Source: Eledone cirrhosa
Lineage: Eukaryota
Reading direction: 5' to 3'
Length of the DNA stretch: 64,000 nt
Assembly (NCBI GenBank): GCA_964016885.1
Contig: OZ024753.1
Location: 33,976,001 to 34,040,000 of the forward strand
Part shown: one piece after another, positions 1 to 64,000 of the stretch
How the letters are laid out: each line of letters opens with the position of its first letter
How positions within the stretch are numbered: the first letter of the stretch is position 1
Translations under genes and position numbers: made by a program
The notes under the pieces: generated by a model
The model's input: only the letters and a program-made list of their open reading frames with translations
Told to the model about the DNA's origin: nothing
Database searches by the model: none

Positions 1-1009
1 TATAAACAAGCATAAAATTATTAAATACTTCCTTAGGGTTGCTTTACCACGGCTATAATAGTGTAATTTCAATGTTAATTCGCTTCAATTGGCTCTCCAG
101 ATTAATCCACACAGTGTTTCAGATAATCGATGCTGTAAGAGTTCTAGCAATCAAAAATAAACATTATGTCAAGCGAGTCAAATATTATCTCATACATGGA
201 ATGGATGTACTCTACTGAAAGATTTATACACTTTGTAATGGCGTTTCTCTGATGTAAAATAGCAGCAGAAATGCCGAGCAAATATATGTTTCACCTCATG
301 AAATATTCATTTTATTATATTCATTTCGTTGTCGATAACTTCCCGACGATGTTGAAATACAAAACTCTGTGTTTTGGTTCATATACGTGTGTGTTTGAGA
401 GCATGCAGCATACATATGTGTAGATAACATCATGTTAAAGATAATAAATATTCATTTAATTACATATAATAATCATGGCGGCGACAATAAAATCCGAAAT
501 AGCATGACTGACTAAGATAGATTATTGAGCCAAATATGTGTTACTTTCAAGACATGTATTGCTATTGGGAAACGTTATTAGTTTGATTGAATAGAACAGA
601 CAGAAATACATTTTGCTATTAAACATCAATGACATGATCCTTTACATGAGAAGTAATTCTCTATTTGCTGTGTAAACTAACGTGATGCTAGGTGAGCCAC
701 ATCCTGTCCTTTATATCTCATTTCTACACAATTCTATTTTCCTAAGCTTTGACATTTATGATTTTGAATATCTAATTATTGAAGGAGGTGTATTGTGCAT
801 ATGTGTACAAAGAACGGTTAAACATTCACAGAATGAGGACTCAATACATGGAAAAGGTAGCAGTGTCTTCAAATTGTTGGCGATGGTTCCTCCTAGTGAT
901 TCATTCTTTCTTACGTATCTACATAAGGTTAATGTTATGCTGTGTTGAGAACATCAGAATGAGATCTAAATATGTCTGGATTGTATCTAGAACTATACAG
1001 AAAATAGAA

Positions 1010-1195
1010 TATAATGGTTTCTGATTTAGGCACAGGGGGGGGGATATTCGATTAATCGACCCCATTATGTTACTGTTGCTTTATCAACCCCGTAAGGATG
1101 GAAGACAAAGCTAACCTAGAACGTGAAGGGTCGTAACTCTATGCCGCAAAGCATGGTGTCCGACGTTCTACTGATACTGCCAGTTCATCACCCTA
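1010..1195 (-). mobile_element. Degenerate tRNA-derived SINE (dominant family of the window)
   Basis: Reverse complement matches the family seen at 43178-43370 (…ctttgtcttccatccttacggggttgataaa…). Confidence 0.7.
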
Positions 1196-1287
1196 GAAAA
1201 TAGAAAATACAACTAGACATTCAAATATTGTGTTTTATTTCTGTTTTGTATTTTCTCAATACCTATATTGATGTAAGTCACCTGTAG

Positions 1288-1550
1288 CTCCGGGGAGAAG
1301 AGGGGGGGGGGGGGGAGAAAGACAGCTGCTCAGAAATTAAAGAAAGGAACTGAAACAGACTCCGCCTCTTGCTGGCTCTGAAACAGACCAGAAGAGTTAA
1401 ACTCAGAGCCATACAAGATTGACAATAACTAGCTACCACTGTGGTCACAGCCACTGAAGGACGTGGAAGCTTAGTATCGAAACCTCTGAGGCAAGCTGGA
1501 CATCACTCGATGACTTCTTCTCAAGGCTTAAGACTACCACCTTGTGTCAC
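1288..1550 (+). mobile_element. Short GC-richer insertion flanked by a 9-bp direct repeat (possible TSD), with a degenerate HHR-like core
   Basis: cacctgtag at 1279-1287 and 1551-1559. CTGAAGG…GAAACCTCtGAGG at 1454-1491. Confidence 0.4.
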
Positions 1551-2075
1551 CACCTGTAGATGTATCTCATAGTATTTCCCATTGATATATCAATCTTGTA
1601 TGCATTAAACCTATTGACAATAATTTACATAAGATGTGTAGCATTGTATATTAAAACCATGATAAACATATTAAAATCATAATAAAATCATTTAATGTAA
1701 TTTATAGTAAAATTGGATATTGACATGATTAATATAATTAAGTCTTTAAAAGCAAAATTCCATAAACGCATTCCTAGTTTGGATAACATGCTTTGAAGAG
1801 AAACACTCGGAAATAATAAATCTTTTATATTTTAAAGTACATGAAATATTTTGGAAAATATGGAACGAAAATGTTTTGTGACATTTAAAATTAAAATGTC
1901 AAATGCTAACTAAGATATTTGAATATTCCTTAATTCTATATATTTCAGTGATATCATTATTTTAATTATTAACGACACTTCAGTCATTATTGCATTAATT
2001 CTAAACAAATTTAATGTTACAATGATATTTTTCTATAATCGAATAAAGTCCACACATGCACACGCACTCACCTAA

Positions 2076-2154
<79 letters not shown>

Positions 2155-2169
2155 TTATATATGTATATA

Positions 2170-2202
<33 letters not shown>

Positions 2203-2205
<3 letters not shown>

Positions 2206-2395
2206 GGAACGAGTAGGACCCCGACGGCTGAGCTCAAGCCGTTTCGACGGCTAATTCTGGACCAGAATTAGCCGTCGAAACGGCTTGAGCTCAGCCGTCG
2301 GGGTCCTACTCGTTCCTATTACCCACTCTACTACCCTAAGTATTGAGTACTTTGGTGCGTTATGGTCCACCTGGTTCCTTACCACATTTCCTTCG

Positions 2396-2398
<3 letters not shown>
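2203..2398 (+). mobile_element. Fold-back (palindromic) mini-element in (TA)n, copy A
   Basis: Perfect 58-bp arms 2203-2260 / 2262-2319 plus an ~80-bp unique tail. Same family at 19525, 25543, 28395, 56349, 58491. Confidence 0.9.
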
Positions 2399-2432
<34 letters not shown>

Positions 2433-2831
2433 TACATATATACACATACACATATATATACACATATATACACATACACACATATATACATATACACATA
2501 TATATATACACACATATATACATATATGTGTACATATATACACATATCTACATATATACACACACATATCTACACATATACACATACACACAGATATACA
2601 CATAAACACATATACATATATATATATAAAGAATAACATTAAGAAAGATACTGGGATTGGATAAAGATACTTGATTACATTCATTATAATTATTTCTATG
2701 GGGCTAACCTTATGCAATCCAAGATGTAGTATGTACATGTGTTGCTGGGATAGGAAAGATTTCTTCAGATGAACATTCGTTTATGTGATGCTGCAGGCAA
2801 ACACATGTTATTTTTCTTGCGTGATAGACAA

Positions 2832-2928
<97 letters not shown>

Positions 2929-3879
2929 CAATACATTTGCTATGTTGCATTAAAAATCTGTTGGAAGAAATGAAGATGATTCGATAATTTATGCCTCCCG
3001 TTTGCTAATCATATATTTTTTGTCTTTAACTTTCGCTTTTTTATTTTTAATCTTATAATTTCTTTATAGCAAGGGAAATATGTTTACACGTAATGAAGAA
3101 ATTACCAAGGCAGTGTTAATTTGACACTCATGTTCTAAATGATAATTATATTTATAAAATAAGCATAAGATCCTATTTGAAGTTTGGCATATAATCAATC
3201 ATATATTGTGCCCTAAGTAATTATTACCAAGTAAAGCAAGGAGAATTCTATGAAAGAATAAACAGTACAGATTAAATTTTCTAGAAAATGAAGAACCTCA
3301 ATAAAATATTTTTATTCACATTTCTTGTATATATTTATTAGTCGATGTATTGACTTGTTATATCTTATTATCGTTGCGTTCCTTTGATCTCTTAATTAGG
3401 AACTTGTTTCACTGTCGTTATCGTTGTGACTAGAATACTTTCTGAAATTTTCTATGAAATTATGCTGACACTATTTTTCAACAACAACAATAGCTCCACC
3501 AACATACGACCACCACCACTACCTCTACCACTACCACCACCACCACTAGTTTCCTAGACTATTTGTCGCATGATTTATTTGATGTACTAATAAGAAACAT
3601 TTTGTGTCGACACAAAATAATAACAGTTATAACGATGATAATGGTGATGACAATGAAGATGACGATGATGATGATGATGATTATGATGATGACGACAACA
3701 ACGATGTTGACGATGATGATGATGAAGATGACGTACACTATCACATTTTCACTATACACCCAGCTGATAGTCGGCTCCGCCCTGCACGTAATAGACACAA
3801 ACCCTCAACTCTGAGAAGCACAGGCACTGGACAATAGCATGTAGGAAAATTTTGTCGCTTTGTATAGCTTATCTTGATT

Positions 3880-4640
3880 TTGTAGTGTCCTTCCGTCGCA
3901 TTGCCATACCAAGGATGTTTGAAAATTATCCGTTAACCCCCGACCTGAAAGTCCTCAGGAAAAGCCTGTTCAGACTGACCTCATCAATGCCCAGAGACGC
4001 TCCCAGCCCATCGTCGCTCGCACCTTCCACTCACCCTCTATAAAATACAAGTGTTGTTTGCTGGCCACCTCTTACGTTGTTCAGTTGGTAAATTGCCATG
4101 GGCGCTGGAAGCATTCTAGATGTCAGTTGCCCAACCTTGGTCTGCGCTTGACCGATGACTGAAACTCGGTCAAAGAGACGAGCTGCAAAAAGAAATATCG
4201 CACTGGATGGGCTTCGCTTTCGTTGACATTGCCGTTGTGGTACATGAAGTAGTTGCAAGGGATCATTAGCCATAACGTATAACTCTGCATCCATAGCGAT
4301 GATATCCCCCGGATGCCATCGAGTGGATGTTGGTAGCAGCAGGAGTTTCTGACAGCTGGGCCTTGTCCCTTCCACAAAAATTGGAACTGTATGCATTTCA
4401 ATTTGGTCAGGTGTTGTTTTTTTTTTTTGTTGTTGTTGTTGTTGTTGTTGTTTTTTTTTGGGGGGGGGGGGGGCACAACGCTCAAGCGAAGTACGTGTTT
4501 GTCACCTTCACTCGACCTTTGAGGAAAATCTTATCCATTTTGTTATATATTTTCCTCGATAATGCTTTCACCATCGTTAATGCAATACACAAGTGATTGG
4601 CACGTCGGAATCCTATAAAGAACGGAGCTATTGTTCTCAG
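3880..4640 (-). mobile_element. Degenerate Tx1/L1-like LINE ORF2 post-RT fragment
   Basis: Minus-strand peptides 'IFLKGRVKVTNTYFA' and 'FQFLWKGQGPAVRNSCCYQHPLDGIRG' resemble the L1/Tx1 LSxxGR…FxW…PxxxGG region. Interrupted by simple repeats. Confidence 0.55.
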
Positions 4641-4930
4641 TAGCGTTGGCCACATGATATAAAACAAGCATAAATAAATAATTGTTTCATAAAAGTTTTA
4701 TTACGTTAAACCAGTGAAAAAATAAAACATCGTTTAATATTTGTATATGTTTCTCTTTTTTTTTTTTAAAATATCTTTTTTCTATGTTACATTGTCTGGA
4801 ACTATTTTTTATATCTCTTTCTACTCTCTCTCTCTCTCTCTCTCTTGCTATCTTCCCATTCTATCTCTTCCGCTCTCTCACTCTCTCGTACCTCCTCTCG
4901 CTCTCTCGCAATATCTCCTACTTCTCTCTC

Positions 4931-5055
<125 letters not shown>

Positions 5056-5130
5056 CTCTCTCTCCCTATTTCTCCCTCTCTTTCTCTATCTATCTATCTC
5101 CCCTTCTCTCCCCCTCTCTCTCTCCCTCTC

Positions 5131-5178
<48 letters not shown>

Positions 5179-5514
5179 CAATATTTTTTTATAAAACGTC
5201 ATCGTGTTTGAGTTTGTTTTCTTATTGACTTATGACAGTCTTCAGTTATTTTGTTGACCGTCAGATAACTATATAAGCGAAATTCTGTAAGAAGTAACTT
5301 TGTTTACAGAATCTTTCCTATAAAATATTTGTTTAAGAAAAAACTGTTTCTTTACTTAAGTTACAATGACAATGTTTGTCATGTATTTGTGTAAAGGAAG
5401 GAATTGACCACAAAACATTACTGGTACAATAGTTTTTAAAGTGTGTAATATGAAATATTAACTGGTGCTTTATTCCCACAGCTGTACTTCCTTTTGGTGT
5501 TTTTGTTAAACCTC

Positions 5515-5705
5515 TTAGGAATATGGTTAGAACGTCTCATGAAAGAATCGCTGGACAGATTTTAAGTGCAAAAATAACTGGCAGGAGCCCCTGGTGTAGA
5601 CCATGAGCAAGTTGCTTGGGTAACATCCATGAGCTCGGCTGGTCTCGCTTCAGGTTCCAACCAGATCAATTGGAGACGGCGGCTTCTGACAAGAAGACCT
5701 GAATT
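5515..5705 (+). mobile_element. Degenerate RTE-type LINE C-terminal fragment
   Basis: Translates to …SHERIAGQILSAKITGRSPWCRP*…IHELGWSRF…LETAASDKKT, similar to the RTE G.RP.GRP…W…DR..W tail. Confidence 0.55.
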
Positions 5706-5865
5706 CCCGTGCTCTGAATTCAAATTCCGCCGAGTTCAGCTTTTCATCCAAGTTACAACACCAACACATAATACATAACAGTGGGTTGGTGGAATTGTTG
5801 CTCTGGTACATTCTCTTTTGAGTTCAAATTCTGCTCGGGCTCTGAAATTTAACCGACGGTTAGAG

Positions 5866-5919
5866 CTAATCTTGTGTAATAAGTAGAGAAGGATTGTGAT
5901 CGTCTGCTACGTCAGTTGA

Positions 5920-5960
<41 letters not shown>

Positions 5961-6280
5961 CACATCGACGACGACAACGATAACAAGGACGATGATGACG
6001 GTGGTTGTGATGGTCTTTATATACTGTCAAGGAATATTCGAAATGTAAGTTAACTTTTATCGTAACATGCCGGGGACTCAAATTCAACCGATGGTCAGGG
6101 CTAATGTTGTGCAATACGTAGAGAAGGATTGTGATCGTCTGCTACATCAGTCGAATAATGATGATGATGATATAAACGACGACAACAAAAACGATGATGA
6201 CGGTGGTGGTGGTGGTGAGGGTCTTTGTATACTGTCAAGAGAATGTACGAAATGTAAGTTAACTTTTATGGTAACATGAG
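5866..6280. repeat. Diverged tandem duplication (~235-bp period) containing GAT repeats
   Basis: agagaaggattgtgatcgtctgctac and tactgtcaag…cgaaatgtaagttaacttttat both occur twice. Confidence 0.8.
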
Positions 6281-6478
6281 GCCGTACATTCTGTATTGTA
6301 CTCTCGCTATGATTTGTTTCACGCAGCTATCAGTTATGTAGAGATATCAGTCATTGGGGTGTCATAGTATTTTAGGGAGTATAATTTCCTCTGTAATGAA
6401 ATACGAAATCGAATGGAATACGATAACAGCTTTTAATGAATGTTGTCATTCAACAATGTCTTCAATGGATATTACTTG

Positions 6479-7119
6479 CTTATATATTAATTGAAAATCT
6501 TATATCCTATATTAAATGGTTTCTGGTAAAATCTTAACTATTGGTTTGAGAGAAGAGTATTTGTTGTGAAGAACATTCAGCTCTATAAGTTTTTTTATGT
6601 TTCGTTGTCATCTCTTTACTCATCACAAGGTCTTTAACGCTGTAATTCCTTTGGCTTCCTAATTCATCTCCAATGTCAGAAATAATAGTATTTTTAGGCA
6701 TTTCATATCATTTCACTCATATGTATATGTATATATATGTATATATATAGTCTCTCTGGCCTAGTGGTATGTATCAGAAACGGTGAAATCCTGGTCTGGG
6801 GCTCAATCTCTGTCAGGTTCTACACTATGGATATTATTAATTTTTATATATATATATATATAAATATACATATCTATATATGAGTGAAATGATATGAATG
6901 CCTAAAAATACTATTATTTCTGGCATTGGAGATGAATTAGGAAGCCAAAGGAATTACAGCGTTAAATACCTTGTGATGAGTAAAGAGATGACAACGAAAC
7001 ATAAAAAACTTATAAAGTTGAATGTTTTTCACAACAAATACTCTTCTCTCAAACCAATAGTTAAGATTTTACCAGAAACCATTTAATATAGGATATAAGA
7101 TTTTCAATTAATATATAAG
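6479..7119. repeat. Long inverted repeat (~243-bp arms, ~155-bp spacer)
   Basis: 6479-6722 is the near-exact reverse complement of 6878-7119. Confidence 0.9.
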
Positions 7120-7134
7120 GAAATATATATAAGG

Positions 7135-8258
7135 AAATATTTAATACAATAACAGAGATAGTTTAAAGCTAAACTCTGACTGGTAACCATCTCACTCAAC
7201 AAACATTAGGCTATATTTAAATATAAACCCAATTTAAGTGTTTGGGGTGCTAACAATATGTATAATGTGGAAAAACCAGTTGTATTATTTTATGAGATAT
7301 AATTAAAGTTAAAGTATATCTCTCTTTCCAAACAATTGTTTCATTATAAGTTTTCTACAAGTTGGGAGAATATTTCCACTTTATGTAGAAGCCTAATATA
7401 TATTCATGTAAGAATATATTTAGGTGGGCGTTTATAAATCATCAGTGGAAGCCCATTAAACTTTGATATAAGAAAAAAATTCTTACCGCAGTCAAAAATC
7501 GTGTCTGTTAAGTTGCTCCTTCTCTCATCGAATGACCTCCAAATTTGAAATTCCAGCAGTTTTTGACTGAGGAAGTATCATAGCGACACGAAGCGGGAAG
7601 GGGAGACAACTACGATCCACGAAAGGAGGGAAAAAAATAATAATATACACGCGGGTTAATTAGTTTTTTCGAAAACATTATCAATCCAACGTGTTAAGAA
7701 CTCAATTGAAAATAAAAAAAATAAATATATGCGTGTATAAATTACACACGCATATAGATATTTTCTTAGGCTAAAATCAGAAGATGTACCCGAATAAGAA
7801 CCGCATCTCATAACCGCAGTAAATACAGAAAGTTATGCTTTAAAGGGCAAATGGGAATGTAAATCTCCGGCCGAATTAAGAGTAAAATATAAAACACACG
7901 CGGGTTAATTAGTTATTTCAAAACTAATATCAATTCCTCGTGTAAAGAACTCAATTAATTAAAGAAAATAAATGTATGCATGTAATTATATACATAGGCA
8001 TATATATTTTTTCTTAGGCTAAAAAACAGAGAAGTTACAACCAAAAAAACCCACAACATTTCACAACAGTAATAAATACGGAAAGTCAAATTCATAAGGT
8101 ACCTGGAAATAAACACCTCTGGCCAATCAAGAGTAAATATTTAATACAATAACAGAAATAGTTTAAAGCTAAACTCTGACTGGTAACCATCTCACTCAAC
8201 AAAGATTAGGTTATATTTAAATATAAACCCAATTTAAGTGTTTGGGGTGCTAACAATA
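7135..8258 (-). mobile_element. Non-coding HHR-bearing element with partial-tandem terminal direct repeat (Penelope-pLTR / retrozyme-like)
   Basis: 7135-7257 is repeated at 8137-8258. Internal ~248-bp tandem pair 7647-8136. HHR at 7326-7450. The terminal part recurs inverted at 52138-52445. Confidence 0.65.
7326..7450 (-). ncRNA. Type I hammerhead ribozyme motif with enlarged stem II
   Basis: UUCCA-CUGAUGA-u-UUAUAA…~80 nt…UUAUAA-u-GAAAC-AAUU-GUU|UGGAA. Stem I is 5 bp and loop III is palindromic. Confidence 0.7.
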
Positions 8259-8281
8259 AGGAAATATAAGGAAATATAAGG

Positions 8282-8329
<48 letters not shown>

Positions 8330-8478
8330 TAATAATAATAAATCTGAAGACTAAAAACTAAATCAGGACTCGATAAGGATAAATATATATCAAATATATA
8401 AGAACCGTAGAGCAAATATTTATTAAAATAGATTAAAGTTTAAGCAAAGCGATTCTTTGCTTAAACTTTAATCTGTTA

Positions 8479-8485
<7 letters not shown>
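8330..8485. repeat. (TA)n-embedded repeat family member with ~21-bp-arm hairpin
   Basis: Matches two tandem reverse copies at 24015-24277. Hairpin agattaaagtttaagcaaag/ctttgcttaaactttaatct. Confidence 0.7.
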
Positions 8486-9630
<1,145 letters not shown>

Positions 9631-9774
9631 TAATATCAGTATTTCATAATTTGTTTTATCTTCTAAAGAAACATATATCCTGGAGCTGTTACCTTTCTAA
9701 CAACTTAATGCAAATCACGGGGAAATGTTCCAGGTCTTATCATTAAGTTATAGCATATACAGGTTACAGGTAAC

Positions 9775-10170
9775 AATGGCTTCTGGTGTAGGTACAAGAC
9801 CAACAATTTTGAGGGAGGAAAGTCAGGTAAATCGACTCCAGAGCGTTACTGTTACAAAGCTAACCTCGGCTTGATTTCAACTCAGCACGTAAAGGGACGT
9901 AACTAGATGCCGTATATCATATTGTCCGACGCTCTACCGATACTGCTAATGCACCGCCCTAAGTAATGGTTCTGATTGAGGCACAAGGTCAACAATTCGG
10001 GAGTGGAACGTCGATTAAATCAACCCCAGTGCATTACTGATACTTTATCTAATCGACCTCGTAAGAATGACAGTCAAAGCTAACCTCGGCGTGATTTGAA
10101 ATGAGAACGTAGAAGGACGTAACTATAAGCCACAAAGTATGTTGTCCGACGCTCTACCGATACTGCCAAA
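9775..10170 (-). mobile_element. Two tandem tRNA-derived SINE copies
   Basis: Reverse complements of family A-box (ggcagtatcggtagagcgtcggac) and core motifs, each present twice. Confidence 0.75.
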
Positions 10171-10217
10171 TGATGATGATGATGATGATGATAATAATAA
10201 TAATAATAATAATAATA

Positions 10218-10827
10218 ATTGTATCCGAGTGTAAACACCTAGCCCAGACTCACTATAAAGGCTGGAGACATGATGTGATAGGCAGGTTGATCCACTGGCA
10301 TCTATGCAAAGTAAACAATTTACCACATTCTGAGAAGTACTATGAGCATAAGCCAGAGTCGGTGATAGAAAATGATCAGGTGAAGATGCTATGGGATTTT
10401 AGGATACAGACGGACAAGAAATTAGAACACAATAGGCCTGACCTGGTGGTTTGGGACAAGGAAAAAAGATCGTGCCTGATTGTAATGTAGTCTGCCCATT
10501 TGACACGAGAGTGCAAGAAAAGGAGAGGGAGAAAATTAACCGATACCAGGATTTAAAGTGGGAGTTAAAAATGATTTAGAAATTCCATGAAATCAAGGTC
10601 GTCCTGATTGTCATAGGCGCACTGGGTACTATCTCAAAGAGTTTCTAAGAATGGTTAAAGAAGATTAGTCCAGCCCCGCTTTTTGGAACACTTCAAAAGG
10701 CATGCTTGCTGGGAACAACAAGAACCCTCCGATACATCCTGAATGTCTAAGGCTGCAGGTAGTGGCTTGATATTCATTTCAACAAACCTTCCAATTAAAT
10801 AACATCAATGACTGAGACTCAAAGAAC
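10218..10827 (+). mobile_element. 5'-truncated R4/Dong-type non-LTR retrotransposon (restriction-like endonuclease C-terminus, pseudogenised)
   Basis: Peptide C…YKGWRHDVIGRLIHWHLC…LWDFRIQTD…HNRPDLVV, then after a frameshift CPFD…EKINRYQDL…IVIGALG…LQKACLLGT (RHD and PD-D RLE motifs). (TAA)n on both sides. Confidence 0.85.
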
Positions 10828-10848
10828 AATAATAATAATAATAATAAT

Positions 10849-11035
10849 TGTTTCTATTTTTGGCACAAGGCCAGCAATAATCCAGTACATTACTGGTACT
10901 TTATTTTATCGACCCCGTAAGGATGAAAGGCAAAGTTAACCTCGGCGGGATTTCAACTCAGATCATAAAGGGACGTAACTCTATGCTTCAAAGCATGGTG
11001 TCCGACTCTCTACTGATACTCCCAATCCACCGTTA
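10849..11035 (-). mobile_element. tRNA-derived SINE
   Basis: Near full-length reverse copy of the dominant family. Confidence 0.85.
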
Positions 11036-11638
11036 ATAATAATAATAATGTTTGTATAAAATCTGTGAAAGCGTAGAGTGTATCATATCAGACGTTTCTA
11101 GAACTATTTGATGGATGGCTAGATTGTCACTTAGCTCCTGAAGGAATCGCAGACACGCCGCATTAACCTTGGACGTTTCTAAAGCACTCTCATTCTCTCT
11201 TTATCTCTCTCCCTGACAACTTAACCCTTACATTATATCATATTATATTATATACTATATCTTATTATAATATAATATAAGATTCAATCAATTTTGATAA
11301 GTTCACACTTGTCAGACAGTTCGGTCTCTATTTCTTCAGATATGTTGTTAGTTTTAGCAAAGTCTTTATGAACCAGACTTAATGAGGTTTTTCAGTTGTC
11401 AAGATCTCTGTGACAGACACACTAGAAGCTTCTTCAATCTACTTCAATGATGACGGCATACGGTTTCCGTAGAATAATATTTAATAATCTCTTCAGCACC
11501 GCAACTCTTTTATAATTCAATTTAAAGGATTGAAAATGTTTGTTAAGAGTATTTAATATTTGACGATATGCAAACCTTGTGCGTGTGTCACTATATATAT
11601 ATATGGGGGGGGGGGGGATAAACAACATAAGATGATTA

Positions 11639-11698
11639 TTTCATTTACCAGTGGTTTCTTGAAAGCAAATAAATCTGCTTTCAGTCGTCAGAATGAAA
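11639..11698 (-). ncRNA. Type I hammerhead ribozyme motif
   Basis: Reverse complement of 11809-11868 with one mismatch at the base of stem II. Confidence 0.8.
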
Positions 11699-11808
11699 AA
11701 TTCCTGGTGCTTTTATTGAATGTGGATTTGAAAAACAAAAATATTAGAAATATGACAGCGAGGCTGAAGGAAGAATAAAATACACATTCAATAAAAACAC
11801 CAGGAACT

Positions 11809-11868
11809 TTTCATTCTGACGACTGAAAGCAGATTTATTTGCTTTCAGGAAACCACTGGTAAATGAAA
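11809..11868 (+). ncRNA. Type I hammerhead ribozyme motif (intact core)
   Basis: UUUCAUU-CUGACGA-CUGAAAGCA(gauuuauu)UGCUUUCAG-GAAACC(acu)GGUA|AAUGAAA: 7-bp stem I, 9-bp stem II, GUA triplet. Confidence 0.88.
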
Positions 11869-12323
11869 TAATCATCTTATGTTGTTTATTACATAAATAA
11901 GCTCTGTAACCTACATAGAGCACTCTTTTTTCCTGGACCTTTCCGACGGAATTACTTCATATATATATATATATATATAAGAATGAATGAATGAATGAAT
12001 GAATGAATGAGTGAGTGAGTGAATGAGTGAGTGAGTGAGTGAGTGAGTGAGAGATGATATATATATATATTGCGTTAATAACATGTGGAAAGAATTCTTG
12101 ATTTGAATGTCGAAATCATTGTTTTTCCTTTTGTGGTGTTCATGTCATCATTGATGTCATCATCATTATGACCATAGTCATTACCATTATACTCACCAAC
12201 ATTAGCATAATCATCACCATCATCATCATAATAGTCATCATTACCCTCATTAACATCATCATCTGCATTATCATCATGATTCAATGAATATTGAACTCAA
12301 GATACCCGTGTATCTTGAGGTCT

Positions 12324-12354
<31 letters not shown>

Positions 12355-12389
12355 ACAAAATAAGATGGTGAGGTTACATATATCGTTTA

Positions 12390-12464
<75 letters not shown>

Positions 12465-12466
<2 letters not shown>

Positions 12467-12510
12467 CAGGACTAGAACTGTTTCATTCAAAAGAATTCAT
12501 CAGGAAAGGG
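12465..12510 (-). ncRNA. Hammerhead motif ending at the cleavage site
   Basis: CUGAUGA-AUUC(uuuu)GAAU-GAAACAG(uucuaguc)CUGUC immediately followed by (AU)n. The 3' strand of stem I is absent. Confidence 0.75.
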
Positions 12511-13465
12511 ATTTGGGTCGACGTGAATGTATGATAAAAGACATGTTTAACATATCGTTGGATCAATCCAATCTGAAGTTTTCATAGCGAATAGTATGTT
12601 ATGTGAGAAGATGTAGCCTCGGTGAGATTTTGATTCCTGTTTCATGCATATTTCTTAAATATTGGTTAACATTTTCAAGGAGAAATTAAGATTTTATTAA
12701 TACCAAAGTTTCTCTCAGTTGCTAACAGATGTTATTGTGTTGCTAGACTTCTTACTAGCGCTAGTTATTTTAATGTTAAAGAAACAAAAGCATTTGGTTA
12801 TCAATATGAATTATATCTATTTAGTAGAAAAACATTCTCAATCGAAGTAACAACGAGGAGATGCTTTCTTAATTTTATTGCTTATTAAATGCAATGGCTG
12901 GAAATATGAAAGCAGTTTATTAAATGTAATAAGTTATCAATAAGGCAGACGAAGCTAGAAGATACTGAATGCCTGTTACCTTCAATTTAATTAGTCATTA
13001 GAGAAATCGCTGTATTCAGTAGTTTTAGCAATGTTCAAAACTAAGTATAAGGAAGAATATGTTCTGAATTGACTACTAATTTACTATACCTATACCCGGT
13101 TTATAATCATGTCAAACATATACATATACAGCCACTTGACGAAAACTAACCCGAATCAATCTGCAGGGAAATCATCTCTCCCCTACAGCATTATTAGTGA
13201 ATTTCAGTTGGATGATGATGTTGATGATGTTGATGATGATGATAAGGGTTATGAGAATGAGGATAATGGTGGTGATGGTGGTGGTGGTGATGATGGCGGT
13301 GATGGTGGTGGGGATGATGATGGTAATGATGATGATGATGAAAATGAGGGTAATGGTGGTGATATTGATGAAGGTGGGTGTGAGTTGTTTTGATGATGAT
13401 AATAGTGATAAATGCCGACCACCACAACAACAACGACCACAACAACAACGACCATCACCACAACA

Positions 13466-13501
<36 letters not shown>

Positions 13502-14309
13502 ATGATGATTTAGCTGCTCAATAAATGCTGGAGTGTCATGTAGTGGAATATCTTATTGATATTCCAGTGAATATGTTGTTATATTCACTAATCTACACTG
13601 ACAATGTCAATGGCTTCATTATAATTAAAGTGCTATTTCTTGTTTTAATGGACATTAACATATTCATATGGGAATTTATAAAGATAAGTTTTTACAGCTC
13701 CAAGAATGATGACAATGAGGACACATGATTATTGAAATACACTTAATGGACAGATCAGAAATCTGGCCGTAATATTAATAACCAAATGGGAGAAAGGGTG
13801 GTTGTTAAATGAAAGGGAAAACTAATTTCTTAAATTGCATGTCACAATTCATTTGTTATGGGAGAGGACGAGAATAAAAGAGAGGGAAAATATTGATAGT
13901 AGTTTCCATTTCCTTTCTACAACAGGTTTGATTAAAATGTCTAATATGTATGGTTATTAGAATAATAGCATTTATTGGTGGTTACGAAGAAATATATGTT
14001 ATATTATTTCTCTGTCTGGTTCTTGTTTTAATGTTCAATATGGCTCTATTATTCAACGTACCAATTTTCATAAACATTGTTGTTTACTCGACAAATATGT
14101 TAACCTATAAAATCACTTTTCAAACAATATACCATATATGTTTGAAGCTTTCGAAATTTCGACGTTACCTGGCAGATCTTGGACTGTGTTGAAATTAAAG
14201 CAAATACAAAGCAATTGCGACCAGTCAGAGACACAGGTGCAGTGAAACTGTGTCAATGACCAGGTCACAAACAATTGGAAACTTGACACCAAGAAATAAC
14301 TGATAACTG

Positions 14310-14522
14310 CAGGGTGGCCCAAAAGTCACACAGGAGTTATAGTTTTTATTAACTTCCTGAATTGTACAGATTGATGTATGAAATTTTGATACAACTTAAA
14401 GGACATAATGGAAATTATTTTGCACTCGTCAATCCTTGTCACACCTCTATATTACTTATGAAAAATTAAATTAAAAAAAGTATAAACAGTTGCGATCCCT
14501 GTGTGACTTTTGGGCCACCCTG
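14310..14522. mobile_element. Tc1/mariner-type MITE
   Basis: 25-bp TIRs cagggtggcccaaaagtcacacagg / cctgtgtgacttttgggccaccctg. TA on the right flank, TG on the left. Confidence 0.85.
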
Positions 14523-14564
14523 TACTAGCTACTACTAAAATGTATCCACTTCTTTGTGGTGACA

Positions 14565-14765
14565 TAATAAAACCTTTCCATCTGACAAGATCAAACATTA
14601 ACTGTCTCAGTTCTTCATCGGATAATCCTGTATCTTCCTCAATGACTCTCTTTAATGTCTTTAGAGGTCTTACGCATTTTGCGTTTTACATTAGTAAACG
14701 TTTTGTAGCAGGTTCGTTCCCTCTTATGACATGACCTGCAAGTTGAAGACACCTGATACGGGTGG
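14565..14765 (-). mobile_element. Degenerate RTE-type LINE C-terminal fragment
   Basis: Translates RIRCLQLAGHVIRGNEP…RPLKTLKRVIEEDTGLSDEELRQLMFDLVRW, a typical RTE tail. Confidence 0.65.
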
Positions 14766-16167
14766 TATGAAAAATGTAGAGAGAAAGAAACTCTATTGTT
14801 TTTTTTATATTTTTAAAACCTCAATGAGATAAGAAAATATTCGGCCTTGAAACATTATTGCCAATACTGTGACAAAGTTTATTCAGTTAAAAAATAACAT
14901 TTCCGGATTTAACCAAAAGTGTTAGTTAGTTCATTTATACCTGCATCTAAACTCCAGTAAACTTTTAAAATTTTATAGAAAGCAAAATTGCTGCTAACGA
15001 CTGCAATATCATTCGCTATATTTCATATTTATGTTTTTTAATATTTATGTATTTTAATATATTTCACATCCTTTTCTATATATATATATTTATCTACTTT
15101 TATATGTTCATTTATTGAAGATTCAATCAATATCATTTATTGCTATGGGCAATTTTCGTTGAGCAGATGATTGACGGAAATGGAATATAAAACTTTATTT
15201 AATATATTTCTCGCTAATAATTCAATTCAATTTATATAATGCCTTCCGGTGTAGTTTTTTTTATTATGTTTAACGTCAGTAAAATATAAACAGTATGGCG
15301 GCATATTTGTATTGAATATTTTTTTTTAATATAAAAATAATGAAATAAATATATATGTATGAACAGTAAATTAAACTAACGATATCTTTTTATTTCTTGG
15401 AAAACAGCCTATCATTAAACAAAGCTGTTCATATAGAAAAATACGATCTCTTAGAAACAAGTCAATTTTAGAATTGTAAGCTTTGGGCAATTATGCATGC
15501 AACATAGAATTTTAACTTCAGAAATTTGAAATAATATAATGGTATAACTTATGAGGTTTGTCTAACACACATGTCAAAGGTGAAAATACCTAAATCATGT
15601 ACCTGGTTGCTATGGTAGTTATTGTATTAGAATACAATCGTTGTATTAGAATACAATCGTTTATTAAAATTCAACCCTTTTAACAATATTAATGAAATTT
15701 CCAATGTTTATTTATTCATATATATATATGAGTGTGTGTTTTATATCATGGTTGGTGAATAATGGCAGCGTTGGCTACAGATTTCTAACACGGCCCATCA
15801 CTAATTCATTACATTTCTAACAGAAAGAGTGATAAGAGAGTCATTGTAAAATGATGTTAAGAAATATTTCAAAGGATTTAGTTCGTAAAGTGCCTCTTTT
15901 TCGACGATAATATCAGTGAAAGGTACAGATAAATGTATACATATATGAAATTTATATGAAAACATAATTTATTTCAAACACTAGATGGAACACATGAGAG
16001 AGCTAGTTATAATAGTGATGTTGTTGTTGTTGATGTAGCTCAACACTTGTCAACCAGATATATAACCAAATGCATTCTATTCCATCCATAGATAAATACC
16101 TACATACAGCTACATACACATATATGCATACATATGCATATTTATACATATACACGCATATGCATGT

Positions 16168-16233
<66 letters not shown>

Positions 16234-16246
16234 GTATACATATACA

Positions 16247-16684
16247 TGGTGGCTGCCAACTCGTTTTCGAGTACGGACACTACTTTATATCCATGTAGGA
16301 GAACCCCTACCGATGCGCTGAACGAGTGTGACTTTTTAGTCCAGCCAGCGACTTGAAAACTCTGGTACAAACACTACACTTGTGACAATTACTGACACAT
16401 AGTGCTGGACCCATGGTACCATGTGACGACAAGTGCAGAGAGATCTCCAGATATAAAGCAATGCCTGTGCCGTGAAGCTTTTATAGTGAGCAAAGGCACT
16501 GCACAAAGCCAGTCCCACTCTCTTAACCAAGATGATATTTACCAAAAAGAATAACAAGTCAACATCATTGGATACCATCAGGGTTGCAGGTGTTATATCA
16601 GAGTTTTCCTTCTCCTAGAATTCTGCCTTGACAAAGGCTAAGGGGTCATCTCTCCCGGTGATTTTGGATGGCCATTGACTCTTA
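16247..16684 (-). mobile_element. 5'-truncated copy of a ~610-bp non-autonomous retroelement (RTE-5'UTR-like)
   Basis: Near-identical to the first ~437 bp (+ strand) of 20354-20962 and 22282-22890. Embedded in (TA/CATA)n. Confidence 0.8.
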
Positions 16685-16849
16685 CATATACATACATACA
16701 TATAAACGTTCATAAATACATTCATACATACAGATATACGTATACTAATTCCGTACGATACTGTAATTTGTTTACCAAAAGTTTAGTCCGTGTGAAAAAC
16801 AAAACAAATAACGATTATATGTAGACTGCCATGAAACTATGTTTATATT

Positions 16850-17180
16850 TCTATAAGAATTTCCATATATATAAATATAACTAAAAGTTAAGGGCCAAAA
16901 CATTTCCTTGGTGGGGTTTTCTCTGTAGACCATCTCTCTGCTGTCCATCTCTTCACTGCTATGAAAATATATTTCTCCTTATCTGCAATATTTCTATAAA
17001 AACTTCAATATATATAAATATAACTAGAGGTTAAGGGCCAAAATATTTCCTTGTGGGTGAGATCCTTTTCTGAAGATCTTCTGCTGTCCAGCTCTCGAGA
17101 GTTTCTTCCCACTTATATATAGACTGCTATGAAAATATGTTCTTCCTTAGCTGTAATATTTCTAGAAAAACTTCAGTATA
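16850..17180. repeat. Diverged tandem duplication (~145-bp period)
   Basis: tatataaatataacta…gttaagggccaaaa and actgctatgaaaatat recur. Confidence 0.7.
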
Positions 17181-18213
17181 TATATAGATATATTTATGAA
17201 GTTCATCTGTAATATTGATATTTTGCTTTATTTTAAAATTATATAACCCATAAAAGTATGAATATTAATTTTTTTTATTTCTTATGTTAGCCTCATTACC
17301 ACATATGATACATTAATTCACAATTTCTACGAGTCATTTAAGACATCCATTAACTTCAGAAATGTGCGAACTATTAATATTTTCGTTTCATTAAACATCT
17401 CTTCTTGCTAATAAGATACTCGTTTCCAGCAATTAGAAACTAATTTAATCCGTTTATAGGATTAATCTCGAGGAAATACATTGATCAAACACATTGTACA
17501 CTTTCTCTCAATAATATTGTACACCTGTCAATACATTTTCTAGTGAAGCAAATTTTATTCAGTTTTAACTAACCTAGGCGCTGTAAGGCTCAAATGATCC
17601 TGCCAATTCCCCGCCTTATATACATGAAATAGTACCTTTTATTTTGAGCAAAAGGGCAGCAAATATTCAGTGAATGAGTACACATTATATCTACCCCAGT
17701 TCTTGAGAGGTACTCTCAACTCTTATCAACTTGGGTGGATTAAAGGCAAAATTGAACTCGGCAGGATTTGAACTGATGGGCTTGAAACAATAACTAACTA
17801 GGCGTTAAGAGTTAATTATATAGCAACAATATATATGTAATATATAATGTGACGAACAACATATATATTATATATTTATTTCTCATCTTAGCACAACACG
17901 TTTATTATATTCTATTAAATGTAACAAAAGATATATCTGTGACATATTTATTGATTCTATGAGAAAACAAAGCAAAGTCGAAACAAACATACCTTGAGCA
18001 TGTATTATAGCCAAGACTGAACCAAATACTGTAAGACATTTAATTCAGAATTAAACGAAAAGAAAAACAACCTTAAATATGTAAGTATTGAGAATTCTAC
18101 TTAGTGTGTCACGTATTTCGAGCCCCATAATTATGCAATCATACAGATTTTATATCTAGAGCGTAAAGATGTATGCATTAATAATATATGTGTATGCATG
18201 TGAGTGTTTGCTG

Positions 18214-18297
<84 letters not shown>

Positions 18298-18622
18298 ATC
18301 ATACATACATATATATACATATACATATATATACGTATTTACATAAAGTACCAACTAACTACTGACGGTGTTTATCTCCTCCTCTCTCATGTCAACGTTG
18401 CGCCATAGAAGGAGTCGGGGGGGGGGGGGCTACTACCAAAGTACTTTTCTCTTGAGATGGGGATGTGTTGAGCGCGGAGTTAACGATACGTTCTCATATA
18501 TAAAAGACTGACATGCTACTGAAACTGTCCAAAGAAGTGAAACACAGCACGAAACAGTATGATTGCATGCATGTACACACAAACACACACACACACATAT
18601 ATATATATACACAAACACACAC

Positions 18623-18689
<67 letters not shown>

Positions 18690-18692
18690 TAC

Positions 18693-18966
18693 TAAAAAAG
18701 GTCTAAAGTCTGTCTTAAGCCAGAAGGCCCATTTGGCCGGTGCTTATCCCGGTTTCATGGCGTGAATCGACTGAGAGTTCAAGACTCCCCCCTGGACAGG
18801 ACGCCAGTCCATCGCAGAGTTAAACCTCCAGCTATTGCTGGTACTCATTTTCAGCTGAGTATACTGGAGCAACGTGAAATGAAGTGTTTTGCTCAAGAAC
18901 ACAACACGCAACCCAGGAATCGAGCCCATGACATTATGATATCGTAAGTCCAACACTCTTACCACG

Positions 18967-18967
<1 letters not shown>
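18693..18967 (-). mobile_element. tRNA-derived SINE with CORE-like and V-domain-like blocks
   Basis: Minus strand: tRNA-like head, tgttcttgagcaaaacactt (CORE-like), ctgcgatggactggcgtcctgtccaggg (V-SINE-like), tail aaccgggataagcaccggcc. Confidence 0.7.
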
Positions 18968-19000
<33 letters not shown>

Positions 19001-19044
19001 ATAAATATGATAATAATGGAGCTGCGCGTTGCAAATGGGATACA

Positions 19045-19305
19045 TATGAAAAAGTAAGTCCTTCATCAGTGACCCTCCAACCGTCCCAGGCATTTCATCG
19101 CTTTAAGGGCCATATACCTCAGGTTGGTGCGAACAACGGCTAAAAAAAGTCGTTGGGACACGTAAATAAAGGGGACGTTAGGGTGAACAAACAAAATGGT
19201 TTAAGCAACAGAAAGTGAGAAGAAAGAGACAAGTCCCAGATTTCTATGAATATAAACTCGGTGAAATCGTGAACAAGAGACAAAAGACCATCAAACCTGG
19301 TTGAA
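19045..19305 (-). mobile_element. (TA)-associated repeat, homologous to 26470-26728, with CTGATGA near its 3' end
   Basis: Long reverse-complement match between the two loci. Confidence 0.75.
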
Positions 19306-19469
19306 ATGTGAGCAAGGAAGGAATTTCGCACAGATCTAACGGGGGGAAGAAGAAGGGGTCTGGTCTGCGAATTCGGTAAACATAAGTTCTGTGAAGTCGC
19401 AGACGAGAGAGAGAGAGAGAAAAAAAATATATATATATATATATAGGCAACATGACCCTCCCAAAGTAT

Positions 19470-19524
<55 letters not shown>

Positions 19525-19527
<3 letters not shown>

Positions 19528-19719
19528 CGAAGGAAATGTGGTAAGGAACCAGGTGGACCATAACGCACCAAAGTAGTCAATACTTAGGGTAGTAGAGTGG
19601 GTAATAGGAACAAGTAAGACCCCGACGGCTGAGCTCAAGCCGTTTCGACGGCTAATTCTGGACTCCAGAATTAGCCGTCGAAACGGCTTGAGCTCAGCCG
19701 TCGGGGTCTTACTTGTTCC

Positions 19720-19722
<3 letters not shown>
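19525..19722 (-). mobile_element. Fold-back mini-element, copy B
   Basis: Perfect palindrome 19604-19722 plus tail. (TA)n on both sides. Confidence 0.9.
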
Positions 19723-19761
<39 letters not shown>

Positions 19762-20113
19762 AATATATACTAACTGTTATAGATACATATATATGTGTGT
19801 GTAAATCATGCAAGTAGGCCTAGGTCGTGGTTTGTAATGTTCCGGTCATTGATAAACATGTGTGTACATTAGTTATTCATGAGTAAATCTAAGCGAAAGT
19901 ACATTACAATGGTATAATGTTTCATTAATACATTGTTCGCTATTATTACTTCAATATATCAGTATTCATCTTTTGTCCTTTACTTGAAGCTTTTGCTTTG
20001 CAATGACTTCAGAGATCACTTCTCAAATGCAATCAAACGTTTGCATTCATGACAGTACACTTTCTCCCTCTCTCGTCATGCAATACACAGATACACTCGT
20101 AAGCACACACACA

Positions 20114-20179
<66 letters not shown>

Positions 20180-20267
20180 TATATATATAATATATATATA
20201 TTCATATATATATAATATAAATATGTACATATATATGCATATAAATACATATATATATACACACATT

Positions 20268-20335
<68 letters not shown>

Positions 20336-20353
20336 TATATATATATATATATA

Positions 20354-20962
20354 TGGTGGCTGCCAACTCGTTTTCGAGTACGGCCACTACTTTATATCCA
20401 TGTAGGAGAACCCCTACCGATGCGCTGAACGAATGTGACTTTTTAGTCCAGCCAGCGACTTGAAAACTCTGGTACAAAGACTACACTTGTGACCATTATT
20501 GACACATAGTGCAGGGCCCATGGTACCATGTGATGACAAGTGCAGAGAGATCTCCAGATATAAAGCAATGCCTGTGCTGTGAAGCTTTTATAGTGAGCAA
20601 AGGCACTGCACAAAGCCAGTCCCACTCTCTTAACCAAGATGATATTTACCAAAAAGAAGAACAAGTCAACATCATTGGATACCATCAGGGTTGCAGGTGT
20701 TATATCAGAGTTTTCCTTCTCCTAGAATTCTGCCTTAACAAAGGCTAAGGGGTCATCTCTCCCGGTGATTTTGGATGGCTATTGACTCTTAAAAGCTCCC
20801 TTGCCCTTTGACAGGTTTTGTTTTTAGTCCTGCAGGATGTCCAAAGTCACCCTCCTCACCAAGAAACCTTGGTGGGGTTGCCAGTTTAGTCGCCAACGAC
20901 CCGACCATGAGACAGGTTGTACTGGGATACATGTTACCAGTAGCACCAACTGGTGACCTGAC
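20354..20962 (-). mobile_element. Full ~610-bp non-autonomous retroelement (RTE-5'UTR-like, candidate HDV-like ribozyme remnant)
   Basis: Three copies in the window. Minus strand contains ggtcgttggcgactaaactggcaacc and ctaggagaaggaaaactctga, motifs I associate with RTE 5' UTRs. Confidence 0.7.
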
Positions 20963-22281
20963 ATATACATACATACATACACATATACATACATATATAC
21001 ATACATACATACATACACATATACATACATACATACATATATACATACATACATACATACACATATACATACATATATACATACATACATATATATATAC
21101 ATACATATACACATACATACATATACACATACATACATATACACATACATACATACACATATACATACATACATACATACATATACATACACACATACAT
21201 ACATATACATACATACATACACATACACATACATACATACATACATATACATACATACATATACATACATACACATATACATACATACATATATACATAT
21301 ACATACATACATACATATACATACATACATACATACATACATACACATACATACATATATATACATACATACACATACATATACATACATACATACATAC
21401 ATATACATACATATATATATACATACACATACATACATATACATATACATACATATATATATATACATACATACACATACATATACACATACATACATAC
21501 ATACATATATACATACATACATATATACATACATACATATATATATACATACATACATACACATATACATACATACATACACATATACATACATATACAT
21601 ACATATACACATACATACATATACATACATATACATATACATACATATACATACATATACATATACATACATACACATACATACACACACATACATATAC
21701 ATATATATATATATAAATATACATACATATACATACATATACATATACATACACATACATACATATACACATACATACACATACATACATATACATATAC
21801 ATACATATACACACATATACATACATATACACATACATACATATACATACATATACATACATATACATATATATATACATACATATACATATATACACAT
21901 ATACATACATATACATACATATACATACATATACATATACACATACATACATATACATACATATACACACATACACATATACATGCATATACATATATAT
22001 ATATACATACATATACATACATATACATATATACACATATACATACATATACATACATATACATACACACACATATACACATACATACATATACATACAT
22101 ATACACATACACACATACATACATATACATACACATACATATATATATATACATACATATACATACATATACATATATATATATACATACATATACATAC
22201 ATATACATACATATACATATACATACACATACATATATATACATATACATACATATACATATATATATATATACATACATA
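20963..22281. repeat. 1.3-kb (CATA/CATATA)n compound microsatellite
   Basis: Direct inspection. Confidence 0.95.
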
Positions 22282-22890
22282 TGGTGGCTGCCAACTCGTT
22301 TTCGAGTACGGCCACTACTTTATATCCATGTAGGAGAACCCCTACCGATACGCTGAACGAGTGTGACTTTTGAGTCCAGCCAGCGACTTGAAAACTCTGG
22401 TACAAACACTACACTTGTGACAATTATTGACACATAGTGCTGGGCCCATGGTACCATGTGACGACAAGTGCAGAGAGATCTCCAGATACAAAGCAATGCC
22501 TGTGCCATGAAGCTTTTATAGTGAGCAAAGGCACTGCACAAAGCCAGTCCCACTCTCTTAACCAAGATGATATTTACCAAAAAGAAGAACAAGTCAACAT
22601 CATTGGATACCATCAGGGTTGCAGGTGTTATATCAGAGTTTTCCTTCTCCTAGAATTCTGCCTTGACAAAGGCTAAGGGGTCATCTCTCCCGGTGATTTT
22701 GGATGGCCATTGACTCTTAAGAGCTCCTTTGCCCTTTGACAGGTTTTGTTTTTAGTCCTGCAGGATGTCCAAAGTCACCCTCCTCACCAAGAAAACTTGG
22801 TGGGGTTGCCAGTTTAGTCGCCAACGACCCGACCATGAAACAGGTTGTACTGGGATACATGTTACCAGTAGCACCAACTGGTGACCTGAC
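22282..22890 (-). mobile_element. Second full copy of the ~610-bp element
   Basis: Highly similar to 20354-20962. Confidence 0.8.
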
Positions 22891-22922
22891 ATATATATAT
22901 ATATACATATATATATATACAC

Positions 22923-22955
<33 letters not shown>

Positions 22956-22958
22956 CAC

Positions 22959-23067
<109 letters not shown>

Positions 23068-23068
23068 C

Positions 23069-23131
<63 letters not shown>

Positions 23132-23150
23132 CATATATATATACATATAC

Positions 23151-23235
<85 letters not shown>

Positions 23236-23236
23236 C

Positions 23237-23319
<83 letters not shown>

Positions 23320-23967
23320 TGTGTGGAGAGAGAGAGAGAAAGAGATTAAGCAAGCTATCTGCTAGATGCTTACCAACTAAGATTCTGTAATGATTACTGG
23401 TTCGTGTTTCTCCCTCCATAATTACATATATTGTATGTAGAGAATGACAGACATAACAAGGTTCCTGCAGTAGGGAAGAAAGATAACTACAAAAACATAC
23501 ACACATACCGAGCAGCAGAGTCACTGTTAAGTGGAGAGTCACTGTTAAGTTGATCACATTGCCATATAATCGATCAAATCATACGTAAGCCCTCATTTTA
23601 AAGCCGTGGGTAAGGACGATAACTTCAATTTAGATATCGATTCAGTTGTTTATCTTCTGGTATTACGTGTTATCCGAAGGCAATGAAATAACTATAGCTT
23701 CACGAAAATACCTTACGAGCTTTATTTCTCCCATGTGTTTTCCTCCCATTCTTGTAAAAATGAATAGAGATTTTTATCCCTGTGCGGCAGTGTTTTATAA
23801 CATTTGATGTTTTAATACATCTATAAAGACAGTGACCTGAGGAGCTGGACGGTATTGTTACATCATGTTGTGTAACGGAGAACCTTTGAAGCCTGATCAC
23901 TGGCAAAGCACGAGTAACGCAATAAACATGCTAAACTGAGCTCGCTCTCTCCTTATACACACACATG

Positions 23968-24014
<47 letters not shown>

Positions 24015-24020
<6 letters not shown>

Positions 24021-24122
24021 TAACAGATTTGCTCTACGGTTCTTATATATTTGATATATATTTGATATATATTTATCCTTATCGAGCCCTCTTTGGATTT
24101 TAGTCTTCAAATTTATTATTAT

Positions 24123-24159
<37 letters not shown>

Positions 24160-24272
24160 TAACAGATTTGCTCTACGGTTCTTATATATTTGATATATAT
24201 TTGATATATATTTGATATATATTTATCCTTATCGAGCCCTCTTTGGATTTTAGTCTTCAAATTTATTATTAT

Positions 24273-24277
<5 letters not shown>
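24015..24277. repeat. Two tandem copies of a (TA)n-embedded ~115-bp repeat
   Basis: ttaaaataacagatttgctctacgg…cttcaaatttattattattact occurs twice. Related to 8330-8485. Confidence 0.85.
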
Positions 24278-24326
<49 letters not shown>

Positions 24327-25010
24327 CTATCCAGGACCCCGACAGCTGAGCTCCGGCCGTTTCGACAGCTACATCCAAACTCCCAAGTGTTATATATATA
24401 TATATATATATATATATACTCATAACTTTACGAGAGCGTGTTATGTGCGTTCACCATATAAACCGCAACAATATAAACAGCAGTAATAACTGCAGTAAGC
24501 ACAGCCGTGGTAGAAGTAAAGAAGTCACCGCTGCCACAGCGACGCGACAATAGCAGCAGAAGCAGTAGCTGTAATATAGCACGCAGGCTATTGTTTTGGG
24601 GCGAAAATGGTTTCACTGATTTTCTATGAATGACTTTCTTGGAAATATGAATGTCTTTTGGAAACCTGAAAAGAGAAGGGAGGAAATAATATTTATACAT
24701 GTACTTGAACACGTATACTTTTGTGAGGAAATGTTTGGTCTTATTGGAGGTATTTGTCCAACATTTCCTGAATGTGGTGATTTTGTTTCAGTCCAATGCA
24801 AACTAAAGATCACACAGTTCAATAAGATGCACATGAATAAGATGGATAATAAACAAGTCCAATAGAAAAAGTGTTTCTTGAATGAAATATATAAACATAC
24901 AAGCACAAAAAAATTCAGACTCACACACACACATACCTATATATCTGTGTGTGTATGTGTATGTGTGCATATTTAAATACACATGCGTACGTACATCATA
25001 TATATGTATA

Positions 25011-25067
<57 letters not shown>

Positions 25068-25196
25068 GTGAGGTTTTTTTTACAAAATGAAAAATAACCG
25101 AGGTGTCCTACACGAGTGGAAGTATAAAGAAAAAGAGATGAAATCGAAAATGCAACTGAAGTCTTATTTTTTTTAAATATATATATTTATTTGGTT

Positions 25197-25272
<76 letters not shown>

Positions 25273-25370
25273 GACGGTGAATGTATATATATATCCAGGA
25301 GATTCCAACCAGAATGGTTGCATTTTTTCAGCGTATGTCAATATTTATTTATAAAACTAACCTATATTAT

Positions 25371-25434
25371 ATTTTATCTGATGAAAGCGCACCAAAGTTT
25401 GCCTTGGTGGCCCTTGAAATATGTATAATGAAAT
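25371..25434 (+). ncRNA. Minimal type I hammerhead motif
   Basis: AUUUUAU-CUGAUGA-AAG…CACCAA(…)UUGGUG…CUU-GAAAUAUGUAUA|AUGAAAU. Confidence 0.65.
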
Positions 25435-25542
25435 AAATATGGTTTTATAAATATAGTTTCCATTTGTTTAATATATTGTATATATATATATATATATATA
25501 TATTCTGTATGTGTGTATGTGCGTATATATATATATATATAT

Positions 25543-25739
25543 ATAGGAACGAGTAGGACCCCGACGGCTGAGCTCAAGCCGTTTCGACGGCTAATTCTGA
25601 ATCCAGAATTAGCCATCGAAACGGCTTGAGCTCAGCCGTCGGGGTCCTACTCGTTCCTATTACCCACTCTACTACCCTAAGTATTGAGTACTTTGGTGCG
25701 TTATGGTCCACCTGGTTCCTTACCACATTTCCTTCGTTA
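25543..25739 (+). mobile_element. Fold-back mini-element, copy C
   Basis: Near-perfect palindrome 25543-25660 plus tail identical in type to copy A. Confidence 0.9.
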
Positions 25740-26173
25740 TATATATATAGAGAGAGAGAGAGAAAACCATGGAGAGGGAGAGAGAGTATAGTTTATATTT
25801 ATATAAGCAGTTTGTTTGACTAAGATTCGCATTGTTTAAAGTTTCACAGATGTGGGTCTATACCCCTGCTTGTTCAGATGCTTCGATCTGGACCCTGCTT
25901 ACATATGTACACCAGTAATGCAGAGCAGTATAGGCTACAATATGTATGGAGAACTTTGTATAATTTATATATATATATATACCTTTAGTAAAGATAGAAT
26001 ACATTAACCAATACACAGTCACCCAATCACTAACACACATCAAACAAAACACTATACACACACGCAAACGCATGCGCAAAGAAGACAAAATAAAATAAAC
26101 AAATAAATAAATATATAAACAGACTAAATAAAGATGACGTAGAAAATACAATGCAACGCGAGGAAACAATAGC

Positions 26174-26215
26174 ACCACTGACGATGTTGCAGATGTGCAA
26201 CGAAAGAACTTTGAT
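26174..26215 (+). ncRNA. Minimal type I hammerhead motif with extra nucleotide after A9
   Basis: ACCA-CUGACGA-u-GUUGCA(gaug)UGCAAC-GAAA(gaac)UU|UGAU. Stem I has one mismatch. Confidence 0.65.
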
Positions 26216-26417
26216 AAACTATATATATATATGTGTTTGTGTCTATATTGTATCTGTGTTTTTGACCGTTGGTCAGTCAGTGGCAACATTGAGGACCGAA
26301 TAAATTAAATTACCGATATAAAGGACACAGAAGCGTAAAGTGAAAACCAACCAAACAGTGAGTGTGTTCTGTTATTAATTCTGGCAATATTACACAAATA
26401 TGACCCTCCCCAAGTAT

Positions 26418-26469
<52 letters not shown>

Positions 26470-26471
<2 letters not shown>

Positions 26472-26722
26472 CAACCAGGTTTGATGGTCTTTATTCTCTC
26501 GTTCACGATTTCACCGAACTTAAATTTATAGAAATCTGGGATTTGTCTCCTTTCCTCACTTTCTGTTGCTTCACCATTTTGTTTGTTTACCCTCGCGTCC
26601 CCTTTATTTACGTGTCCCAACGACTTTTTTTAGCCGTTGCTCGCACCAACCGGAGGTATATGGTCTTTAAAGCGATGAAATGCCTATGATAGTTGGAAGA
26701 TCACTGATGAAGGACAAACTTT

Positions 26723-26728
<6 letters not shown>
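26470..26728 (+). mobile_element. (TA)-embedded repeat homologous to 19045-19305
   Basis: Direct match. Ends …cactgatgaaggacaaacttttttc(AT)n. Confidence 0.75.
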
Positions 26729-26761
<33 letters not shown>

Positions 26762-26843
26762 TTTATCCCGAGTTCAATCGGGCGTAACCACAGTAAGTAA
26801 GGTACTTGATACATAGCAGAGTATAAATATTTATTATAGAAAT

Positions 26844-26894
26844 GGCTTCTACAGGACTAGAACTGTTTCACTCGGAAGAAATCATCAGGAAGCC
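26844..26894 (-). ncRNA. Type I hammerhead ribozyme motif (complete)
   Basis: GGCUUC-CUGAUGA-uUUC(uucc)GAGu-GAAACAG(uucuaguc)CUGUA|GAAGCC: 6-bp stem I, 4-bp stem III. Confidence 0.85.
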
Positions 26895-26960
26895 GACTGT
26901 CCAAGTAATGTGGTAAATACTCAGTAATATGATACATACCTCCATATTAATTGGACAGTC

Positions 26961-27003
26961 GGTTTCCTGATGATTTCTCCCGAATGAAACAGTTCTAGTC
27001 CTG
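26961..27003 (+). ncRNA. Inverted partner hammerhead, truncated just before the cleavage site
   Basis: ggtttc-CTGATGA-tttctcccgaat-GAAACagttctagtcctg, then unrelated sequence. Confidence 0.7.
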
Positions 27004-27714
27004 AGGGAGAAATGCTGTGTTACATATTCATAAAATGACAACAATCATTCATTTATTTGGTACCTCCATACTTGTGGTATAGTCGTATTATACTTTTTCT
27101 TGTCTCACCACCATTCTCACCGACTATTAAGACATGATCATAGTTTAAAACTTCCATAACGCGATTCTTGTATGTTTATTATTCATAAACATCTCGTATA
27201 TGCTTTCATAAGCTCCCCTAATATGAACCACGCTATATTAGTACTACAGCTAATTAGTACATACATACATATAGTGTTTATACAAACAAATAATATATGT
27301 GTGCGTTTCCTGTGTGTTTGCATGTGTGTTTGTGTGTGAATTAATTTGTGTATTTATGTGTGTGTGTGTGCGTGTGTGTGTGTATGTGTGTGTATTTATG
27401 TGTGTGTGTGCGTGTGTTCATGCGTGCATCCTTGTGTGTATATTTATGTGTCAGTCGAAATGACATACATAAACGCTTATATTTTGCAACAACAAAAAAT
27501 TAACAATCCAGTCGGTTTTCATGTCCCATAAGAATTACAGGAAATTTAGCAGATAATTAAGCACCAGAATATAGGCTGTTCCAATTAGTTCCTAACAGAG
27601 TCTTGTATCAGACTGAAATTCTTCTACATTTATGACTCAGAGGAAACCCATAATATGAATTGAAATTAGATACAGCGTAAATAGATATAAGAAATCTTAA
27701 GTATCTACAAACAC

Positions 27715-27785
<71 letters not shown>

Positions 27786-27952
27786 GTATATGTATGTTCG
27801 TATGCATGTATGTATATATATATAGATATACAGATACAGACATACACACACACACACACACACACGCACACACACTCACACACACACACACACACATATA
27901 TATATGCAAAAGTTGGAAGCTCCAGGAATATTTATAAAACTGTTATATATTG

Positions 27953-28017
27953 TATTTTGTCTGATGAAAGCATACCATAATTTAACGTGGTGTCCTTGAA
28001 GTATGTATAATAAAATA
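27953..28017 (+). ncRNA. Hammerhead motif, GAAA>GAAG variant (homolog of 25371)
   Basis: tattttgt-CTGATGA-aag…ctt-GAAG-tatgtata-ataaaata, followed by the same tail as 25371. Confidence 0.55.
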
Positions 28018-28057
28018 AATATGGTTTTATAAATATAGTTTCCATTTGTTAATATCG

Positions 28058-28089
<32 letters not shown>

Positions 28090-28183
28090 GGTAGAACACT
28101 TAAAGTAATATCCGCAGTGGTAGAGCATTCAGTCCATGGAACGAGTTTGGTAGAAGTAGTAACACAACAGTTAGTTCACCATA

Positions 28184-28224
28184 CCGAGAAGAATTGTTTC
28201 ACCTTATGCGGATCTTCAGCTCGG
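28184..28224 (-). ncRNA. Degenerate minimal hammerhead motif (a more decayed one faces the other way at 28228-28262)
   Basis: CCGAG-CUGAAGA-uCC(gcauaa)GGu-GAAAC-AAUU-cUU|CUCGG. Stem I is perfect and G16.2 is replaced by C. Confidence 0.6.
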
Positions 28225-28394
28225 ACTCCGAACTGAAGATCTGGAGAAGTAGAGACGAATATTCTATATGACCTAATAGTTGGCTCCAAGACAGAAAACT
28301 TGAATTAATTATGATGAAAAATTTGTATCCATATATATGCATACACAGATACACATATATACATATATATATATAAATATATATATATATACAT

Positions 28395-28524
28395 ATAGGA
28401 ACATTTTCAAGACCCCGACGGCAGAGCTCAAACCGTTTCGACGGCTATTTCTGGACTGTTTAGTCCAGAAATAGCCATCGAAACGGCTTTAAATCTGTAC
28501 TTCCTTACCACACTTCCTTCGTTA
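28395..28524 (+). mobile_element. Fold-back mini-element, diverged and internally deleted copy F
   Basis: gacggctatttctggact/agtccagaaatagccatc arms plus …ttccttcgtta tail. Confidence 0.75.
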
Positions 28525-28546
28525 TATATATATATATATATATATA

Positions 28547-28620
28547 CAGTGGCGGACTGGGTCTAAAAATATTGGTTGCCAGGAGATGAAGGGGGCCCAC
28601 CTACGTATAGAATGCTATCA
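28547..28620 (+). mobile_element. Possible hAT-type DNA transposon end
   Basis: cagtggcggactggg start directly after (TA)n. No matching opposite TIR found. Confidence 0.35.
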
Positions 28621-28802
28621 TTTAATTGTTATAATGAATAAATAACATTTTCGAAAAATACATAAGTGGAAACAAAACAGTGCAATCAAACTTTTGCGGG
28701 AAAATATCTTACCTTCTCCAATAAAAAATATGTATTTTGCGATATCCAGAGACTTTCAATAGCGACCAGAAGTCGACCCTAAATATTACTAATAGCTCTA
28801 GG

Positions 28803-29172
28803 AAACCATGAACGACACCACATGTTTTTAGCTTTGATTTTGAAAGTAGGTTTATAATTATCAATTTTCATTATACTTTTGTAGCTGTCTCGGTGGCCTA
28901 GTTGTTGGAGGAATTATAGACGTTGGTGATCCTGGACTGAAGTTCGATCCTGGTCGGGAGTAGGATTCCTTTTCAGTTTTTTCTATCAGTTGTAAAAATA
29001 AAAACTGAAAAAGGTTACATGTAGGTCTTGTCCAGGATTGAACCCAAGGTCAGGATCTCCACCGTTTCTAGTACCTACCGCTAGGCCTCAGAGACAACTA
29101 AGAAAATCTTATGACAATTCATACTTATAAACCTACTTTCAAAACAAAGTGTTGTGGTGTCGTTCATGTCTT
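28803..29172. repeat. Imperfect ~370-bp palindrome carrying two convergent tRNA-like heads
   Basis: catgaacgacaccaca / tgtggtgtcgttcatg and tttgaaagtaggtttataa / ttataaacctactttcaaa pair. Each arm has ggcctag…gttc(g/a)atcctgg. Confidence 0.7.
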
Positions 29173-29288
29173 TCTTAATGTTATTGCTCCTCCTTAATGT
29201 TATTGCTCCAACGTCAAACATTTCTTTTTACCTTGAGCTATTTAATTGTAAGAGACTATTTTGAGTTTCTAACTCAATATATACCTTT

Positions 29289-29378
<90 letters not shown>

Positions 29379-29381
<3 letters not shown>

Positions 29382-29590
29382 CGTGTGGCTGAGTGGTTAG
29401 AGAATTGGATTCGCAATCGTAAGGTTGTGAGTTCGATTCCTGGACCAGGCGATGCGTTATGTCCTTGAGCAAGACACTTTATTTCATGTTGCTCCTTCTA
29501 CCTGGAGTTGCGACCGATAGATAGTACTAGCAATTGGAAAGACCAACGGAAACATTGTTCCCTCGGTCCGATTTGACGAAAGTCGATCGT
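29379..29590 (+). mobile_element. tRNA-derived CORE-like SINE
   Basis: A box tggctgagtgg, B box gagttcgattcc, tgtccttgagcaagacactt. Reverse copy at 59443-59656. Confidence 0.85.
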
Positions 29591-30139
29591 TCCTGTATAT
29601 ATTATATACACTCAGTTATTGAGCTATATTATGCAGACACGCAATTATAGAATTTCTCTCTCTCTGTTTATTTGTGAATGTGTCTTCCTTTTTTGTGAAT
29701 ACGCGTATGAGCGTGACTGAGACAGCAAAGCCTGCCTTTGTTTTCTTTAAACTACATTCAGGAAAAGAAAAATTCAACCAAAGAATTTTTTCAAGTAGTT
29801 ACGAATTGAATTTAATGAATGCTGTGAAGTGAACTGTGAAATTACTGATTCATTTAAGAAACATTCCTTCTCTGCCTCCCCGTACCCCACCTCTGTCCTC
29901 TTCTCTATCTCTCCTGCGAATTGAGAAATGGGCATCTGCTAAAGAATTAAAATAACTATTTATTCATTCACGATTTTTTTCACTACTTAAAACAATTGAA
30001 AATAATTGAATCGCTAAAAGCATTCAATGAACTTTCTAGTTATGCTTTTGTTTAAATATTTCAGTTATTTCTGAATCTCAGACGAATTCAAACCCCATTG
30101 TTGATATATTAACTCTTTTTTTTTTTTTTTTTACACTGC

Positions 30140-30620
30140 ATCATCCACCGAGGTCAACTTTGCCTTTTCGATGTCGAGAAAATAAAGTACCAGTTCAGTA
30201 CTAGGGTCGACTAAATCACTTTCTCTTTCTCCAAAATCTTTGTCTTTGTGCTTTTGTTAGAAATCATCATTAAGGGTGGAGGATTGGTAGAATCGTTAGG
30301 GCGTAGGACAAATCCTACGTGATATGGGTTACGTGTGTTTATCTTCTAAATTTCAACTTTGTTCTTCACCCTTCCAGGGGTCGATAGAATAATATACCAA
30401 TTAAATACTGAGTCGATTTAATCTATTTTGTCCTTCCTCCAAATTTTCTGGCCTTGTGCCTCAATTAGAAATCATTATACACGTCGTACTCTGTATCACA
30501 CTGAATCTCCCTGAAAAGTACGTGACGTGTACAATGCTCAGCCACTTACATGTTAATCTCGTGAGCAGGCTATTCCGTTGGTCAAGCAATTAGAGCATCC
30601 TTCGGCAAAACTGACGGAGA
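30140..30620 (+). mobile_element. Cluster of degenerate SINE copies
   Basis: Two cores of the dominant family plus a SINE body also present reversed at 31565-31708. Confidence 0.6.
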
Positions 30621-30635
30621 TACATACCATGTATG

Positions 30636-30677
<42 letters not shown>

Positions 30678-30729
30678 CAGCGAGATTCGGATTTCGGATG
30701 TGGTCGAAAACAAAGCGAAACGCAATATC

Positions 30730-30822
<93 letters not shown>

Positions 30823-30854
30823 TATGATTTATGCTCTGAAATAGCGATGTGTAC

Positions 30855-31003
30855 ATGAATGTATGTATACGATATTTGGCAATATACCATATACACCGAA
30901 AAGAAGTAAGTGACATAGTCACTAATTTAAAACTGATAGCATGTGGTCTTCTAAATGTTCTTAATTAAACATACGGTATATTGCCAAATATACTATACAT
31001 ACA

Positions 31004-31008
<5 letters not shown>
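30855..31008. repeat. Small MITE-like element with ~34-bp imperfect TIRs
   Basis: atgaatgtatgtatacgatatttggcaatatacc / ggtatattgccaaatatactatacatacattcat. Confidence 0.6.
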
Positions 31009-31088
<80 letters not shown>

Positions 31089-31148
31089 CTATCCCTTTCT
31101 CTCTGTTGCTAACTCTCTATCTCTATCTTTATATTTATATTTTTCTCT

Positions 31149-31231
<83 letters not shown>

Positions 31232-31314
31232 ATCCTCTCTTTCCCTCTCTCGTCAATTAAACTCTTCTTTAAAGGAACAACCATAGGTGGCAGTCTAACG
31301 GATATCTATTCCCA

Positions 31315-31396
<82 letters not shown>

Positions 31397-32139
31397 TTTT
31401 ATCGTATATTATTAGTTCAATTTTTAATCGATTCTGGAGAAATATTATTAGATACACCATCTCCGAATTGTGGAGTATAAAATCTATAGAAAACTTCATT
31501 CCAATTCATAACGACTATTGTCAACTCAGTGATTCACTGAAAGAGTGCAAAGTGTGTGTTGGACCTCCGTCGGTTTCGGTGATGAGTGTTCCAGATGGTC
31601 GTAAAAGGGAACTACCTGCTTGTGAAATTAACGAATTAACGTGCAAGTGGCTGAATATTCTACAGACACGTGTACCTATAATCTAGTTCTCAGAGCGATT
31701 CAGCGTCCTTTTATTACACATGTGTTGGTCTCCTCATTTTTTTAGTCTTGTTTTTTTTTTTATCTATGATATAAACTCTAAAATAATCCTGAACTTAACA
31801 GACTGGAACCCCAACTATATACGCACACATACCTAAACACATACACACACACATAAACGCGCAGATACTCACACACATGCACGCACATATACCCATACAC
31901 AAAATCAAACGCGCAGATACGCACACACACACGCACGCATTACACACATGTCATCATTACACACACACACACATAAACGCGCAAACACGGACACACATGC
32001 AAGCATATATACACATACACAAAATCACACGCACGTATGTACACACATACCATCATCCCACACACACACGCACAAAACTCGCAGACACCAAACAGCATCA
32101 AAATGCTATCTGGGTGTTTATTTTTCAATAGAAAATTAA

Positions 32140-32172
<33 letters not shown>

Positions 32173-32651
32173 TCAATAGAAGCTTCTAGTAAATCAATCG
32201 AATCCTGACACATTAAACCCAACACCTACCCTCATCACTCCATCTACATAAAGAAAAAACTTCAAAAGAAAATACTTATATGTTTAACAGACCACAAAAT
32301 ATGAGGACGTTTTTTTTTTAATATTCGATAAATTTGACATAACCAATCGAAACCGGTAATATTTGATGAAACTTAAATTTATTTGATGTAACAAATATAA
32401 AAATACTTATTCTGTTGGATTAAATATAAATGAAAATTTTTAATGTATTTCTGTGCTTTTCCATTTTCACTTTTTATCTATAATATTCGATGTGTATGGA
32501 ACTTTTATTAACTATATATGTAAGTATGTATATGTGTGTGTCTGCATATATATATATATAGATGTGTGTGTGTGTGTATGTATATGTGTGTATGTTATGT
32601 ATGTATATATGTGTGTGTTTATGTATGTATATATATATATATGTGTGTACG

Positions 32652-32693
<42 letters not shown>

Positions 32694-32919
32694 CGTACAC
32701 ACATATATATATATATATACATATTACACACATATATATATACATACATAACATATATATATATGTATATATACATATATATATACATACACACATACAC
32801 ACATATATATAATGTATATATACATATATATATATATACATACACACATACACACGTATATATAATGTATATATACATATATATATATATATACATACAC
32901 ACATACACACATATATATA

Positions 32920-32971
<52 letters not shown>

Positions 32972-32995
32972 TATATATATGTGTATGTGTGTATG

Positions 32996-33038
<43 letters not shown>

Positions 33039-33519
33039 GTGTATGTGTGTATATATATATATATATAATGTAGAACATAGCTGTAAGAGAAATCCTCTTG
33101 ATATAAATAATAGCTTAGAAAATTGGGTAAAATACCCATATGGTCGGAAGAAAGTGGCCAACTTAAGGTTATACGTTCTTCAGTTAAAATTCGATATATT
33201 TAACATTTTCTTTCGATAATATTAATTGTAGTAGTGAGTGTATTTGACCTCAGTATTGTGGCATTACGGTCGTGGTAAGACTCGTGGCATTTTGTTTTAT
33301 TTTATATCATTTTACTTTATTATTTCCTACAGTAGTTATTGGTCAATAATGAAACATCATCAAATATTGAGGCATCATTGCAATTTTCACTCGATGCATG
33401 CTGTGTCATTCTTAATTTTATTGATTATTTTCCATATCCATTTGGTCAATATTTTTCCACTCTGATCTTTAGGAATCATCCTGTTCCACGTGTGTGTAAA
33501 TCGACCAATAATAGATGTG

Positions 33520-33881
33520 CATAAAACATATAAACATATGTACATATATACATATGTACATATAAACATATGTACATATATACATATGTACATATATACA
33601 TATGTACATATATACATATGTACATATATACATATGTACATATGTACATATATACATATGTACATATATACATATATACATATGTACATATAAACATATA
33701 TACATATGTACATATATACATATGTACATATGGACATATGTACATATATACATATGTACATATATAGATATGTACATATATACATATGTACATATATACA
33801 TATGTACATATAAACATATGTACATATAAACATATGTACATATAAACATATGTACATATATACATATGTACATATATACAT
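33520..33881. repeat. 16-bp minisatellite (catatgtacatatata)n, left part
   Basis: Direct inspection. Confidence 0.95.
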
Positions 33882-34184
33882 AAATAATAACTTTGAATAA
33901 CTTTGAAATGTTTTTGGCCAGTATTGGCCCAGGCCATGTCTAACTTAATAGCACCACCTGGCGAAGTCTTTCAATTCAGGATTTGGGCACCATGGCCCAT
34001 TGGAGAAGAGAATTGCTGTTTGCGGAGACATATCCGGGTGTGGGTGGTTTGTCCGGGATTACTTGGAGGAATTTGTCCAAAGACTTCTTGAATTTTGTGT
34101 GGTCAGTTTCTGTTTTGACGTGTCCTGGTGTGATGTTGAAGAGAGCAGGGCCGATTGAGGTGAAATAATTGTGCCGTATTGTTG

Positions 34185-35646
34185 TTATGAGTTGCGATTT
34201 AGATTTTTGAATGGGCGGATAGCACGGGGCCCAAGCCTTGGATGTATCTTGAAGGCGATGCCAACATCATTTGGGCAGTGATGATGGAACATTTTCCACA
34301 TCATGCAGATAATATAACGCTCACGGCGACGTTGGAGTGAGTAAAGTTTCAGGTTTTCTAATCGACCCCAGTAGTCAAGGTCTGACATGGCATCTATCTT
34401 TTTCGTGATTGCCCTTTGAGGAGCTTCAAGTTTCATGATACTTTGTTTCGTGTGGGGAGACCACAGTGGACAACAGTATTCAAGGTGTGGTCGGGCAAAA
34501 GTAGAGAAGAGAAGGATAATGGTGCGGGAATCTCTCGACTGGAAGGTTCTGAGGATCCAGGAACACATTCTGCGGGCCATGTCAACTTTGCTGCTTATAT
34601 GCGTGGTCCAGCTTATGTTGCTGTCCACGGTTACTCCCAAGTCTCTGATGTTGTTAGATGCCACGAGAGTTTCCCCGGAGGGAAGGGAGTACGGGAGTTT
34701 CAGAGCATCCTCTTTTCCAAAGTGGATCAGTTCGAATTTGTCTTCGTTCAGTAACATGTTGTTCTTTTCTGCCATTGGGTAACAGCCAGTAGGTCTGACT
34801 GAAGGCTTATCCGGTCATCCACGCCATTGATGACCTTTTGGAGCTTGGAATCATCAGCGAAAATTTTAATGTTGCTGTGTTTGATGATGTCAGTGATGTC
34901 ATTAATATAGATGATGAAGAGAAGTGGGCCCAACACAGTGCCTTGTGGGACCCCACTACTGACTTTGGCTGGGCTTGATTTGACTCCCTCAACTACAACA
35001 TGTTGGGTTCTGTTTGACAGGAAGCTCTTGATCCACTGCAGCAGCTTTCCAGTGACACCAATATTGGACAGCTTTCTCAGTAGAATGTTATGATCAACCC
35101 TGTCAAAGGCCTTGCTGAAATCAAGGTAGATAACATCAGTGTTGGAACCCTCTCCCAAGGCTCTCAAAATGTCATCAAAGTGATGCAGTAGCTGCGTCAA
35201 GCAATCCCTTCCATTACGGAATCCATGCTGGTTGGAGTTCAGCATATTGTTACTCTCAAGGAAGTGGGTCATTCGCGATCTCACCACTCTCTCAAATACC
35301 TTAATGATATGAGAGGTGAGTGAGATTGGACGGTAATTCACGGCAAGGGATTTGTTTCCCTTTTTGAAAACTGGGACAACAGACTGGGATAGAAGGTTTT
35401 CTGGCACATATCCAGCATCCAGTGAGTTCCGCCACAGATTGGCAAGAGGAGATGCAAGTTGGTGTTGACACGCCTTCAAGACACAAGCAGGGAACCTATC
35501 GGGACCTACTGCTGAATTATGCTTGATTTCCTTTATTGCCGCCAAGACATCAGGGGCGCCAAACGTTATGTCCGATAAGGTGTAATGGGGAGTAACATCG
35601 CCGATACAGCCCAGATCGGCCATATCAGGATTGCTGAAAACAGAGC
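34185..35646 (-). pseudogene. LINE reverse transcriptase ORF, split by frameshift near 34770
   Basis: ORFs 34748-35623 and 34185-34775 are consecutive parts of one RT. Confidence 0.9.
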
Positions 35647-35662
35647 AGTATTGTTTCTGCAG

Positions 35663-35844
35663 CGGTGGATTGGCACTATCGGTAGAGGGTCGGACGCCAT
35701 GCTTTCAAGCATAGTTACGTCCCTTTACGATCTGAGTTCAAATCCCGCCGAGGTTGACTTTGCCTTTCATCCTTACGGGGTCGATAAAATAAAGTACCAG
35801 TAATGCACTGGGTAATTGCTGGCCTTGTGCCTAAAGTAGAAACA
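35663..35844 (+). mobile_element. tRNA-derived SINE inserted in the LINE, with 16-bp TSD
   Basis: agtattgtttctgcag at 35647-35662 and 35845-35860. A/B boxes present. Confidence 0.95.
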
Positions 35845-36205
35845 AGTATTGTTTCTGCAGTATCTCACCCATGGTTTTAGCATTGTCTTGAAGAGTGCCA
35901 TTTTCATCAATTAGAGGGCCAACAGTAGAGCCAGTGATTTTGTGTTTTTTTGCAAATGAAAAGAACACTTTGGGATTGAGTTTGATCTTCTCAATGGCCC
36001 AGGCCTCTTCAGCTCTTCTCTGATTGTTGATGAGGGACATTATGTTGTTTTGGAGGTTATGTTTTTTAATCTCTAGTGATGAAATGGCAGTCAAGTTGAT
36101 GTGTTGCTGCTGACAGTATTTCAGCTTGTTGATTTTTTTGTTCGTTCTCTTAATTTTTCTGATGAGCGTTTTTCTATTTCTAGGGATTCTGCTCTTAGAT
36201 TTGAT

Positions 36206-36960
36206 GTACATATATACATATGTACATATAAACATATGTACATATATACATATGTACATATAAACATATGTACATATAAACATATGTACATATATACATA
36301 TGTACATATATACATATGTACATATATACATATGTACATATATACATATGTACATATATACATATGTACATATATACATATGTACATATATACATATGTA
36401 CATATATACATATGTACATATGTATATATGTACATATATACATATGTACATATAAACATATGTACATATATACATATGTACATATAAACATATGTACATA
36501 TATACATATGTACATATAAACATATGTACATATATACATATGTACATATAAACATATGTACATATATACATATGCACATATATACATATGTACATATATA
36601 CATATGTACATATATACATATGTACATATATACATATGTACATATATACATATGTACATATATACATATGTACATATAAACATATGTACATATATACATA
36701 TGTACATATATACATATGTACATATATACATATGTACATATATACATATGTACATATATACATATGTACATATATACATATGTACATATATACATATGTA
36801 TATATATACATATGTACATATATACATATGTATATATATACATATGTACATATAAACATATGTACATATATACATATGTACATATATACATATATACATA
36901 TGTACATATGTACATATGTACATATATACATATGTACATATATACATATGTACATATACA
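36206..36960. repeat. 16-bp minisatellite, right part
   Basis: Same unit and orientation as 33520-33881. Confidence 0.95.
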
Positions 36961-37956
36961 CAGAAGCCCATAATCAAGAAGACACTGCCTATCCATATAC
37001 CGTGTTCGTGGTTGAACGTTCGTATGGAAGGAGAGGACATTAATAAACACGCAGTGATTAGGTAGTTATGTACAACGTAAACATATTTACAGTCTAAATG
37101 CTTCATTATCAGTAGCAGATGTCTCCTATAATAGTCTTATGTAGTTTAGTAGAGCAAACTCTGCATCTTACATCCGTGAACTACTAACGGAGTCGTAAGT
37201 GTACCATTGTAATATACAATGTGTCTTAGTGTTTTAGGCAATTAAAATCTGGTGAAGCCTATTCCCTCTCCAGGCTCGAACACAATCGATTTCTTCCAGA
37301 GAGAAAGGGGGTGATTGAGAGAGAAAGGGGAAGAATTGAGCCCAGTACTGGACTAGCACTTTAATTATCGACCTCGAAAGGATAAAAGACAACATTGGCG
37401 ACGTCGGAGTAATTTGGACTCAGGCTGCAGAGAACCGGAACACACACCGTAGAAATTCTATCTGATGTTTTAATATCAATTCGCTTCTTCAATCCTTAAG
37501 TATAAACATCCTTAAGATTTTTAATCAGAACTGAAATAGTATAAATTTAATGAACAGCTCTGCTGGTTTATTGATGCCGAGATTGCGTTTAATATATGAA
37601 AGCACAATTAGATGCGGTTATTTAATCAAGAACGCAGAAAATCAGAACATTCTCTGTAATAAAATGGTGAAAGCTATTCCTCATTTGCAGAATAATTATT
37701 TGAATTAATTTTATAGGCCAATCCATCTCCAAGCTATATTTACTGAAGTAGTTAGACCCAGGATTGAACGCTAATTAAATACCTGAAAGTATTTACAGCT
37801 CCTACAGCATAAAGTGTCATTCATTCTACCTTATAATGGTTTTTACAGCTAGCTAAACTGGGTCATTGAGACGTAAGCGTCATTCCCATAAATCACGATC
37901 ATAAAACTATGGTCAGGAATACTGTGTAACGTTAGTTACATAAATTTAACATCTAT

Positions 37957-38280
37957 GGACATTCTAAATCTCTCACGCACGCTTAGAAAAGCTAAACTGA
38001 CTTATGTTTAAAATAACATTAGACAAACCTTAATCCACGTTCATAAAATATCTTAACATGTTTTCTTTAGGTGACTTCTAATTACACTGCAACAGTCTTT
38101 GCTCTTGCAATGAAGCAATTGATATGCCTATCCAAGGACATTTTAAATCTCTTGCGCACACTTAAGAAAAAGTAATGACTGATATTTAAAATATCGTTAT
38201 ACTATCCCTAATCCATGTACATAAAATAAATCGCAGCACGTCTTTTTTTATCACTTCTAATTACACTAAAACAGTCTCTG
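37957..38280. repeat. Diverged tandem duplication (~180-bp period)
   Basis: ggacatt.taaatctct…cctaatcca.gt.cataaaata…cttctaattacact…aacagtct occurs twice. Confidence 0.75.
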
Positions 38281-38402
38281 TTCATCTGAAACAGGATGCT
38301 GTGTATGATTTGATGTGTCTACATATTGTTTCCATCCTCATTTTTACTCTGTATCATTCATGAAATATTTTACGGATTTTTAAGATTTCTGCCTAACTGC
38401 TG

Positions 38403-38503
<101 letters not shown>

Positions 38504-39209
38504 CAATGGATATTATACTTGCATGAGTAGCGCCATATATGACAACACTCACAAATCATCATGAACAACAACAAATAACAACAACGACGACGACGACGAC
38601 AACAACAACACCAACAAAAATAATAACATCCATAAGAAAAACACGACCGCAAACCAAATATTAAGTAATCACAAAATGATATTAATGCCACCATTATCTA
38701 AAACATACTTCGTTGAAAAGGAAGGCAAATAGAGTGGAATATTCTAGCATGATATTATTTACAAGCAATGTCAACAAAGGTTGTGTGTCTTTCTCAATTG
38801 ATATGTTGAAGTAAATATTTACACTTCATTCAATATTTAAAACTACTTCTCGACTTCATCAAATATCAATATTGATTCTCTCTCACAAAGTGCGAAACCT
38901 CGCTCAGTTATTTTCTATTTTCCCTTTACAACATTACCATCAACAAAGCAGTGAGTATAAATGTATTGTATATATATATACATACATAATATATCTATGT
39001 ACCGATATGTTTATCTATCACTCTCTCTATATATATATATATATATACACACACACATATATATATACACACACGCATATATATATATACACACACACAT
39101 ATATATATATACACACACACATATATATGCACACACACATATATATACACACACACATATATATACACACACACATATATACACAGAGAGAGAGAGGGAG
39201 AGAGAGAGA

Positions 39210-39285
<76 letters not shown>

Positions 39286-39335
39286 GAAAGATAGGGAAGA
39301 GGGAGATAGATAGATGCAAGTATACATATTTATAA

Positions 39336-39373
<38 letters not shown>

Positions 39374-39579
39374 ATTACAGAAAGATAAATATATCATATC
39401 TATATCTAAATATATCTGATACTGGCTGTAGGCTTGTAAACAAACCAGTATTAGCTTGCGGACGGATCTCTCGCATATCTGCCTACGATGTAGCCTCATC
39501 CGTTGTAGCGACTTTACCGACTAACTTGTCCTACTGTAGATCCGAATGTTCAATCCTCGCTGGAGGTCTCTATTCCAAA

Positions 39580-39773
39580 CTTCTTCTTCTTCTTCTTCTT
39601 ACTCGACGAAGCCGAGGTCATCCTAAGCCTGCGATCTCAGAAGCATCATCGTACGTAGAGCCAACCAGGTCCACCAGCGCCCTCCATCGCCTGGTGATCC
39701 TATGTCAGCACCTCTGCATCCATCATGGTGATGTCGAGCCTCCGGACATCTTCCTTGATGACATCCAGCCCTC
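39580..39773 (-). mobile_element. RTE-type LINE 3' end with (AAG)n tail
   Basis: Minus-strand WLDVIKEDVRRLDITMMDAEVLT*DH…WRALVDLVGST, short 3' UTR, then (aag)7. Confidence 0.75.
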
Positions 39774-41089
39774 AAATGTATTTTATAACATAAAATACAT
39801 GCACTACATTCTTTTCTAAAAAGAAATTTATGTTACCATAACTCTTAGAGATACAACGTCAGAAATGGAATAAATGTGAGTCTTTAAGTTACTGGCGGTG
39901 AATCAATTTTTTATTTAGTTTTACTAATTACTAATTTTGTCCATTTCTTTGTTTTTATATTTGTTTTATTTTGTTTTGTTTTAGTTTGTGCTCTGATAAA
40001 CTGTCGAAACTTTCATTCTACCTCTTAGCAAAATATGATTATCTTCCACAACGTATAATCAATGATCAGAAACATTCCTTTAAGCTGGAGAATTATAGAG
40101 GAGCATAGTTCAATTAACACATACATGAAACTAGGGATATGGAAAGTGAGTAAATGGATGGAAATGGTAAAATAGGTGAACTAAACAGATCTGTGTATGT
40201 GTGTGTGTGTGTCTGTATTGAAAGCTTGAGATAAAAACAGAGATCAGAGATAGAAAATATATGTATGCGTATGAAGAGATAACGAAGTATAGACAGGGCA
40301 TAGTAAAAATGGGGAAATGGTGATGATAATGAATAAAACAGAAATATATAGTAAATAAAAATATGAAATAAATAATAATAATACCGACGGAAATTGAGAG
40401 AAAAAAAGAGAAAAAGAGAGAGAATTAAATGGAGGAGGGATGAAAACAAAGAAGAAAAGGGCAAGATAATTAGAAATATTGAGATAAAATAGGAGACGAT
40501 ATCAGAAATATAGAAAAATACAAGCGTAAAAGAGAGAAATATAAAGAATATACGGGGTGAGGCAAACAGACAAAATCTAACTGAATTTTTGAACTGCTAA
40601 TGTAAGCAATATGCTATAACACGAATTTGGCAAGTGCAATCAAGAAATGAGTTCAGCAGAAATTCAAAGATTACCATAATCACTAATTGGCTAACCTAAT
40701 TATTGTCACCCAGACACCTATTCTGAGAGAGCATTGCTCTAAGAGACTAATTTTTCTTTCCAATAATATATACTAGAGAAGGAAGCTGCATTAAACCAAC
40801 AAAGATAGTAGCTGCTCTGATAATGCCATTCTTACGGCAATTACATAATGTTTCTTTACATCTAAATAGTAAGAGAATGGGTCAGTATCTGTGGCTGTTG
40901 GTTGTTCTACAACGTTATTTATGTTCAGATTTTACAATCACTTTTGAAATTACTTTGTTGTGATATTATTTGTTTTCAAATGCTTATATATATATTATAT
41001 ATTCAAAACAGGAGGCGCACAAGACAAAGATAGATATATGTATGAACATATGTGTGCGTGTTTGTAGAGAGAGAGGAGGTGTCTATGAA

Positions 41090-41330
41090 CCGGGTGGTAT
41101 GCTGTAATATAATGGTAACACAGCGTTAAAACGTCTGATATATTGATTTGCGGTATGTATTTGTTCTGACTCTTTCATTCTAAGTTCAAATCCCGCCGGT
41201 GGTGACTTTACTTTTCATCCTTCTGGCTTCTATTAAATCATGTACCAGTTAAGCACTAGGGTCAGTTTACAAGTATCGACTTTCTCCTAACCCAAATTGC
41301 TGGCCTTATGCCTAGATTAGAAAGCGTTAT
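41090..41330 (+). mobile_element. Degenerate tRNA-derived SINE
   Basis: agttcaaatcccgcc B box, core and tail. Confidence 0.7.
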
Positions 41331-42044
41331 AAATCTATCATTTTTCTTGATATAACAGCCTTCAGAACTTCGTTGGATCTATGAGGATGTTATTAAAGAC
41401 TGAACACAGTAAAAAATGATTTGACACCTGAATGGGAATTTTCCGATAAAGTAAAAACTTTGAAGCATATCCATTGTGGAAAAAAAATAGATATGCTTAA
41501 AAGAATACTTTGACAGCAGAGATAGGAACAAAGGACTATTAATAATGTTTCGACAAACTAAAGTACTTCAGAACTATCAATTCTGTTGTCAATAACTGAA
41601 TATAGTGTTAGAACATAGCAATTGTTGTACAAGGGAATTTTCACATGTTTGAAAATTACAAACCTGAATTCTTCAGACCTGTAATTTACAAGATATAGAT
41701 TGTGAAGCCCAACACACTAATATCTATAAACTATACTCTAAAAGATTCTAATCAATAAATACATTAAAAATATCACCATGATGATAACATAAACCACTCA
41801 ACATAATTGTATATATACTAATATTGAATAATCTTCCTGAGTATTTGAATATCTTCTGTGTTGATGAAGCCACATTTGTGTATTACTTAAAATCTGTAGT
41901 GACTATTTCATTAAACGATTTAGAGATATCTCCTTACTGTTGTAGGAAATCCATGGGATATTGGTCTCTTGTACACTTCTAAACATTTTACATTCTTTTT
42001 TTCTTCAGTGGAAGTCATATCTATCTGGATTCAACGATATTATG

Positions 42045-42262
42045 TACTTGGGTTGACAGAATCGGTAGACCGTCAAACAGCCTGCTTCGCTGCATAGAGT
42101 TACGGCCCTTTACATTCTGAGTTCAAATCCTGCCACGGTTAACTTTGCCTTTCATCCTTCCGGGGTCGATAAAATAAAGTACCAGTCACGCACTGGGGTC
42201 GATTTAATCGAATTTCCCCTCACTCAAAATTGCTGGCCTTCTGCCTAAATCTGAAACCATTA
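42045..42262 (+). mobile_element. tRNA-derived SINE
   Basis: Head, B box, ctttgcctttcatccttccggggtcgataaaataaagtaccagt core, tail. Confidence 0.85.
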
Positions 42263-42954
42263 TGTGGTATCTGATATCATTTAATTTAATCTAATTTGAT
42301 CAGTTAAGTTTAACAATTACCTGTAGATATATCCTCAGAAATATTCAATCCAAATGATAATTTAATCTAGTTTCAAAACAATATAATCCAAGGAAACTAG
42401 TTATATTCTGCGTCAGCAATGAGTAATAAGAAAGAAAGGCCGTCTAAAGTTTCGGGTGGTTGACCTTCTTCAGGGAAAGAGAAAAATGTCTTTCTTATCA
42501 CAAAGCTGAGGAAGCGAGTAAGTGAAGGACAAAGGGTCATATACGTGCTAACCGGATGGCGCCCAAAACATTGTGGTGGGTGTCCAGAACTTCAGACCTC
42601 TTCTATTTCGTATTATAAAATATAATACACTATTTGAAATATTTGTAATATATCTGTCGGGTTTCGTATATCTCTTCTTAGACATTGTTTAAGCAAACTC
42701 ATTCGACAATGTCAAGGAAATGGCTCAGATTAAAATGTAAACACTAAAGAATTTCATAATACTTAATTGTCTATAACATTGTATTAAATCTGTGTAAATG
42801 TTAGTTAATCAAATTCACAAAGTAAGTCATTTGTAAAGCAACACTGAATCAGAGAAGCAACCCACTGACATTCTGTTTTTATTTTTCTCTTATCATTTCA
42901 ATTCTAGATTGAAATCTTCACACTTCTATACTTTACTTTGAAGTATCATTATTT

Positions 42955-43370
42955 GGCGTCCCTTACGGGGTCGATAAAATAAAGTACCAGTAATGCACTG
43001 GGTAATTGCTGGCCTTGTGCCTAAAGTAGAAACAATTATTTGGCGTCCCTTTACGATCTGAGTTCAAATCCCGCCGAGGTTGACTTTGCCTTTCATCCTA
43101 ACGGGGTCGATAAAATAAAGTACCAGTAATGAACTGGGTAATTGCTGGCCTTGTGCCTAAAGTAGAAACAATTATTTGGCGGTGGATTGGCAGTATCGGT
43201 AGAGGGTCGGACGCCATGCTTTGACGCATAGAGTTACGGCCCTTGCCATTCTGAGTTCAAATCCCGCCGAGGTTAACTTTGCCTTTCATCCTTATGGGGT
43301 CGATAAAATAAAGTACCAGTAATACACTGGTTATTTGTTGGCCTTGTACCAAAAGTAGAAACAATTATTT
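42955..43370 (+). mobile_element. Three head-to-tail SINE copies of increasing length
   Basis: Each ends agtagaaacaattatttgg. The third is full length with A and B boxes. Confidence 0.9.
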
Positions 43371-44580
43371 GGTTATCTGAATTGTTATTTACAAATTTCT
43401 TATTCATATAAATTCTGAGTTTTTTAAATCATGGTTGGGGCACTATATAGGTTAGAAGTGGCTTCCTTTAGCTAATTTCACTTGTACCCATCCCCCAAAC
43501 AACTCCATATACAACTCTATTATGAAAAATAAAATAAACTATCCCCTCTGAGATTTCTGATAGCAGTTTTTAAGCTGCTACTGTATATATGTTCAAAGTT
43601 ATGATATCCCTCTCAATAGAATAGCAATAGTACTAACATAGCGTTATTCATAAAAGAAATGTATATATGATAAGTCTGTCTGTTCAAAGTTATGATATAC
43701 CTTACATGTTTACTCAATTTTATATCCTTTGACACATTTACAATAAAATCCTGTATTTCTGCTATTTATTCCAGACCTGTCAACTCTCCCCGTCCGACGG
43801 GGAAAATCTCCCACCCACTTTGGGGTGGGTGAGAGATGTCTTCTCTTGTGAAAATGGGTATAGCTTTCATTACCAGTAATGCACTGGGATAATTGCTGGC
43901 CTTGTGCCAAAAGTAGAAACAATTATTTTAAATCTCCCCATTTTGCCTCATTTCTCCCCGTTTTGGGGCACTTTTTTTCATGGTACTCTCCGTTTGGGGT
44001 TTTAGAGGTTGGCAGGTCTGGTATATATATTATATGTCTACCTCTTCAAATTATAATATCCCTTTTATGTTTACGCAATTGTATACCCTTTGACACATTT
44101 TACAATAATATCCTATATTTCTGTTATTTATTCCCCCCATTTAAGTTTTAATCAAAACTATATGAAAACTTAGTTGCTAATAACTATCTAATTATTCTTT
44201 TTAAAAAAAGCATAACTGGTTGATACATATTGTTTCCAGTAGCTATAATATAATCATTTATAGCACTCTGATTATATTTAGTGGGTTTGTTTGTTTATCC
44301 TTTAGTTCTATACTGCTAATACTACTGCTAATACTACTGCTACTACTACACTCTGTTGTTTAATCAAAGTTAACATGTTTATAGTTAATCATTATTACTC
44401 TGTGGCATATCTCTTCTGTACGAACAAAATAATTATCTCTTATTGCCAAAAGGAGAAGAAACAACTAATGTTTTTAGCTTTCGGCTATTACTTTCTTACT
44501 TCCTTAATAGCTGTTCATCAGATTATTTCTTTATACAACAGACGCGTCTCTATATTTCTCAATATCTCTATCCGTACTGT

Positions 44581-44631
<51 letters not shown>

Positions 44632-44825
44632 GTATATATATATATATATATATGTGTGTGTCTTGTATACTCTCATTACTTTCAGGGTTTTTTACTTGGA
44701 CTACCTTTTATTTTCTGGATCTATCCTTTGTGATCCTGTCGAATTTTCTTTCCCCTTTTCCATATAAAGCGTGAAACTAATAAGACTGTTTGTACCTCTG
44801 TTTCGTCGTTTCCTTGGACACTATA

Positions 44826-44893
<68 letters not shown>

Positions 44894-45780
44894 GAAATAG
44901 ATAGAGAGAGAGAGAAGTATGTATTATACATACATATATCCATGCTATGGTATGGTCCCGTAACTCCTGATAGTCGTGGGGGTGCCGTTTCTTGTGCATT
45001 TTAAGCCTAGCGAAGCCCATCCCTCTCCAAACCAGAACACACCAGATTTCTTCCATCACTACAAAGTAGCGGGATATATATTATGGAAACACAGTAAAGA
45101 TATACCGGAAAAGATATGTGTGTTTGTGAATTGTTTTACGTCTTTTTTCATGATTTTCACAATGCGGGTATTTCGAAATTTATCAAATCCTGAAAATAAT
45201 CTTCAAAAGTGTTGAAAATATTAAACAAAGATGTTGATCGATATACCATTGATGTTTTATGTCTTAAAGAATTGAATTTTCTACTTCTACAATCAATCAT
45301 TTTTTTGTAAACGTAATTACATATTTTACGTCTTTAGCTTGTACTCTCTTAGTAAAGTCGCGTTTGAGAAAGAGACTGAACAGAGATGAAAAACTTACTT
45401 ATTTTACTGTTGTTTTCACTTTTCACACTATGGTAAAGTGTTTGAAATAGTTTCCTTGTTTCTTTCATAACACATTAATACATGTTGCTTGACAATAGAT
45501 TATTTTTGTAAAACTTTTCAACTTTTTTTACACACTCGTAAAAAGTCATAACATATTTTAGGCATAGCAGCAGGCATTTGATTGTACGATAGCCTCGGGT
45601 TAACCATTGCGTTGTGAGTGGATTTGGGTAGCCAGAAACAGAAGAGGCCCAACACACACACAAATGTATGTGTGTATATGTGTGTGTGTATGTACATATA
45701 TTGATGGGAGTGTTTTATGTAAAATCAGGCGTAAAACAATCAAACACAGAACGTTCGTAATTACTGTTAAATCCTTCTAG

Positions 45781-45816
<36 letters not shown>

Positions 45817-45962
45817 GTACATATGTTCATATATATATATATATACACGTACATATATGCATATATATATATATGCCTGATCGCACGTGTGTGATTATGT
45901 GTTTGTCTGTTTGTACATATATATATTTTTATTGAATATCTTTATATAAACAGATGGAAGCG

Positions 45963-46949
<987 letters not shown>

Positions 46950-47873
46950 TTCTTCCTAGATATAATGATAATCAAAAACGACACCACCATTACCACGGAT
47001 ATATATTATAAACACACAGACACGCATCAATATCTGAATTTTAAGTCGTGCCATCCACCTCATACAAAACGCAACATCCCATACTGCCTAGTCAGAAGAA
47101 TTTGTACCATTGTAGAAGATACGAATACCAGGTACAAACGCCTAACAGAACTAAGAGAATTTTTGCTCAAACAAAAATACCCATCTCTACTTATAGAAAA
47201 TGGCATACAGCGGGCTATAAAAATACCTATACAACAACTTAGGACAACCCAAGGAAGAAGAAACCAAGAACTGGTCATACCATTTATAATGACACACAAC
47301 CCATGTCACCAGAATATCTTCAACACTGCCAAAGCAAACCTACCGATCATTGCTCAAAGTAATGAATTAAAAGGCTTAATCACAGATCGATCTTTGACTC
47401 TTAGTAAAAGACAGCCAAAAAATTTGAAGCAATTACTAACAAAAGCAAAGTTTGCCCTTAACAACAAAGACCAATCATTCACTGTATCTAAATGCAATGA
47501 TAGTCCATGCGGAACATGTCAATCCATACACGCCGGTCAATATATGAAAGCAAAAACTGGAAAAATACTCCCAAATGCAAATATGAACTGCAAAAGCAGA
47601 AATCTAATTTACTGCATTAAATGCCCGAATTGTGAAGAACTATATGTCGGTCAAACTGGAAATGCACTATCGGAACGTGCACGAGTACACCGTCAGCAAA
47701 TCAGAGACCCAAATGTCCGTCAGATACCCCTAAGTAACCATCTAGCAACATGTGGTCAGGGAATATTTATAATATTCCCATTCTACAAATTACACAGCCC
47801 AAGTGAAATCAAGAGAAAAATCAAAGAAAAGAATTTTATTGATAAATTCAAACCCAAGCTAAATGAACAATAA
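46950..47873 (+). CDS. Penelope-like RT C-terminus/thumb + GIY-YIG endonuclease (N-terminally truncated, open frame)
   Basis: FLD…[28 protein letters not shown] (PLE RT7/thumb), CxxxxCxxC linker, [20 protein letters not shown]…R…H…E…LN (GIY-YIG). The upstream part of the track ORF is only microsatellite. Confidence 0.92.
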
Positions 47874-48077
47874 TAACGCTTAGGGGTATTACTTCTACTA
47901 TGACTACGACCACTAACAACAACAACAACAACAACAACAATAATAATAAAAGTTATGTTGATGGTGATGATTACTAGAAAATGCTATTTTCATCATTTCT
48001 AAAAATAGCAAAACAATTGATGTTTTGGATATGATTAATTATTGGTCGTTAGACATGCTCAACCAGCCGTGACGCTT

Positions 48078-48180
48078 AAACCAATCAGCTTTAGTAATTC
48101 AGTGAAACTACACACTGATTGGTCGAAATACAGTTTGCAAGATTTAGCATTCTGGAGCCACTTTTCACTGTATATAAGGT
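48078..48180 (+). promoter_or_regulatory. Putative pLTR promoter (inverted CCAAT pair + TATA)
   Basis: ccaatcag ~48081, ctgattgg ~48115, tatataagg ~48171, upstream of the HHR. Confidence 0.4.
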
Positions 48181-48240
48181 ACAAAATTTACCCATCTCAT
48201 TACAGTTGAAAATTGCAAACTTGACTGTCACCACATATTA

Positions 48241-48279
48241 TGAACCTTAAGATTGCGAAAGCATGAAAGTACTTGTTCA
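48241..48279 (+). ncRNA. Minimal PLE-type hammerhead motif with G5>U core change
   Basis: UGAAC-CUUAAGA-uUGC(gaaa)GCAu-GAAA(guac)UU|GUUCA. Palindromic loop III as described for Penelope HHRs. Confidence 0.75.
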
Positions 48280-48415
48280 ATTAACACTTAGAATTTAATA
48301 TTCTATCATACTATTTCATTATAATACCATTATAAATTTTAAAGGATTGTAAATAAAACGAGTAAATCAGACAAAGTTGGAATTCCTCTTAATATATATA
48401 CATATATATATATAC

Positions 48416-48531
<116 letters not shown>

Positions 48532-48558
48532 GTGTATGTATATATATGTATATATATG

Positions 48559-48595
<37 letters not shown>

Positions 48596-48918
48596 GTAGG
48601 CACACACACGTGCATATCTAAAGAAGAATATGCATGTGTGTGTGTGCCTACGTATTCACCTTTAGAGGCGTATGTGTGCGTATGAATGTGTTTGTGTGTT
48701 CCTATAATATTCATTATTGTCACTTCACGTCTCCAGTCTTTTTTTATTGATGTCGTTGTTTTCTTTTAGTTTGACACTACTTTCCGCCTTTTGCCTTCCC
48801 TTTTCATTCACATCTTCCATTCGTACAAAAATCATATTGATTTTGGTAGAACACTTTTGTTCAGTAATTCAACAAACATTTCTGCATCTGTTAAATAATT
48901 GTCACATATGAAACAATA

Positions 48919-48958
<40 letters not shown>

Positions 48959-49332
48959 TCTGTTTATATATATATATATATAGTATATATATATATATAT
49001 AGTATATATATATATATATACACACACATATATATATACAATGTACATATACACACACACATAAATATATATATACACATATATATATATGCACACATAC
49101 ACATATACATACATTTGCGTATATACATACATATGCGTATATACATACATATGTATATGTATGTGTATGTATGTGTATATATATGTATACATACATATAC
49201 ACATACATATGCACATATATACATACATATACACACACACACACATACATATGCACATATATACATACATATACACACACACACATACATATGCACATAT
49301 ATACATACATATACACATATATACATACATAT

Positions 49333-49420
<88 letters not shown>

Positions 49421-49803
49421 TTCTTTCTCTGTCATCTTAAGAATGAAAACCATGTTATATCAACCAGCTTCCATTAATATTTCTCTTTCTTTTTCAATTT
49501 ATTCTTTTATGTCTAGCCATCCACACCACACAACTACACTCACTACAACCATTACAGCTATCATCAACTCCATCATATATTGGCTTTATTCTATGTTGTC
49601 TATTTTTCCATTATTTTCTTACTAACTCGTCTTTCGAAAAACTAATCTCTTCGTTTTTTTATTGAATAATTCTTTCTCACCTTCAGCAAGAATAATTCCC
49701 TCCATAATTTCCTCATTCCCCCTCCAGGCACTTTCAGGTTTCTTGTTAGTAAGCTGCTTTCTTTATTTGTTTTCCGGTGCTGTTGTTGTTGATATTATTA
49801 TAA

Positions 49804-49838
<35 letters not shown>

Positions 49839-49841
49839 TAT

Positions 49842-49910
<69 letters not shown>

Positions 49911-51979
49911 TAAGGTCGTTAAATAACAGGTTAATAAATGAAGGAAAACAGAAATAAATCGAGAAAAACATTTACTTTGTGAATAACTAATATTATCAGA
50001 AAAAAATGTTGCAAGGAACATAGCTGAAGTCTTACTTAAACAGGTTAAATATATAAAGACAAATACATGTAACAATACAACCATAAAATGCATAACACAT
50101 TCGGTCTAGCATATATCAATTTCTGACAAAGATGTTTTAAGCTATGCTGATGAGGTAACAGATGCGAGATCATAACATTAACCATTAGAATATATAAAAT
50201 GTTTTTCTTCGTTCCATTTCTTGCTTTTGTAATTGAAAAATGGATTCCGAACTTGAACTTGCATAAATGTTTTCTGCTTTCTATTGTTATGATTTCAGCA
50301 AAATTATGGAAATACAACGGAAGAATATATTCAATTTTAAATAATATGTAGACAAGTGTTTTGTTGTTGTTGTTGTTTGTTTGTTTTTGTGTGATTTCTT
50401 TTCCAAAATGTCTACCAGAATATGTGAAATCATTTGCAATCCTGCCTTGTAGAGTAAACACACTTCTTAACTTCTTGGGTAAGTGTATGTTACTACATTC
50501 AATAAAAGCTAGCGTTGTAGTGAAGAAATATAAGTCGATGACTAATAAGATATTTTTTAAAATTATGCATCTCAAAGGAAAACCAAATCCAATATGTCTT
50601 TAACTTATTTTAGCTTCCTCAGTGAAGTTTAAGCTAACGATAACTTTCTGAAGTGATAGTGAAAACATAAATCATTAAACAAACACGAATGTATAGTTGA
50701 TCGCGTAGAAACATCGAATTATGTGAAATTTATGTAATTCTTAAATCCCTTAGTGCTACTGAATTCATACTATGCTCCATGTTCTTTCATTTTAGTGTGT
50801 AAATGTTTGCTTTTTTGTTGTTGTTTTGTTGCTGCTAATGCTGTTGCTTTTGGTGATATAGCTGTCGTTGCTATTCTAGCCAAGTTTAAATATCTGAAGT
50901 CAGTTTATCATATGACATCTTCAGCTAAATAAAATACTAAGAATAGCCGATATGCCATCATTGCCATAGGATCATACATTACAAAACATTAAACTGGATG
51001 AGTGGTTAGGGCGTAAGTCAAAACATCTTGCGACATTTATTCTCGTTCTCTGTGTCCTGAGTTCATTCCACATTGAGGCCAATTTTGCGTTTTATCTTTC
51101 TCGGTCGATAAATTATAGAATTAGTCCAGGGCGATAGGTTAGCGGGATTTTTAGAGCGTCGGTATTTGTTTTGACTAATGTGCTTCGGGTTGTTTATTTA
51201 TATTTTAGTAGTAAATTTAGCCTGGTTTTACGTTTAAGGTCACAGCTCGATTCTTCTTTGGGTGGCTTTCGTGGATTACTCTCTGTTGCTAATATTTTAT
51301 TTATATCTTCAGGATAATTTCCTCTACTCTTATATCGGTCTCGTAGGCGCTAAAAAATGAATGATGGGTGATAAAAATATATTTCTGTGACGAATAAAGT
51401 GGCAGTCAATGTGATATTTTTTTGTTATCCAGGGTTCTTAGGAAATATTTGTGCAACTGCACCAAAACTATGAGATTCCACGTCGTCATATTTCAATTAA
51501 TCTTTCAATATCTTACTAATGAGATGAATATTAAGTACAGTGTATTTACACGATTCAATAATCTTAATTTTAAGAATATTGTTGAAAAACTATTTAGGCA
51601 AAATAGAATTATTTTGTATAGATTATAGGGCATTCCGTTTTGGCTACTTTTATGCATGTATAATTACTGATAAAGTTAAACAGATTAGAAATATAATCAC
51701 AAATAGTTTGCAATTTTGTTTACTTCAATGCAATTTGTGTAGCTGCAAGAATGAAATCGAATTATAAAAATAAAAATATGAAATTATCAACGTTATGTCA
51801 GTCTAATAACAAGAAATGTTACAGCATTTCTAAAATAAGACGACGAAGTGGAATATATATATATATAAAGATAAAATATATATAAAGATAATAGTAAATT
51901 TGTTTGAATGTCTGTATGTGTGTGTGTGTAGACATGAATATATGCATATTACATATTTATAGGTATATATATTTATATA

Positions 51980-52036
<57 letters not shown>

Positions 52037-52075
52037 ATGTATATATATATATATGTGTGTGTATGTATATATATA

Positions 52076-52106
<31 letters not shown>

Positions 52107-52137
52107 GTGTGTGTGTATGTATATATGTATATATATA

Positions 52138-52445
52138 CTGATGATTTATAAGTGCCCACCTAAATATACTCTTACATGAATATATATTAGGCTTCTACAT
52201 AAACTGGAAACATTCTCCCAAACTTGTAGAAAACTTATAATGAAACAATTGTTTGGAAAGAGAGATATACTTTAACTTTAATTATATCTCATAAAATAAT
52301 ACAACTGGTTTTTCCACATTATACATATTGTTAGCACCCCAAACACTTAAATTGGGTTTATATTTTAATATAACCTAATGTTTGTTGAGTGAGATGGTTA
52401 CCAGTCAGAGTTTAGCTTTAAACTATCTCTGTTATTGTATTAAAT
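52138..52445 (+). mobile_element. Second copy of the big-stem-II HHR element terminus
   Basis: Reverse complement of 7140-7445. Starts at CTGATGA directly after (TA)n. Confidence 0.85.
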
Positions 52446-52486
52446 TATATATATATATGTATATATTTATATATATACAGAGAGAA

Positions 52487-52560
<74 letters not shown>

Positions 52561-52914
52561 GGTTCAGATCTAGTGCTTTTGAGACTGAGATCTCAATATT
52601 TATAATATATCTACGTATGCGTGGATATACGAACGTATATGAACATACTCATATACACGGGTGTGTATTTGTGTGAGTGTACAAATTCGTACGTATGTGC
52701 AGGCCTGTGCGTATAATGCAATTTTTCTTTACTCTTCCTTGCTTCCATGATCCACGTTTTCCATGTCATTGTTATCTCCATGATGACAACCTGACGTGCC
52801 GCCCTTAATACAAGAACCAGTTCAGGTCTCAGGATCCTGTTCGCCACCTTTGCTGGGTTCGGCTGCTGCTATTTCTCATCTACAAATACTTCCCAGCCAT
52901 CATCAACGCATAAC

Positions 52915-53410
52915 ACACCTTGGCAGCCTCAGTAGAGTGCCGGACAACATGATTTGCAGAATATTTTTGCGGTCCTTTACGTTCTGAGTTCAAATCCATC
53001 CTACGTTAGCTTTGCTTTTCATCCTTACGAGGTCGATAAAATAAGTACCAGTAATGCACTGGGGGCGGTTTAATCACTTTTCCCCTTCCCTTCAAATCTC
53101 TGGCCTTGCTCCTAAATGAGAAAATGTTGTTATTTCTTCGGTAAGGGTGTTGGATTGATCGTATCGGTAGAGCGTCGGGCAACATGGTTTGCCATATATA
53201 GTTACGGCCCTTTACATTCTGAGTTCAAATCCCTCTACCGTTAGCTTTGCCTTTCATCGATAAAATAAGTACCAGTAACGCACTGCGGTCATTTTAATCG
53301 CCTTTCCACTCCCCCTTCAAATTACTGGCCTTGTGCCTAAATCACAAACCATTATTATTTTTTCTGGCAAAGGTGTTGTATTGGCAGGCTCGTTAGAGCG
53401 TCGAACAAAA
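52915..53410 (+). mobile_element. Tandem tRNA-derived SINE copies
   Basis: Two full copies and the head of a third. Confidence 0.8.
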
Positions 53411-53691
53411 TACTTTGTGATTGTGACGTATGTGTTCATATTTTTGTTAGGCGGAGGAAGTAGAAAATATAGACTCTTGTATTGCATCACCCTCATGATA
53501 TAGAGAAGAGGTGGTTGTTTCTTGTGTCATGTTAATGTTTGTTCTGTTGTGCATGATGTGTGCAATGTGAGATGTGTTGTTATATTTTATTATGTGTGCA
53601 TTGCATACTATTATATTGTATTTGGAGGCTGTTCTGTTATTATTGGGATTATTGTTATTATTTTCATTGTTGCAGTTGCTATTATTACTAC

Positions 53692-53765
<74 letters not shown>

Positions 53766-54689
53766 ATAAAGTTTAATATAGAAATACACACACAAACATA
53801 CATATATATGCAATTATATATATGTGTGTGTGTGTGTGCGTGTGCGTGTGCGTGCGTGTGCGTGTGTGTGTGCGTGTGCGTGTGCGTGTGTGTGTGTGTT
53901 TTAAACAACTCTAGAGTATTTTGATAATTCAAATATGTGAGTATTGGCATGGAACCACATAGAGATAATTTTATAACCAGCATTTCATGTTAGCGGGAAT
54001 TCAATAGAGTGGTTATTGATTTGGAATCTTTGAAGACATAATCTTTGCAGTTGATTCTCCTTTGTACAGCCAGTCAATCAACCTTGATGCCGCAATGTTA
54101 ACTACATTTCAACTATGTGAGCTCAACTAGGTAACGTATTTGTTAATCTAAGCTAAAAGCTAATACGGGGAAAATGTTACAAACTATAACAATGAATGTA
54201 GGCAATTTTACTACACTGCCTTATCACAAACCTCGTAGAATTCATCTAAGCAGATAATATGTGAGGATTACCTTGAGCAGTGTCTTCTACTAAGAATAAG
54301 TTCACATACGCACATTTGATAAGCATGCATGCAGTCTTACCAACTGTGGTTTAGTGTCTGAGGTGTTGTTTTCACGATAGTAAGCTCGCGTGGCGCATCG
54401 ACTTCTTGATCAGCGCCTTTTATTACATGTTGCTTTAATCGACTCAGTTGAAAAGGATTATGAGCAGTTCACCAGCATCTGCAGGAAGCTAACGTTGTGA
54501 GGAACTGGGATTTCCTCCTCCCAGGGACTATTGTGTAGTCTTAATCACTTCTCACGCTTTCTACCCACCTAACATCTAAACATAATTGTCCCTTTCTTTG
54601 AAACTCTTTTGTAAAAAAGAAAAAGAACTGAAGCAATATATATAATATATATATATATTTATTAAAATAACAATAAAAACAAGAATGTA

Positions 54690-54967
54690 CAACAGCAACA
54701 GCATAAACAATATCAGCAACAACATCAACAACATCAACATCATCAACGCCAATATCAACAACAGCAACAATATCAACAAGAATGACATCAACAACAACTG
54801 CAAACATCTCTAACAACATCAAAGATATCAACATCAATGACGTCAACATGTACATCAACATCAACAACAACAACAACAACAACAACACCATCAGCAGCAA
54901 TATCAACAACAATACCAACATCAACAACAATATGAATAGCACAAATAACATCAACAAGAACTACTTC

Positions 54968-55002
<35 letters not shown>

Positions 55003-55170
55003 CTACTTCATCAACATCATCAACATCATCAACAACATGAATAACTTCATCAACATCAATAACTTCTACAATGTAACACCAACATCATCAACATCTACAA
55101 CATGAATAACTTCATCAACATCAATAACTTCTACAATGTAACACCAACAACATCATCTTCAACAACAACC
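54690..55170. repeat. (CAA/CAT)-rich low-complexity tract with ~65-bp internal duplication
   Basis: Direct inspection. Confidence 0.9.
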
Positions 55171-55439
55171 TATTGGCCTAAATACAGCTACACGTTTATA
55201 TCTTCAAGATATAGACATAGAGCGGTAATTAATTTGTTAGTTAGATACTTCATCAACAGAAACCTAAAAAAATATCTGTTTTGCTTTAGAATATAATTTG
55301 TTAACCGATAACTTGTGAAATACATTGCCTCAGTTAAAGTAACACATGTTATGTTGTTGATGCTACAACTCACGCCTGCGCGGGTTTCACCCATCTCCTA
55401 TGAGATTGCATCACATATATGGTTTCTAGGGAGGCTTTA

Positions 55440-55624
55440 ATAATCGTTTCTTATATAGGAACAAGGCCAGCAATTTTGGGGGAGGGAAAGTTGATTAAAT
55501 AGACTCCAGTGCGTGACTGGTACTTTATTTCATCAAACCTGTAAGGAACGGACTTACTGAGGTCGATTTAATCGATATTGCCTTCCCCCAAAATTGTTGG
55601 CATTGTGTCTAAATAAGAAACCAA

Positions 55625-55670
<46 letters not shown>

Positions 55671-55862
55671 ATAAAGGGCGGTGAATTGGCAGTATCGGTA
55701 GAGGAACGGACGCCATGCTTTGACGCATAGAGTTAGGGCCCTTGCCATTCTGAGTTCAAATCCCGCCAAGGTTAACTTTGCCTTTCATCCTTACGGGGTC
55801 GATAAAATAAAGTACCAGTAATGTACTGGGTAATTGCTAGCCTTGTGCCTAAAGTAGAAACA

Positions 55863-55901
<39 letters not shown>

Positions 55902-55945
55902 TCTACTTTTGGCACAAGGCCTTTTGCCAAAAGTAGAAATAATAA
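55440..55945. mobile_element. SINE cluster in mixed orientation separated by (ATT)n
   Basis: Full + copy 55675-55865, plus partial copies and inverted tails. Confidence 0.8.
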
Positions 55946-56348
55946 TAATTATTATTATTATTATTATTATTAATATTATTAACTTTGCTGGCAAATTTAC
56001 AAAGATAACCGCTGACTGAACAAAGATATCGACTCAATGATGAAGTTTGCAAATTGTAATTAATTCATTTTTGGTTTTTATCTAAGGAGAAATCTCTAGC
56101 TATTATTTTCTTATCACATTCAACGACCTCATTCATACTTACATAAACACAAACAAACACACGTACAAATGTACATATATTCTTTCATCTAACCGTCTAA
56201 CTGCTATCTACTACACTCACTAGATCAATCTCCATTCACATAACAGAAAAAGTTCTTAACTATTTTGTATCCCAGTTTTTAGTGTAATCACATTTAATTA
56301 TATATCACAGTATTGCGTTCTCTAGTTTCCCCAGTTCCACTGATATAT

Positions 56349-56521
56349 GTAAGGAGCCAGGTGGACCATAACGCATCAAAGTACTCAATACTTAGGGTAG
56401 TAGAGTGGGTAATAGGAACCACTAAGACCCCGACGGCTGAGCTCAAGCCGTTTCGACGGCTAATTCTGGACTAATTAGCCGTCGAAACGGCTTGAGCTCA
56501 GCCGTCGGGGTCTTACTGGTT

Positions 56522-56526
<5 letters not shown>
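56349..56526 (-). mobile_element. Fold-back mini-element, copy D
   Basis: Palindrome 56412-56526 plus tail. Confidence 0.88.
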
Positions 56527-56578
<52 letters not shown>

Positions 56579-57310
56579 TTTACCCGACAATTTCAAATTC
56601 GCTGTCAGTATTATCATCACCTTTGTTATCACAATCGCTTTTCTTTGTCATAATTATCTTCATAACTATCCACTTAGAAATATATAAATAATTGATATAT
56701 CTTTAAGCCCGTTTGCAGATATAAGCATGTCAGCTTCTGGTATAATTTTTGATTTTATATATTATCATCATCCTCATCATCATCGTCATCTAAATAGAGT
56801 GATTTTAACTTGAGACAAAGTCAAGATAAACATGAAACACAGAGGACAAAAGCCATTGAGAAAGTCGCAGACAGTGTGATAAAAGAGCTTTGACAATTCG
56901 GTAAATAGCCGTTTGATTGTTTCACCAACCGATGGGGAGGAAGTTATCTGTCGGAGAGGAACGGTACGTGGCCTCTGTTGTCCGCTGTTTGTGTATAACA
57001 AACAAACAGCGGACAACAGAGCCCCCCCCCCCCGGAAAACCCCCCAGTTGATGGATGCGAATCCAAAATATAGGGACAATTAAATCTCTCTCAATGTAAC
57101 TCTATCTCGTGTTATCATTTTTATTTTTTACGCTCTTTCCTACGTTCCTCTACACACTATACATCTCATTCTACATTCCCTTACATCTCTCTCTTCGCCA
57201 CCGGATTCTGTTACCCGGAGATTTACTCATCTGCATTGTTGAGGCTTCCAAAACGACCCCAAAAATTTTTTATTATTCCACAATGCTTCAAGCAAACTTC
57301 AATACTCTCT

Positions 57311-57393
<83 letters not shown>

Positions 57394-58371
57394 ACAGTTA
57401 CGCCTAAAACATGTCAATGGTCAAACTATCTAAAACTATCTAAAACTGTATGCTTAATAACTTCCATTATTTGCAAACTATAGTACTTCCATGCCCAAAT
57501 TAAAGCCGTTTCCTGCAACCAACATATTAACGGAAATCCGAATATAACCCCATTAGAGTTCAATAAGCTTATAATTCTTTATTATAAAGGATGATATGAA
57601 TACATTGCAAAGCACAAACGGCGACATTTATTCATTTCATATCTGACAATTCTAATATAATAGACACAATACTTTCCTTGAGATACATACTATATCAATA
57701 TTATTTAAGTGAGGCTTGTCTAAGTACTCTAACAAGATTTATTTTTAAATACGACACGAACAAATTTTCTGGAGAAGTACTATGAGCTACTGATACACGA
57801 TAAATTAGTTGAACACCGAAGTACAGTAATGAACCATGAAATAAATAAATGATTAAGTTTAGACGACAAATAAATTAAAATTTCATAAGAAAAATAACTA
57901 ATGAGAAGAAAACGGACATACTAATTTACCGGTAACACCTGCTGAGATAAAACAATCTTCCCAATTGGACAGTGCAAAATTCAATATTACGTTTTAATTG
58001 ATGTGAAAAAGAGTTATCTTTCCAATTCACCGAGACGCCGCCATTTATTTATTTCCCAATAACTGATTATATAGATTTTGTTTCTTATATATATATATTT
58101 CACTACCAAACTATTAACTTGACTTTCTCCAGCCTATCATCTTGTGCATTCACCTGTCAAATGTTTCTCAAATCTTTCTCCAGAGAACCTAAGCGTTTCA
58201 TAGCCAGGAAATGCAACTTATATACGAAGGAATATTCTGTTAGCCTTGACTGAAATCAGGTAAACATACTTCCTTTTTGTATTGAAATTCAATCTACAGC
58301 TTCTTACTGAACGTTATATTTCCTTTATCGACATAAATGCTTATGGTGTGTGTGGACGTGTATATATATAG

Positions 58372-58473
<102 letters not shown>

Positions 58474-58490
58474 ACACATGCATATATATA

Positions 58491-58627
58491 TAACGAAGGA
58501 AATGTGGTAAGGAGCCAGATGAACCATAACGCACCAAAGTATCAATACTTAGGGTAGTAGAGTGGGTAATAGGAACAAGTAGGACCCCGACGGCTGAACT
58601 CAAGCCGGTTCGACGGCTAATTCTGAA
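58491..58627 (-). mobile_element. Fold-back family copy E lacking the inverted arm
   Basis: Tail plus one arm, ending at taattctga. Confidence 0.85.
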
Positions 58628-59112
58628 TGTGTGTATGTATTTCAGTTTTCTTGTGTTTGTGAGTATTATACACGATTAATAGAAAAACAAGAAGCAAATG
58701 TGATAGTTTGTCAACATAAATGCTATTTACAGTGAAATCGTTATAGAGAAGTGGAGTTCTGAATTTCTATTCATTACTCTGAAAAGTTATATGAAAACAG
58801 ATAACGCAGCTGCAATTTCAGAGGTGAAAGCTATTATCTGTCCAGCGATGCATGCAATTATATTTTGCTTTCTTGGTGATCGTCTTGCAAACCATGGTAG
58901 ATATACACGTCTCATTTGGAGAAATTGGGTGATAATATTACCAAATCTTTCACCGTTTCTCTCTATCTCAGAGAAACCCGATCGAAATTGCAAAAGTGTT
59001 GCGAAAATTTTGTCACCTCAAGAAATAAATGGCAAGTGAACATAATCTGTCTGTGCTGTTAGATAGTTTCCCTTCTCCACATAGAAAGCCAATGACCACA
59101 CATACGAAGGAA

Positions 59113-59162
<50 letters not shown>

Positions 59163-59322
59163 ATTCTCTCTCTCTCTCTATCTATCTCTCTCTCTCTCTC
59201 TCTCTCCCCGTCTGTCCTCTTTTTCTTTAGATTATAAGCTGTACATCGTTATCTATCTCTCATATTATAAGCCTTAGTTCTCATTCTCTCTCTCCTTTTC
59301 TCTTTCTCTCTACCGCAATTTA

Positions 59323-59383
<61 letters not shown>

Positions 59384-59442
59384 TAAATCTGTTGCCAATT
59401 TTTGGTTTCTCAGCCTCTGATTTATAAGCAATATAAAATTTG

Positions 59443-59656
59443 TCGATCTACTTTCGTCAAATCGGACCGAGGAAACAATGTTTCCGTTGGTCTTTCCAAT
59501 TGCTAATAATATCTATCGGTCGCAACTCCAGGTAGAAGGAGCAACGTGAAATAAAGTGTCTTGCTCAAGGACATAACGCATCGCCCGGTCCAGGAATCAA
59601 ACTGACAACCTCACGATTGCGAATCCAGTTCTCTAGCCAATCAGTCACACGCCTTC
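59443..59656 (-). mobile_element. tRNA-derived CORE-like SINE
   Basis: Reverse copy of 29379-29590. Confidence 0.85.
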
Positions 59657-59694
59657 ACTCAGTATAAGCAATATCTCATTATTCATTATTATTT

Positions 59695-59880
59695 AGCGGT
59701 GGATTGGCAGAGTTGGTAGAGGGTTGGACATGCTTTCCAGCATAGTTACGTCCCTTTACGATCTGAGTTCAAATCCCGCCAAGGTTAACTTTGCCTTTCA
59801 TCCTTACGAGGTCGATAAAATAAAGTACCAGTAATGTACTGGGTAATTGCTGGCCTTGTGCTGAAAGTAGAAACAATTAT
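59695..59880 (+). mobile_element. tRNA-derived SINE
   Basis: Full copy of the dominant family. Confidence 0.88.
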
Positions 59881-60256
59881 TTAGTTTCACTACATACAGC
59901 ACCATCTTTTGTAGAGTAGAGTAGATTTGATTAAATCGATCCAAATGATAGTACAATTTTAATTTCGAATGTAGGTAAACATGATAAAGCAATGACATGC
60001 ATTTGTTATTCTCTCACACCATTCTTTCTCCCAACTATTCAACGTCATTTCAAACAATTTTTATTGTCTGGTTAGTCAGAAAGGAACGTTCAGTAGCCAT
60101 GACACTTTTCAGATCCTTCGAGAATAGTAAGAGGGGTGTAGCAAGAAGATATACCAAATCGAAGATGTGGCTCGAAGCTTGCAACAGGTTTGGACGCCAT
60201 AAAAGGTCCCCAGGAAGCAATGTGGTGGAGTTAAACTGGACGAACAACTAAGTCTA

Positions 60257-60310
<54 letters not shown>

Positions 60311-60520
60311 CGTTTCTGAATTTGTTTAGCAAGATTCTTTATCTGAAAACGTGTGTTGAAACCGATATTGTTATGCTTTGGGAGGGTCATGTTGCCAATA
60401 AGAAACACACGCACCAGATGCTTTCACTCCAATTTATTATAAGTTAAATTTATAAATTTAAGAATTTATAAATTTCCGGTTGGTTGGTTGGTTCCACAAC
60501 CGGACGGTTGTTCATATATT

Positions 60521-60563
60521 GTCAAAGTTCTTTCGTCACACATTCTGTGACCTCTTCAGTGAC
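60521..60563 (-). ncRNA. Minimal type I hammerhead motif with extra nucleotide after A9
   Basis: GUCA-CUGAAGA-g-GUCACA(gaaug)UGUGAC-GAAA(gaac)UU|UGAC. Confidence 0.75.
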
Positions 60564-60596
60564 TGGGGATTCTTTTCTTTGTTTTTGTGCATCTCC

Positions 60597-60629
<33 letters not shown>

Positions 60630-60843
60630 GAGAGTTATAAACTCAAATAGTCTTTTACAATTAAATAGCTCAAAGAAAGGAATATTTCTGAGCCGTGTAA
60701 TACAAATGAATATATGATAGGGATAAACACTGATACAAGTATACATGTGTTCGCATTGCAAATGACCAAATATATATATATAATATCTATATATATATTT
60801 ACATACACATACAATATATATACTAATATGTGTATATATTATA

Positions 60844-60894
<51 letters not shown>

Positions 60895-61229
60895 TATATA
60901 AATATGCACATGCATATACAATATATATACATATATATGCATACATATCTATCTATATATATATATACATACATATCTCTGTATATATACATATATATAT
61001 ATATTAGTTATAAATATATATATATATACATACATATCTCTATATATATACATATATATATATATATTAGTTATAAATATATATATAGAGAGAGTTATAT
61101 ATATATAGTTTTATATATATATATATATATAACTCTCTATATATATATATAACTATATATATATTTATAACTAATATATATATATATAACTCTCTCTATA
61201 TATATATTAGTTATAAATATATATAGTGT

Positions 61230-61261
<32 letters not shown>

Positions 61262-63544
61262 TAGATATATATACATATGCATACATACATATATGTGTTA
61301 TCTGCTTAGATGCTGAAGTTATTAGCCAGTGAAAAACGTCCAATACATAGCAAAACCCACAATAATCTAGCCTTTTCTCTCCCCTGTCTCTCTCCTTGCT
61401 TTCTCTTCTAATTTAAGCATGTGTGAAACTTCATTTATAAGACTAAACTTAACTAATCCTATAATAATCTTCTATTTTAGTTCTCTATAGTCTTTTTCCT
61501 TTCTAAACAATTTTTAATTTAATTTGAAATGCATTGTAATAATCTCTCTAGCAATATGATCCGTTAGAGATAGTTTCTTTGGTTTCTATCTCAACAGCAA
61601 TAGCCAGGAATAATTATCTAAAATAATTCAAAGAAGTGTTCTGAAATTGATTATTCATGGACATCATTTGAATCTGTAGAATAGAATAATTCTGAATAAA
61701 ATCCTACTTAAGTAATTTGAAATTCCATTCAGAACATGGTTTTCTTATTTGGTCTTTCCAAAACTAAACAAAAAAAACAACATGACATCCCACCTTTATT
61801 TTCATTTTAATACTCCTGTTATCTTCTTTTCAGTATAATATTGAATCATTCCTAAATACTCAAACCATTTCATTATTCACATTCTATCCGTAAGAATTTG
61901 AATAAAAGCCATTCTGTTCGTTCGGTCATGAACTTCAAATGTTGTAAGGCTTTTTCTCTCTCTTGTTTGCTATTGTTGTTATTGGTGTGGTGTTCAATTT
62001 TTTTTTCCACGTGTACTTTGAAGTAAACCGATCGGCTGGAGAATGTTTAGCTTTCCATTGCACATAAAGCCAAACATTTCTGTGAGAGAAGTGGGAAGAA
62101 AACTAAAGAATACCAGTGAAAAGCAGTCGGCATCATAATGGAATTGAAAAGTAAGCTATAATAGGAAAGCTATGGAAAGCTATGGAAAGCTATGGAAAGC
62201 AGCTATAAAGGTAAACTTAAATGCTAAGCTAAAAGGCTCACAATGATACTGTCAATGTTTCAATGAACATTTTTCTTAGGTGTTGTTATTGCCATTGTTG
62301 TTGTTCTTAGTAATGTTTCTTATGAGTTTTTCCTGTTATTCATGTTAGAATTGTTTCTGTTGGTCATGTTGCCATTCATTTTACATTTCAATCATTTTTG
62401 TATTATTGTAGTTTGTTACTGTTGCTGTTGCTTTTTCAGTATTGATTTCTTGTTTTTGTAGTTAGTTTTCTTCATCTTGTTCGTTCTGTTGTCAATATTT
62501 CTACTGTTGTTATTATTATTATCGTTATTGTTTTTGTTTTTGTGGTTCTTGCTATTGCTCCTTTCATTATGCAATTCTCTTTTCATTGATTGATCTAAGG
62601 CATATTTATGATCCACATAGGGACAAATGAAAAGCTTTGTTGATCTGTATTACATTATATCAACCACAAAACTATAACAATAACTAATAAGTACGACGAT
62701 AAAAATTAAGTGATGTGATAATGAATTAGAATGAAAGCAACAATAATAAACAATTACAGTTTAACAACAACAGCACAACAAATGGCCATTATACAACAGA
62801 GAAGAAAAACCAAACATATAAAAACGACCAACATCGACAGCCGCAATAACAATAACACACAGAAAATATATATCAAAAGATTTCACGGCAACAATAATGA
62901 ATACAAGGATATATCAATTTTTTCTGTCATTTCAGTTAATGTTATTTCAAAACATTTGAGATAATTCAATATTTACAAAAGTTTTAATACATAGCTATAG
63001 TATGTAGATAAAAAAAAATCGTTCTAGAGTTATTTTCTTCTGAAATCAGAGCTTATGTTGTTAGATGAGATTCCATTCAGTATCATAAAGTGTTTTTGTA
63101 TTGGAGTTGCTATCGTTGTTGGTTCATTGACTTAACATCATAATACGTTCTGAGTTCAAATCCCGCTGAGGTCAACGTTACTTTGCATCTTCCCCGGGAT
63201 TGATAAATTAAAATACCAGTTAAATACTACTGAGTTCAATTTAATCGACCTTCTCTTAACTCGAAATTGCTGACCGGGGGTGGTGACTGAATGATATGTA
63301 GGCAGAAATGTGTTGACTGGAAAATATAATAATCCACATCACCATCTTCATCACAACATCATCATCTTCATCATCATTCACCATATTCATCATCATTATG
63401 ATGAACATGATCATCGTCATCATCATCGCTATCATAATCATCATCATCATCCCTACCACCATCATTATCCTCATCCTCATAATTATATAATTTATTAATA
63501 TATTTCTTGACATTTCAGAGTTCGATTTATCTTCATCATATTAT

Positions 63545-63730
63545 TATGGATTGGCAGTATTGGGAGAGGGTCGGACGCTATGCTTTGACATATAGAGTTA
63601 CGGCCCTTGCCATTCTGAGTTCAAATCCCGCCGAGGTTAACTTTGCCTTTCATCCTTACGGGTCGATAAAATAAAGTACCAGTAATGCACTTGGTAATTG
63701 CTGGCCTTGTGCCTAACGTAGAAACAATTA
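63545..63730 (+). mobile_element. tRNA-derived SINE
   Basis: Full copy of the dominant family. Confidence 0.88.
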
Positions 63731-64000
63731 TTACAAATTCCACGTGTCTCGATTTTCTCTCAGCAATAATAATGATAACTACGATTAGTTATCAAAATTA
63801 GAATTACGAATCAAAAATACCAAAATTTGATACAATGTTTGTCAGGTAATTTATAAGAATTCTTGGCATAATAACAACAGTAAAGTAATGTCGACAATAA
63901 CCGTATTCCAAATTTATAAATTACCAAACCAGTTATTTTCCTCCTAGGCAAGATATGAACGTAATTATGGTAGATAGTTTTTAATACGTTTAACAGTTAA

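Follow-up and report, generated by a model that had tools for sequence, protein, structure and literature searches.

The fold-back element and its relatives

The window (the whole stretch of 64,000 nt of Eledone cirrhosa DNA that was analyzed) contains, at positions 2203 to 2398, a fold-back element, here called copy A, in which two 58-nt arms (2203-2260 and 2262-2319) match perfectly around a center of 1 nt and are followed on one side by a tail of 79 nt, with (TA)n on both flanks. The perfect 58-bp fold-back that an earlier note on this DNA had described is thus real. Its folding energy is -132 kcal/mol (z -18.6), a stability that 0 of 200 shuffles reach, and a 23-mer of the arm has 11 matches within the window, compared to 0 in 100 shuffles. 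The features of copy A and of its relatives are listed below; signed positions are numbered from the A (+1) of the TCAGT/TTAGT motif in the parent element.

2078..2205, no strand: (TA)n target, left of copy A
2203..2260, minus strand: inverted, tail-less arm of copy A, ending at an internal TAT site (+59 to +61)
2261..2261, no strand: head-to-head junction of copy A, in hammerhead loop II (entry C13 33978251)
2262..2319, plus strand: direct arm of copy A, with the end of loop II, the 3' strand of stem II, GAAA, stem III, GUC, and the 3' strand of stem I
2277-2280, plus strand: GAAA in the direct arm of copy A
2297-2299, plus strand: GUC triplet in the direct arm of copy A
2317-2319, plus strand: internal TAT in the direct arm of copy A
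2320..2398, plus strand: one-sided 79-nt tail of copy A, ending at a second TAT site (+139 to +141)
2397..2628, no strand: (TA)n-rich target, right of copy A
19525..19722, minus strand: copy B, fold-back with tail
24333..24371, minus strand: copy G, diverged lone arm without tail
25543..25739, plus strand: copy C, fold-back with tail
28395..28524, plus strand: copy F, older lineage with an internal deletion
56349..56526, minus strand: copy D, fold-back with a shortened tail
58491..58625, minus strand: copy E, arm and tail without inverted arm

At the junction of copy A, the tail arm begins at +4 and the other arm extends to +2, with an overlap of 1 nt. Copies B, D, E, and F lie where the earlier note had placed them, including the missing inverted arm of copy E, but copy C and the fragment G had been overlooked. 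Perfect arms hold for copy A but are the exception overall, since copy D is perfect over just 43 bp and the arms are identical over 45 nt in only 13 of 61 main-lineage pairs.

An assembly artifact was rejected because the arms differ by point changes, the flanking DNA is unique, and neither end varies from contig to contig. In three runs of unrecorded type, the element was covered by contigs, and none of the pieces listed spans the whole hairpin. Among the matches listed by an Rfam search of the window (150 of 391), nothing was found but microsatellite-driven miRNA matches.

The parent element and its hammerhead

A 34-mer taken from the arm matches the animal's own 3.0-Gb genome exactly at 19,973 places, many of them in opposite-strand pairs about 50 to 6,000 nt apart. 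Longer copies extend upstream into the half of a type I hammerhead that is absent from copy A, and a pattern for this missing half gave 901 matches in the same genome. Moving upstream from the hammerhead region of these parents, about 1.2 kb of untranslated DNA is followed by a 710-aa frame containing the FDI, MG..D.AE, and YRDD motifs and a C-terminal YIG motif. The frame was compared by eye with the motif list published for the Hydra clade of Penelope-like elements (PLEs), which names RWK, DKT, a CxCx5C linker, and CxxC and CxH around conserved E and N, with no CCHH (PMC8557442, cited throughout from its accessible part). In particular, we could read RWR, DKT, CNCPDRSIC, CNLC, and CKH, with RWR standing where the list gives RWK.

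In the atlas, the look-alikes of the parent protein (0.96 to 0.99) include members labeled GIY-YIG, RVT_1, or HTH_animal, and the protein itself had no match in Pfam or NCBIfam and obtained no name from a PDB sequence search; its single-sequence structure model has a pLDDT of 32.6, too low for use. Furthermore, the features of EN+ PLEs are present, namely, a frame with RT and then GIY-YIG motifs, partial tandems, an inverted 5'-truncated copy, and a one-sided tail, together with insertion in (TA)n, which is a trait of the Hydra clade. The partial tandems (pseudo-LTRs) occur at three loci (L051, L052, and L053), where the unit measures 3.55 kb and a 5' copy is present in inverted orientation, and in these tandem parents the tail continues into the leader and the reading frame. 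On these sequence grounds, the 58-bp fold-back represents the minimal form of a Hydra-clade PLE, 3.55 kb long, whose target is (TA)n, and the hairpin of copy A is almost certainly a 5'-truncated insertion of this element. The earlier note had not identified the element as a PLE in truncated form; the inverted copy and the tail have both been published for PLEs.

The longer parent that the earlier note had asked for was found, with a complete hammerhead, but the core is not the one that it had expected: among 71 full hammerhead regions, UUGANAA occurs in 62 and CUGAGAA in 7, with 2 unparsed, and CUGANGA was scored in none. The type I parts (core, GAAA, NUH triplet, and stems I to III) are all present in the parents, and all 18 imposed pairs are Watson-Crick, so that the parents appear to hold a complete hammerhead with a U3-A8 core, a variant known from the PLEs of Schistosoma (PMC4209133, in its accessible part). 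The hammerhead fold of a parent, at -20.3 kcal/mol, lies about 5 kcal/mol above the minimum of -25.5 kcal/mol, which corresponds to a competing hairpin adjoining the loop II site; loop II itself, of 37 to 39 nt, is largely unpaired in the folds. No Rfam match at the gathering score was obtained in five parent loci. The stub is probably inert because it is devoid of TATA-like box, ribozyme core, and reading frame.

Other repeats in the window

A second head-to-head inverted element occurs near (TA)n at 26852-27003, with 84% identity over about 150 nt and a relative at 12442-12507. Each of its arms presents a CUGAUGAU...UGAAAC motif that resembles the listed Hydra hammerheads, and the element is likely to represent another PLE family. 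A 5'-truncated Penelope-type fragment with an RT end and GIY-YIG (46950-47873; Pfam E value, 1.2e-6) adjoins a TA-rich array and belongs to a different family from the fold-back element. Imperfect inverted elements were also noticed beside TA runs at 11618-11889 (82% over 287 nt) and 28187-28265 (73% over 79 nt), and another repeat, 97% identical among 20712-20971, 22640-22900, and 16605-16684, ends at TA/AC microsatellites. The minus-strand fragments at 34185-36200, presumably of a LINE-type reverse transcriptase, are interrupted by a 16-bp minisatellite at 36204-36957, and we take the frame at 10113-10490 to resemble the restriction-like endonuclease end of a site-specific LINE.

The population of arms and its fixed ends

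The proportions given here rest on 1.80 Mb of fetched DNA, in which 282 arms were recognized (71 long, 209 short, and 2 at edges) with a search anchor spanning +13 to +46, so that arms cut further 3' escape detection. Stretches of 37 Mb in contig C1 and 0.55 Mb in contig C13 supplied most of the pairs, and many pairs were selected by an exact match in one arm; the pair counts exclude 56 unpaired short arms, and 7 long arms are also unpaired, one of which has an adjacent tail-only piece. The matches of the arm are unevenly distributed, with 25 in the 264 kb around the window versus 17 in 550 kb made up of eleven blind blocks elsewhere.

Most of the paired insertions are fold-back stubs of 196 nt. 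Exactly one tail is present in 76 of the 77 short head-to-head pairs, and an inverted copy with the tail at one end was found in 24 of the 25 long-long insertions that were paired automatically. Considering the 105 short and long pairs together, the start of the TA repeats lies at +59 for 83 of the tail-less arms and at +139 for 81 of the tail arms. In the tandem parents both stop sites are TAT, like the (TA)n target, which is in keeping with the twin priming on TAT microhomology that had been proposed in the earlier note. The insertions range in length from the stub to several kilobases, with their ends unchanged. Moreover, since those that had not been chosen for length comprise 75 short-short, 10 long-long, and 1 intermediate pairs and 0 long-short ones, both arms of an insertion seem to use the same kind of template.

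In six long pairs (L036, L045, L046, L058, L065, and L069), the tail-less arm ends 38 to 64 nt upstream of +1, within the 5' half of the hammerhead, which could be a second stop zone. A distinct arrangement was observed at L049:4448-5170 (G000:C1:27009447-27010169), where a fold-back stub is followed by two 257-nt tandem units with identical junctions, each running from -4 through the tail into the start of the reading frame; this suggests a small circular template, repeated jumps, or a later duplication.

Junctions and kinship of the arms

The 77 short pairs present 64 distinct junctions, of which 35 are overlapping, 11 are blunt, and 31 contain filler, and in 9 of the pairs the center has no loop at all. 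The commonest junction leaves an 8-nt loop, and in 27 pairs, as well as in several kilobase-long ones, the tail-less arm is the longer of the two.

The variants that the earlier note had considered specific to single copies turned out to be subfamily haplotypes shared by many, the five commonest being found in 83, 48, 41, 17, and 10 of the 282 arms. An 11-nt haplotype is identical within 48 of the 77 pairs, compared to 12.6 on average and at most 22 in 5000 shuffles, and the pairs that could be typed to a major haplotype are concordant in 46 of 48 cases and discordant in 2. Among 16 long pairs, mostly chosen from the 901 matches to the missing hammerhead half, 31 of the 32 arms have their partner as nearest neighbor, and of 66 doubleton variants 52 are confined to one insertion; the corresponding figure for the short pairs is 1 of 19, on 45 sites and probably through homoplasy. 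Left arms do not group with left arms, the outcome that would have spoken against the reading of the earlier note. The diversity of junctions and the pairing of arms within insertions indicate that the palindrome was likely formed anew at each insertion, which was one of the options offered there.

Against this background, a MITE or an inherited palindromic SINE was rejected because the pairs do not share a fixed master junction. A related possibility is that a few palindromic master stubs are copied in a SINE- or MITE-like manner, arms and junction being inherited together. Certain junctions do recur two to four times, and short pairs are far more numerous than long ones, as such copying would predict; however, the 64 junctions in 77 pairs, the occurrence of the same junction alongside different haplotypes and with the tail at one side or the other, and the sharing of the same ends by insertions from the stub to several kilobases leave this explanation with a very low probability.

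The main rival to two separate primings is a self-priming fold-back, in which a single pass of reverse transcription produces a 3' end that snaps back and copies itself, a process that has been proposed for an antisense template in the rotifer Adineta vaga (PMC3846280, in its accessible part). The overlapping bases at 35 of the 77 junctions, the 8-nt loop of the commonest one, and the arms being mutual nearest relatives are all compatible with it. However, a cDNA primed from the internal site would have no tail to copy, which is at odds with the longer tail-less arms, and neither the 9 zero-loop centers nor the 31 filler junctions are expected. Furthermore, two pairs have arms from different subfamilies, and the mirror arm ends at the same +59 site whatever its length. 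The longer tail-less arms, loopless centers, fillers, and discordant pairs thus argue for two separate primings, and we hold self-priming to be unlikely. The variant proposed in the earlier note, a snap-back at the stem II hairpin, is not supported by the same junctions, and the turn-around point lies not at stem II itself but inside loop II.

Divergence of the arms after insertion

At non-CpG sites, the two arms of an insertion differ at 36 of 1272 positions (2.8%), versus a private rate of 44 in 3598 (1.2%) in the tail. Since the difference between the arms is about twice the private rate of the unpartnered tail, the arms age independently after insertion, which argues against ongoing conversion. 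Tail divergence and arm divergence showed no significant rank correlation (rho 0.19, p 0.13).

The variants common to both long arms include sense T>C in 16 of 47 cases and A>G in 2, whereas those found in a single arm of the long pairs include T>C in 15 of 146 and A>G in 10 (Fisher p 0.0004 for T>C, shared versus single). Gene conversion within the hairpin, which the earlier note had offered as a way of keeping the arms alike after insertion, would fit young copies such as copy A, whose arms are perfect; however, the arms differ as much as expected in its absence, and the different spectra of shared and single-arm variants speak against it as well, so that we consider it largely refuted, with hardly any probability left.

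The shared T>C variants correspond to A>G on an antisense RNA and could therefore be counted in favor of self-priming. However, the same bias is present in variants common to different insertions (T>C in 29 and A>G in 6 of 167) and thus marks the history of the lineage. We read the variants shared by long arms as probable inheritance from the source copy, although one copying pass would give the same result. Editing of the sense RNA from A to I found no support, with the 2 shared A>G variants out of 47 and no clear neighbor pattern at the 16 T>C sites. In the long arms L031 to L070, the lineage variants are biased on the sense strand toward pyrimidine transitions, with T>C counted 29 times and A>G 6 times, and C>T 45 times and G>A 11 times, which is a possible error signature of the replication of the element.

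A putative RNA start in loop II

The starts of the paired short arms fall within -6 to +8, in loop II, in 139 of 154 cases, and few lie between -7 and -33. They are spread over about 15 nt rather than concentrated on one base, and overlaps inflate the peak at -4. A TATA-like octamer occurs at -29 to -32 in most long arms, and the +1 site presumably corresponds to the initiator consensus. Moreover, among the 70 short arms that extend to +1, 17 have a G at -1, which is present in 0 of 71 parents, and this G accounts for 17 of the 21 non-parent bases at this position. In other retroelements, it is established that the cap can be copied as an additional G. Among the 17 cases, 7 are explicable by the partner arm and 1 belongs to an unpaired arm; of the other 9, 1 fits an internal repeat on inspection.

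Judging from motif likeness and junction bases, it is likely that the RNA starts in loop II; a similar pair of TATA and initiator-like motifs has been described in the Penelope repeat of A. vaga (PMC3846280). A full-length copy starting at +1 was not seen, the three full tandems having been chosen for two complete cores. A splice acceptor (YAG at -1 to +2) was rejected, as the AG is kept in 70 of 209 short arms and a common upstream exon was not found.

It could be argued that priming occurs at two ends but that the pile-up in loop II reflects a stall of the enzyme, or a break, at an RNA structure instead of the RNA 5' end. The minimum-energy fold does place a competing hairpin beside the site, and the six long pairs with one arm ending 38 to 64 nt upstream of +1 indicate that structure may stop the enzyme. 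However, loop II is largely unpaired in the folds, and a stall accounts neither for the G added at -1 and the fillers made of T runs nor for the motifs resembling an initiator and a TATA box, and it leaves unexplained why the arms are both short or both long; we judge it to be quite improbable.

Proposed mechanism

It is possible to hypothesize, with a moderate degree of probability, that an insertion results from two primings, one per cut (TA)n end, at the TAT sites of RNA from one source, and that the cDNAs run off where the capped RNA starts, in loop II, and are then joined. The RNA would begin at the initiator-like A in loop II of the upstream repeat, and since it starts there, only the downstream half of the ribozyme would be present at its 5' end. 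The protein of the element would cleave the (TA)n target on both strands, and the resulting DNA ends would each anneal to one of the two UAU sites, which lie 80 nt apart on the RNA. The reverse transcripts would then run off the capped start after about 60 and 140 nt, with the cap sometimes copied as an extra G, or with stuttering at run-off, and the two cDNA ends would be joined as blunt ends, through short overlaps, or with filler between them. The same route would give long insertions when the RNA is a read-through or tandem one and its downstream repeat serves as the start.

A more tentative reading, to which we give somewhat less than an even chance, goes further and takes the stubs as the strong-stop products of a PLE. 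A dimeric enzyme would copy the capped 5' end of a single RNA twice, once for each end of the double-strand cut, and the run-off cDNAs would be joined; the promoter inside loop II would halve the 5' ribozyme, and the 3' ribozyme could cleave, leaving a short terminal repeat.

In LINE-1 twin priming, both cut ends prime on the RNA and an inversion results, and in retroviruses reverse transcription from a site near the 5' end of the RNA runs off the capped end to give strong-stop DNA. Different from LINE-1, where two different parts of the RNA are copied, the Eledone stubs contain the same part twice, and different from the retroviral case, neither a tRNA primer nor an integrase is involved.

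Comparison with known elements

The Eledone element shares with the Hydra clade the single frame with RW-R/K, DKT, CxCx5C, CxxC, and CxH, the (TA)n target, a 3' hammerhead with a bulged stem II, the partial tandems, and the one-sided tail (PMC8557442), and with the Hydra family Penelope-13_HM the inverted 5'-truncated copy (PMC8557442, supplement). However, its unit is 3.55 kb long, compared to generally under 3 kb in the clade, its tail is 79 nt long, compared to 30 to 40, and the U3-A8 core and the 37- to 39-nt loop II are unlike those of the listed Hydra hammerheads (PMC8557442). The dominance of 196-nt fold-back stubs among the paired insertions is a further difference.

The Penelope of A. 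vaga presents the same head-to-head inverted repeat, with palindromes at the junctions and an optional tail, but in few copies, for which self-priming on an antisense template was proposed (PMC3846280). In Eledone, by contrast, there are tens of thousands of arms, and the junctions favor two primings on the sense RNA. For Poseidon of the green anole, in vitro work has described cutting and extension of both strands of an AT-rich target, two internal start sites that bound the tail, and a product that is shortened by 5' truncation of the RNA (PMC11167929, in its accessible part). The anole start sites are reported there to be nonhomologous to the cut DNA, whereas both Eledone sites are TAT, like the target, and joined inverted products, found in Eledone, are absent from that part of the anole description.

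A type I hammerhead is also found within the repeats of PLEs and in retrozymes, and opposite-strand pairs 100 to 700 bp apart are known from Schistosoma (PMC4209133; bioRxiv 10.64898/2026.07.22.740005, both in their accessible parts). However, the Eledone stubs are not retrozymes, because they lack the core and, unlike non-LTR retrozymes, do not form tandem arrays of complete ribozymes; the 257-nt tandem of L049 is also devoid of the core.

Thus, the type of element, the inverted copy, the tail, the target, and the core variant are already known. In the literature covered, which is incomplete, we found no account of a dominant class of short run-off products ending at a likely transcription start within a ribozyme. 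The origin of the tandem and inverted structures of PLEs has been named as an open task (PMC8557442), and Eledone offers for it young minimal insertions by the thousand. Their junctions can tell the models apart and are in line with the chemistry of two strands and two starts that the anole PLE shows in vitro (PMC11167929). Moreover, the near-perfect 58-bp hairpins scattered through the genome are a possible source of double-stranded RNA. If the strong-stop reading is true, thousands of copies would preserve a record of where transcription starts and of every step in PLE integration.
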